Shown one piece after another: positions 1 through 64,000 of a DNA stretch of 64,000 nucleotides. The number at the start of each line of letters is the position of its first letter. Positions within the stretch are counted from its first letter, which is position 1. The notes beneath the pieces were generated by a model. The model did not search any database. It worked only from the letters and a program-made list of their open reading frames with translations, and had not been told where the DNA came from. The translations under genes were made by a program, and so were the position numbers. The stretch comes from Bugula neritina (Eukaryota; Animalia; Bryozoa). The DNA is taken from assembly GCA_964035545.1 (NCBI GenBank), contig OZ037767.1, positions 3,860,707 to 3,924,706 on the forward strand, given 5' to 3'.

Positions 1-1079
1 ATCAGCAAATTATGACCTAAGATTAAAGTTTGCTCAAAATTCATTGAAATTTACTATATTGTGTGGTATTTTTATGTGCTGGTTCTAATTATGCATAACA
101 AAAAAAGCTGGGAGGGGCTTCCCCAACATTAAAGCACCGTCATTGTCATATGCACTTAATATATAAGTGCGATTGTCATGAAAAAACCGCGATGGTCTAC
201 AAATATCTAAATTAGCTAAATAATTAGGAAAAACATGAGAAATTAGGCAAAATTAAAATTAAAATTGATTATATAGTTGTATTTATTGATATCAATAATA
301 TGCTATTAGTTTTGGGTAAAAACCCATATAAATTAGCAGCTAAATTGGGAAAAATACCAAAGACTGGAGATTTCGAGTGTGTACTAAATTAAGTAAAATA
401 ATCGTATGCCAAACCTTTTACTACCAACTATATTATGATTTATCTTACATAGCAGCTTTATTTGAAAGTGCATAACTATCTTGGTAATAATGTTCAGCTC
501 CAATAAACTACAGGAAGAATATAATGTATACTTAAAATATAAACAGATACGGAAACCATGGAGCTGCTGATCAATTACACAGAAAAAAAGGCTGTTTTGC
601 TCTTTGGTGTTCAGCTATTAACAGTATGTAGCTTGGATTTATCATCTATGACTTAAGCTAGAGTGTACCAAACTTGAAAGAACGCTATTATAGTATGCAC
701 TGACCTTTTTTGTAACATTCCTACACATTGAGAAACTCTTTAAACATTACAATTTTCTAAGCATGGCAACTGCTATTTCTTCATTAGTAAAGCAAATGAG
801 TGGCTCGGCAAACATGATAGTGCAAGAGGGTTATTTCTATGCATGCCCATAGCATGTTTTTCTAGGCATACAGGTAAGTAATGAGGAAAAAATCAATAGG
901 CGAAGCTGTTTATTATTTTTACGAATAAATTGATTTGGGGTGCAAGTTGACCTAGGATTCAACCTCACCATGTAGGACACAGGCTTTTTCAATTTCTCCA
1001 TTACTGCATCTACTTTAACAAAAAGTTACACATTGTGCATGTGCATAACCCAGTAATTAGTAGGAAATATCCCACTCAC

Positions 1080-2051
1080 TTTCAGGTACCCATCTACCAG
1101 TACAGATGGTGTTGAGGTCACAGTACTGGCAGAAGAGTCTGTAGCAGAACTCACACCCTCTGGTTACGTTTTCATTCTCATGTTCAAAGCATTTGATCTT
1201 TCTGTATTTGGCTTTAGATTGAGCATATTTCATTATGGAAATCTTATCATGCTCCAAATCAAAGACTCTGTCATGATTCTAGAAGAAATATTTCGAAGGA
1301 TACATCATCCAAGCATAAATTTGTCAATTGAGAAAAAAGATTTAAAGCTTGCAAATAATAGAGATAAGGCATCAGCTCGAATTTGTCAAACTTTTCAATG
1401 TATGACGTATACACAAGCCAAACTCAAGAACAGAGGACAATTGATTTCCTTACCTCTTCATGACTTTTACAGAAAGCTCTCTCGCAGTGTAAACAGAAAC
1501 TATGTGCCAATTCAGCTGGTTCTGTCTTGCAAGAATCACAGTAAATGAGCTCGTGGTCAGGTTCAGATGGAGCATACTCCTTTTTTATTGGGTTCAACTC
1601 CAAGTAGGTGCATGTTTTTCTAAAAATTTTATAACACGTAAGAAATTTACTAAAGTATATATACATATAATATACACACATATACACACATATGTGTGTA
1701 TATGTGCGGTGAATGTATATAATTATAATGCTTAATAGTGCATCACTAAAAAGAGCTCAATGCAGGGCAGAGCACAGTGAAAAAAAATTTAGAGGATATG
1801 ATAAAATTAGACTAAAACATTTTATCACTAGTAGCTTCATGTGTACATGTAATCATGCTGGATATGTATATAAGTGTAAATAGTTATACGAACTGGCAAA
1901 CAGTGCAGGTGATAGTTTCTCCGCTGTTACTCCCATGCATGCAGGGTAAACAGAATCTGTGAGAGCAAGGAAGCTGTCTTGGCTGGTCAACATCTATCAG
2001 CCTTTCCAAACAATATCCACATCTTTCATCTTTTGCTTTGCTCTCATCCAT
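1080..2051 (-). CDS. TRIM/RBCC-type E3 ligase, N-terminal exons (RING, B-box 1, B-box 2); 3' part not resolved and probably continues leftwards
   Basis: Exon 2051-~1894 reads MDESKAKDERCGYCLERLIDVDQPRQLPCSHRFCLPCMHG..TITCTVC (C3HC4 RING). Exon 1619-1454 reads CDSC..FCLHC..FCKSHEE (B-box 1). Exon 1278-1080 reads NHDRVFDLEH..CFEH..CEFC..FCQYC (B-box 2). GT-AG junctions are phase-compatible. An upstream non-coding exon donor (GTAAGT) lies at 2244. Confidence 0.85.
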
Positions 2052-2405
2052 AGTGCTACTAAAATGTTAACTATTCAGATACGTATATCTTCTACTGCGT
2101 GTTGAATTAAATAAATTGGTAAGTTCTATTAGTCAACCAAGATCTTTCCTTTCTTTGACTTGCTGAAAGTACGTATTGCCCAGATAAATACTGCCATAAT
2201 ATAATATCCTTCTTTATTAGGTTTCACTAACATATATAACTTACCTTGTCTGTAACCTTAATGCAGAATCAGATTGCCTTACAGGGTGCAACTAAAGACA
2301 GAACCCTACTCTGAAATAAGAAGTGCGGGTGCTTGTAGTGTGTGCGGTTCACTGAATTCTCAGTATTTGTGCTTACAAATGTAAATATAGATAATATTAT
2401 ACAAC

Positions 2406-3250
2406 TGCTATCAACAAAGGGAATTTTTTGCAAGCTAGGGACTTCCCCTCGCTGTGACTATGTGTTTGAAGTCATCAGATTTATAATCTATATGTTTGAC
2501 ACAAAGGTCTTTGGCTATTGAAATCAGAAACAATCTGATGTATATTAGTTTAGAACAATGCCTGTCTCTAACAACTAATTAGATTAATTCCAACCAATGG
2601 CCACTACTGCACTTCCACATAGCAACTTATAATGAAACATTAGCTCTTTGTAGTTAACATGAATGAACTACAATTTGAAAGTGTTAAAATATGAAGACTC
2701 ATGTTTGTATAAAATCTCCACCCCTGGGATAGCCTCTGAGGGCTAGAGAGAGTTTTTCAAACCAAACTGGGCGATGGATTGTGCATGTTTTAACACAGTA
2801 CCAATTAGTATCTGTTGCTTTTCCTACTTTCCTTACTCCACCTGGCCCTACTAGAAACAATGACTTAGTATATGCTAGTTAGGCCATTGCTCCAAGTATA
2901 AATAATATTATATAGTGCTATCAACGAAGGGACTTTTTTGCAAGCTAGGGACTTCCCCTCGCTGTGACTATGTGTTCAACGTGATCAGATTTATAATCTA
3001 TATGTTTGACACAAAGGCCTTTGGCTATTGAAATTAGAAAAAATCAAATGGCTTTTAATTTAGAACAATGTGCATGTCTATTGGAATCAATCCCAATCAA
3101 TAGCTCATAGCCTGTTTCTATTCACATGAATGAACTAATGGTTGAAGCTGAATTGTCTATAATCCAACCTGTTTAAATCTGAAGACTCGCAGTTGTTTGT
3201 ATAAAATCTCCCTCTTTGTGAGAATCGCTAGTAGAAAGGGCTTTTCAAGA
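2406..3250. repeat. Diverged direct duplication (~350-bp copies, 510-bp offset) just upstream of the TRIM gene
   Basis: tgctatcaac..ttttttgcaagctagggacttcccctcgctgtgactatgtgtt..cagatttataatctatatgtttgacacaaagg occurs at 2406 and 2916; similarity decays distally. Confidence 0.9.
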
Positions 3251-3514
3251 GGGCCAAGGATTTGTTTTCTATGATTAAAAAGGGGTAATTTTAACTGAAT
3301 GACCCTTATTGCTATAGGATCCAACCTGTTGACCCTGTGTTTACTAAGCCAGTGCTCTACATGCTATAATACTGCTGCTCCCATACTGTATATTTTATAC
3401 TCTATACTACGTATATTTTACGCTGTATACTACATATATTTTATTTTAAATACTATATATTATATACTGTACATTATATACTGCATATTATATAAAGCGT
3501 ATTATAGATTGTAT

Positions 3515-3675
3515 ATAGCACATACTATATATAGCACATACTGTATTATATAGCACATACTGTATATAGCACATAATGTATATAATAGCACATACTGTAT
3601 ATAGCACATAGTGTATATTGCATACTGCATATTGCATACTATATATTGCATACTGTGCATTGCATACTATGCGTT
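3515..3675. repeat. Degenerate ~16-bp minisatellite (tatagcacatactgta)
   Basis: Repeated tatagcacata/tgcatact units. Confidence 0.8.
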
Positions 3676-3788
3676 GTGTATATACTCAATAATTATAATA
3701 CATATGATATACAGTTGGAATTTTTATGTTATAAGCCTATAATTTGATGAAATATGTCATGGTGCCTACCATTATCAGATTTCCTTGA

Positions 3789-3938
<150 letters not shown>

Positions 3939-4657
3939 TGGTGAATGATAACAATTAAAAATAATGCCAGTTATATTTTTCTTCCATAAGTAAAATTTAT
4001 ATTTGACATAGACTGACTATGACTACAGCTTATAGTTTTATGCTAAGTTCCCTGGAGAAATCGGCAGCTTGGACTATTATACTGCTTGTACTATAGCTCT
4101 TATTCCAACAACATGTCTAAAGCCATAGCTTCTGCCTGTTACATATAGCACAGCTACAATAAATACATACAAACTTTGGTAGCTGCACTACTACATAATG
4201 TTCTCATCAATACAGCATGCTAAAACCAATACGGAGGACTGAAACCATAAACCACTGCACTAAGTCACCTCTAACTAAGAGCTGTTTATAGATAATTTCT
4301 ATAAATGATTTAGAATTTCAGTAGCTGTACTACTGCATCATGGTTGAACCAATACCAGAGAACTAAAGGGTTATCTTACAAATATTCAATTATGTATTTA
4401 CAACTATTACACTGGTATGCTATGTACTAATTAATTGAGATGAATTTAATATATTTTAACATTCTTTAGCTGAATCCACGTCATGGCCAACAATTGATTA
4501 AAGAAGAATGGCTGAGCCTACAGTTGCCATCTTTAAGGATTGTTGAACAGAATTCCTTGGTTACTACAAATTCATCCAGTATAATTATGATAGGATGTAC
4601 ATAAAGTAAGTCTTGCAGGTAAATAGCTTGAGATCAACACTACTCTTTCTATCTAGG

Positions 4658-5666
4658 ATGGGCCTTTCTTTGCTGTCCCAAAACTTGTCTTATGACAAGG
4701 TAGTCTGCGTTGTTTCCAAGATAGCAACGTTCACCAAAGTCGGTAAGTTCTAGCAATATGAGTATGAGCTAAGGCTAAAATTATTTAACTTTTAACTGTA
4801 ATATTATCATATTATCCACTATGGTTTATTCTATGAACAAATACTTGAGCAAGATCATCAACATATATGACATATGTGTGTTGAATGAGAGAATCATCTA
4901 TGAACAAAAATAAACCATAAAATATTGTTTATAATATTTACATTGTCTTTATTGTAGTTATTGTAGCATTTAAGTTTTTTCTAGGATCAAGTATAAGATA
5001 TAAGATTTCAAAAATTGACATGCCATAGTAGGCTTTAAGCTGAGATATTTTTCCTAACACTAACCTTCTGTAAACACATGCCTTGCCCAGTGTATTCCAT
5101 ATATAAGCCATTTGAAGCAGTATATAGATATACTGGAAATAATTTGTATTATATTGTATATCCTGTGTAGTATATGTATAATATTTGAAAATAGTGTAGT
5201 TTAAAACTAAATTGCAAAAACATCAAATAATAATTAAACATAAGATATAAGCATTTGATGGCTATTAAGCTCTTTCTGATAGCTACTTTATTAAGCTATT
5301 CTTTAAAACAAGAAAGTTATTTTGATATTATTGTTCAACCTGAACGAAGGTATGACTAATATATAACAGAAATTATGTCGTCTCCCACTACAAGTTTTGC
5401 TGTTTGACTTTAGGAACATGTTTCAGAACCAGCATTCCAACACCCCCCAAGTCTATATTTGCCAAGATCTCTGATGCAATGTAAGTAGCTATTATATGGG
5501 CACACATATAATAATATAAGACTTGTATACATAATAATAAGTAACTTAAAGTGCTGGCAGATGAAAATTGACTTTTTGCTGCTGAAAAAAATGGCTGCTC
5601 TTTAATGTTTTAGATTTGGTGCACAGAAAGACCAGCCCTCTTATTCTGAACGTATGTAGTACTCTA

Positions 5667-5741
<75 letters not shown>

Positions 5742-6762
5742 CCATGTTATAATACAGTATAATATATTATGATATATTATATTATAATATAATGTAATAT
5801 GTAAAAAATCCGTAGTGCTCATATAATGTATTATAACATATTTTGATACTTGCATATAGTAATAGTAAAATAGTATAATATTATAATAAAAGTGATGTTG
5901 TATAATATAATACCTAACTACATACTATAACAAAGTGCAATATAAAATATAATACATTGCATTATTTTATTATATACTACTGATATAATATAATGTAGAA
6001 TAATTTAATATACTGTAGTATAAATGAATATAGTAGGCCTATACTATATAACATAATATAGGATATAATAATATACCACATTAGATGGTTATTATGCTAT
6101 CTATATTATAGATAGCATAATAACCATCTAATGTGGTATAATATCATATAGAATGGCTATCTTTAAATTCAGATCTAGCATTGAGGTTGTAATATTATAT
6201 CAAGGGTTATATTTGCTCTAACAAGTATATTGCAGTGATGTGTAATTGTTGTATATTATGTTCATTCCTCTTCTTAAGATTTCAATATAATTATACATGA
6301 TAATTAAAAGAGTTGAATCAATTTTGCAAAATTACTTATAATTGCTTTGCACTAAATTATTTATCTAAATTTATTAGACAAACAAAATACTATACCAAGA
6401 TTTTAGCCTTTTTACTATAGGCTTGATTTTACCTGTCTATGCAACACTTGAATAACATAATATTGTGCAGTATTTATGTTTTACTATCTATAAATAAATG
6501 CCTATTTTATGAGTCATAAACTGTCAGCAATCTGTTCCCATAAGTTGACTTTTATATTTCAGCTGAAATACCTCGCTGGGTGAATCTGGCAGCCTACCTC
6601 ATGTTTCTGTCACTGACTGTCATAATTTACACAGTAATAGTCAGCATGCTGCCTAAATCATCTGATGGCATGGAAAACTTTGGTGCCTTACGTAACCGTG
6701 ACATCGGAAGCGTTCAGAGCCCCCTATCGCGAGCACAACAGCAACCACAGGCTACGAAATAA
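4658..6762 (+). CDS. Small (~129 aa) single-pass membrane protein of unknown function, 4 coding exons
   Basis: Exons 4658-4742, 5414-5480, 5614-5651 and 6563-6762, all GT-AG and phase-consistent (1,2,1). Product: MGLSLLSQNLSYDKVVCVVSKIATFTKVGTCFRTSIPTPPKSIFAKISDAIFGAQKDQPSYSEPEIPRWVNLAAYLMFLSLTVIIYTVIVSMLPK..QATK*. One hydrophobic stretch; AATAAA at ~6852. Confidence 0.6.
5671..5738. repeat. (TA)n microsatellite
   Basis: Pure dinucleotide run. Confidence 0.98.
6072..6140. repeat. Perfect 34-bp inverted repeat with a 1-nt spacer
   Basis: tataccacattagatggttattatgctatctata-t-tatagatagcataataaccatctaatgtggtata. Confidence 0.95.
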
Positions 6763-8628
6763 AAAGAAAATTTATTCCTATGTTCCAAATGTTATTGCCT
6801 ATGTTTTGCATCACCAAAAAATTAAGTCTGTATTATATTCATTACAAAGTCAATAAAGTGTTGAATTAATCCACGTCCACTGTTCACCATGTTACTATGT
6901 CAAATGATTCCTACAATTAGTCTGTGACAGTTAATTACTAGGATCATGTAGAAATAGAAAAAATCAGATGGCAGCCTGCCAATTGTATTTGTAAACATAC
7001 CAATTCCGAAAGGTCTAAAAAATTACTATTTATAGCAATTAATATTGAAAGTAAGAAATGAAATAATATGTAAAAGAGAGCAACTGAATAGACGGCAGAA
7101 AAAACATTTTAGAAAAGCAAATTTTGTATTATAAAAATAAAAACTGGAACAATTTGTAGCAATAATAAAGATTTGACAATGCGTTATATGCTGAAGCAAA
7201 CTGATCACCTAATTTAAGCACAAAACTTGATGACATTACGTAATGTGAGCCCAAAAATTGATGACATCACCTAATTTGAGCACACAAGTTTGTTAATTTC
7301 ACTCACTAAAGAAACATGTGGTCAGATGCGATATTTACTAACATTCCTCACTTCACCAGCTTGTTCAGCATCTCAAAGGGGGTGTTCAATTTTGCTTACT
7401 GCTGGCTGTTCTTTCTTGGCACGCTAAACTATATTTTTCCTACTTTGCTACTGAGTGATTTTCAAAGTTTAAGGTTTGTTATTTAAATCATTCAAAACGC
7501 AAGCAGCAAGTTTCAAGAGCATGTTTGCGAAAAAAGTTTTATAACTATATTAAAAAACTAAAAGAAAGAATTGTTCTATTTCGTATTCAAACATAAAATC
7601 ATAAGAAAAATCATTTCATATCTCTGAGATTTTTGCTGCTATATTTTAAACAGTCTTTGAGTTTTTAAATTTTCTAGTGTTTTAGTTTTAAGTTTTGCTT
7701 TTCATAACATTTCAACAGACTTTTATCCAACACAGTACACAACATATGTAACACTGTGCACAGTTGTTTCTCAACTGAGATCAGTTTAAAGTAGAAATTA
7801 CAGTAGACCAATAAAATTCAGGCAATAACTTAAAAGCATAAAAGTAGATTAATAAGTTGCTTATATCATTAATGTTTGTTATCTGAAGAAAAAATAGTGT
7901 CCAAGTACTATCTATACTGGCTATAATGAGTGTCTGGATACCCATCAACAGGTTCTCACACTGTGTTGTCTCAAGATACATGAGTCTTTCAAGAGAGGTA
8001 AACGTAGTTCACGCTTGAATATCTTGCCAAATAGTGTGCCACTTATTAGCAGATAGAAATTGTCTGTCTATCGTGGAGATAACTCTTAAAGCATCCCAAT
8101 AAGCATGATGAATAAGTAGCTAAAATGGTGATTAATACTTGACATACAAAATGGTTAAATCGGGCATTTTAGTTACTGCTGAAATATATTCAGCCAAAGT
8201 AGCTTGGTTTTTACTGGCTTGCTAGGCGTTGTTGAATTAACTCGTGCGATCTACTATTGGTATCTATTGAATAAATGTGAGTGCAAGGGTATGAAGTTAC
8301 CCTACCATTATTTTGCTCCAGAAGTTTTCCACTGCTGATGTCTTAATCAGTTTTATCCAGCATATGTGCAGCTGCTCAGGCAACTTTCCCACCTAAACCA
8401 GACCTAATGTATAAGTGGATTTCATTTATTCTTGTCACTTGAACTGGTTTATTTAACTATAAATATTTTTATTTTAGTCCAAAAAGTTAACATTTCAGTG
8501 TAATATATTAAATCTTAATAGTGGAACAATTGAGAGCCCTTTTCTCAGAATACATATGATTTACATAGTTCATAAACAGCTATACTTAGTTACCTAGACA
8601 GAACCTGTTTTTATTACAGACGGCTCAA

Positions 8629-9019
8629 ATGATGCTACCATTTTGTACGCTGATAGTGGCCACATTTCTGTACTTTGACTCGCTGGCATGCATTATGAAC
8701 GTCAGCGTGGGTCAGTTGGTGTTCTACAGAGCCAAAGCATACGGCAGAAAAGTAAGACAGTATAATTAAAAATTAATGTAGTAAGAATTGCACGAATTAT
8801 AAGTATCAGCTATAAAAGGGTCGAAATTTTCTCATCAAACAGAAGCAAACCCTTGGGATTCAAACTTCTCTTGCAACAATTTTTTTTAACCTATTAGCAT
8901 GCATGACTGTTTCTTGGTTATATTATGTTTTGTAAGTGATAGTTCATTTTTTGCAGATACAACGAAGTTTAAAGCGTATTTATAGAGAAACCCAAATGCG
9001 CTCAAGTGCATGCAGTTAA
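8629..9019 (+). CDS. Putative small secreted peptide precursor (61 aa, 2 coding exons)
   Basis: Acceptor ttattacag at 8619, exon to 8751 (donor GTAAGA), acceptor ttttgcag at 8956, phase 0. Product: MMLPFCTLIVATFLYFDSLACIMNVSVGQLVFYRAKAYGRK|IQRSLKRIYRETQMRSSACS*. Confidence 0.4.
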
Positions 9020-9351
9020 TGCTATAAATATCTCCTACTGGTTTTAAAGACTATACAATATAAAACTGCTACATGTCGGCAATAAAACAAAAGTTTAGCA
9101 AAAATATCAACCATTTTGTTGTAGTCTGTATTTCAACATAAGCAGTCTGCATGGTAATGCCTTTGGTCAACAAATTCCAACAACTTGTAGAAGAAAAATT
9201 ATTTGATATCAGCATACATCAGTGGATAAAAGCATCAAAAATATTTGCGTATAATCTAATCAGACAATCAGTATTGGCAACAACTTAAGGGTTTCACACA
9301 CCTGTGTAAATAAATTGTATATGTGTGTAATATATATATATATATATATAT

Positions 9352-9395
<44 letters not shown>

Positions 9396-9989
9396 CTGCA
9401 CCTTATGTGATATAAATATTGTAAATTAATAGGATATATTACAATCTGAAATTTATGTATCAAAACAGCTTTCACCATTTCAGTATAAAAGTGCAGTAAA
9501 AAGACATCTCTAATTTGCACAATAAATGTTCTTCTGCGAATGCTACCAGATACAAGTGAAGGAACAGTGAAAGGCAGCTGTGAAGGAACAGTGAAAGACA
9601 GCTGTGAAGGAAGTAGAAACGTGGTTCTGTACGTCTCCAAACAGGAGTAGGAATTGTGAAAAGTAATGAAAGCCATCGAATGAGTATGCAATCTCAATAG
9701 CACTTTAACAAACAAACAATAAAACAGAAACCCAACGTTAACAAGACAATATATTACTATATAAGATGTGACCCAACGAGTTCTTTAGAAGAAAGCACAA
9801 CCAATAGCTAGATTGAGTCACATGCACCGTCACACTGTAGGAATACATAACAGAGTGCTGGAAGATCCACTCTTCAAGTTTAATATAAAAGGACATGGCT
9901 GTGCGGCTCATGGAAAGTTCATGGAAGAGACACGGGGCCAACAGTATGCACAAAATACGATCTGTAAAAAGAGAAGACAACCACCTATG

Positions 9990-12900
9990 CTAGGTTGAAC
10001 CTGATTTTTTCTTGGATGTAAAAAAATTAGCTGACAGCAATCTTCTTCGACGCCTTGTGTAATTCGAGTGATTGGGGGACCTGTAGGAAGGGGCGTTGGA
10101 GAAAAGTGATGTACTGCTAGAGGTAGTGAATGGAGATTTCAGTCTATATTCACCATTCATTGCCCAACTAATACTAGAAGGCAGCTGTAAGTTGAAGCTT
10201 CTACTTTCACCTAAAAGAAAATAAGAAATATATTTTTCATTTACAATGAAAATGTGAAAAGCTGCTTGTAAAAAAAGCTTTTGTATACGTCACACCCAAC
10301 AGAATCTGCAACAATTGTATTTATATTTATATAATTTCTAAATCACAGTAAGACAAAATGAAGATGCTATTTTGCAGTATACAACAGGACTTGAAGCAAT
10401 ACTGGACATACTGGAAGTGTTGTGTAGGAGTTGCTTTCTCCGCTTAGGTGACTTGTTGTTATCTGAGTTACTGGAGACGGAGTGCGAGGGGGTGACAAAA
10501 CAATCCTGAGACTGCTCACTGGAACTCTGGCAAACCTAGTAAACACGATCAATATGTCAACAGGTAATATATATGTCAACAGGTACAATATGTCAACAGG
10601 TACTATATTTCAACAGATAATATATATGTCAACATGTACTATCTCATGCAGACTTAAGGATAGTTATGGCTGTAGGAAAAAGAAAATGTGGGTTCCTGTG
10701 ACACACTTTGTAGAGACCTGAGACTTACTAATTCCAACTTTGTACAACTTTATCCAACTAATATACTCTAAAACTCCCAACAAGTTTCATGGTGGTGTAT
10801 CCTCAGCTTTAAACTCTTCAGAGAAAGTCATAAATTGACTATTTGCAAAAGCTGATAACAAGGAGCACAATTTATTAATTCGAAATATTGAAATAGGTTT
10901 ACCTGTGCAAACAGCATTACCTTTGCTACAGTTCGCAATCTCCTGTATCCAGTTTTGATTGGACGGCCATATTTACCATATCTGGTCTTCTTCAGCTTCG
11001 TAGAATAAGTGACCTGAGGAAATGAATGCTGGAAGATGCCGGTAAGGTGCATGTGCTCTGAGGTGGGGGCGTGGGAGTTGCCCCCTCGACTGCTCAACCT
11101 GCCAGAGTCTGCGGAGGGCTTGACTAAAGCAACACAAATACACCTCCCGATGAACGATAGAACTAATGAGTAGATCTCAAACAAGTTATAGCAAGTTGAA
11201 ACCTGAACATAACTATAGTGATGCTTTACTATTTCAGGTAAACTTTCTATATCTCAAATTCTTATATATAAAAATGGAACAAATGACGGTGTTTAATTTG
11301 CATTTTATTAGAGAAATTAGAATGGCATGTGGCGATCAAGTAATTCGCGCAGAGGCAATGCTGTCAGTTATTTGATAAAACGTATCTTATGTTAGCCCTA
11401 AAACTCTGAGATGAGCACAGTAAACATGTGGGAGACTGCAGGTCTACGTATCTTACTCACTTGGAATACCGTACGTAGAACCTCCGCCAACTTCGTGGAA
11501 GAAGTCTGATTGCTCATCATCAGCCTCACCTGCCTGGTCATCACATGTCTCAGCACCATCGGACGTGAGCAAACTGGACTCACTAAAACACAGGAAATAG
11601 TGAGCAAACTGGACTCACTAAAATACAGGAAATAGTGAGCAAACTGGACTCACTAAAATACAGGAAATAGTGAGCAAACTGGACTCACTAAAACACAGGA
11701 AATAGTGAGTGAACAGAAATGTTGAAAACAAGAGGAAATAAGGAAACAGGAGTCTATGAGCTATACTAACTACTATACTAGAAGAGGGGAGTATTAGTAA
11801 ACAACACTCTGAAACCAAGACAAAATCAACAACAAAAAATTATTATTACAAATGGTGCTGCCATCATTATTCCGAGCAAAGTGTGGTAATGTTTTGTTTT
11901 GCGCTACAAGGTATCAGCAAGGTTTGTGCCGAGAGTAACTATTGAGAGAAAAGAAAGGGGATGCTAAAAGTAACCATGGCGACACTTTGTACTCCAACAT
12001 CACTATTGCGTAGAACTGTAAGAAAACTATAAATTACACGCTCAGTTTAAACTGCAAATACACAACTAGAATGCATCTTCTCTCAGTACAAAGCATGAAG
12101 AATGCACCTGGAAATATCGTAATAGCCGGTGTCGACGTTGAGTACGGGGATATAGTCAGCGGGCTCCGACTCCATCTTCTGAGATCTGCACTTTCTGTCA
12201 GCACCAGTTTCAGTGTCCATCAACTCCTTCTTCTTACCGTGGGGGCGTGGCTTCATTTTACGCTCATGTTCCGGAGTGAAGGAGCGCCCGCTGGGAGCAC
12301 TGCCGATTATTATTGACGGGCTAGCATTCAACTTAGCCCTTCTTCGTCTCCTCGCGTCTACATTATACAGGGACAACTTTTGGCTCTACCGCATGTTGTT
12401 TTGGGCCTATCACTTTTTTAATTCAATTTCTGGTTGCTATACTATGAAAGTATATAAGGATAACTTTTGGCTCCATCATACTGGCATTATAAGAAGTCAC
12501 TATACTTCTATGCTGTCTTTGGCCTTTGACTTTTGTAATATGATTGCTGCTTGCTATATTATAATACAATGAAAACCAGCACTCTTGCATCTAAATTCTA
12601 AAGGAAGACTGAAAGCAATTTTAGTACCTGATATGAAACTCCCCAAAAGCATGCTGATATGCCATAACACTATCCTGTAGGGTTACTGGATTTGGAGAGG
12701 GGAGATAACTTACGATCTGTAGTCTTGCGCTCTTCAGAGAGGTCCGTAACCGAGTCAGACTCAAGGTCAGCGCCGGAAACAAAGCTGCTGTTAGCTGGCA
12801 GCGTCAGAGCTGACAGTTTGTTGGCAATCCTGGAGCATTGATCTTCCGAGTCTGTTGTGGCCTCGATGGCTGGACTCAACTTGTTTCGACTGAAAACAAT

Positions 12901-13981
12901 TAGTTGAGCAGTGAATTCAGTCGAGGAAAGGAGGAAGGAGCAAGTTCAAACATGATATAAGGAAATACATATTTTGTACTTTTTACCAAAGTCTAACATA
13001 ATTTATTATTATAGCACTTTTATCTTGCTTAATGCTTGCTGAAAACAGGTTGAAATTTTTATTACCTGACTCAGTGCCAAAAACTCATTTTGACTCTTTT
13101 GGCTTAGAGATTTGTTAAATAAAAACTGCAATAAGAATACAGTTGTTTAACATTCCTCAGAAAACTCTGGAGTTGATCTAGCAGTAACAAGTGAAGACTC
13201 AGTAAATACTCACATATGAACAGGAAGGCCGTGTAGACCCCCGTTCTGCTGCACAGAAGTGCCTCTGAGAACACTGTCTAAATCGCTACCAGCTGACGCC
13301 TCGCTTCTGTTAGGGAAATCAACCGACAGCAAACTCATTTCATCTGGCAGACCATTACTGTTCCGTCTCACCTTGCCTTTGCGTTTTCTTATAAACAGAA
13401 ACAGGGTATGATGAGAACACAACTTCCATGAATGACTACTTATATTAATTCCAACGTTCTGTAGAAAGTAACAAGAAAACTGAACATATAAAAAAAACAT
13501 TTCAAAAGTGCTTATATTTGTAGGTAAATATTATAGAACTTTCTATAATATATTATATTTGTAGGTAAATATTATAGAGCTTTCTAAGCACCAAGAATTA
13601 AAATATGAATGAAAGGTTAACTCAAATGAATGGTCACAGTTTAAACTTTCACATATAGCAAACTTTTAGGTAATGTTGAAAATAACATATTACGTGACAT
13701 CTAGCAGCTATACAATATGTTCATCAAAAACAATAAAAATTGCAAAACTTGCTGTCTTTCTTTCAGAACAAGTTTAAACTCTAAAAACAGTTTTTGCATA
13801 TATTCACCAATTACCCAGCTCTGTTGAGGAGCTATATGATGTAAACAGGTATCTAACTATGCAGCTGATCATCTATCAATGACCATTGCCAAACATACCT
13901 ATTGTGGCGCTTCACCGTCTGCTGAAGCTCTTTTGATGATTCGTGGAGGGCCAATGTCAAATCTTCAGCTAGTGCTTCCAT
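9990..13981 (-). CDS. GPATCH2: GPATCH2/GPATCH2L-family nuclear protein; no G-patch motif found; last exons uncertain
   Basis: Exons 13981-13899 (MEALAEDLTLALHESS, cf. vertebrate MEELVHDLVSALEESS), 13387-13214 (RKRKGKVRR), 12889-12714 (ESDSVTD), 12357-12108 (RRRRRAK), 11582-11461 (GEADDEQSDFFHEVGGGSTYGI, cf. GDDEQSDWFYE..GGACGI) and 11123-~10921 (LTGIF). Exons at ~10536-10413 and ~10210-9990 follow, with frame ambiguity. Confidence 0.8.
11565..11710 (-). repeat. 4 x 35-bp tandem repeat spanning a splice acceptor of the GPATCH2-like gene
   Basis: Unit gtgagcaaactggactcactaaaa(c/t)acaggaaata at 11565, 11600, 11635 and 11670; on the minus strand it reads tatttcctgtgttttag|TGAGTCCAGTTTGCTCAC. Confidence 0.95.
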
Positions 13982-14049
13982 AACATACCAAATAATTAAT
14001 TTAGACTAGCAGGGAAGACAACAATCGTGTCGACTACCTGCAAACACAT

Positions 14050-15800
14050 TACCGCATTGATTATGCATGCAAAAACGTGTAGATTGCTATTCAATTTTAT
14101 CTTTAATAATTGGATCAATATCATAATGATAATAATTAATAAATGTAATCACTTAATTTTATTCATCGATAACTGATAGTGATATGAGTGAGACTGAGAG
14201 TGACTGTGAGTGACACTGACAGTCGTACTGACAGACTTAGTTACTCAGTTGGACTTACTCTTAGAGCTAGTTACACAAAGGTAGTCACTGTCACAGACTC
14301 ACAGCCAATGTCATACCAGAGTATGATTATGATAGTCATAGTCGGACTGATAGTGATGCACACTCTGACTCTCAGTCTCAGTCGTGAGGCAGTTTTCCAA
14401 CTTATACTCACCAAACTTTTAGTTTATGCAGTAATTTCAACGGCATTATGAAGTAATTATGACTATATTTCTAAATTTGTGGTGTTGTTGACAGATTACC
14501 GAATTGATTAATGTAAAAACTCTAATGATTTAGATCACGATAACATTTGCCCTATAGCCTACAGGACATCAGAGAGTGATTAGATTAGACGTTAGTTTGC
14601 TTCATTGATTTCTTCGTGCATAGATTTTATTTCGTGGAAAGATTTCGATATCATTGTAAGAGAATCATCGCCCATCTAATAGTCGTAAACTGCCACCATC
14701 TACGATTCTTTAAAAAGTGCTAATAATGTAACCCTTATTTCAAGTCTGGTGGAAATATAATAAGAATATTTATTATGATTATCATTGAGTAGAACACGAC
14801 ACAACATAGAGTGGAAGGTTCACGGGCCATGCCTTATTTTGCCATTTCTCATTCTAGTAGCACGCCTTGTGCTTGCGTGTAGAGGAACCACTTTAGCGAC
14901 ATCGGCGGGTATTGTTGATGTTGCAGAGATTTGTTTTATTTTGAGGCTCACACGGCATTACGATTATGAGTTGATTTTCTGTAGTTCATCTTTATACGTG
15001 ATATTATTAATGATTTTGCTCGTAAATATGGATAAAATGGTTAAAATTTCAATTTGTATTTTCATTTTGATTTTGTCAAGTGTCAGTGAATGACTATGAG
15101 TGCTACTCATAGTCATAGTGATTATCATAATGATAACCATTATGATTATGATTATAAAAGACAATCATTATGACATTACATTGGCTAATTACTGATATTG
15201 ATAATATTGAAAATCATAATGATATTTATATTTTATAGTTATTCACTTTCGTCTTTCAGCAAAATAACTTTCAATTAAATTTAAAATTTAATTTTATAAT
15301 TTAAAATTGAATTATTATATTTAATTTCAAATTCAATATCAACATGAAATCAGAAATGAAATATTTAATTTTATATTAGATTAAATTTAATATTGATAAT
15401 AGTAAAATTACAAGTATTTAGTATTTACTATTACTAGTACTAGTAGTACTAGTAGTAGTAGGAATAATAGTAATGTTATAGTAATACTAACTATTAGACT
15501 TGGTGACAGTCTCATTAATCGTAATTATATTGGTAACCATGATTATAATAAATAATCATACTGATAACATAAATTTAAAATTAAATTTTATAAATGATAA
15601 GAGACTAGACTATAGCCATAAGCGACTTCAACTGCAATTTGTAGTCACGACGATAATTGATGTATTTATCACTACTTAAGTGGCTAATTATTTGATTATT
15701 TATTTTTTTATCTAACTAACTTACTGAACAGCAGGTGTAGTATAACATTGGCTATGTTATAAACTTGTATGTTTGGTTCTTTCATTTCTGTGTTCCGTTC
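14050..15800. promoter_or_regulatory. Putative bidirectional promoter / 5' UTR region between the GPATCH2-like gene (-) and FTSJ1 (+)
   Basis: Divergent ATGs at 13981 and 15838; locally CpG-richer core at ~14600-14960 flanked by low-complexity tracts. Confidence 0.5.
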
Positions 15801-15837
15801 ATTTTAAGGTCATTCCTGAGACTGGTACTGATACAGC

Positions 15838-18800
15838 ATGGGCCGTTCATCCAAAGACAAACGTGATGTCTATTATCGACTAGCAAAAGAGGAAGGGTGG
15901 CGGGCTAGAAGTGCTTTTAAACTAATGCAGATTGATGAAGAATTCAAGTTGTTACAAAAAGGTAACAAATTAGATAATTTCTGCTTATTCTAGCTATTTT
16001 TGAGGTATCAATATTTTACAATTGCATGTTGTTTTAAGTATTTCACTTTCTTGTAGTTGATTGCATTGCGCTTTTTTCTAACAAAGACCATTCAGTCTAA
16101 TGTTTACATGCTCTGACTGTTAGGTGTCTCCAAGGTGGTGGATTTGTGTGCTGCCCCTGGCAGCTGGAGCCAATATCTGGCGAGAAAGTTGAGGTAAGTT
16201 GGAGTTATATCTCTATCACTGATGATTGTTAACAATATTTATTAGTTGAAAAAAAATTCATTCATCTGTTGTATAATGCTGTAATTTGTTAAAAATAAAC
16301 CATGTTGGTGATTGAAGGATAACTATGAATTCAGCTGGAAATCATATTGATATAATTACCATAATAGTTAACATGAAATATCTACAAAATAGTCAAATTG
16401 TAATAGTAACTACAATCTAAAGGAAGACTCTATCTTATGAATTAGTAAATTTGTAAGTGACTACAAGAATTGATCCTCTATACATAAAATTAGTGTACAT
16501 TTAATAGACCCTTTTCAGTGGTCTCCAATGTCCCCCTAAAATTAAGAGTTGTGTCCTCCCAACATGCAAAAATGTTGCCTAAAATATGCTTGAACGCATT
16601 TTTGTGGTTTCCGTTGCTGGGCAATGCAGAAATGGCAACTATGATTAAGTCTCAATTATCATTTGTTGTCCTGTCTGTTATGGCCATGCAATTTATAGCT
16701 GAATTGACCTTTCAACTCTGCAGTGGTCCAGTTTCACTGCTAGTTACACGTAATTACTGACATGCCTGCTCAGCAGCTTAGCTGTGTTATAGCATGTACA
16801 CATAATTATACTTTGAAGAGTTTGTACTACATTATGTTCAAAGGACCGCCAATGCTTTACATAGTTTCATGTTATAGCCAAAACTTTTTTAAAAGAAAAA
16901 TATTACTAAGAGAAGCAAAGCTCAGTTTAAGCAAAAATTTATTTAACATATTTTATATAGTTGATTGATTTATTGCATATCACAGGCATAACAACATGTT
17001 GCGAAATTCAGTGTGAATACTGGCTATAATATAAGTAGGCATGAACAAAAATGAAAGAAAAAAAAGTCAAAACTCTGTAGGAATATTTAAAATAGAAGCT
17101 CATTTAAAGTATTTACAAGAGGCAGACATCTTTTAATTCAATATCATCTTGAAATATTTTGTCTGCCCTACATCTTTATTGCATGTTTTACAACAGGTCT
17201 AATAGTTTTATTTGAAAGTTCTAATTGATCGATATGTTATACTTGGGGTGAACTTATCCTCGATTATGCATAACATTTGGTGACCCAGGATCAGCCAAGC
17301 CAGCTGTAAAACTACAGCTAAGTTTCAATAAGACTAGCTGATGTAGATATTTAGAGCATGAGAAGTTGAGAAGCTATAACATTAAATGGTTTCACTGAAA
17401 ACCCAAGCAAAAAGTTAATAACTGAATATTTTCAACATTCTTTCACTGCTTCCTTTATCAGAATTTGCTTTATACTTTTCAACCAAAAATTCTTTCAGAA
17501 GCGGTTTTCAGATAATTCAGTTTACCTATGTTGCAATTTGATGAGTTGGGAAACTTGGGTTTTCAGGTTCAGTAGTGGCTGGCTTAGGTTGGCCTTTTAC
17601 CTATTTCATTATATAACTATGTTTTAACCTACCGCCTACATTAACTAGGACCTTGAGTCTACTGCAGCTGACAGAGATGACTACTACACATGGGTAGGTG
17701 CAGTAATGGAGAAATTGAAAAAAGCCTTTGTTCTAGATTAGAAATGTAGCAAAAGAAGTTATGTTATGTGCAACACCAAAATTTATAAAGAAATTCAAAA
17801 AACTTAGGCTATCTCAATTTCTTTACTACTGTTCCTATACTACAAGCCACAGGCATAATATTAAGAAATAACAAAACTGTAACACAAAAACCTGAATGCC
17901 AACAGCTAAAAGGCTATCAGGGGTTTATCTAGATATATTTATTTGAGCACAATTGTTGCAAGTGCAATAGATGCATTTAATCTGCTAGAAAATTAAACGA
18001 CATGTATTAATCCACATTTCATATTCGTTTGATGATACAAATTTAACCCGTCTATTTAATAATATATCGTTTATCTATAGTTTTGTGAGAATGCTTCTTG
18101 AAAATGATGGGTATTGAGGTAGGTAGTTTAGCTATTCTCATAACGTAAGTGCATAAGTATATAATTAATTGAAAATGCTAACAGCTAATCTGCTGTCTCA
18201 TTCACTAGCAGAGCTCTAAGACTGTGCTAACAGCAGATTCTGACCAAAAAGTTGAAAGGTCAACAGCTATGAATTGAACATGACAGCCAGTATAACAAAT
18301 AATTAATGAGACTTGTATCATAGTTACCACTTCAACTTGCTCAGTAACCAAAACCACAAACATGCTTTGAAGTTTATTTTTCTCAAGATTTGTCAAGAAA
18401 GAAAATTTTTAAAAATTTTCTGGAACTGCTATTATGTATGCTTAGGCCAAAATATTTATCTCAGAAAAGAAAAAACTCATGCTAGCAATAGTCCTCACAC
18501 AAACCTTAAATTTCTCCTGATTTTATGACTTTCTATATATCATATAGACTCCCCCATATACCGGGTGGGAGGAGACAACTTCAAATTATAAAAGCCCCTA
18601 GAGGGACATTTGAAAAGGGTCGGGTCTATTAACCCATGAATAGTGTTTACAGGTTTAAAATTTCTTTTCCAATTGTTTACAATAACTTCCAGCCGGTCAT
18701 TTGGCCACCACACTGTGTAACAATAGAGTTGCCCAATTCTTTCATTCCAAAGTAAAATAATCTTCATAATAACAATAACAAAAAACATTTATAAGAATTA

Positions 18801-21800
18801 GAATACATGTGTTTACAGCTGTGTTTTCATGAAGTTGCATTGAGGTGAAATCATAATATTTAACCAGCTAACCAGCTTAGATTATTCTCTTTTAGTTACT
18901 TTTATTCTATGAGGGCTAGGTTCATTCTAGACCTTCAGTAAGCAAGTCTTGATACACCCTTAAATTCTTATTCATGTTAATTGCAATCCTGTAAAGGGGA
19001 AAGGGGTATGCTGTATTTATAATATTTTAAACTTATTAATGCCAATTCATGTTGCCATTTTGTAGAGATTCTTGTTGAACTTTTTACATTCTATTAGAAT
19101 AATACTTAAGGTTTTACTCCTCTTTCTTAATTACTTTGCAGCTTTATGGTGGTGATTAGACTAATTAATTCTAATGCATCAGTGAAAAACTCATTTATAA
19201 TCTGGGAGGGCAGTTACATCATGGATTTGTTCTAATTTTTTTACCTTTTAGCCTTTTGTTGTCTCTTTTTTCCAAAACATACAAATGTTGAGAAACATGC
19301 TTGCTTTTTGTGTGAAATGAGCATTGCATTTGTGGAAATGTTTCCTTTCCTCCAGCATAAGCTCATTGGCGATGTTGACATATTACTATTAGTGTTTGCA
19401 TTATGTGCAGAGCCGCTGAGTCAGGGAGTGATGTAAAGATAGTGGCAGTGGATCTGCAAGCTATGGCTCCTATAGATGGAGTGATGCAGCTACAGGGTGA
19501 CATAACAAAGGTTAGTCACTTTATTCAGTATTTCTACTGAGTTATATAGTTCCCCCAGTTGCTGTTATCTTTGTTGTATTTTCCTCAGCCAATCTCTGTA
19601 CCTGTTACTAAAGTTTCTCATTAACCTAGGCTTTGGCTGGTTGAGTATCTCCAAGAGAATTTAATACATGTATGCTTAGATGTAAAGTGTGTAGCCAAAA
19701 TTTATTTTTATATTATAACCTATCAGTAGTAACTTCTCACCACTTGTTCATTGAATAATTCCTGTATATACAATTCTCTGTATGCTGTGTTTAGGAGTCT
19801 ACAGCCACTGAAATAGTTTCTCATTTCTCCGGAGACCAAGCTGATATTGTAGTGTGTGATGGAGCACCAGATGGTATGTGCATAGTTTCACATTTGTTTA
19901 ATATTAGTATCACTGGCTTTACATGGATCGATCTCATATTGATCTCGCCGAGAAAAACGATCGATCGGAGAATTGTGCTCAGATCGATGTGGCGTCTTTC
20001 CATGGTCTTATTGCCTTGAGATCAATCTTAGTTCGATCTCCACAAACCGACCAGCTCAGATCGATGAAGATCGATCTTTGACATTTTTCCATGGATCGAT
20101 CTTGCTGAGTGTATGTTGTTTTGTCATTCACATGTCTTCATTGAAAAGTTAAAAATATTGCTTTTAGAGCTGCTGCTTGACATTAAATAGATGTGCTTTT
20201 AAAGATTTAAAAATGTAAACTGATAATAGTTTCACATCAGTGAAGGAGTTTGTGTAATGTTAGTATATTGCTTTCTTATTTACAGATCTGCCTTGAAAAG
20301 TTACAAATTTTTCCTCTAAAGCACTGTTTTGACGTCATATGGATGTGCTTTTACAAGTTTTAGAAATGTGAACTGTGTTAGAATTTTTGTATCTTTTAAA
20401 ATTTGGTATGGATACTTGTTTGACTAAATTGCATGCAGGAGTATTTAAGTCACTCAACTAGTTGCCTAGTGAGGCTATTGGGGTGAAAGATGACTTTTAT
20501 TTTGAAGTTATACTAATGGTTAATTGCTGACTGTTGTAGTAACTGGACTACACGACATGGATGAGTACATTCAGGCCCAGTTAGTTCTTGCAGTAAGTTA
20601 TATCTCTGATCTCCATGCCGTAGGACTGCGAATTCACTTTATTTCTTTCAACATTTGATTTTAACTGAACACTAACTATAGTTATTGATGACTAGAAATT
20701 ATTTGTAGTGTATTGTTGTGTTGCTGTGACATACTGGTGAAATCATAACAGGCAGTAAAATTATAACTCTGAAATTATAAAGTCTATAATTATTCCCGAA
20801 GTTATAACTTGGGCTGTTCTAGTTTTGAAATCACCTTTAAAATATACAATGAGGAGCTGTGAATTTTTATCATCATTATCATTATGATTCTGACTAGAAA
20901 CGGTATTAAACCAAGTGTTATCTTCAACGAACTGTTTCAGATTTGATTATGTTTGCCAGACAACATGTTGTAAACTCTTAGAGTGATCTCTTCACATACT
21001 TTACTGACAGACTCATTGTATCGGTTTGTGTTAGTGTCTGGTTGAATGATTTACTTTAACTACTAGCCAACTTGGCAACAGGTTTTCAAGTTTGTTTACT
21101 CTCAAATCGTACCCTAGAAAAATGGGAAAAAATAGAAATTGTATAAGTAAGTAGTAACAATATAAATCAAAAGTCAGAGAAACATCATGAACATCACAGA
21201 ACCAAACAAATTGACATGATCTATTATAATTCTAATAAAATTTACAATATTGATGCATAGATAAACTTCTTAGCCATCACAATGCCAAAACCGATAGTCT
21301 ATTCTCACAAAGAGTGTAAATATTGGAGTCTGTGTGCTCGTATAATGCTAAAGATGCTCCTCTCTGGCTGTTTTGATCATGACACACTGACTCATGCAGT
21401 ACAGTGAATTAGCACTAGCCCTGCCAGCTAATAATAGCTTTGGTGAAAGCATTAAAGCCTGAAAGCTTTAATGATTGGCTGCCTGCCAATACATCTGGGT
21501 GGCATACCAATACACTCATCATGAAATGTTTCCCCTTCTATGATATGTTCTATTCTACAGGCTCTGAATATCACTACTCACGTTTTGAGACATGGTGGAA
21601 ACTTTGTCTGTAAGGTAAGCTGTGTGCATTCTATACTAATCCCACTGTATTGGTATTGTAAACAAGGTACATTGTTGTTGTCAACACATTTAACTGCTTT
21701 AAAGTGTAAATATTTTTATGTTTGCCTCACATATTATGTAACAGGAGCCAAACTAGCTTGTGTAATGGGACACACAGACTACAGTTGAAACTGAACTAAA

Positions 21801-24800
21801 CTGAACCCGAGAAAAAAAAAACCATAGACCGCTGCGGTCAAAAATAAGACAGTTGTGATATCGGAAACTCGAAAACTCGCTCACAGTTGAGTATCAACTG
21901 TAGTCTGAATGGGGCATTATATTCAACAGAGGGGTTTCTGGCGGTGCGTCTTTATATCACAGGAAGTTGAATCTTGTTTGTAATGTTTATTCTAAGTTTA
22001 GGTGTTTCGTGGTAAGGACATCACGCTGCTCTACTCTCAACTGAAGATATTCTTTAAGGAGGTTGTTGTAAGCAAACCGAGAAGCAGCAGGAATTCCAGT
22101 GTAGGTCAGTAGACAAACCTTTCTTGAAGTTGTCTTTCCAACTTGGTGGTGTGATTGTTTCAGATAATAATCTATTTTGTGAGGACAATGTACTATTCTA
22201 TTGTGTGCATTGACATTTCTTAAATCATTTTACACAAAGAAGTAGCTTGAAATTCTTTGTTAGATTTGTTCACTAGGTATTTGAACTGTGTTAATTAGAA
22301 ATAATTATTAATGTTTCTTGCTTTGTAAACAATTAAAATGGATTTAATTTGAAAAATATATCCTTTTCTAGCACTAAACCTCCCTTAAATCTTCTAGCTC
22401 CAATTGATTTCTGTCACACTGTGCAATAATTTTAATGTAAAAATTTTATTTTACCGACAACTGGCAAATTGTGTTCATAACTTTACAGATGATCACTGTA
22501 GCCAATAAGAATACAATTTGTTATACTGACTGGTATTGTGCTAGCTGTAACTGAGCTTAACCTATGAAATTTCTTTTCACATGCTGATTTGCATTCCAAC
22601 TAAAGTAATCAAATATTTAATCATTGCAGAAGCTTTTGTTGTCTGCCTGGAATATTCTCCCCCTGAAGGATACACTCCCAACATGTCTAACCCACTGCTT
22701 GATCATCATTATGGTATGCATCCCCCCCTTTGCTTCCTACATGCTGTAGCATATGCTGTTGTCTTTGAACCTGTATACTCCTCAATTTCATTTGATTCAA
22801 CTATATCTCAAGTCTATTAAAACTAGCAAAAGTCAAATAAAAGTGAAATGATGTAAATATTGTCATCAAAGGCTTTTACCTATGTAGGTATAGCATAGTA
22901 ATGATTTTGTTCTTATTTTAACTGTACTTGCTTTCATTTGTTTGCTCATTTTATGATTCAAGTTGTACTGCATATTTTGGTTTCATGTCACGTATAGATT
23001 TAGACTTCAACCAGCTGGAAGGAATCAACAGAGTGGTAGTACCTTTTATTGCTTGTGGTGATCTCAGTGCCTATGATTCAGACAAGACTTATGGCCTTCA
23101 GGTATTGAATATCCAATTCAATACTATATGTTAATATGATTACCTGTATCTAGATCTAAACAAGCAATATATCTAGTTAATTAGCTTTAACTCTTACATT
23201 ATCGGGTTTTCCCACCTTTTGAGTTTATTTCAGTAAATCAGCCAATTTTGTCACCCTGAGTGAATGTTGCTGTTAATCACTGTTGAAAGCTTTCTTCAAT
23301 TTGAAATTTCACCTATCTACACAAATCCTAGCCAGGAATCTATTGATGCTAAAATTAGTTTGATTTAAATAGAACCTTTTTTTTCACAGCTCCTTTTTTA
23401 GACTGTGTTAGAGGAATCACCTAATATGGCTGTTAAATGAGGTCCCCATCCAAATTCAAGGCGATAAAATCAAACTCACTTCAATTGTTCTCCTAGCTCT
23501 AGACCAGGGGTGTCCAACCTTTTCAAACCGAGGGCCACAGAAATGAAATATTTCATGGTGAGGGCCACATTGTAAGCTTCAGCTTGTGCTGGGGGCCATA
23601 GCATCAGTATTTTTCAAACTACTTTATTCCAAAACTTAATGAATCATTACACAATTAAGTCTCAATAGTTAGTGCCAGCTGCATTTTTTGTGTTATTTGT
23701 ATAAATAAGGCATTTAAAAGGTGGCTTTTCACTTTAATTCATCTGAACAGTGGCCGGTGGGGAGGGGGAGGAGTCGATACAACTCGGCCCGATCTCCTCT
23801 ACATTCATATTACATCCTAAAACAGATAGGAGAGGCCGTTTCCTTTAAATATGAAACAAAATACAAATGTTTTGCCCTTGTTGATTATCCATATCTTGAT
23901 ATTTTGAAATTGTTAAAATCAAACTACACAATGCTAGTGTAGAAGCATACAAAAACTCTTATGAGTTAATATGTCAAAGTGAAAAAAAGATGATCATTGC
24001 TCTTTCGTGTGCCAAATTTATACTTTGCAGCAACCATAAGAAATTCTTTGCATTAGTTAGCTGTTTTTATGATCTTATTTTTTTGCAGGGTTCTTTTAAG
24101 GTATTTAGGTTTTTTTGGCCAAGTCCCTAGGAGGTCTTTTCTGGAGTAGCACATTTTGGTACTCACCCAGAAGATTTAAATTTAAAATGTGTATTCTGTG
24201 TAAAAAATGACACAGAAATTGTACACTACTTCACTTTCTTGACCACTGAAGTTGCTTCTAAGAGCATAGGAAAGCTATGAAAAAGTTGTTCCTTCTTTTA
24301 CAATTTGATATCAAAATTTCAGTCTCACAACATTTATCAACATTTTCATTTTGTTGTACATATATGCAGTGAGTTTTTCTGCAATGTTTATGTTTCAAAA
24401 GTCTATAATGTTCATTATCCACAAACCTTTGTAGCCCTTCTACCATTTCCCTGGGCTGTTTCTTTTAAATATGAAACAGAATACAAATGTTTTGCCCTCT
24501 TTGATTATCCATATTTCGACATTTTAAAATTGTTAAAATCAAAATATGCAATGCTAGTGTAGAAGCGCACAAAAAATCTTCTCATGAGTCAATTTGAACT
24601 ACACACAACAGTGTTTTTACAAAAGTGGATTACAGAATAAAACATGAGTATAAATGACAGATGACACACAGTATTATAAAAAAGCATAAAAACGCAACTT
24701 TAGCTTACACTACCACCAGCCGAGGCAGCTCACCAGGTCAAGGACGATCTCTTTGCACGATCATGCAATGGAGATAAATTATTTATTGATCCGTCTACTA

Positions 24801-27800
24801 TAAAAACGTTCCTGGAGCTGGCGTTGCTCCTTACAGTAGTTTGTCTCAATTAACCCGAATTTCCCGATCCAATGTGTTGACGGGAACCAAAAGGGAAGGG
24901 AAATGTGGGGGAAGAATATAAGTTGAACTATCTGCCGACAAAAGATGTTCCTCAGTACCTGTGTGGCTTGCAGAATTTTCTATGAAATTCAAGACAGATT
25001 CAATAGTTTCAAATTGGCCAAATCTGATATCAAATTGGTTTTTGATGTTGCAGATTTTCTCATAGAATTTTCAGGGACTGAAGCAGCATCAATAGCTACA
25101 AAAAATATATTTAGAGTAGGGAAATGAGGTTGATCCTTTTTAATATCAGCTAAAAATAGTCGAAGTTTCAACTTGCAAGATTTAATTTCAGTTTACAGAT
25201 TTGTAACTACGGCCTCCTTTCCTTGCAGTTTTTTGTTCAAAGCATTCATGTGTCCAAATAAATCAGTCAAAAATGCTGTCTTGGTCATGAAATCACCTGA
25301 TGTGATGTCATCTAGATGGCTCTGAGCAGCTCCACTGTTGATGGTTCTGCCAGATTTTGTTCATTGATTGACCTTTACTACGCCACCTTACATCATTGTG
25401 TGTCAGCAGGTCACCATATTGTGCATTTTAAGTCCAGTAAAAATTCCTTGAGTTGCCTGTGGCACAGTGAGAAACTGGACTCGAAGTAGTTAGTCAGCTG
25501 CATAATCCTTGTCATAACACTTTTGAATGTTTTGTGGTAGCTTACAGCATAAAACAGCTTGGTGTATGATGCAGTGAAAAAACAGAATGTTATCTTGTTA
25601 TCCATTGACAGAACCTGACATTGCAGGAGCTCCATTAGGAGACACAGATATTATTTTATCCACAAGGATCACGTGCTCTCTCAGAAAACTGGTTATGCTG
25701 TCGTAATTGTTTTCTCCAATTGTTTTGCTTTCAAGTGGTAGAACTGTAAGTAGCTCAACAAATCCACATCCATCAAGATAGAATCTTACAAAAACTGATA
25801 GCTGAGTAATGTCCCTATTGTCTGTTGATTCATCCAAGGCCACGAAAAACCATTGCTTTTCTTTACATCAGCGATGAGCTTGTTGAAAAAATACTCACTG
25901 ATGTTCTGCACTATATTGACAACAGTTTTCCTTGATCAACTCAGGCCTTCTATAAGAGAATCTATATCTCTGTTCGTAGAAAATAGTGTTTGTGTTGCAG
26001 CCTGAATACATTCCTAAAGAATTTCCCCATGAGAGTAGGGAACCATTGACTTAGCCAAAATAGCACTTACTTTAAGACTGGCTTCTGTAGAGTGCTTTTT
26101 TTCTTTACAATTTAAATTATAAAGTGGAAATACTAATACTGGTCACATCAATATAAAAACAACATATAAAAGCTTTTAAACTCACTTGTGTACATAAATA
26201 CAAAGCTATAAAGTTCAAGTTTTGCAGGGATTGCAATAAGGCTTGCAATAACCATTTTAAACATAAAACATTACAGTTGCTATAATTGTAAGACTGGCAA
26301 ATTAAATGCAAATAAAATTAGCAATACTAATTAATTCATGTTATTTATTCACAATGTAATATGTAGAATCAATAGTGAATAATGGTCATGCTTATGGTGA
26401 TTGGGGCCTACTCACTCTTGAGACATGAAATAATAGTAGTAATGAAGAATTTGAGAAAAAAATTCTGGATTAGAGATGCAGCAAAATATCCTCATTTTCA
26501 TTTTTAGAATCGGCTTGTTATAGGATTTATCATAACTTACTATTACCAGTTAGTTTTGTTATACATTTTTGTGCACCTATGTTATTCAGTCTTATTTTTC
26601 TTTGTTTTTTTTAAGCTCTGCTTGTTGTTGCATGCCCAGCTACCACCAATAAAAACTGTTGATCAAATTCGTCCATCCAGAGAATCTGACCTTCCTAACA
26701 TTTTTTTACATGTCTCCCCTTTCATGAACTTTTACTATTAATTCTTAAATGCAGTGTATATGACTAACAATATGCAACATAAGTCTCACCTTTTTTCATT
26801 ATGTCTAATATAATGGAGGCTTTCGAATAAGTCTTTTATTTCATCTAGTATGCTGACACAGGTTTCCTGATTGGTAGACACTTGCTCATGCAATTTCACC
26901 ACTGCACTTGTCTCATTTGAACAGTAGAAGACAGTGATAGACATGGCTCATGGTTGATACAAGTTATTTATTTTAGTAAATAGTAACAGTGAACTAACTT
27001 TTTTATTTATTTAATATCGAAGAAAAATTTTTCATCTGTTTCCTTGTCACAGCGGCATCTAATTTGATGGGTCATGCACAAGTTTATGTAACATCTTAGT
27101 TACCCAAGTATTGATTTTCTCACATCATTCATGGTGTTCGTTTATGTTGAAAGTTTCTCCAGCTATACTTGCTTTGCAAGCATATATAGTTCTTTTTTAT
27201 TGGTCTTCTAATAAAACTACAATAGCTAGTGCAGCTCAATTATCCATACAATATGCCACTAGCACTATCTCTACACACCATGCAGACATGACAGCACACT
27301 GTCAGGTACAACAGAGTCGTGCTACAAAGTTTCATGTATTCTGTATAGACTGTTAATTATTCTTTGATGGTTACACATCTCACCCAGTCCATTTATATAC
27401 TGTCAGTTTTCCTTCACACCTTTCTCATGATGGGTCTGGCCTTCCTTAAATACTGAATCTAATAATGCTTCACTTGAATCATTTGCAAATAGTCCATAAA
27501 CCATGCAATGCTTACTCAGTTTTGGATGAGAGAATAGTCTCATCATCTCATAGTTTTTTTTATAACAAATCAACATGATCACAGTTTTTATTCTCAGTAA
27601 AATATCACGTTTATTTAGTAATACTTTTTAATTCAAGTGACCTAGTTTCTATAATGATTTAAAATAGCTTTGGAAGATGTCATATGCTATGCTGTATACC
27701 AAACAGCTTTTTAGTGCATCTTTCTTCTTTGATAGTTTGCAGTTGCAGATAAATGTTCCTGTTGCTGTAATAGCATCATGAATAGACTTGGCTCTTTTAC

Positions 27801-30800
27801 TAGTCAATTGGTTGTGGTCATATTCCATAGATTCCATGGCTTGAGTATTTGTAAAGCATGGAACACAGGGTATAAGAGGATTACAATCACATGATTATTT
27901 TTTTTATACAATGTAACGGATTAATATTTCTCGTATTTGTCCATCCTTTGCCTTATGGTGGCGTTGTAGCACCAGATAATATTTCTAAGTTTGAAGAAAA
28001 CTGGAGAGAAAATCAAAAAAGCCAACATCAAAAGATATTTGAAAAAAAATCTTCAAATTTGCTTATAGGTTGATTAAATAGCCTATTTTTCACTATTTTT
28101 AATAACTCAAATCATTCCCAATTTTAAAAAACCATAAACTTCTTAAAATCTGACCCTCAAACTTATATTAAGTCACCAAAAGTTGTACAAGTTTTTTCCT
28201 TGTGGCTGTTGAAATATTAGCAAGTGATTTTGTGAATATTTTTCTCACACCTTTCATTTCTTTTTTGTTGAGTAAAAGCTCACACTGCATACCCTTACCC
28301 AACTCTCTGCTACCTTTTTATAACTTTTTTCAAAGGATAGAACAGTCTGCAGTTGCAGATAAATGTTCCTGTTGCTGTAATAGCATCATGAATAGACTTG
28401 GCTCTTTTACTAGTCAATTGGTTGTGGTCATATTCCATAGATTCCATGGCTTGAGTATTTGTAAAGCATGGAACACAGGGTATAAGAGGATTACAATCAC
28501 ATGATTATTTTTTTATACAATGTAACGGATTAATATTTCTCGTGTTTGTCCATCCTTTGTCTTATGGTGGCGTTGTAGCACCAGATAATATTTCTAAGTT
28601 TGAAGAAAACTGAAGAGAAAATCGAAAAAGCCAACATCAAAAAATATTTGAAAAAAAATCTTCAAATTTGCTTATAGGTTGATTAAATAGCCTATTTTTC
28701 ACTATTTTTAATAACTCAAATCATTCCCAATTTTAAAAAACCATAAACTTCTTAAAATCTGACCCTCAAACTTATATTAAAAGTCACCAAAAGTTGTACA
28801 AGTTTTTTCCTTGTGGCTGTTGAAATATTAGCAAGTGATTTTGTGAATATTTTTCTCACACCTTTCATTTCTTTTTTGTTGAGTAAAAGCTCACACTGCA
28901 TACCCTTACCTAACTCTCTGCTACCTTTTTATAACTCTTTTCAAAGGGTAGAATAGTTAGTACACTTTGGAATAATTTGTGGTCCTTAGATATATACTAA
29001 CATACCCATTATTATCATTTTGACAAGCTAAGTTCTTGTTTGATGCCGACTCCCACAGTTGAAAGTTTTGCATTCAGTTCGTTTGAGTTTATTTTTATTC
29101 ATGGGAGCGTTGGCTTTGATGATGGGCTCACAAGTGTTTGATTGAGCCATTTAGGTGCAGAAATGGAGATTTTGACGAAGAATTCCTCACATTTTGTTAA
29201 AAGCTCTTGGCTTGTGTTAGATGACCCCTACCAACATATTTGGAAGCGTAGAAAGCTATGAATACAACTGTTAAGACAAGGGCTGACTAGTGTATCATAT
29301 TTGTTGAAAGTTTTTGTTAAAGTGTTGGACTTTTAGATTATAATGATTTTATATATCAACAACTTCAGGAACTGTTGAAAGTGTTGGACAAAGCATTTTC
29401 ATAACACTTTGTGGATTTGTTAGACTGTTAAAAATTAATGGATTTCTATATCAACATTTTGGAGATTTGTTGAATGTGTTAGACAGAGCCCCATCTTCTA
29501 ATTAGTTTGTTGGTTTGTTAGATTGTTGGATTTCATGTATCACCTAAACTAAAGTTGGTTGATATTGTTTATACAATGTTTTGCTGCAGTGTATTTGTTG
29601 AATGTTTTTATAGTACACTCTATGCTTTGAAGCCAATCATTTATAATCCAATTAAAAAAAGTCGTAACACCAATTGTATTTTTGACATTTTTTTTGAGTA
29701 TTCAATAATGAAATTGCTAAAATATAAAGAAATTATATCGTGTTATGCACCTCACTTGTAAGTAGCATTACCAATATACAAAAAATCATATTAATTTTCT
29801 ATTTCTTTACAAAATGCATGAAATTTTTCCTTGTTCGTTGTGAGATGGTCCCAAGTCTGTGTCTTGCAGCAGCCATTAAAAACTCTTTGCACTCACTTGC
29901 AGTTTTAATAATTCTATTCTGTTGCAGGGTCCTTGCTTTTATAACTTTATCTCATAAAGCAATGGACCTTTTGGTGGCATTAAGCTCTAAGAATTCTTTT
30001 TCTGTCATTGCCCCATAGTCACCGTTATTCTGCAAATTAATAACATATATCTCTTGAACAGTCAGTGGAAGGTTCCAAAGATGATTTGCTCTACATTTTT
30101 ATTTGTTCTATATTTTTAACAGCAGCTTCACATTAGGTGGTAGGGTTGATGCTTTTAAATTTTGGGTTCTGAATAGTAATCTCACAAAATGTATGAACAT
30201 TTGTCATGATTGTTTGTACAGGCTTGCAATTTTTTTTCTAAACACTAACCCCTTTAGCCTTTTCACCCTCTCTTTGGGGTTTTCCAATAATGTTTAGTTT
30301 TCCACTATCCAGATGCCGCATAACTGCAATTGCCTGTTGCATGCTGTATGATTGTACAATTTCAGACACTGCTTCTGTTTCAAGTGCATTATTTGCTGCT
30401 TCTAATACCATTGCCAATCATAGGACATGACCCTGCATAATTATTTTTTTAGCTACTATCAAGCAACTATAAGTTTACACAATAGGGTTTTTACAAGCAT
30501 ATATGAGTTCAGCTGCATTTATGATACTGAATTCCATTAAAAAAAAACTTAGTTTCTAAAAGTGACTTAAAAAGAAATTCTGACCACCTAAATCATGTAG
30601 TTCTAGCAAGCCGAGATCTTGCACTATAGTTTATTCAGCATACAGTACACTTTATAATAGCATTTTTAACGTTTGTGGTTCAGAGTTATTGTAACATGAT
30701 AATATCCGCTAGTATCTGTAGCTTTTTGTTTCGCTACATAGACATTGAAATTTGTAAAAGCTAGCTTATGAAGTTTGTAAATTTCCAAAATTTCACTCAT

Positions 30801-33683
30801 TAAAGATTTATTTACGAGTCCCAGAGAAGGATCAGCTGCTGGAAGGTCAGATGTTCTTGCCTCCATGTCATCGAAATAGTTTTCAAACGATGTGCCTGCT
30901 CCAGAATTCAGTCTGTAGCAGTTCTTCTCACTGATATTCTGAAAAAATTGCCTCAAAATATTAAATGGCCTCAAAATACTAAATAATACAATGAATATTT
31001 CAAGTCTCCTAACCAGCTGCTGCTTATATATCATGTATAGAATACCAAAACACCAGTAAGAATGAACATAATTAAATTTTATGAAAATGATCCAAATAAA
31101 TCACAAAAAGTATTCCTTTTTAATGAAAATGAACTTATTTACACGCTCGGTCCACTTGCATGCAACTTATAATTTATCAAGTTTTAAAGTCCAGCTACCT
31201 GCTAGACCAGTTACCAGCTATCTTGGCTGATTAAAATACATGTAAAGTTATACTATCCAGCATACATTCATTACTCAAATTTTTACCCCTGAACAGTGGT
31301 GATTTTGTAACACCTTTAAGAAAAGAGTGAACAGATCTTTCCCACTCTCCACTCGCTTTTCTATCTCCTGAAACTTGACATGGCGTTTTGTGGCAAAGCA
31401 TATCAAATGCCGGTCCACAAAACCGTCAATATTGCTTCTCTGTATGCGCTGGTTAAGCAGCCGAGGGTGACGAAGCCTAGAAGTTCATATGGAAGAGTTT
31501 GTATAAATTTTCAACAGATAAAATGTATACCATTGTACAACACTTCTTTTATTAAATAATAGAAAAGCAACCTATAGAATGCAAACTACAAGAAAAGGAA
31601 ATGAACAATTTTTACACGCACACTGAACTTTTGTGTACCTGTGTAATTTAATCTTGTTTCTTTTATTTCTTTTAAGCCTTACTTGCTGTTTTGGGCCCAG
31701 CTCCCACCACCAGATAGTGTTAGCCAAACACGTCTATCTAGGGAATCTGGCCTTCCCTTATTCTCTAGACATTCCAACAAGCCTTCAATCTCATCCAGTA
31801 TATTGAGATAAGTTCCGTTATTGGTGGATAATTGCTCATGCAATTTTGCCATCGTGATAGTTTCATTTGAGCAAAAAAGATGAGACATGGCTCATTATCT
31901 ATATATAAAGCAGTTCTAGTAAATAGCAACAACAAAGTTCTTATTAGTAAAGTGAAACAAACAATTATTACCTGAAAACAGTTATCTTTTCCAGCAAAAT
32001 TTTAAACCGCAAATATTACAAAACATTACATAACTACCTTGCTGTGAAAGTCCACTAAAACGTTTTTCGGCTTGTTCATTACACACAGTATCTTTCACTC
32101 ATTTGAGGGCTGCCAACAGACACTTCAATGCCACTGTTTTTTGAGACCCTATAGATAACAGTAAATAATAATACTAATAATTTATTTCAATATACAAACA
32201 TTGGGGTTTGAGTAAAAAAAGCATTATCGCCTCTCTGTATGCGCTGGTTAAGCAGCTGAGGTTGAAGAAAGCCTTGAAGTTTATATGAAGGAGTTTGTAT
32301 AAAGTTTCAACAGATGAAATGTATACCATTGTACAACACTTCTTTTATTGAATAATAGAAAAGCAACCTATAGAATGCAAACTACAAGAAAAGGAAATAA
32401 ACAATTTTTACACGCACACTGAACTTTTGTGTACCTGTGTAATTTAATCTTGTTTCTTTTATTTCTTTTAAGCCTTGCTTGCTGTTTTGGGCCCAGCTCC
32501 CACCACCAGATAGTGTTAGCCAAACACGTCTATTTAGAGAATCTGGCCTTTCCTTATTCTCTAGACATTCCAACAAGCCTTCAATCTCATCCAGTATATT
32601 GAGATAAGTTCCGTTATTGGTGGATAATTGCTCATGCAATTTTGCCATCGTGATGGTTTCATTTGAGCAAAAAAGATGAGACATGGCTCATTATCTATAT
32701 ATAAAGCAGTTCTAGTAAATAGCAACAACAAAATTTTTATTAGTAAAGTGAAACAAACAATTATTACCTGAAAGAACAGTTATCTTTTCCAGCAAAATTT
32801 TAAACTGCAAATATTACAAAACATTACACAACTACCTTGCGATGAAAGTTTACTAAAACGTTTTTTTCGGCTTGTTCATTACACACAGTATCTTTTACTC
32901 GTTTGAGGGCTGCCAACAGACACTTCAATGCCACTGTTTTTTGAGACCCTATAGATAAAAGTAAATAACAATACTAATAAATTATTTTAATATACAAGCA
33001 TTGGGGTTTGGGTAAAAAAACTTCTACTCATGCTAAGCAGAAGAATAATAAATGGTTTTGAGTGAAATTCTGTTCTTTTTTTAATTAAAAAACATTTTAA
33101 TAGTCATTAGTTAATATCTATGATCCGTGATTAATATGTCTAACCTGGAGGAGCAGCCACTGCAGACCAAATTATAATTGGTTCAGTAAAGTTGATCTCA
33201 TCCCTATGAGTTGAGACAGTGGAAATTCCCATCAATCCAGACACAATTGTAAGAACCTGCTGCAACAGCATGGAGATGTTGACAGAGGCTTCTTTTTTAT
33301 TCAACATAGATAACAATTACTTAACATTTTTAAATCTTATAAAATTCATATTTTTTCTGCCTTGTCTACTGTTTAATAAACAGTTCAGATTAATTTAATG
33401 TCATATTTATCACCCTATTCGTTAGTGTTGAGAACAAAGAAGGTTTCCAATATCTCCATTACTGCACCTACCTCGATTGAGCATTACCCAAAAAACAATA
33501 TACGGTTTAAATTTGATACATATAGCATAGTTTTATTTGTAGTTGGAGGGCCGCCACTACAAATATCTCGAGCCTATTCAGGCTCCCATTTCTCCACCAT
33601 ATAAAGAAGCTTGTGAAAAAAGGAAAGGAAATCAAAATGTAACAGTCAAATCCGATTTAGATGATAACCTACAAAATGGATAA
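15838..33683 (+). CDS. FTSJ1: tRNA (cytidine32/guanosine34-2'-O)-methyltransferase (Trm7/FtsJ homolog 1), 10 coding exons
   Basis: Exons 15838-15961 ([29 protein letters not shown]), 16124-16193 ([13 protein letters not shown]), 19411-19510 ([17 protein letters not shown]), 19795-19873 (VVCDGAPD), 20540-20592 ([15 protein letters not shown]), 21561-21614 (GGNFVCK), 22002-22104 ([14 protein letters not shown]), 22630-22713 (EAFVVC), 22998-23101 ([15 protein letters not shown]) and 33543-33683 ([19 protein letters not shown]). All junctions are GT-AG and in phase. Confidence 0.97.
17692..17765 (+). mobile_element. Copy of an interspersed TIR-like end (GAGGTAGGTGCAGTAATGGAGAAATTG family)
   Basis: Near-identical to 57573-57650; reverse-complement copies at ~975-1015 and ~33430-33474. 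Confidence 0.7.
19915..20105. mobile_element. GATCGATC-rich element remnant (probable MITE) in an FTSJ1 intron
   Basis: About 10 gatcgat/cgatc motifs and repeated catggatcgatc in otherwise CpG-poor DNA. Confidence 0.5.
21767..21915. mobile_element. Small MITE with terminal inverted repeats (PIF/Harbinger-like end GCCCCATTCAGACT)
   Basis: cagactacagttga (21775) is inverted to tcaactgtagtctgaatggggc (~21894-21915). Confidence 0.6.
23505..26100 (-). mobile_element. Decayed hAT transposon (Buster/SPIN/GTF2IRD2-type), transposase pseudogene antisense to FTSJ1
   Basis: TIR CAGGGGTGTCCAACCTTTT..GAGGGCCACA at 23505, preceded by CTCTAGAC (NTCTAGAN-type target). Minus-strand motifs [50 protein letters not shown] and [18 protein letters not shown], with frameshifts and stops. 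The other TIR was not found. Confidence 0.88.
26800..26950 (-). pseudogene. Third, more diverged copy of the DUF3987-like Walker-B exon
   Basis: [38 protein letters not shown] versus [38 protein letters not shown] at 31888 and 32684. Confidence 0.75.
27070..27284 (-). pseudogene. Decayed nuclear-receptor-type C4 zinc-finger (DNA-binding domain) relic
   Basis: [26 protein letters not shown] matches the NR consensus CxVCGDxASGxHYGxxSCxGCxxFFRR with exact C-x2-C-x13-C spacing; contains a stop, a probable TGT>TAT change and downstream frameshifts. Confidence 0.65.
27738..28957. repeat. Tandem duplication, ~610-bp unit x2
   Basis: tgcagttgcagataaatgttcc.. begins at 27738 and 28348; copies differ by a few substitutions and indels. 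Confidence 0.95.
29790..33350 (-). pseudogene. Intron-containing DUF3987/YfjI-like P-loop NTPase (helicase-like) pseudogene
   Basis: Spliced minus-strand exons: [28 protein letters not shown]|SQKT (Walker A-like), [23 protein letters not shown] (Walker B), [21 protein letters not shown]|[56 protein letters not shown], and a C-terminal exon [17 protein letters not shown]. Stops and frameshifts are present. Confidence 0.7.
31436..33020. repeat. Tandem duplication, ~795-bp unit x2, inside the DUF3987-like gene
   Basis: ctctgtatgcgctggttaagcag.. at ~31437 and ~32233; both units end in cattggggtttg(a/g)gtaaaaaaa; the ORFs at 31888 and 32684 are near-identical. Confidence 0.95.
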
Positions 33684-36600
33684 TATTGAAATTGAACTTT
33701 TCCAACTTTTATGTCATACATTTTTACTTACACCAGTTTACTATGCCAGAGTCTTTGGCGAGGGGCGAGTTTGGTAACTCTAGTCTTTGCTAGTGTAGGC
33801 TTGAATGGTTTGTTTTGTGAATATACTGGAACATTTACGAACTATAATCAATATGATCTCTATTAAATTGTAAAATTTCCTCTAGTCTTATGCTAGAAAA
33901 TTCTTTTTATTTCAACATCTGCATTGTCATATTAGGATTATTTATAAAAGTAACTTTAGTTTTACCTGACTGTGTTCTGTTTGACTGAAATCTTGACCTC
34001 TTGTTCTATTGGGTTCCAACTCAAGTTTTGTTTATTAACAAAATGCTAGCTGCTGATAGAAGTAATTAAAAAGCAATACATTTTGTTTAATGCTATACCA
34101 AATATTTACGAAAGCTATGTATGTAAATCAATTAAATGTCCCGTCTACCAATATTAAGTGTTAGTCTCAAGTTTAATGTAATGAGAAATGTCAGTTTTTT
34201 ACATTTAATAATATATAACCTAACTGCATATATAAATTTGCAATTTACTCCCATGTTGAGGTTATTTTAAATTCATACCTGTATAAAAGTTTGAAAAAAT
34301 ATATCACAAATGAAATGTATATATTACTGCATTATGATGAGCATCTAAAAAAGTTGTTGGCCAAATGATACCAGACCTAGTGTGAGTGGACAGTATTACT
34401 GTATGATTACAATAAAGTTGTTGAGAATTGAAAGATAATACGGCTGTATATTATTGTAAATATCAACAGTAAAATTAGTAATACTTTTGAAGTATTGCCC
34501 ACCTCCAGAAATTGGCCTGAACTTTTTTGCCATTTATTAGCAATATCTGTCCAATTATTCCGTGTTGTTGTTTTCCCCCTGTAGTGTACATACACTAAGT
34601 CATATAGGCATGGTCTACTTCAAACTAACTCAATAACTAAGTTTGTTAAATCTTCTGTTGGCATAATGATATTGAACCAAATAGTAAGATAGCAAAAACT
34701 GAAGAAATTCCCGATTCTTGATGTGCAGTGGAATATTTACAATCGTGGAAAAAAAACTTTCATTGGCATTGCATCAATTTATTGGACAGAAATGTCCAAT
34801 GAGGCTGCATGGAATTTACCCAGGGCTTTTTCTCTGTCTAATTTCAACTGAATAGAAAGGGGATTTAGGTAGCTATTTTATTATATAAGCTATATGTGTA
34901 TCAGAATTTTGTTGATCAATCATGTTAAATATTAACCATTGCTTCTTGTTGCACTCGATTGTGTATTTAATTTTGTTATTTTTTTGCGGGAATGTCTATA
35001 AGCACACATAGCCTACAGTGGTAGGGCTGATGGAGTTTTTATATACTTGTAGGTAATGTGCATGCTTGTGTTTAGTAGCCGAGTGGTTTATAACAATGAC
35101 ATCACACTGGGGTTAGGAAGATGACCAATCTATGACGCATGTTTTTAAAGATCAGTCCAAATTGATTTAAATTTACGACATTTTGTATTTTAATAGAAGC
35201 TTTTTAGGAAAAACGGTGATTTTACTACATTTTTGGTTGTAATAAAATAGAATTCTTTCCTCTGATTTTCTAACCTCTTAACACGTGGTTCACACACAGC
35301 TATTAGGCTGAGCAATGAAACAAGTAATGCAAATTTTACCTTATTTCATTTTGCTGATGGGAAGCTTCTCTTGAATCTGCAAATCTATTTTATTAGAATT
35401 GGTTTATCCTAAGATATATCAGAAAATCCTCCAACCATCACCATACTCTCAAGGGAAAAATCTCTAAGTTTCAGGAGCATTGAACTATAATTTCAGTTCA
35501 TTGTTCACAAAAGCCTATATATGTATAACCTCTCGTGTGATTTTCGTAGCCCGGGAGCAGCTCTACCCTTCTAGGAGATTATATAAAACAGAACCTTGGC
35601 TTCACTTATACACTACATAACACACATCTAACTAACCACTCTTAATAATACCTTTTCTCGCTATACAAATATCCTATTTAGAAAAATAAACTTGAGTACA
35701 TTGAAATTAGCAATATTTGCATACTTATTTACTAGGCTAATGGCTTTATTTATAATGTTTGTTGAATTATAATTACTCAAAGTAGCGTTGGCTATTCCAT
35801 AACATGGCAAACATAATTATATCATTATACATGTTTCTACACAGCAACCCATGCTGCGTGACACTAATGTAATTTGTTCATTGCATTTCAAGTGCAGCAT
35901 CCCGGCAGCTACTGGAATAAGCTTGCTGACACCTTGTTGCTACGTGTCATGTATTTATACACAGTGACCGTTGAAACTTCGTAGACATTTGTTCTTCTGG
36001 TAAATGATTTCCTGTCTTTTCATTGGCCTCATTAAAATCAGGTATCCGAATCTACATCACATTGAAATGTATATATGAAGTTATTGTTTGCCTCTTCCTG
36101 CCTGCTAACGTGTTGTGTGTGATTTGGAATTTGCTGTTGGTCATTTACGCATTACCTGTCTACTGAAGACACCAGGTAAATGTTTACTATTTACTATAAA
36201 ATTACATAATTACTATTCATTATAGAATGGTACTTACATCCACTACAAGCTCATTTTAGTACTTTCATTACATTCGTGATCTCATGTTTTGTCAATTGTT
36301 TTTAATCATTTGAGGTAAGCTCCTAGTTTATGTTTAAAGAAATTGCTATTTCTATTTATTACTTAGTTAACCAGTTACTATATACATTATTCCAGACTTA
36401 ACACAAGCCAAATGATTAGCTCACCTCTTCCAAATTTCACTCGGGAAGTTGAACTAAGGATTATTAGTATTTGTTGAGCATAGCTTGTTTTGTGTTTCAA
36501 CTTTAGGTTTACTTCTAATGAAGATACTCTGTTTAGTTTAATATAAATAATGAAGAATTAAACACCTGTATAACAACAAAAGAGGCGCTATTCTATATAG

Positions 36601-36794
36601 TTAAATCCTAGTATAAATACCTTCACCGACAACAGTATTTGTTGTATGCATCTATAAATTATGAGCAGCTTAATTCTTATATTTAAATTAGTTAAGCTGC
36701 TGCTGCTGCCACTGCTGCTTGTGCTGTTAAGTCAGCTACCTAGACCTAGTTTGAAAAACTTATTTTTCAATCTGCTTAAATTTTTTCTATAACA

Positions 36795-39700
36795 ATGGAT
36801 ACCAGCATTCCGCCATCAATTCCGCTCCCACCATCTCCTTTGCCATCCATGCCTCCAGGTTCTGTGAGTAGATGGATCAGGTGTGTTTGTTTGAAGTCAT
36901 CATTACCTGACCTGTAGCCAAGTGCAGATACTTTCAAATCACAGGATGTTTGGTTCAACTCCAGTACTACTTGGGTGTAGTGGCTGGCCTATAGTAGACA
37001 TTGGTCAGCTGAAACTATTAAAACTTGAATTCTTCTTTTTAGCAGGACTTTAATTTGCTAGTGTTTAGTTATTACAGTTGTTGAGCTGTTAGTTATTATT
37101 TCTTATAGTAGTTTACTAGTTTTGTTGTTGGTTGTTTAGTTGTTTGTTGGTTGTTCAGTTATTATAGTTGATAGTTATTAGTTACTAGTTGATAGTTATT
37201 AGTTACTAGTTGATAGCTACTAGTCACTAGTGGATAGTTGTTTAGTGATGACAACTACCTGCTATATCAGGTTTTGGAAAGCTTTAACTGTGGCACTGCA
37301 GAAAGAAGAATTGCGAATTACAATTTTTGACTTGCCAGGCTAGATATATTTTCCAACACATAAGTTATGTACTTCATCTACTAAATGCATTCACTGTAAG
37401 CGCAAAGTGTGTATTATTAGGAAAATGAACCGGGAGACTGTAGAAATATCTAAAGTCATACAGAAAAGTCCTGAAGATAGAACTAAGACCGAGTTAGATA
37501 GGATCCTGCCATACCTTGCCACCAGAAGTCAACTTCTCAATAAACTTAAAACAGGTTTGGAGAGTTTAGTGCTTTCAGTTGGTGGTGTAGTCAGTGGTAA
37601 GAATAAGGTAAATATGTTGGCCAGAATAAGGTAAATTATGTTGGTAAGGTTGAGCTGTCGAATTCACTAGAGATTTGTTTTACTTTATGTTCCTAATTTC
37701 TGTAGAATTTCAACTTATGTTTTGAGTTGGAGTTTTGAACAATCTCAACCTAAAGATTTTTGCTTAGCTCCATTTTCTAATTAAATGGTTAGATACTTGA
37801 TTGCTTTCTTCCACATTACATTACAAACATTCCAACTGATAATTTTAATTTACAGTCTGCAGGTGTTGTAGTCTAATTATGTGGTGTTGCAATGTGTGGA
37901 AAAAAACTGAAAATTTCTGCACCTTCAACTCTTGAATTTTCACGACAAAAAAAGCAGATTTCACCACATTATTTTATCAACAATTCCCTCTGCACTCCAG
38001 TGGCTACTGGCCTCACTATGCACAATATTTTACCTGCGCTATTTTGGTACTATATTTAGGTTTGTAATATTTTACTGGTTTCTTTGTAGAAGTTCTGTTT
38101 GAGCTTATTAAACACTGCCGCCATTTAAAGTGTAGAAGAAATGATGTGATTATAAGACAAGGAACAACTGGGGATTGGTAGGTATCGTAACTCCAGTATT
38201 ATATAGCCTTTTGGGAACTGAGTGTAATCCTAGTTTTTCTCCCATCATCCATATTCTGTATGGTCTACTTTGAAAGATCACAGGCTGAACTTTGCTATAC
38301 ATGTATTTATTCACTGGCCAAACCTTCTGTAGTATAAATTATTAGACAGCCATGATAGAACAGACAACGTTCAGCACTTCACCTAAAAGTACACGTTGAC
38401 TCAATATTATTTGGAGTTGTTTTTTTATACTATGCAATGCTTGCCCGGTGCTTTAAACAGCTGCAACTTTCTCAGTCAATGTTTGTGTAATAGTAAATCT
38501 ACTGATTAGAAATTGTCTTCTCATGTTGTAGCAATTTGTGTCAATTATTTGATTTACAATAACGAAATAATCTCTGTCAAAATTGTTTGCTTCAGCTGTT
38601 CAGTGTCATTTCCTTGCAATGTGGAATATTATTATATATAGAACTTGACATTTTAATTTCATTTAGTTTGTCACAATCTAGATAAAAATATGGGAGTGAA
38701 TGTAAAAAATAACAGTGCGGCCAGCTGATGGCTTGAATAGATTAAGTTCAAAGTTCAAATCAAATTTAGTTTGTAGTGTATACAGGGGGACAACTCCATA
38801 TTTTGAATTTCTCTGTAGTTTCTATATCATACTGACTGGGCAGACCTCTGTGTATATCGACTCTTCAAAGAATGACGATGTTTCGGATGAGGGAGGCGCG
38901 TCGGAGAAGAAAAACGACCTTGAATCGCTTTTCGAGGAACTGGACGAGCTGTTTGGAGGAAAGCAGAAAGCCAAAGAATCTCCGGAGAAAAAGAACGAGC
39001 AGGTTCAACGCTCCACACTTGGGAAGTTCATAATGATGATAGGTGCGTAACGCCACTCTATACTAAACTGGGAACTGTCCAGTCATACTATAGAAACTAG
39101 CTCTAGTTTTTATTTTATAGAGAATCGTTTATATTAACTTATCAGTGTTTCATACTAAAACATAGACAGGTGGAATCGGATTATCATGCTACAGGTAATT
39201 TGGGCACTCCTAATTTTAAGAGTTGTCTCTCCACACTACTACCATCCAAATTCTAAGCTCAGCATGTATAGTGTTGAACATTCTTAGATCTGTTTGAGGT
39301 GCTAAACTACTAAAAGTATTACAAGGCACACATTTCTAGATTGGAAAAAACTGTGTTCTACTGAACAATCCTAAAGAAAATTGGTTCTCACACAAGAATG
39401 GTTGCTGTTGGTACCTAATAAAGTATTGGTTGAAGAATGCAGATCTAAAACCTTCTGGTGCAATATTTTTAACAATCTAAGCAAAAAATTGTTTTAACTC
39501 TGCAAATTAAAAATAATTGAAGCTGATTCCAAAAAATTTAAAAAAGGTGCTTGTAGTTTTTTAATAAAAATTTTTGCCAGTCTAGGTATAACGAATTTTT
39601 TGCAGTAGTTTTTTTAAAACCAATTTATATTTACAAATGGATTATTTTTTATACTATGTAACACGCAGACAGACAATGCACTGTGTTTATGTTCAAGTAG

Positions 39701-42700
39701 AATGATTCAGTATAATATAAACTCAGTCATATTGGAAGGTGCAGCTATAAAATGTATTATATTTACGATACAAATTTATTATGCCTGATTGCATCTACTC
39801 CAATAGATTAATTAAATATCCCATAGAATAGTAATTATTATGAAGCTGGTGCATAGCAACAGCAACCATGTGTAGGATACGAGGGATTCCCTTGATACAC
39901 AATGTAAACAATAAAGTATTTGAATCTCCTATCCCTCCTGAACTATATTGAAAGACCACATATAATTCAGTGTAATTATATTGTCTGGCCACTACACTAT
40001 CATACTGTAGCTTTTCATGTTGTGCTTAAATAAACAGCCTTCTTATTGTAAAACATGAGTCTTTTGAACTTATAGATTTTGTGAAATACAATGACATCAG
40101 ATTTGTACAATCCTGTGGGCGAAGCTTAAATTTCAAGTGTTTGCCAATACTGGGGATTGGGTGTCAGCGCAGGTATAATATTTGATTCGTAGGTATAATA
40201 TTTAATTTGATATAACAGATACATACAAGGTGAATAATAAGCTCGGTTTGGCACTGAATGGATATATATATGGTTTTTATGGCTTGTACAGGTCTGGTAA
40301 GATTGTGTTAAGTTCTGACACATTTATTAATTATTATATACCTATATAAGTACTATATATGCTGGTTTCGTAGTTAATATTAAAACAGAGAATACAACTG
40401 CTGCATTAATGACTGTAAGTTTATGTAGTTAATGTAAGTGTGTATGGTTAAGGTAAGTGGGTATGGTTAAGGTAAGTTTTAATAGAAATATTGGCATACA
40501 AGCCTAGCAAAGTATAGTACATCATATACATGCAAGTCTGGAAGAACATGTAAGAATTAATAATAATAGTAAGAATAACACTAATAATAATATAATGATA
40601 CTATAATAATTTAATATAAAAAGACCAATAAAATATGAATTTGTATGTATGAGTTGTGAGATATTGCTTGGAAATAGCATTATTATTAAACAAGATTGTA
40701 ATGCAAAAGGTGGAATTATTTATTATAAAGACAAGGGGGTGGGGGTTAGATTGTGCTGCTGTCTTAATATTGTTTAAAAACAGCAGCAGGTAATCGGCAG
40801 GTAGCAGGTGACCGCTGGTATGGATAGATAAAAGTTTGTTCTATTGTTACAATATCCAATATATGTGATGGTTTTAGAATCTGGGGAAAGTTTCGGTGAA
40901 GTAGCGTTGCTCTCGGACAACGCTGAGAGAAATGCCTCGATAGTAGCTGACATGGACGGCATGGAGTTGCTGGTTGTGGACAGGGAACTCTACAGTAGAA
41001 CTGTCAAGGTTAGACAGTGAGATAGTAGTTTTAACTTGTTAATTACTTTACGAACTCATAAAAGTTTATAGTCACTATCCTTGTCAAAAACCCTGATGGA
41101 AAAGGTTTTTTAAATCAAGCTGAGGATTTATTTATATGGTGCAAAAGAGCAAATATGACTGAATGCTCTTCCTAACATCACAGGTGTTTGGACTTAACTG
41201 CTGACCTTGTGTTTATTAGGCCAGCAGTCTAAACACTACACCATGGCTTCCTCCTTACTCTATAGTCTAGACTTTAGAGTCTATATTTCTTACTATATAC
41301 TCTATAGATCACACTTCATAGTATATATTATTTAGTATATAAAATATACTCTATAATAACCTTCTTATAACACAGCTAATGTCAACCAACATAGTTTAGA
41401 TCAAAACCTCCAGAAACCAAAGTGTCATGCTAGACTTGTATGCTAGACTTGTAGGAGTGTTGGTAAGCTTCTATTTTGTTCAGAGCTGCTAAATGTCAAA
41501 CGTTTCATGTGTGATGAAATTACAGTCTGTTACTGGGGAATTTTAGAGCAAAGAATTTAATGCATGTAACTTTTCAGGGTTTAGTTAGTTTTATATGGAA
41601 TAGAATTAGCTTTTAAAACAGTACATACTCTTTACTCACTTTTTCTGTAGCTCTTGCCTAAATATAACTTCTAACTGTAAGTTCCAAATAATGGTGGCAG
41701 ATTCCAATAAATGGATTTCACGCATAATATAGTTTGTATAATGTTATGTATTGTTGTTTTGTATACTATCGTATATCGCGTATAATGTATTGCATGTTAT
41801 ATATTGATATATTATATATTACAAGATATTCTAAAATGATATTTTTTATGTCAATATCTTGAATATTACAATATATTTCAAACACCATTATATGATGTTA
41901 TATTATATATTAAAATTACATAACATAATTTATATTATATATAAATATAATGTATTATATAATGTATTATATAATATAATGTATTATATAATATAGTGTA
42001 TTATAATATATATTTCTCATATATACTAAACCAATGATCTGATGCTGCATCTAATCTCCACGCCAAAGTTCTATGAATAGTATTTCAGCTGTTTTTTCTG
42101 CTGATTCAGGAGAAGCAGCTAGCTGAGTACCAGTGTAAGCGGGCGTTCATCAGCACCCACCCTCTCTTCAAGCACTGGGGGTCTAGGATGCAGAGGCTAC
42201 TAGAGATGAGTATAACTAAGCAAAGTTACTCTTTCAACAACACTGTGGTGAAGCAAGGGCAACCCTATGATGGCCTCTACTTCCTAATATCGTGAGTCTT
42301 CATTTTTCACCTTTGTAGAATGCTAAAAGTCTTAATTAAACTTAAATTTATGGCTGTGAAACAGAAAACCTAGGCAAAAAACAAAATGTTTGATTTTCTT
42401 TTCACAGTGTAGTATCAGGCTGCAGTCATTTGTTTGTGTTTTGCTTTTTTTTGTTTCAAGCAATACAACAACCTAACTCAACTTTCACCTTACGTGTCCT
42501 ATAAAGGCAGTATGATTCTGTTAATAGTACAGCTACTCTTACAGAGTCGAGTTCATAACTTGGAATGGAATTGTTTCAGAGGTCAGGCGAAGGTCATGAT
42601 GGACACGAGTCGGCACCCTTCCCAGTACCCCCGTCTGATGAACCAGGTGAACTCAGCTAAGCACAGGACCCTGGCTCAGACTATGGTCCATGTTAAAAGG

Positions 42701-45700
42701 AACTTTGGCTATGTTGAGGCGGAGAAGCTGGCCAATCAAAAGCACATTGAAATGGCGCTGCTCACCGTTGGGGACGTGTTTGGTGGGTCAAGGTCATATT
42801 GAAAGTACTTTATTTGCGGTGAAAGTTGTTCACCATTTTGTGTATTAATAGATTTCGAACATTCAGAAAGAATTTATGAGCAGTGCTTTGAGGATTTTAT
42901 CTTTATGAGCATCTATCAAGTTGCTGGCCAAAGAATATTGTGGAAAAATGCAAGTTGACATAAATAGTGAAAGTCAATTGTAGTAACATACGTAGTTTGG
43001 GTATCTTATGTAAAAAGTATATAAACTTGTATTTGTATCAGCGATAGCAACCTCAGAATGCAATGAACTCTAACCTATAGCCTGTCTGCTGCCGTTAGGT
43101 TGATTGGAGTTCATTGTGTTACAGGAGGTCTGGAAGCTGCTGTACAGCTGCCGACATACATGGCCACCCTACAGTGTGTCACTGAGACTGTGGTGCTGCA
43201 CATCAACGCCAAAAACTACGACAGACTCGTTGTCAAGAAGAATCCAAAGACACACGAGCAGTTGAGGGAGACGACTTTCAATCATTATACAGATATTGTG
43301 AGTGTCAAGCTCTCTGTATATGATTGTATGTGTGTACGTGTGTTGATTGTTAAGCTTTTTGTGTGTGCGTGTGAGTGTACCTGCATGTGTGTGTGTGTGT
43401 GTGCATGTGAAAGAGAGAGAGATTTGTAAATAAGTATTATATGTGTGACAGAAGATATTGTATAATATTCATAACTTTAAACTATTCTCAATATTGGGAA
43501 CATAACTTCTTTTGAAATGTTATTTGCTAATAAAAATGTACAAAATAAAAATAGCTGTATGCGTAAACATATGTGGCATGTGTTCCTACTTTGTAGTTGA
43601 GACACAGGGCTACCCGTCCCCTACCGCTCATCCAGGCAGTATATAACAAACATATACACCTACAAGACAGTGAGCCTGTGGACCAGACTTGCAAAGTTAA
43701 GTTTAAAGATAAAACAGATAAGGAGCTGAGGACAGCCTACCTTCTCCAGGTATCTCAGTCTAACTTGTTCGGTTTCTGTCGATTTGTAACTCTCATACTG
43801 GTTACTGTGATTTCTGGAGTTTGTATATTTCTCTATTGGTGGTATTATATTACAGAAATTCTTATATAGGATAAATAATATATTAGTATCACTCTAGATG
43901 TAAATTTTTTTAACCATTTTGCTCATACAAACCTTAATTCATTTTTCAAATATTGTGTTTATAAATATTGATATGAAAATCTTATTTTTTCATAAATTAA
44001 TATAATATGTTTATATGATTAACGTATGTTTATATGATCAACATATGTTTATATGAATTAATATATATTTAGATATGGTTTCTATTGCAGCATGTTGTCC
44101 TATATGTTAGCTTTGTTTCTATTAGCTGTATGCAGAAGGAAAGATGCAGCTATTCGAGCCTTGGGTCCCGGACTCGGTCTACTTCCGTCATAAGAGTATC
44201 GAGAGGAGGAAACAGTCTCTGTCGGCTAGAGACAGAATTCTTAAGGAACAGCGGGACAACTCCGTAAATGGCAAACTTCGGTCTCTGCATGAGATGCGTA
44301 AAAGTATGCTAGACGTTTTAATATAGATGGAGTATATAGATTATAAATAGAACATATAATATAGAAAGAGTGGAATATATAGTATAAGTAGAACATAGAA
44401 TATTACAGAAATATGATATAGTAATATAATATATATAGGACGTAGAGTAATAATTAACCATAGTATATAGAAAGAATAGAGTATATAGAGAATATAAAAT
44501 TTATCAAAAATATTCTCATAATTTACATGCAATTAGTTGCAAATATTCCCGGTTTATGTTATGGGCTAAAATGTGGTGCAGAATATTTTACTAAAGAATT
44601 TGTACTGCAGTAATACAGTATTAATTTTTTCTGTTGTAAAAGTTACTAATGCCATAGCAGCACAAACCTTGTATTAGCTTAAATGTGTTCCTTTGGGAGT
44701 TGTTTTCTCAACGTATTTTCGATTGCAGTAATTTGTTTTGTAGTCTTATAGTAGTCTGAAACTCGTTATTTCTAGTCTATTCTTTCTTCGGCAGAGGTTC
44801 TATCAGGAAATGGACGAAGGGCTCGAAGTCGAAGAGAGTTGGCCAATGTGACGCTGGACGAGTTCATAGCTACACAGAAAGTGATGAGCAAGTACACGGA
44901 GTACCGGAGCAAGGAGGACACTGCGGCCGACAAGAGAGAGGAGTTACCTCATCATGCTAATCCCGTCTCCGTGTCTCCCTCCACTATTAAGACTTCCCAC
45001 AATCCTAGCAGACGGTCGTCTGCTAAGCCTTATGTGCAGATCAATGACTCACCTTTACTCCATGAAGAGAAATCTGGGAATACTGCGACTACAGCCGTAG
45101 ACCAAAATCTTATATTAAACTCGGACACTCTGCCCGACAACCCGCCAAATACTCAGCAGCCAAACTATGACATGGGAGCTAAGGTTAGTGAGAGTTTACT
45201 CTATGTGTAAATGTATAGTTAAAAGGTGTTGACAGAGTAAAGCAAGCAAGAGAAATTATTTTCTATGATATAGAATGTTTGTGAAAAATGCAAGCTTATA
45301 TGCTTTATATGCTTAATTTATTATTATTATTATTAAAAATTATTTCTGGGATGTGGATGGTTTTTTAAAAGATTGCAAGTTTACTTTGACTTTATATGAC
45401 TGGTAAAAAGAAGCAAGTCAATTTCTAGCAGTTATTGGTATTAGTTTAACAAGCTCTGACTATGCTTAACTTATTATTCTTTCATCTTAAGAGTTGGGAA
45501 TTTTTTCATAGTTACAAGTTTTCTTCAGCAGTTTAGACCTTTACCTGAGGCTGGTTTCCAGTTTTAAACATTATAAGAGGGTAAAGGAATTAGTTGATTA
45601 GTATATTATTTTCATGAACATTTTTGCAGGAAATTTGAAAAAACAAGTGAAATCTTAAGTGAAACTTAAGTAAACTTAAACATCATTTAAATGCCTGTTT

Positions 45701-48566
45701 AAACAAACCTATATTATTTTCATTATTATTTTACGCTTATTAATTACTTTACATTATACATTCACCTATGGTATTTTTCTAAGAACTTATTAATCTATAA
45801 TTCATCATCTTGTGTTTAACAGCACATGACTGAGTTTGCTGTTGAATAAGTAATGAGGCTCATTATTTATTGATATGTAAATTCTTGCTAGCAACCAAAC
45901 AAATATTCACCCAATCTGCCCTAATCATTTATACCACATGTCAATATAGTGTTTCAAGCTCCAAGAAATGAAAATTGCTCTTTTTGAATATATCTTGTAA
46001 AATTGAATATGTAGTTTTGAGACTATATATGTGTAATGGAAAGTGTTAATTCGTTATTATGGTTTAGTTTATGAGACGCACAGAGCATGCATAAAGCATA
46101 TATTATTACACATTGCAGCCATTCTAGCAATAGCTTGTCAAAAGCTGATGTTTATTTATAGTAACCTTGGTGTATGGTTTTCAGTGATTCCTCAGGACAG
46201 TTGATTTTTTTTATTGATGTCCTTGTTACTGCTGGTCACATGTAGCTACTCAAGTTTTACTTGTTTTAGTTTCCTGTCCGACCCATGACTGCCGTCCAAT
46301 CAGCACCCACAGAACACACCAATCAGTCCCTCTTGTTGGATGAAGATATTCTACGGAATGCTCTGGGAGACAACTCCTTGGTGGCATTTTTTAATGGTGA
46401 GAATTTCTTCTGATGAAAGAATTAATGTAAATAGAGCTTAGAATATAAATGCAACATGGTATTTTTATAAGTTTAAACACTAGTGTTGGGGTAAATGTAA
46501 ATTGTAATTGGTTGTAATTAATTATATTGCCATGTACATGTAGTTGTAATTGTAATTAATTACATTACTTTTTAACTGTAATTAATTACATTCACATATA
46601 ATTGACCCCAATCCTGGACTAAACACTGGTGTTGGGCAGAATCCCACGCTTGTACTTGTTTATAACGCACTCTTTTCTCAGAAACTGTAATGTCAATACC
46701 TTCAATAATAAAATATTATATTGTTTGTTTTAAGTCTTAATTCCTATGAGAATCCTAAAGGTGAAGGTCTTCTGAGCAGTGTCTCCCACTGCTCATGTAC
46801 TATGGTGAGAGTGTTTTGACAATATTTCTTTTCACAGTTATGGAAGCGATGAGTCGTAGAAGGCAGATGAAGAAGTACAAAAGTCGCCCAGTTTCAGCTC
46901 CTAATATTACTACCAACGATGATAGCATAGATTCTGATGAAGATATCAGAGGGGGAGATAACTTTGAATATGTTGACAAGGAGTCTAGTCATGAGGTGCC
47001 CTTAGATGTATAGTTATTTATTTGATGATTCGTGTATGTCTGTAGGTCTACACTGATTATTTTAGATGTTATGCCACTGTTTTCTCTCATTAAATTACTA
47101 ACTAGAAATTGTTTTACAATCAGAGGCTATCTGAGTGTCCTATAAATTTAAATTTCAGAAGAATAATTTTAAATGAATAAACTGAATTTATATATTCTAA
47201 ATAAAATGCTTTATTTTCCCCACTCTCTTAGCATCTGTTTATTCTTATATTCACTTGTAGTAAGATTCATAGTTATTTGTTTAATATTTTTATCACCAAC
47301 TCCCATGTATGACTGCAGATGTTATTTATCACCAACTCCCCTGTATGACTGTAGGTACTGTATATCACCAATTCCCCTGTATGACTGTAGGTGCTGTTGT
47401 CCTTAGAACAGAGAGTCTCCAATTTCCATAAGAAAATGTTGCAGAATAAATCAGATGACAAAGTTAGAGTAGCAGATATGAAAAGATGTAATATTCAGGT
47501 AAACAATATGTCCTACAAACAACCATTACCTATAAACGTAGTGTAGAATAAATACTAGACATGTGCTATGTCTGTGCACATGTTTGTGTTGTGCGTTTGC
47601 TCTTAGCATTTCAGTATCCTAAGTATGAATGTAAGTATTTTACTCTCTCTCTCTCTCTCTCTGGTCACTTCAACAAACCTAGGAGTTCCTAATTTAATTG
47701 TTTACCACTTTCTAAAATATCTGAAATCTAATACTAAGAATAAAATAGAATAAATACTTGTGTGGATATAAACTGACAGATACTGTCCATCAGGCATTAG
47801 CATTCATTTCCTGAATGGTTTTCGAGCTCACTTAACAGCATGAAATCCACGAAATACTCTTCAGTGACCTTTACACTGTTCAAGGTCATGCGAGGCTCTT
47901 TAGAATAATTTAGTTGCCAATAGACACATTATTCAAACATTTGTATGAAATGCGATTCATATCAGTTGTTGTGTGTGATGGTTACCATCTTGTATCTCTT
48001 ACAAAGTATTGAATTTCTCACCAGAGGTATGTCATTTCCTGTTAAAACTTGTTGAAACTGTTTACACTTTCTCTACTAAGCAGTAGGCGGTATATCTTCG
48101 ATGTTGCTCGTATTCTTCAATTATCACATTGTGAGTCACATCTAATAACCATTACTGAGTAGTAAATGCAAAGAGTGTGTCTATTTTGCATTGCTTATGC
48201 AAAATAGACACATTGTACATTACTGAGTTGTCAATGCATTTGCATTGCTAATGCATTGGGTACTTTAAAGTCTGAAAGATTATGCCAGTCCATACATACA
48301 TTGTACTCAAGTAAGTGCCTCATCAACTTCTGCATCTCATCCCGTGTCATTGACACACTTTTCTCATTTTATTACAGTATTCTCTTCTCTGAAATCTATT
48401 CTTGGTACTTTAGAGACTGAGTCCACCCGTGGCAGGGGGAACTGTGTTTGTAAGACTGAGGCCCTGCTCTTCTAAGCCTTCTGACGGGGACGATCTCTCT
48501 GACCACCACAACCATGTTAGAAGATATATCCTTCCTAAACTAAACACTTTTCAACCTAATCAATAG
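36795..48566 (+). CDS. Protein with two cyclic-nucleotide-binding domains (CNBD2-like invertebrate family); start at 36795 or 37425 uncertain
   Basis: Exons 36795-36863 (uncertain), ~37401-37554 (KSPEDRT), 38090-38177 (IIRQGTTGD), 38819-39042 (CFYIILTG), 40878-41008 (GESFGEVALLSDNAERNASIVA, phosphate-binding cassette), 42110-42291 (HPLFKHW..VKQG..GLYFLI), 42580-42782, 43125-43297, 43597-43749, 44126-44303, 44795-45183, 46270-46396, 46838-46995, 47391-47498 and 48414-48566 (stop). Phases are consistent. Confidence 0.85.
46481..46616. mobile_element. hAT-like MITE with internal gtaatt/aattac repeats
   Basis: Left end tagtgttggggtaaatg, right end attgaccccaatcctg (imperfect TIRs); internal tgtaatt and aattaca motifs in inverted orientation. 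Confidence 0.55.
47291..47398 (+). repeat. 3 x 36-bp tandem repeat spanning a splice acceptor of the CNBD gene
   Basis: tatcaccaa(c/t)tccc(a/c)tgtatgactg(c/t)ag plus 8 nt, at 47291, 47327 and 47363. Confidence 0.92.
48176..48212. repeat. 16-bp perfect inverted repeat with a 5-nt loop (intronic)
   Basis: tgtgtctattttgcat-tgctt-atgcaaaatagacaca. Confidence 0.85.
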
Positions 48567-49937
48567 CCATTGCTTCAAAGCTGAGTCTCTCAGGCAATGT
48601 CTGCATATTTTAACGATATTTTACTGTCTCTAGAGGCATATTGTCACTTTTAGTATCGCTATGAATATTGATAAGTTTAACTGTTTACTGTTACCTAATC
48701 AATATTGTGTTTTTACAATAAAATATTCCTTGTTATTATTTTATGATAAATTATCTTAGTACTTGTTTTGTTTTCGATTAAATAGCAGAATAACAGCAGT
48801 TGAAGATTTACCTTCCCATAGCATTTCTTTGATGTACACCAATTTCTTAGTATATTGTGGGAAACATGTGAATACAGTTTTCTAGCCGAAGACTGTAGCT
48901 AGTGAAGTCATAAAATTATCAAGTTAGTCATTATGAAAGGGACCTGAACTCATTTATTTGGAAACAGTTAATAGGCTACTGAATGCAGAATATCTACTTG
49001 CTATGTAAACTATGTAGGAACTGTTGATTTTTCTGATAGGTCTGGTTTTAGTGCATGGAGAACGATACGTATGTAAAATATGCAATCATACTTCAAATGC
49101 AAAATATATTAATTAGAGATTGTAAAGCTATGCACACCAGTTATAAAAACAATGTGTTTCAAGTCTAAAATGGTAAATAAGAAGCTATCTTATAAGGCTG
49201 ACAATTGAACTATGTACTGTGACAACATAGTTTCTCACAGCAGTTGGAATTATCTCCACTGAGCTGGTAGCTTAGCTACTGCTTGACTTATATCAACTAA
49301 ATCAACTTGAAGCATGGAGATGTTGCTTGCCTTTCCAGTAGAATATTGGGTACTGTGCTTTCTTCATCTTTCTAGTAGACTTGACTTGGTAAACAAATTG
49401 ATGCATGAAACATCAATTTGCATGCATAACGAAAAGAGTGCAGACTGGCTTCTACCTAATACTTTGATTCCACTCTGCATTATTCATGTTGTTGACTGAT
49501 TTTAAATAATTTATAAACTTGACTAGAAATACAGCTTATTCACTGATAAACCTCTTCCTATGCTGCACTTAATTCTACAGATTATTCTGAATCACCAAAA
49601 CAAAGCAGAAATCTTTATTGATATGGTGCTAAAGGTAACTGCAGTAACCCCAACAATACATTCACAACAGACCCTGTCAGATTGCCAATCATTATTTAAC
49701 AATTCTAATGAAAACAATTAAAAATTGTCATGCGGAAGTAGTAGCTGGCAATTTCCAAAATATATGATAATTTTGATGCAATTTTTGCTATTAATAGCAG
49801 CAATGCTCTCAACTCTTGTAATCAATAAGTGGATATAACTTAAACATGAATTCAATTTATTGATTTTCTGGTCCTAGAGTTATAAATAATGATATAGCAA
49901 ATAGAAATCTCTCTCTCACATTGTCACTCTGGCAGTC

Positions 49938-52900
49938 ATGGCGTCCACAACCTCATCTGACAAGTATCTTGTCCAGTTTCATGAGTTTACAGAAGACAGT
50001 GACCTGCACGGGATTAAACAGCTGACTCGGGTTCAAAATGGTTGGGTGAGTTTGCGTGGTGTTATATTCTGCTTTGACCTCTACTTCTTTATCATGAGCC
50101 AAATGCTATTTTCCTATTTATATTTTAATAATATTTAGGCAGGTCTCTTTTCATTACTTCTTAAAACTGTTTTTCCAAGTTCAGTTTCTGGGTCCAGTAG
50201 GGTGTTGAGGTAGCAGTTTTAACTAAAATAGAACTGATGTTAGGTAAATCTTCAACACTGCTCCTAAGCTACACTTAGGGGCTTCTAAGCTAAGTTGGGA
50301 ATAAAAGCTTATAGTCTTAAAAAGCTTCAGTTCTTACAGTGGTTGAGGGTTTTCAAAGAGGTAGTTGATACAAGGGATCAAGGATAAGAGAAGATTTTGA
50401 GTTGACTGAGGCTTTGCCTGCTTAAACGTATATTATTTACATTATGTTTTTATTCTAGATTGATATTATCTTATTTTACCTGCTGTAGGTATAGCAATAA
50501 ATCAGCTCCACATTGCTCAACATTGTTAGTGACTTGAGTTAACTTATTCAACAAGAATGCTGCGTCCATTTACAAAGTAGAACTGTATTCTTCCAGTAAA
50601 TAATTATTCAATTTTATAGCAAGTTTATTGATATAAGGTGATTACTTGCTATATGCAAATTAATCCAATTAACTTGGAGTTTAACCTGTTACAAGTTGAA
50701 GCAGTTTTACTGATTTTAATTATCCTTTTACATCTACAATTGTTCATAGGTTGAATTTTGAAAGCTATGGATACTGTAACTGTTAATAGTTTCACACATT
50801 TCACTCTGCTTACTTGCAGGGTACTTTGATCTCAAAGTGTAGTCAAATGCAGTATGAAAAAAGTTTAGAAAAAAAGCCATATGTTTCAGCTGACAAATTT
50901 TGCAACTGCTGTGTTATTTAGCTATTTTTAACCTGCTCCTTCAACTAAAATTTATAGACGAATAAAGGAACATGAACTTGAATTAGAAATCTCTACTGAA
51001 TTATTGTGCCCAAATGTCAAAGTTAAGAAATGTAGAAACTGACAAATATTTTTTAATTTTTCAACAATCTAGAAATGCTGCTCTAGTGTAGTATCCTATA
51101 GCTTTTACATAAGTTTTGCATGAATTCTTACACCCTGCCATTGTAAAAACCTTAAACAATTGCCTAGATATTATGAAAATGTAATATAGCAACATTCTTC
51201 AAATGTTGACATTTCTGACATCCATAACCAAAGTTCACAAGTGAATATTTTTGCTAATTGCTAAGAATTTCTGCATTTAGTGAGTGACCTGAGAATAAAA
51301 GTTTGACTTTTAAAATCTAGTTATTCTTCCGTAGAGTTCTATAACATGTGGCAAATTTAATCATTCTCTAAACACTTATAATTATTTAAATACTTGGTGA
51401 AGCACTTAGAAATCGATGTGCTGCCAAGGTATTATAACTATGATGCATATTGCGTCTTTTATTATGTGTGTTATGCACATATAACGTTGCTATTATTCAA
51501 TACTATATGCATGTAAATAAGTTTGAAAAGCAATAGTCTGAAAGCATAAAACTATACAAGACTTGATGTCTACTGTCTTACTTTTAAATGTTGAAATAAT
51601 TTATTTCTCTTCAGAGACCAGGTTGGACTTGACAAGAATTATTTGCCAGAGGTTTTTGCAGAATTCTGTTAGTCCATGACTTGATACGTTTGATGAGTCT
51701 AAAGTTGCAAACTGTGGCATATTTCAATTAGATAACTTCATCTTATAAGAGTGATTGACAGGGTTATTCATGAATCTAGATGAACATTTGCTAATAGGGA
51801 TACTCAACAGTTTACAAGTTGTGTGCTCAATCCTCCTTATTATTAAACTGAGAAATTTTAAAACCTGCAGCTAAATTTGCGCTAAGCAAAATGCGATAGT
51901 ATAGCGTTCATTTCTTATATGTTTATAGTTTAGTTCTGAAGAGCTATTTTATATACATATCCATATATCACAAAAAATATATCCTGGTGTATAAAAGTTT
52001 CTTCCCTGAAGAAATTAAATGATTATCTTAACAAGAAATTATGTGTTAGTTTCAACTAAAGATCAGTAACGAAGCATATTTTGTTAAATTCGACTCACTA
52101 CTTAATCTGTTTAACTGCACAGGTTAGCAAAACATCATGAAATATTTTATAAATAAATCTAATGCAATTAAGAAAATTGCTTTTGCTCTATAGAAAGTGA
52201 ATTTGCCTTTCTTTTTCCAGGTCACCATATTTAACATTAAATTTTAATTAAAATTCAAAAGCTTTTTAAAATAATATTGTCACATAATTTAGTGAGTTGT
52301 TGAACAGTTGGTGAGGTCATTTATTTCTCATTTTCTAATGCATTTCTTTCAAACACATGCTTTTCAACATTTGCGTTTCAAGGGCGGTAAATAGATTTAG
52401 AACTTAACTTTTCATTAGTTTAAAAGTAGTTTCTGTGTTTGGTTAAGTCAAAGAACTTTTATAATAATGAGAAACCAATTAATTGGCTGCATAAAAGCCT
52501 CGTTTAGCTCTAGTAAGCCATAAGGATTCTCTATATCCTATAATAACATATTTTAATCAAGAAAAGTTTCTTCTTTAACTAACCATCTATTTTTAAGCTT
52601 GTTAAAATAAATAATAAATCAAATTCTATACAAATTATATTATCTAATAGTTTCTATAGCTATTGACACCTTAAAATCTTAGTGCATCATTCACGTACAT
52701 CTAGCATTTAAACTCTAAATGTTTGTGATTATGTTTATGATTTTTTATGTTTGTATCTTTTAATTGACCACACAGGTTTGGCATTAAGGAATTTTGAGTG
52801 GTATGCTTAATGAAACACAATCTCTGCTGTTTGCTGAATGCCTGAATAAAATCTTATTAATTGGTTTTACTAACATTATTATTAAAATAAACTGTCAGTT

Positions 52901-55900
52901 TAAATAACTTAACCCGTTACAAATTCTGGTATACTTGAAATGTGGTTTTTCTGGTATGTTCTATTCATGATATGCTATTGTGTTACTAGACTCTAGAATA
53001 GTCTTTTTTTCTACAATATTAGCAGCATTTACACCATTCTGAGTCACAAGTGGGTAAAGATAGTTGAAGAAGAACATTGTTTGTACTATAGAAATCAAAA
53101 AGCATTGTTGGCAAATATAAGCTTTGATTGCAAACTCTAATAACTCTAATAAGTGTATCATATCATCTTAGTCTTTATAATAAATATAGTATACTTTGAA
53201 ACACAACAACCTTTTCCATTTTCTACTGCTTGTAAACTAATGCAGTGCTTGTATCTATTTGACTAAACTTTTCTAAATCTTGACAGGGATAGTTCAGTGA
53301 GAGCTATAGCCATTTTGTGATGCAATCCATCTTTAAATACTTTTCTACCATTATTCAACATCTAATTTCTTTTGCATAGAATTTCTCTCATAATTTTATT
53401 CAAACATTTACTGGCACACTAAAATTTGGACATATAAAAATACATTCTTTGAAATGTTAAATATATAAAATTATATTATTTATTTTAGCTTATGGCGTAG
53501 TTTATAAGCACATAATATATCAGGCTGCATGCTTCTGTTACAGTTTAGAAGAGTGGTTTGGGGTGCAATGGTGTTCAGTTCTCTTGGAGTTCTCATCTAT
53601 ACAACAATCAACCAAATCGTATATTTCTTTAATTATGAACATTCTACCAAATATGACATCAATTTCGTGCACCAGCTAGGTAGGTAAAGCTGTAAAGCTG
53701 TAAAATATCGTAATATTTTTATTCTATTTATTACTTTTGTATATAAACATGTGTAATTTTCCTTGAACTTTTTAGTCAATAAAAGTTAGAGTATTTTTAT
53801 GTTTATGGATATATATGCTACTTTGACATTTCCATCATGTAGTTGCCAATTGTACTGTCTAGCTTTGGTAAAAAAAGATTAACTAGGCGAGGTAAAACTA
53901 TACATTTCATTTATCAAATAATTTTGTAAAAACAAAATTCTAGTTTCATGAATTCTTATTTTTTTGAAAATAATATTTTAATTTGCGAAATAAAAATTTT
54001 ATTTTATGACAATAAACAAATTTTTCAGTTGAAAGGAACAAAAGTAATTCTCACTGTAGATTTTCCAGCCATTACAATATGCAATGCTAACAAGCATAGA
54101 CGAAGTTCCTTAACCTTTAAGGATATAGTAATTATGGGACCTCATCTTGGCCTCACCGACTATAATATGACCTTACAACACCCTGAGCTCTATCCTCCTG
54201 ACTGGTACAATGAGACTTTTCTCCAGACGAACTGGACAGAGATCAAGCCGCTGTACAATGGTTGGTAACTTGTGTCTTTGTGTATGTGAGTGTCGCTATG
54301 GAGTTATCTTCTCAATCACAGTACTTCTTCCGTATCTCACTAAGCTGCAGCTTCTAAAACTTTGGTTTGTAGCGTAGTAGAATACCATTTTTAACTCCCG
54401 GATCTATAAAATTCGGCCATTTTATTCCCATACACACATAAAAAACTACAAAACAGGATCCAAGTCCTTCTCTTGACCTATTGAATTTCGTGAGAAATAG
54501 AACTCTGAGATATAGATGAAGTTCCTAAGCTTGCAACATTATGCAGTGTGGGTCTGTAGCAATTATGTCTATAGCATTTCTAGCCCGTGGCAGAGGATAA
54601 CTGCTGTAAAACACCAATTTTGAATAGACATCTGGTTTTATAGAGGATGATTTTGACATGACCGAGTTCTTCAATAGAACTGGCCACCAGTACAAGGACC
54701 TGGTACAGCACTGCAGCTGGAAGGGACACAAATGTGACAGGAGCTCGTGGAGTGTGGACTACACTCACTACGGCAAGTGCTACACCTTCAACAAGAACGG
54801 GGACCACCTCCTTATAAAGGCTGGAGCAGGTGCGTTCAACTTCAACTTCCTAAATACCTATCTCATGGTATGATAGAATTATAATATAGAAGAAATGGCC
54901 ACAAACCTTCAAATATTTTTTGTTTTATTCAACAAAAATGAAGCAGTGCTGTTACTTATAACTATTGCATATTTCAAACTTTCTAATTTCTGTTTACTTG
55001 CTTATAGGTTATTGTAATCCCTAACAAGTTATATTGTCACCTGATTAATTTTATAATATGCAGTACATATATATATATTTATAATAATTAAAACTCTGCT
55101 TAAATGTATAATAATAATGCCATTCAAAGGAGTAAATAAAATTATAGTGATCTATACATATGCTAGCACGTAAGACATGCGGACAAATAGATGAATATAC
55201 ACAGTATTATATTGTATCTTCAAGGTAATGGGCTGCATCTTGTGCTGTTTGACGAGGAACACGAATATCTAGAAACACTGGAATCTGATGACCTTGGGGT
55301 CAAGTTCTTGCCACACGCTTACATTGAACCTCCTTTTCTAAAAGAGCTAGGGTTTGGCTTAGCGCCAGGTTTTCACTACTTGATTGCATTGAAGGAGAAA
55401 TCTGTAAGTTTGTATTATAATGAAGTTTGATATATTTCAAGGCTGTAAATACCAGCTGCGTTTACAAAAATCTTGTTGTGTATAAATTTTGCAAAGCTAC
55501 TTTAAATAGAGCTATAATTAATGCTAATAGTTTTTATTTGAATGACCCTATAATTTGACCTATAAGAAAACAGACATAATTGTATTAGTGCTCAAACAAA
55601 AATACTGTAGTATTTCAACTGTTGTTTTTATTGCATTACTTTGAAGAGTTCATAGGTCAAAGGCCACAAGTCATATACAAAACATTTGGAATAATACTTT
55701 AAGGATCTTTTGAGTTTAGCTAGACACTGCAAAGTTTGAACTCAAATTTTACTTCTAATTTAATTTTAGTCTAATTTTTACATTTACAATATTTTACCCT
55801 CAATCAATTTTAAAAACAATCTAATTGTCACTTGCATATGGTTAAACTTAGCAGAGTTTAGTAGCATTCTACATAGGTTGAGTATGTCTAACATAGTATT

Positions 55901-58808
55901 AAGCTGAGTGCAACTGCCACCAGGTCATTGCCTTGCCTCTTCCTTACGGAGACTGTGAAACTGACCATCCCACAAAATTCTTTCCCAACTACACCGTTCC
56001 TGGATGTCGGATTGAATGTGAGACTGAAAAGATTTACGATCAATGTGGCTGCCGATTGGTGGAGAGCCCGGGGTATTACCCCATATGCACTCCAACTCAG
56101 TTTGATTGTGCGACAGCAATGCTAGGTAGCTGGCACCACGATTTTTTGTCCTTTAGTTATGGGTGAGCAGAATTATACAGGAAGTGGTAAATTTATTGCA
56201 GCTCATTTAAATTTGTGTTTTCAATATTTTATCTAATTGTGAGTTACGCTAAAATTTTATTATCTAAATTAATTTAGGTGAGCTGCTGCCGTTAAGTGTT
56301 TAATAACAGACAGACAGATGTATAAATCTGCTCACGTGTAACTAGCTTGTTTCATTTCACTGACTTTGGAGCTTTAATAGTTGTTGAATATACTGTAGAT
56401 GATAATGCTACCACATCCACACGGTAACTGTATACTAGATCATAAGACCCGCTACTTCAACAACTATACCGTGTCGGCCTGTAGGATTGAATGTGAAACT
56501 GAAAAAATATTTGCAAACTGTAACTGTCGGTTGGTAGAAAGTCCCGGTGACCACCCGACTTGTATACCAAGTCAGTTCCAGTGTGCCTTGCAAGTGTTAG
56601 GTACATCAATGTAGCTCTTTATTTTGGTTTAGTCCAGCTGTGCTTGCAGAAAGTCTTCGCTTGACACTTTCTACGTGTTGTGAACACGATGAGCATGCAT
56701 GCAGCCCGTCAGCTATATTGTAACATAATGCTTTTAAATGTTGCGTTGGTATATAAAATTGCATATTATAGTCATGGGATATATATATATATATATATAT
56801 ATATGCGCCTACCAGTCTTATGCAAGTCTAATTTATATTTGTGCTTGTCTGCTGCTATAAACTCATTTTAAATCTTACGTACTATCATTTGAATTTTGCA
56901 CTTTCATTATACCTGCTCTGTGGATTATATTTTAACCTATTATTTTATAAGGTTATGTGTTCATAAAAATACTTGGTAAACTTCATACATGAAACAATTG
57001 TTTTAACCTACACTGACTTTTGGTTTTAGCTAAGTATGTTTTTATGAAAGGAGGTTTATTGAGACATAGCTAGGGGCCAATGATACATTTATTTAAAAAT
57101 TTTCTACATCTTTATATAAAATAATAAAATAAAGTTTAATTAAATTAAAAATATAACCCTACAAGTAGTATATTTATTGTACTAAATGTATATATTTACA
57201 GAACAGATTGAGAAATCTGATGAGTGTGTTTGTGAGAACCCCTGTAACGCCACCCAATACCCATATACAATGTCAAAACTTAGGCTAAGAGAGTCAACAG
57301 TAGATAAACTAAAGAAAGAGCACCCAATCCCACCAGAGTTAAACAGGTACTGCAATATCTGGACTGCAATATCTGGTGGTATTGAATGACTTAACAATAC
57401 AAGACTGAAAATTTTCAGGCAAAGAAAAATAATTCTTGAACATTGAAGGTTTTGCTTCTAGGCTTTGTTTCACTGCATTTGTCAACAGTTTATTAAATTT
57501 GTGTTCACATAAGATTATTTATTCACCTGGTGGTGATAAAACAAGCTTTCGTGATTCAAATGATAAATATGAGAGGTAGGTGCAGTAATGGAGAAATTGA
57601 GAATAAGCCTGTGTTCTAGATTAGAAATGTAGCAAAATAAGTTATGTTCTCTCAAGAATTTCAACCTGCCCCCGAAACAAAATTTATTAACAATATTGAA
57701 AAGCTTACGCTATTAAAATTTTTCCTTTACTTCACCTAAATTGTTATTAAGGTGTATGAGCTGAAGTCTATTAGTATAATATTATTTTTAATATTTTACT
57801 GTAATTAGGTTTTTCGAAACTAAAGACAACTTCTTTACACAGCTGTAGCAACAAACCACTCATCTGTCAACAAAATTAAAACTTTATTGAGTTTGTGATG
57901 CATTTTTTAAAACTACGTTGTTTGTTCTAGAGACAACATTATTGTGCTCAACCTCTACTTTGATACTTTGTCGTATGAATACATCAAGCAGGTTCCAGCA
58001 TACAGCTTCTCATCTATACTGAGTATGTACCTCTACAGTTTGTTTAATAGTTATTGATGTGTACGTGAGAAATAGATCGATGTGTTATTTTAGGGCCGTC
58101 TGACGTTTGTGTAAAATAATCTTTTTATTTGAGTTCAATTTGTCTGAAGTAATATTATACTATTTAATATTGTAGTTCATGTTTGGTCTTCAGTTTTATA
58201 ATAGTATAGTGATACAAGCTGTATTTCCTGTGCCTGTTTAGTGGATAGAACTTCATTAATATTAATTAGTTACACCTACTAACTCCATACTATAGTTGAA
58301 CAAAATAGCTTACTATATTTAAAATTTTAACAAATCAGCCATCTTTCATTGAGGGCTTAAGCCAGGTACAAGTAGCTTTATAAGTTGATACGTCATTTTT
58401 TCAAAGTTCTTCATTGTAGCACAACAGAAATAAGTAATTAGCTTTTGTTTTTATTTTCTGAGATTTGTTAGAATATTGCAAGTAACATGGCAAATGTGAG
58501 AGATTGAAATCCAGTACTAGAAAATCAGCAAAGCAGTCACAGTAGAGTATGCAGTTATGAAAATTGAAACTGATTTAAACATGACCGTGGTGTTCATTTA
58601 TTGCATCAAATTATTATCTTGTTTTATTCTGTCAGGTGATTTTGGTGGAAATATGGGACTGTGGCTCGGAGCTAGCGCTTTGGCAGCGTTCCAGCTGATT
58701 GATTACCTGGCAGTGGCTTGTTATATGAGGTGCTGCCAGTGTGCTAGAAAGGTCAAACCGACAGACAACAAGGTCATGGCTTGGGAAACTGAGAAAGAGA
58801 AATATTAA
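49938..58808 (+). CDS. ASIC-like DEG/ENaC sodium channel subunit with alternative exons 6a/6b
   Basis: Exons 49938-50045 (..DLHGIKQL, pre-TM1 HG motif), 53544-53679 (RRVVW..TM1..YEHSTKYD), 54060-54260 (FPAITICN), 54644-54829 (YGKCYTFN..AGA), 55225-55403 (GNGL..EPPFLKELGFGLAPGF), 55924-56125 or 56399-56600 (CRIECET..CxCRLV), 57202-57346 (CVCENPCN), 57931-58022 (LNLYFDTLSYE..QVPAY) and 58637-58808 (SDFGGNMGLWLGAS, TM2). Confidence 0.95.
55924..56125 (+). CDS. Alternative thumb-domain exon 6a (202 nt, phase 0 to 1)
   Basis: caccag|VIALPLPYGDCETDHPTKFFPNYTVPGCRIECETEKIYDQCGCRLVESPGYYPICTPTQFDCATAML|gtagct. Confidence 0.9.
56154..56344 (+). promoter_or_regulatory. Predicted intronic pre-mRNA stem-loop between exons 6a and 6b (putative splicing-control structure)
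   Basis: 56154-56179 pairs with 56319-56344 (24/26 pairs, 2 G-U); nested 56198-56213 pairs with 56271-56286 (16/16 pairs, 2 G-U). Confidence 0.7.
56399..56600 (+). CDS. Alternative thumb-domain exon 6b (202 nt, phase 0 to 1)
   Basis: ctgtag|MIMLPHPHGNCILDHKTRYFNNYTVSACRIECETEKIFANCNCRLVESPGDHPTCIPSQFQCALQVL|gtacat. Confidence 0.9.
57573..57650 (+). mobile_element. Copy of the GAGGTAGGTGCAGTAATGGAGA TIR-like interspersed repeat
   Basis: Matches 17692-17765 over ~75 bp. Confidence 0.7.
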
Positions 58809-59406
58809 CACTTCTTTCAGTTTCTAGTAGATGATCCAGATTGTGCATCCCAAAATGATTATTTTTGTATTTTCCTAATGTAACTTACAATTTAAAGTGA
58901 TATTTATTAGCTTTGTTATTTTCACATTTAATTATTTCAAACTTTTGGTGTGAAGAATCCAATGATGCAATGTAAAAAGCAAAATGGTGTGGAAACCAAC
59001 CTCTGAGTTACATAATTTATTCCCAATGCAATTACCTTAGACTTTAAAAATATGAGTAAATCTCTACACTTGTGATGTAATATAACTGTTAAACCAGTAT
59101 ACCATTTAAATGCAAATTGTGTTAGGCATTTTGTGTTGCAACCCTGTAATATTTTTTACACATTCACTATATTTATTTTTACTGTGGTATTAAATTTTGC
59201 GGATTCAATTTGAAAATTTTGAGTGTTTATATTATGTTTATAAAAAAGCTATATGTAACCATTTATACATGATGTGGAGCGTCAAATTGCGGCAGAAAAT
59301 AAACAAAGCTGATTGGTTACTTTAACTTACTTGTTTTATGTACTGTTTAATGTAACATCAACTGCAAGTGCAATTTTGCTTCAACAGCCCACAGTTCTCA
59401 CTTTAT

Positions 59407-61494
<2,088 letters not shown>

Positions 61495-62895
61495 AATATC
61501 TTCCCTCGAGTTGACTAAATTTAATGTATAGACAGAGGGTTCTATTCCTATCAGCATTAGCGTGCAAGCATCATGCTGTTAACACGCGACAAAACGCGTA
61601 AAATACAGCATTACCAAAACGACCAATCAGCTTGGTCCCACCTAATGCTGCAACTAAATATAATTCTAGATTCGCTGTAAGTTATTTCACAGTTTTTATT
61701 CGAATAACAGAAGCAATTCAAGAATTATATGCTCCTTTCAAGACATAGACACTATTGTTTGCTTTACAAAACTATAAAGTATTCAACATAACAATTATAT
61801 CATTGTAAGCCAAAAAAGACAACATGAATTGTAACCCAGAGTATAGCACAATCACGTGACAGACAGAGTACCTGCAGCTCTTGTCATGGTTATATTTAAC
61901 AAAAGCCAAGCTTGAAGCTATTTGATGCCAAATTTTTAGTGGTCCTCTTGATAATAACTAACATTGAACTGCATGTGGATTATCTGGCATTGCTTAAGTT
62001 TGTATATACTCACTTGTGAAATGTGCTGCTTACAGTACATTTCTGTAAAATGCTTGTCTCCAGCAAAGTTTAAACCACAGACCTTCAACTTCAAAGCTAG
62101 CATATACTATTCATTACACTATATGGGTGCTACTACAGAATCTCAACACCATGCACATTCTATATACTCAGTTCTCCAAAACTCTACCATATGGCTCTGT
62201 CAGTTCTTGGGTTCCACTGGCCCCTCAAATTCTTAGGAGTAGTACTTTACATTCCTCAGGCCAGAAAATAACTTCCCCACTTGAAACCAAACCTTAGATT
62301 TCTACTTGCAAGCGCAATATGGGGGCCATGCACAAGAAAATTTCATCACTATGATAAAGAAGAAAACAGTGGTATAATTGGTATTTTATTGCCAAACACT
62401 TGGTTAAACATAGTAGGAATCCATGTTATTTTGAAATAATCAATCACTATATTAAGTAAAAGAACATGCTTTGTTAGTTGCATCTGAAAAATTTGTAAAA
62501 AAAATTCTAAGCCTAATACACCAAAAAAGTTAATTGAAATATATATTATGTTAATAGTACTGAAAATGACGTTTTTACTTATAAACGATGATTATCTTTG
62601 TGAATTGCATGTGAATAAATTTATTATCGATAAGATATACTACTTACTATTGAGTTCTAAGAAGTTTACATAACACTTGCACCTATCAAGCTGCCTGAAA
62701 CTAGCCACTAAATAAGAAAAGTGAGATAAATTACCAACAACGAGCACAAGTATTTACATGTAAAAGACAAATACTCTTCAAGGAGTTACTATCCCTTGCC
62801 TTATGTATCTGACGATATGCCAAATGTGCAACAAGGAAGCACTGGACACACGTCATATTACAGGCATACGAAATAATTATGTACCTATTGGATTA

Positions 62896-63058
62896 GAATA
62901 GTTTTATAAGCAGCTCGGAGTTGAGAGTGATTAAGTGCAGTAATTTGCAGTTCTCAAGTTTGAAATCGGGGGTCTATTAAAGTCCCCAACTGAAACTTGA
63001 GAACTGCAAATTACTGCACTCAATCACTCCGAACTACGAGCTGCTTATAAAACTATTC
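62896..63058. mobile_element. Fold-back element with ~66-bp inverted arms (non-autonomous DNA element)
   Basis: gaatagttttataagcagctcg..gtgcagtaatttgcagttctcaagttt is inverted to aaacttgagaactgcaaattactgcac..cgagctgcttataaaactattc, with about 4 mismatches. Confidence 0.8.
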
Positions 63059-63457
63059 ATGGGATTAATTGTAATCGATTCCATATGTTACGCTTGACTT
63101 ACTGTTATCATTGAAAGCAAACTGCTTCTGCATTACCTACTACTACTTCAACTACTACTAATTTGAATGGTGAGTGTATTAATTTCAATGTCTGTAAACC
63201 TGTATTATTAACCATTCTATAAGTAGTTTGTAGGAGTAACGGATGGAGGGGAAAAACGGTCATATAAGGGTACAAAATGCCGGTCAAATTGTGAGAGAAT
63301 TTATTGACTGAGAGTTGTGATTTTTTTCTTAAATAAAAAGGCAATGACATAATTATTCAGCCATTGATGATTGTAGTTTCAGCACTTGCGGAGCATACAT
63401 GTTGAAGAGGCGAGTCAAAAACTGTTTTTACCTACTTTTTGTAAATTTGTAAATAAT

Positions 63458-63530
63458 TGCCCCCACTGGGAATCGAACCCCAGTCCTCTGGTTTGCAAGC
63501 AAGTGTGCTACCATATTACACCACAGGAGC
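63458..63530 (-). mobile_element. tRNA-derived SINE head or tRNA pseudogene (Ala-TGC-like)
   Basis: gctcctg-tggtgtaatatgg (A box)..cttgcaa..ggttcgattccc (B box)..ggggca; the anticodon stem does not pair. Confidence 0.65.
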
Positions 63531-64000
63531 TACTGGGTAAATTCAACACTACACTTTATAACTTTTTAGACTCAAAAGTAACAAGCCTAGTTTTTACTGA
63601 TATTGCTGCCATTACTTGTTTCTAGATTGCTTAACTAGTATAATAGCAAATTCTAAAATAAATTTTCCTTGAGCCACATTTATTTTCAACTTGGTCACAC
63701 GGGGCACAATGGGCCACCTGATTTTTGCGCCCTAATCAGTGTTATTAGTTTGTTTGTCAAAAAATTAGTTGAAATGTCAGTAAAATCCATAGATATAGCC
63801 ATTTCTGATTTGTATGTTTCATAAAATATCATAGACATCATGGTAAGAGTACCAAACCACAAGGTCAAGCTGCCCTCATATATACATCTGGTGAGGTTAT
63901 AGCTTTGCCGTTTTATACATCATACAAAACACTCTGCTGTTGCTACTAATGGATAGTCATGGTTTTCATTATACATTATATCATTGAGGGAATATACATG

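Follow-up and report, generated by a model that had tools for sequence, protein, structure and literature searches.

Tandem homologous thumb exons, probably spliced in a mutually exclusive manner, in an ASIC-like DEG/ENaC gene of Bugula neritina

The window, that is the whole 64,000-nucleotide stretch of Bugula neritina DNA analysed here, contains a gene of the DEG/ENaC family composed of nine exon positions and encoding 478 amino acids. The sixth position is occupied by two adjacent copies of the exon encoding the thumb, referred to as 6a and 6b. The features are listed below in the coordinates of the window.

49938..50040, + strand: exon 1, with the ATG and an N-terminus displaying the F..T..D..HG motif; predicted borders
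53524..53679, + strand: exon 2, TM1 and post-TM1 'YEHSTKYD'; borders predicted from AG/GT and frame
54060..54260, + strand: exon 3, palm/finger start 'DFPAITICN'; Pfam ASC 40-89; joint 54260->54644
54644..54829, + strand: exon 4; Pfam ASC 133-188; joints 54260->54644 and 54829->55225
55225..55403, + strand: exon 5, ending in phase 0; Pfam ASC 201-264; joints 54829->55225 and 55403->56399
55924..56125, + strand: exon 6a, thumb copy 1, 202 nt, phase 0 to 1; joint 56125->57202
56126..56398, + strand: intron between 6a and 6b, 273 nt, single copy in the genome
56399..56600, + strand: exon 6b, thumb copy 2, 202 nt, phase 0 to 1; joints on both sides
57202..57346, + strand: exon 7, remainder of the thumb 'CVCENPC', then palm; Pfam ASC 352-384; joint 57346->57931
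57931..58022, + strand: exon 8, beta11-12, 'LNLYFDTLSYEYIKQ'; joints 57346->57931 and 58022->58636
58636..58808, + strand: exon 9, TM2 with the G-A-S filter and C-terminus; Pfam ASC 430-455; joint 58022->58636

The exon lengths total 1437 nt, corresponding to 478 codons and a stop (TAA at 58806-58808, in exon 9), with 6a and 6b alike. The donor of exon 1 (G/GTTGGG) was picked as the sole choice in frame with exon 2, and neither RNA support nor a Pfam hit was found for this first exon. Exon 2 is supported by a tblastn comparison using the exon-2 open frame of a paralogue located on chromosome 1 (E 1e-17, 54% identity). For exon 3, the acceptor was moved to the AG found at 54058-54059, RNA-type contigs covering positions 54057-54247. 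The joints 54260->54644 and 54829->55225 are both of the GT..AG type; the latter, as well as 57346->57931 and 58022->58636, was found in all four RNA-type runs.

Homology searches were run exon by exon. Seven of the eight exon pieces match the Pfam ASC profile (PF00858) in a colinear manner from profile position 40 to 455, and five exon pieces exceed the cut-off of 23.6 bits singly. The hallmarks of the DEG/ENaC family were also read from the translation: exon 1 contains 'DLHG', exon 2 the hydrophobic TM1 and exon 9 'GLWLGAS'. Copies 6a and 6b both match positions 273-336 of the ASC profile, the ASIC1 and ASIC2 chains (E 1e-13 to 1e-15, about residues 282-346 of cASIC1) and PDB entry 7lie (78 residues), titled isolated chicken ASIC1a thumb domain. 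The AlphaFold model of 6a (pLDDT 85.7) displays two helices, with a TM of 0.71-0.78 to ASIC1 structures, so that profile, chain matches and fold model all agree with the assignment of this segment to the ASIC thumb proposed in the first-pass annotation. In this comparison, which concerns the thumb only, matches are weaker elsewhere (1e-5 for ASIC5, 0.1 or worse for PPK/ENaC). The best full-length relatives in the library are 'ASIC-like' proteins of amphioxus and Ptychodera and proteins of Owenia fusiformis. ASICs have been reported in this annelid and in one bryozoan (PMC9949801).

The positions compared for proton activation were H73, D78, E411 and E416 of rat ASIC1a and the acidic-pocket pair E342/D345. 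By eye, a His and an Asp are present in the 'YEHSTKYD' segment of exon 2, and a D and an E in 'YFDTLSYE' of exon 8. The position preceding the equivalent of Cys344 is D in 6a and Q in 6b. At the equivalent of cASIC1 D346, 6a carries T and 6b carries L; as neither residue is acidic, proton gating through the acidic pocket is not assured. Conservation of this pocket has been described in chordate group A ASICs only (PMC9949801).

Each thumb exon, translated from its first base, consists of 67 stop-free codons plus one base and is flanked by an AG upstream and a GT downstream, as established by direct reading and by script. The two copies thus display the anatomy of a mutually exclusive cluster, being adjacent, homologous, equal in length and phase and provided with separate splice sites. 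They are 62% identical at the nucleotide level and 61% identical in protein, where 41 columns are invariant, including all seven cysteines and the CRIECETEKI and CRLVESPG motifs; the N-glycosylation motif NYT is common to both. Exon 7 carries the last three cysteines of the thumb. When the whole 216-Mb genome is searched with 6b, 6a is retrieved at E 2e-24, so the likeness is not due to chance. Copy 6a contains 9 acidic residues, 4 basic residues and 1 His (net -5), and 6b contains 6 acidic residues, 5 basic residues and 4 His (net -1). The paired 202-nt open exons, the conserved cysteines and motifs, and the more acidic 6a next to a His-richer 6b had all been noted in the first-pass annotation and were reproduced here. 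No further thumb-exon copy, intact or degenerate, was found within the window.

The productive exclusivity of 6a and 6b is fixed by the reading frame. Since both exons have a length of 3n+1 nt, the frame is shifted to an early stop in any mRNA containing both copies or neither. When 6b is read after 6a, nine of its codons are translated (DDNATTSTR) before a stop; when exon 7 directly follows exon 5, a stop is reached within exon 7 after 28 codons. The script therefore returned the outcome predicted in the first-pass annotation for double inclusion as well as for double skipping.

The divergence of the two copies points to an old duplication maintained by selection. Differences between 6a and 6b are distributed as 21/17/39 over the three codon positions, and a comparison of the dN/dS type, as suggested in the first-pass annotation, gives a saturated pS of 0.89 for a pN of 0.25, i.e. 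purifying selection on both. Such values imply that both copies have long been retained by selection. No similarity remains between the introns flanking 6a and those flanking 6b. In the tree, 6a lies on a short branch and 6b on a long one, and identity to the thumb exon of a relative is 72% for 6a and 60% for 6b. Judged from these comparisons of sequence, 6a is the slower-evolving, more ancestral-looking copy and 6b the faster-evolved one.

A second, distant DEG/ENaC paralogue of the same genome possesses its own tandem pair of thumb exons at C3:17201162-17201845 (202/205 nt, same phases), and about 20 further paralogues have a single thumb exon. Relatives were sought by a profile search of 1.8 billion representatives and by word-indexed searches, and the sequences recovered are short exon-level fragments only. 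The single-thumb genes of this genome and of the relatives' contigs share an identical layout of exon 5, thumb exon and exon 7; four of these contigs (L015, L016, L035 and L036) carry this arrangement in paralogue-like genes. The contig closest to 6a and 6b (L014) carries one thumb exon adjoining exon 7, with too little upstream sequence to judge the presence of a pair. No thumb difference was found among the annotated isoforms of the amphioxus, Ptychodera and Owenia relatives.

Transcript evidence consists of spliced contigs from four public RNA-type runs (X1, X2, X3 and X9) belonging to four studies, from which isoform ratios are not obtainable. The joint 55403->56399, linking exon 5 to 6b and skipping 6a, occurs in X1 and X9, that is in two studies, and 56600->57202, linking 6b to exon 7, occurs in all four runs; both are of the GT..AG type, and one X9 contig covers exons 5, 6b and 7. 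The joint 56125->57202, linking 6a to exon 7 and skipping 6b, was found in X1 only; its GT..AG borders are precisely those predicted, and its short side measures 26 nt, which is below the 30-nt caution of the tool. Exons 6a and 6b are therefore both joined to the common acceptor at 57202. In X1, contigs stop at the ends of exon 6a with a depth of 21-34, versus about 6 for the intron contig, and the depth of 6b (32) is similar to that of 6a. The depth of 6a is zero in the three other runs, and 6b is present in all four. X1 is a metagenomic RNA-Seq library, taken as RNA from its label; since the 6a-6b intron is represented in it by an unspliced contig, it contains some DNA or pre-mRNA. Among the joints listed for the four runs, neither 5->6a nor 6a->6b nor 5->7 is present, although contigs cannot prove the absence of 6a->6b. 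The first-pass annotation had proposed that one gene encodes two versions of the thumb by one-or-other splicing and that junctions be counted accordingly. The joints 5->6b, 6b->7 and 6a->7 support this proposal, the 5->6a joint being the part that was not recovered.

The reading best suited to these data, which we hold with good confidence, is that 6a and 6b are genuine homologous, mutually exclusive exons derived from an old tandem duplication in an ASIC-like DEG/ENaC gene that encodes two isoforms. The duplication of a thumb exon would have given rise to both copies; exon 5 would be spliced to one of them, and whichever is chosen would then be spliced to exon 7. The two resulting subunits would differ by 26 of 67 thumb residues, the rest being identical. 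The variable sites are predicted to lie at the ends of alpha4 and in the strand leading into this helix, as well as in the loop between alpha4 and alpha5 and the initial turns of alpha5. The core of alpha4 would be unchanged, as would the disulfide scaffold, made up of these seven cysteines and the three of exon 7. The mRNAs with both copies or neither are probably removed by nonsense-mediated decay, and the choice between 6a and 6b is presumably regulated by tissue or stage, since 6a appears in one of the four RNA sets. It is plausible, by analogy, that the isoforms differ in gating or in sensitivity to pH, metals or ligands, because movement of the ASIC thumb couples the ligand or proton site to the gate. 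Gating is driven by the motion of thumb helices alpha4 and alpha5, and rat and human ASIC1a differ in their pH dependence and in their response to toxin on account of five thumb residues (PMC9612379).

Two mechanisms of exclusivity were considered and set aside. Steric hindrance was ruled out, as a 273-nt intron between 6a and 6b would be too long. Concerning competing RNA structures, the inverted repeats found across the three introns are AT-rich and weak, and even the most favourable duplexes between introns do not surpass dinucleotide shuffles in energy. Separately, positions 56154-56344 of the 6a-6b intron make up a long, imperfect hairpin (inverted repeats I2 and I10). The fold of this intron has a z-score of -2.3, 5 of 200 shuffles folding equally well; the hairpin is not a repeat element, and the intron of the second pair is without a counterpart (z -0.34).

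The predominance of 6b in the runs raises the question of whether it is effectively constitutive, 6a being a rare or obsolescent duplicate included by splicing noise without a distinct channel function. Such an account would fit the detection of 6b in four runs out of four with no 6a depth in three, the lack of 5->6a among the listed joints and the purine-rich, weak polypyrimidine tract of the 6a acceptor. A decaying exon would nevertheless hardly be expected to keep its frame, its AG/GT sites, its seven cysteines and a pN of 0.25 despite saturated synonymous sites, or to be the slower-evolving copy and the closer one to the exon of the relative (72% versus 60%). In X1, moreover, the depth of 6a (21-34) is similar to that of 6b (32) and well above the intron depth of 6, and the joint from 6a to exon 7 uses precisely the expected site. 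We regard this account as unlikely.

Regulated unproductive splicing, in which inclusion of both exons or neither would serve to silence the gene by way of a premature stop instead of producing two proteins, appears less probable still. Neither 6a->6b nor 5->7 is among the listed joints of any run, and a poison exon needs no conserved cysteines, helix core or low pN in both copies, even though the 3n+1 length is compatible with this scheme and the stops of both aberrant forms lie well upstream of later exon junctions. Finally, the tandem copy could be thought of as an assembly or haplotype artefact, or as a neighbouring pseudogene fragment, for which nothing was found beyond the general possibility. 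This is contradicted by the DNA identity of just 62% between 6a and 6b, by a DNA-type run in which 98% of the words sampled from the stretch were recovered, by an independent X1 contig running from the 6a-6b intron into 6b, and by the phases of the two copies, which match and which place them together between exon 5 and exon 7 of a single gene; we give it almost no credit.

If 6a and 6b are, as we favor, mutually exclusive exons, the presence of a second pair in a distant paralogue suggests that the thumb exon is preferentially used as a unit for diversification. A broader view can be offered tentatively: the lineage may recurrently, and under selection, diversify its DEG/ENaC sensors by thumb swapping, two distant paralogues having each duplicated their 3n+1 thumb exon; in this gene the derived 6b, richer in His and less negative, would be the common form and the ancestral-like 6a specific to a tissue, a stage or a symbiont-bearing sample. 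Were this recurrent swapping true, a single locus would give rise to a pair of channels whose gating by ligands, pH or metals differs measurably, in other words a thumb-chimera experiment made by nature. The ASIC thumb is a lever linking the ligand/proton pocket to the gate, and docks several peptide toxins; work on its role has relied on artificial chimeras and on point mutants. A natural swap restricted to the thumb would offer a channel pair made by evolution, with 26 known residue differences on a fixed scaffold, which would lend itself readily to expression and comparison.

The mechanism itself, tandem exon duplication leading to mutually exclusive exons, is well known and the advance is incremental, such exons being a known general kind in channel genes (PMC7797038, PMC12772994). 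The present pair resembles exons 5a/5b of the SCN alpha genes and the flip/flop exons of GluR in being adjacent, equal in length and phase, old, under purifying selection and involved in the swap of a sensor module. It differs from them by gene family and domain, and by its 3n+1 length, the frame alone barring the inclusion of both or neither. In this respect it is close to FGFR2 IIIb/IIIc, where both exons or neither also lead to a frameshift and premature stops, nonsense-mediated decay being presumed in our case; exclusivity by frameshift and decay of this type is listed in PMC7797038. Among DEG/ENaC genes, the degenerin-like del-6 of C. elegans has mutually exclusive exons 5 and 6, demonstrated experimentally (PMC4165533). 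The del-6 exons are however unlike in kind, one being 3n+1 nt long with its own termination codon and the other 3n nt, and their choice results in a truncated or a full product, whereas two equivalent versions of the thumb are predicted here. In the literature searched, no account was found of an ASIC or DEG/ENaC gene with alternative exons for the thumb.

The vertebrate ASIC1 and ASIC2 isoforms are of the same family and likewise provide two subunits per gene through the choice of homologous exons, a choice which alters gating and pharmacology. The ASIC1a/ASIC1b and ASIC2a/ASIC2b pairs are listed as mutually exclusive homologous exons (PMC4494069). In these vertebrate genes, an alternative 5' exon with its own start encodes the N-terminus, TM1 and the beginning of the ectodomain; in contrast, the alternative unit described here, an exon of 202 nt, lies inside the gene between common exons and accounts for the greater part of the thumb. 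The repertoire of ASIC isoforms, until now based on alternative 5' exons, would be extended to an internal sensor module.

The window has a GC content of about 34%, AT-rich eukaryotic DNA, and was placed at G000:C3:3860707-3924706 in its own genome of 216 Mb. The DEG/ENaC gene lies on the + strand, from about 49.9 to 58.8 kb of the window, where seven exon-sized open frames match the Pfam ASC profile (PF00858) colinearly, over profile positions 40 to 455. Searches and folding were carried out exon by exon, and the exons of the gene are the following.

Exons of the ASIC-like DEG/ENaC gene (window positions)
49938-50040, + strand, exon 1, predicted from open frame and frame compatibility
53524-53679, + strand, exon 2, predicted from open frame, paralogue match and frame
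3' end at 54260, + strand, exon 3, RNA-type contig splice joint
54644-54829, + strand, exon 4, RNA-type contig splice joints
55225-55403, + strand, exon 5, RNA-type contig splice joints
55924-56125, + strand, exon 6a, 202 nt, AG before, GT after
56399-56600, + strand, exon 6b, 202 nt, AG before, GT after
57202-57346, + strand, exon 7, RNA-type contig splice joints
57931-58022, + strand, exon 8, RNA-type contig splice joints
58636 to TAA at 58806-58808, + strand, exon 9, RNA-type contig splice joint and stop codon

The summed exon lengths with exactly one thumb exon amount to 1437 nt, or 478 codons and a stop. The raw open-frame list also displays an upstream neighbour (37300-47000, + strand), a seemingly multi-exon gene with cyclic-nucleotide-binding-like motifs, for instance in the open frame 40832-41017. 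Intron 7 contains an interspersed repeat of about 105 nt (57572-57666) with more than 2000 first-look genome candidates at about 90-93% identity, enormous depth in all RNA-type runs and no Rfam or tRNA match, which is probably a SINE- or MITE-like element. A sub-threshold Rfam match to the C/D-box snoRNA family snoZ5 in the same intron (57418-57532; 26 bits, E 0.04, the gathering score being 60) is probably due to chance.

Exons 6a and 6b had been described in the first-pass annotation as paralogous, 202 nt long, open and bounded by intact AG/GT sites, and their borders and frames read as claimed. Each comprises 67 codons plus one base and is open from its first base. The peptides share 41 of 67 residues and the DNA is 62% identical; with 6b as query, a genome-wide six-frame search recovers 6a at E 2e-24, and no third thumb-exon copy, intact or decayed, was found within the window. 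The conservation reported earlier is reproduced by the peptide alignment, where all seven cysteines, the N-glycosylation motif, the run CRIECETEKI and CRLVESPG are invariant, as is the described contrast between a more acidic 6a (net charge -5, one His) and a more His-rich 6b (-1, four His). Since the exon length is of the form 3n+1, transcripts with both exons or with neither reach early stops, in agreement with the original reading: 6b read after 6a is open for nine codons only, and exon 5 joined straight to exon 7 is frameshifted to a stop in exon 7, after 28 codons. On these frames, a channel is encoded solely by splicing of one exon or the other.

Contigs from four runs belonging to four studies were placed on 53900-58850. 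The RNA status of the runs is a label, and their mRNA content is evident from many spliced joints; all the intron joints listed are GT..AG. The 5 to 6b joint, skipping 6a (55403->56399), is present in runs X1 and X9, a single X9 contig spans exons 5, 6b and 7, and the 6b to 7 joint (56600->57202) is found in all four runs. The 6a to 7 joint, skipping 6b (56125->57202), occurs in X1 only, with 26 nt on its short side, and uses the exact predicted borders and the acceptor of the 6b to 7 joint. X1 contigs begin and end at the 6a borders, at a depth of 21-34 compared with 32 for 6b and about 6 for the sole unspliced intron contig. The proposed one-or-the-other splicing is thus matched by three of its joints, and 5 to 6a is not among the joints listed for the four runs. 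No 6a to 6b joint is among them either, although contigs cannot prove the double form absent.

The assignment of this Cys-rich segment to the ASIC thumb is well sustained. Both exons match ASIC1 and ASIC2 chains from end to end (E 1e-13 to 2e-15; chicken ASIC1 residues ~282-346) and also align to PDB 7lie, titled isolated chicken ASIC1a thumb domain. The 6a model, based on 32 aligned thumb segments (mean pLDDT 85.7), superposes on ASIC1 structures with TM 0.71-0.78, and its helices at residues 25-41 and 57-66 correspond to alpha4 and the start of alpha5; the remaining thumb CxCxxxC is encoded by exon 7. None of the 26 residue differences between 6a and 6b falls at cysteines or in the alpha4 core; they affect the strand and loop that precede alpha4, the last turn of this helix, the alpha4-alpha5 loop and the initial turns of alpha5. 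The acidic-pocket Glu that chicken ASIC1 has adjacent to Cys344 corresponds to Asp in 6a and Gln in 6b, and the D346 equivalent is non-acidic in both. The alpha4/alpha5 thumb helices of ASICs move upon collapse of the acidic pocket and relay this motion to the pore. In a comparison of rat with human ASIC1a, five thumb residues are enough to change how the channel depends on pH and responds to toxin (PMC9612379), and the 26-residue swap should therefore alter gating or ligand sensitivity of the predicted channel.

The differences between 6a and 6b at codon positions 1, 2 and 3 number 21, 17 and 39, and the rate comparison foreseen in the first-pass annotation gave a Nei-Gojobori pN of 0.25, well under the saturated pS of 0.89. 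Frame, splice sites, cysteines and helix core have been retained in both copies since the duplication, which would not be expected of a silent copy. The saturated pS and the flanking introns, which when compared have no similarity left, indicate an old duplication. At G000:C1:1424000-1446000 (L012, L004, L013) the window gene has two close paralogues in tandem, separated by about 12 kb and with one thumb exon each, the thumbs being 76% identical. Their pS of 0.49 points to a younger whole-gene duplication, unlike the exon duplication in the window gene, which is older. In a small thumb-segment tree the branch of 6b is long and that of 6a short, and identity to the exon of the nearest relative (contig L014) is 72% for 6a and 60% for 6b; 6b is hence the derived copy, though the commoner in RNA. 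Of the variants that separate the genome from the RNA contigs, the six in exons 5 and 7 are without exception synonymous, whereas 3 of 5 in 6a and 4 of 5 in 6b are non-synonymous; the 6b variants A27G and T54I lead to the 6a residue. These few variants hint at weaker, relaxed or diversifying constraint on variable thumb positions in both copies, or at conversion between them.

Exon choice would be regulated, and frameshifted forms would be removed by nonsense-mediated decay, a mechanism listed for other exon pairs (PMC7797038). The donors of the alternative exons (GTAGCT, GTACAT) are weaker than that of exon 5 (GTAAGT), and both exons have poor pyrimidine tracts. Steric hindrance is ruled out by the 273-nt intron between 6a and 6b, and competing RNA structures were sought and found unsupported. 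A long imperfect hairpin (56154-56344), with nested inverted repeats of 26 and 16 nt, covers most of this intron; it occurs once in the genome, and its fold is modestly better than that of shuffled sequence (z -2.3). A perfect 12-nt complement, 67 nt apart, links 56377-56388, just upstream of the 6b acceptor, to 56456-56467 inside 6b; it could mask the acceptor or may be chance in AT-rich sequence.

Among named sequences, the thumb is most closely related to ASIC-like proteins from amphioxus and Ptychodera and to proteins from the annelid Owenia fusiformis; a published study describes ASICs from O. fusiformis and from a bryozoan (PMC9949801). No thumb difference was found among the annotated isoforms of these relatives. 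Branchiostoma ASIC2-like isoform X4 (P0154) departs from isoforms X1 (P0153) and X3 (P0006) by scattered substitutions in beta11-12, TM2 and the C-terminus, leaving the thumb unaffected. This pattern resembles the use of a second, homologous set of 3' exons or a read-through to a tandem copy. Short contigs of closer relatives, including an ENA scaffold whose name begins BRYA16, display exon 5, a single thumb exon and exon 7, and about 20 other DEG/ENaC thumb loci of the genome have a single thumb exon each within the 3 kb inspected on either side. One distantly related DEG/ENaC paralogue, whose ectodomain includes a Sushi repeat exon (gene ~C3:17192000-17203300; L011, L006), carries tandem thumb exons at G000:C3:17201162-17201845 (L006:1492-1693 and 1971-2175). 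These are 202 and 205 nt long, phase 0 to 1, with good AG/GT sites, 277 nt apart and about 62% identical in DNA (pS 0.88, pN 0.26); the downstream exon read after the upstream one stops after 12 codons, and their intron has no counterpart of the hairpin. They are probably a second, independent mutually exclusive pair. Two different genes of this genome thus carry a duplication of the thumb exon unit.

Pairs of duplicated internal exons are a classic feature of other channel families, and the literature searched yielded no description of thumb exons used alternatively in ASIC or DEG/ENaC genes. Homologous mutually exclusive exons are also known in vertebrate ASIC1 and ASIC2, but are located 5' (PMC4494069), and the mutually exclusive exons of C. 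elegans del-6 are of unequal kind (PMC4165533).

What the first reader, a model, noticed from the sequence alone, without database searches (positions are those of the whole stretch)
56126..56398. Long RNA stem-loop fills the 6a-6b intron: candidate steric mechanism for exclusivity
Seen: an outer stem (56154-56179 with 56319-56344; 22 Watson-Crick, 2 G-U, 2 mismatches) and a nested stem (56198-56213 with 56271-56286; 14 Watson-Crick, 2 G-U). All four wobbles are G-U on the sense RNA and would be A-C mismatches on the antisense. Folding loops out ~190 of 273 nt. That leaves 28 nt from the 6a donor to the stem and ~19-33 nt to candidate branch points (CACTGAC, A56363; CTTTAAT, A56377), an effective distance of ~47-61 nt. 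Known: a donor-to-branch-point distance below roughly 50 nt blocks joining of adjacent exons, and structure-assisted steric hindrance is described for insect Dscam exon 17. Inference: the same logic evolved independently in this channel gene.
Basis: partly seen in the sequence, partly recalled or inferred. Interest (0 to 1): 0.85.

Follow-up and report, generated by a model that had tools for sequence, protein, structure and literature searches.

The report
Folded intron between swappable channel exons
In a moss animal (bryozoan), the intron between two interchangeable exons of an ion-channel gene folds into a long hairpin that probably helps stop both exons being used together; two unrelated genes of the same animal show the same layout, but nothing yet proves the function.

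Summary
The stems are real, exactly as described. The outer helix (-36 kcal/mol) beats 1000 shuffles and its arms are single-copy. The gene is an ASIC-like DEG/ENaC channel of Bugula neritina with two intact 202-nt thumb exons. The steric reading is plausible but unproven. Folding leaves an 82-nt intron and 38-61 nt between donor and branch point. That is borderline: it fits yeast zipper stems, which help splicing, and a paralogue has an 85-nt intron. NMD alone would remove joined 6a-6b. What raises the case is recurrence. Of five other Bugula duplicate-exon pairs, two have very short introns (27, 58 nt). Two (LanCL, katanin; in-frame exons, so no NMD backup) carry a single-copy closing stem at the same place (+24/+25; 67-76 nt left). 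Only 3 of 43 ordinary introns do. The fifth, an independent thumb duplication in a paralogue, has no stem. The scan's unchecked notes report similar stems at five other loci of this genome.

The parts
49938..58808 (+). ASIC-like DEG/ENaC channel gene, 9 coding exons with a duplicated exon 6; 473 aa with either copy (model from exon homology, no RNA)
   Evidence: PF00858 on exons; ASIC1/2 best PDB matches; exon phases and total length (exon 8 ends at 58022 and the stop codon at 58808 on re-reading)
55225..55403 (+). Exon 5, ends in phase 0
55924..56125 (+). Exon 6a, thumb domain, 202 nt, phase 0 to 1, weak donor GTAGCT
56120..56135 (+).
56126..56398 (+). 6a-6b intron, 273 nt, single copy in the genome
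56154..56179 (+). Outer (closing) stem, 5' arm; holds a cryptic donor at 56163 that matches U1 better than the real 6a donor
56198..56213 (+). Inner stem, 5' arm
56271..56286 (+). Inner stem, 3' arm; holds a second strong cryptic donor at 56278, directly after an AG
56319..56344 (+). Outer (closing) stem, 3' arm; contains a branch-point-like CTCAC
56345..56371 (+). Element with candidate branch point A56363; predicted to extend the stem by pairing with the 3' end of 6a (56090-56117, -19.7) or with the homologous stretch of 6b (-18.8); shuffle p about 0.006, post hoc
56377..56388 (+). Candidate branch point A56377 and the region before the acceptor; perfect 12-bp complement of 6b 56456-56467; shuffle p about 0.004, post hoc
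56399..56600 (+). Exon 6b, thumb domain, 202 nt, 61% amino-acid and 62% nucleotide identity to 6a, weak donor GTACAT
57202..57346 (+). Exon 7, starts in phase 1

Best explanation
The stem-loop is a selected RNA element that folds away the middle of the intron between two mutually exclusive exons. Shown: the fold in silico, its uniqueness and its position. Inferred: it forms co-transcriptionally, complete 19-33 nt before the branch point leaves the polymerase. It leaves just enough single strand for U1 at the 6a donor (28 nt) and for U2 and the acceptor at 6b (54 nt), so each site can work with its outside partner (6a to 7, 5 to 6b). It holds donor and branch point about 40-60 nt apart beside a bulky helix, which lowers spliceosome assembly across 6a-6b. 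Exon-intron pairings over the branch region and burial of two cryptic donors probably add to this. NMD clears any joined product that escapes. The same device appears to have arisen separately in LanCL and katanin of the same animal.
For: Stem beyond chance and single-copy. Donor-branch path with U1 and U2 sites held open: 38 or 52 here, 37 in LanCL, 45-49 in katanin, against 102 in the stem-less paralogue pair; the steric limit quoted for vertebrates is about 50 nt (PMC7969005, PMC5740500). Closing stems start at +29, +24, +25 and end 54, 53, 43 nt before the acceptor, in three unrelated sequences. LanCL and katanin arms are not multi-copy. Those two exon pairs are 141/141 and 159/159 nt, so NMD cannot police them. 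Two more pairs have 27- and 58-nt introns, so spacing-based exclusion is probably used in this species. 3 of 4 inter-duplicate introns of 200-280 nt against 3 of 43 ordinary introns: Fisher p 0.005, or 0.03 without the focal case (criteria set post hoc). Residual lengths of 67-82 nt are below all 89 ordinary Bugula introns sampled (shortest 85).
Against: Spacing lies inside the 42-85-nt window judged compatible with the yeast A complex, where such stems can favour splicing (PMC12350175). Related species have 70-79-nt introns between the orthologous coding exons. The frame is incompatible, so the stem is not needed here. The second thumb duplication has a 277-nt intron and no stem. One ordinary intron has an inverted repeat at +25/-55, partly a dispersed repeat. 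The rank test without the focal case is not significant (p 0.11). Real splice sites are not less accessible than controls. No orthologue with both exons among about 20 related loci, so no covariation. No RNA data. Branch points are predicted only.
Confidence: 0.45

Rival explanations
1. The stem is a tolerated relic: a foldback or MITE-like insertion, or an inverted duplication, that landed in the only free part of an ordinary short (about 80-nt) intron and has since decayed. Exclusivity comes from NMD and protein regulators acting on the two weak donors.
For: An insertion between the donor zone and the branch zone would give the same +25/-50 layout without selection on the stem. A control intron has a partly repeat-derived inverted repeat with that geometry. 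The arms start and end in TA. About 1.4% of GC-matched genomic windows hold helices this strong. Antisense folds as well relative to its shuffles. Joined and skipped products both carry premature stops. NMD serves 14 of 29 C. elegans clusters (PMC4165533).
Against: No second copy of either arm or of the intron in 216 Mb (the DNA search skips very common words, but the 17-mer pattern search does not). Loops between the helices are not complementary. All transition mismatches inside the closing helices of the three genes are G-U. Enrichment in inter-duplicate introns, including in-frame pairs.
Confidence: 0.25
2. The stem works by masking, not by spacing. It buries two cryptic donors that are stronger than the real ones, and it places the branch-point element beside the 3' end of 6a. 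Competing exon-intron pairings (element with 6a or with 6b; branch region with 6b) then decide which exon is exposed.
For: Cryptic donors at 56163 and 56278 pair with U1 at -9.3 and -9.5 against -6.1 for the real donor and cost 16 and 12 kcal/mol to open. The 12-bp perfect intron-6b helix (p about 0.004) and the dual pairing of 56345-56371 (p about 0.006). Donor hairpin.
Against: The extra pairings were found post hoc and add only z about -2 (11/240 shuffles) and -1.4 (synonymous recoding). Real sites are no more buried than control sites. The LanCL stem-loop holds no GTRAG donor and katanin has none besides its real one. GTGAG is simply the complement of CTCAC, so the cryptic donors may be a by-product of the arms.
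Confidence: 0.18
3. It is a zipper stem that helps 6a-6b splicing and so feeds transcripts to NMD as a way to tune channel level.
For: The geometry meets the published zipper-stem definition when A56377 is the branch point: 28 + 33 = 61 nt (PMC12350175). The joined product is an NMD target.
Against: The same stem layout in LanCL and katanin would promote in-frame double inclusion inside catalytic domains, which is unlikely to be useful.
Confidence: 0.06
4. The duplex is a binding platform for double-stranded RNA proteins (ZFR/ILF2-type DZF proteins, ADAR) that enforce or regulate the choice.
For: DZF proteins bind intronic dsRNA and control fidelity of mutually exclusive splicing in human cells (bioRxiv 10.1101/2022.06.15.495552). 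The stem offers about 40 bp of duplex.
Against: No direct evidence here. It does not explain the fixed distances to donor and acceptor. Editing could not be checked without reads.
Confidence: 0.06

Closest known systems
Steric-interference MXE pairs (alpha-tropomyosin exons 2/3, OGDH 4a/4b; about 9% of human clusters per PMC5740500)
   Same: Tandem homologous exons, donor and branch point apparently too close for joint assembly.
   Different: There the closeness is linear (short intron or distant branch point 25-46 nt from the donor with an AG-free zone). Here the linear distance is 237-251 nt, AGs are scattered through the intron, and closeness exists only if the RNA folds.
Yeast zipper stems (RPS17B type; PMC12350175)
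   Same: A stem that links the donor side to the branch-point side and leaves 42-85 nt single-stranded.
   Different: Described in ordinary introns and as helping splicing (with exceptions such as RPL28); here it sits between alternative exons and is proposed to hinder it.
Dscam exon 17.1/17.2 (Yue et al. 2013, not held; summarised in PMC7969005)
   Same: A two-exon cluster where steric limits and RNA structure are said to act together.
   Different: Summarised as structure plus distant branch points. From memory, its structures mask or approximate splice sites rather than collapse the intervening intron.
Docking site-selector competing pairings (Dscam 4/6/9, 14-3-3, Mhc, srp; PMC6071210, PMC4691838)
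   Same: One intronic element (56345-56371) can pair with homologous stretches of both exons.
   Different: Partners here are exonic, the pairing is weak and post hoc, and the dominant structure is a fixed hairpin with no competing arm.
NMD-policed MXE pairs (FGFR2 IIIb/IIIc; 14 C. elegans clusters, PMC4165533)
   Same: Exon length 3n+1; double inclusion and double skipping both give premature stops.
   Different: NMD does not need or explain the stem, and does not apply to the LanCL and katanin pairs.

Membership tests
Mutually exclusive exon pair | Two tandem homologous exons with same length, phase and open frame, both under constraint | tested here: met
   202 nt each, phase 0-1, all invariant Cys kept, 26 synonymous and 26 non-synonymous codon differences, no stop or indel
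Mutually exclusive exon pair | Junction reads 5-6a, 5-6b, 6a-7, 6b-7 and few or no 6a-6b reads | not testable with these tools
Steric-interference MXE | Linear donor-to-branch-point distance under about 50 nt | tested here: not met
   237-251 nt to the two candidates; no AG-exclusion zone
Steric-interference MXE | Effective distance below what this species' spliceosome accepts | tested here: inconclusive
   38-61 nt; residual intron 82 nt against 85 nt (shortest of 89 in Bugula) and 70-79 nt in relatives
Steric-interference MXE | Branch point mapped and joining restored by lengthening the spacing | not testable with these tools
   needs lariat mapping and minigenes
Zipper stem | Stem starts at least 10 nt from donor, ends at least 20 nt from branch point, total linker 42-85 nt | tested here: met
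   28 + 33 = 61 with A56377; with A56363 the 3' linker is 19, one short (PMC12350175)
Zipper stem | Promotes splicing of its own intron | not testable with these tools
   no functional data
MITE / foldback transposon | Multiple dispersed copies with shared terminal inverted repeats | tested here: not met
   only the two arms match the outer-arm 17-mer at 1 mismatch; three other exact inner-arm 16-mers share no flanks
MITE / foldback transposon | Target-site duplication | tested here: inconclusive
   arms begin and end in TA, which is also part of the inverted repeat
Docking site-selector system | One conserved docking element pairing alternatively with selectors of each exon | tested here: inconclusive
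   dual pairing p about 0.006 for 27 nt, 0.09 for the 15-nt core; no conservation data
Conserved functional RNA structure | Compensatory base changes in orthologues | not testable with these tools
   about 20 related loci all show a single exon 6, some on short contigs
Known intronic ncRNA (Rfam) | Match above a family's gathering score | tested here: not met
   no match in the intron even at E 10
NMD-policed MXE | Double inclusion shifts frame and gives a stop well upstream of the last junction | tested here: met
   stop at codon 77 of the joined pair, three junctions downstream

The most novel reading that the evidence does not exclude
Bugula neritina enforces mutually exclusive splicing in many genes by one design: keep the effective intron between duplicated exons at or below the spliceosome's working minimum, either by a very short intron or, in 200-350-nt introns, by a sequence-unrelated closing stem fixed about 25 nt after the donor and 45-55 nt before the acceptor. 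A zipper stem would then act as a block rather than a help.
Probability: 0.35. Interest if true: 0.8.

Novelty: new variant of a known kind. Interest (0 to 1): 0.62.

Why it matters
Most mutually exclusive exon pairs have no known enforcing mechanism: only about 9% of human clusters fit linear steric interference (PMC5740500), and screens measure linear distance only. If a folded intron can supply the short spacing, many pairs written off as too far apart need re-examination. The sign of a zipper stem (help or block) would then depend on a few nucleotides of linker, which is directly testable with small minigenes. I found no paper describing this closing-stem layout between exclusive exons, nor swappable thumb exons in a DEG/ENaC channel; the library searched lacks most subscription papers. 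If the stem is a relic, what remains is an ordinary NMD-policed exon pair.

Tried and rejected
Multi-copy MITE: rejected. Known ncRNA: rejected. Distant branch point with an AG-free zone: rejected from the sequence. Strong masking of the real splice sites: not supported against controls. A docking site downstream of 6b (56708-56720) pairing with either donor region: energies of -11 to -13 are within the background of the region. Orthologue search: one representative search, three homologue searches, six contig look-ups of exon-level hits and one metagenome scan gave only single-exon relatives; exact look-ups of window ORFs were blank. The exon tree was too short to order the duplication, though it separates the two duplicated genes cleanly. 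The primary Dscam exon 17 paper and the 2018 WIREs review were not held; one search fetched an unrelated paper through a wrong id.

Full report
Setting. The window is contig 3 of a 216.0-Mb genome whose contig sizes (35.64, 33.58, 32.42, 16.05 Mb) match Bugula neritina tzBugNeri2.1 (PMC11480708). The finding lies in a DEG/ENaC gene at 49938-58808. Its exons hit PF00858 and exon 6a matches the thumb of ASIC1/2 structures best. Exons 6a (55924-56125) and 6b (56399-56600) are both 202 nt, start in phase 0 and end in phase 1, and give a 473-aa frame with either copy. They differ at 26 synonymous and 26 non-synonymous codons with no stop or indel and keep every invariant cysteine, so both are probably functional. 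That they are spliced either-or is inferred, not shown. Joining both stops 10 codons into 6b, and skipping both also stops early (a local translation, not a search).

The observation. They form with probability 0.9-1.0 whatever flanking sequence is added. The outer helix is worth -36.1 kcal/mol; no shuffle of 1000 reaches it and 5 of 346 GC-matched genomic windows do. Whole-intron folding is less striking (z -2.3) and the antisense strand does as well against its own shuffles (z -3.2), so the G-U argument is weak. The intron has one copy in the genome, the outer arm matches only its partner, and three other exact hits of the inner arm share no flanks. Rfam has nothing.

In exon context the 6a donor sits in a 6-bp hairpin, 56345-56371 extends the outer stem by pairing with the end of 6a, and 56377-56388 pairs perfectly over 12 bp with 6b. 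The 27-nt element pairs about equally with the homologous stretch of 6b. Shuffle p-values are 0.004-0.006, but these were found post hoc and add little overall (z -2.0 and -1.4). The real donor and acceptor are no harder to open than constitutive controls. Two cryptic donors (56163, 56278) match U1 better than either real donor and are buried by 12-16 kcal/mol.

Is the spacing short enough? By the outer stem alone, 47 or 61 nt separate donor and branch point and 82 nt of intron remain. With U1 and U2 sites held open, the ensemble path is 38 or 52 steps. A56377 is the likelier branch point because A56363 has two AGs between it and the acceptor (sequence; inference from the scanning model). The vertebrate limit is quoted as about 50 nt (PMC7969005; PMC5740500). 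Yeast modelling accepts zipper stems with 42-85 nt of linker, and these can help splicing (PMC12350175). A Bugula paralogue has an 85-nt intron between exons 8 and 9, and related species have 70-79-nt introns in this family; none of 88 other Bugula introns was under 95 nt (approximate boundaries, one gene family). The geometric test is thus inconclusive.

Relatives. About 20 related loci from other species, and the two closest Bugula paralogues, show a single exon 6, though some contigs are short. The duplication looks lineage-restricted and covariation could not be tested. A distant paralogue at C3:17.20 Mb has its own, independent duplication of the same exon (202 and 205 nt) with a 277-nt intron and no strong stem. 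A stem is therefore not required for such a pair to persist when the frame is incompatible.

Recurrence. I took four other duplicate-exon pairs from the scan's notes, chosen from notes that do not mention a stem between the exons in their titles, and checked them myself. Pax has a 27-nt and RFX a 58-nt intervening intron. LanCL (208 nt) has an 18-bp helix of -31.2 kcal/mol from +24 to 53 nt before the acceptor (0/400 shuffles). Katanin (266 nt) has a multi-helix stem from +25 to 43 nt before the acceptor (whole-intron z -6.3). Their arms are not repeat families, their exons are 141/141 and 159/159 nt and so escape NMD, and their donor-branch paths are 37 and 45-49. Among 43 ordinary introns of 140-450 nt, 3 have such a closing stem (Fisher p 0.005; 0.03 without the focal case). 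By a strand-symmetric score two of the three top controls are tandem-repeat fills and one is a partly dispersed-repeat inverted repeat at +25/-55 that does not dominate its RNA fold. The rank test without the focal case gives p 0.11. Numbers are small and criteria post hoc. Five more unchecked notes describe stems between duplicated exons elsewhere in this genome; they are leads, not support.

Verdict. The most likely reading (0.45) is a selected closing stem that lowers 6a-6b joining by cramping donor and branch point, with masking and NMD as helpers. The main rival (0.25) is an old foldback insertion in a normal short intron, which predicts the same layout. Masking or competing pairings (0.18), a splicing-promoting zipper (0.06) and a dsRNA-protein platform (0.06) follow. 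It works like steric-interference splicing if true, but it is not a member of that class as defined by linear distance. The Dscam exon 17 precedent could not be read at first hand and appears to rest on a linear short spacing.

No contig that I took for human was saved or compared.

Noticed in passing
L007:1492-2175 (G000:C3:17201162-17201845): A second, distant DEG/ENaC gene has an independent tandem duplication of the same thumb exon (202 and 205 nt, 277-nt intron, no strong stem); its nearest paralogue at C3:29.85 Mb has one copy.
   Followed up: partly
window 56113-56115 and 56588-56590: At the position aligning with chicken ASIC1 Asp346 (acidic pocket; numbering inferred) 6a has Thr and 6b Leu, while most single-exon relatives have Glu. 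6a carries 9 acidic residues, 6b 6.
   Followed up: no
window 56273-56283: An AG directly followed by a strong donor, with a T-rich run upstream, looks like a recursive splice site; it is buried in the inner stem.
   Followed up: no
L075, LanCL intervening intron (G000:C1, about 11711882-11712089, minus strand): Closing 18-bp stem; a partial second copy of the 5' arm at about +9..+20 offers an alternative register close to the donor.
   Followed up: partly
L077:1530-1795 (katanin p60): Heavily structured intron (z -6.3) between in-frame duplicate AAA exons.
   Followed up: partly
L064 and L067 (Pax, RFX): Intervening introns of only 27 and 58 nt between duplicate DNA-binding exons.
   Followed up: partly
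L037:858-1205, L037:2301-2509, L028: Ordinary introns almost filled by TA repeats or palindromic minisatellites that would fold to leave 37-50 nt; if spliced, predicted folding alone does not block splicing.
   Followed up: partly
window 57577-57598 with 57717-57738: A 22-nt inverted repeat (helix -25.6 kcal/mol) in the middle of constitutive intron 7 of the same gene.
   Followed up: no
window about 62880-63060: Long near-perfect hairpin (37 bp, -62 kcal/mol), MITE-like.
   Followed up: no
window 59690-60130: About 440 nt of GT and GCGT microsatellite downstream of the channel gene.
   Followed up: no
window about 15800-23150, + strand: Exon-like reading frames resembling the tRNA 2'-O-methyltransferase FTSJ1/Trm7 (recognised from memory, not searched).
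   Followed up: no
L017 and L059: The thumb exon is split by an extra intron in amphioxus and, at another position, in one related contig.
   Followed up: no
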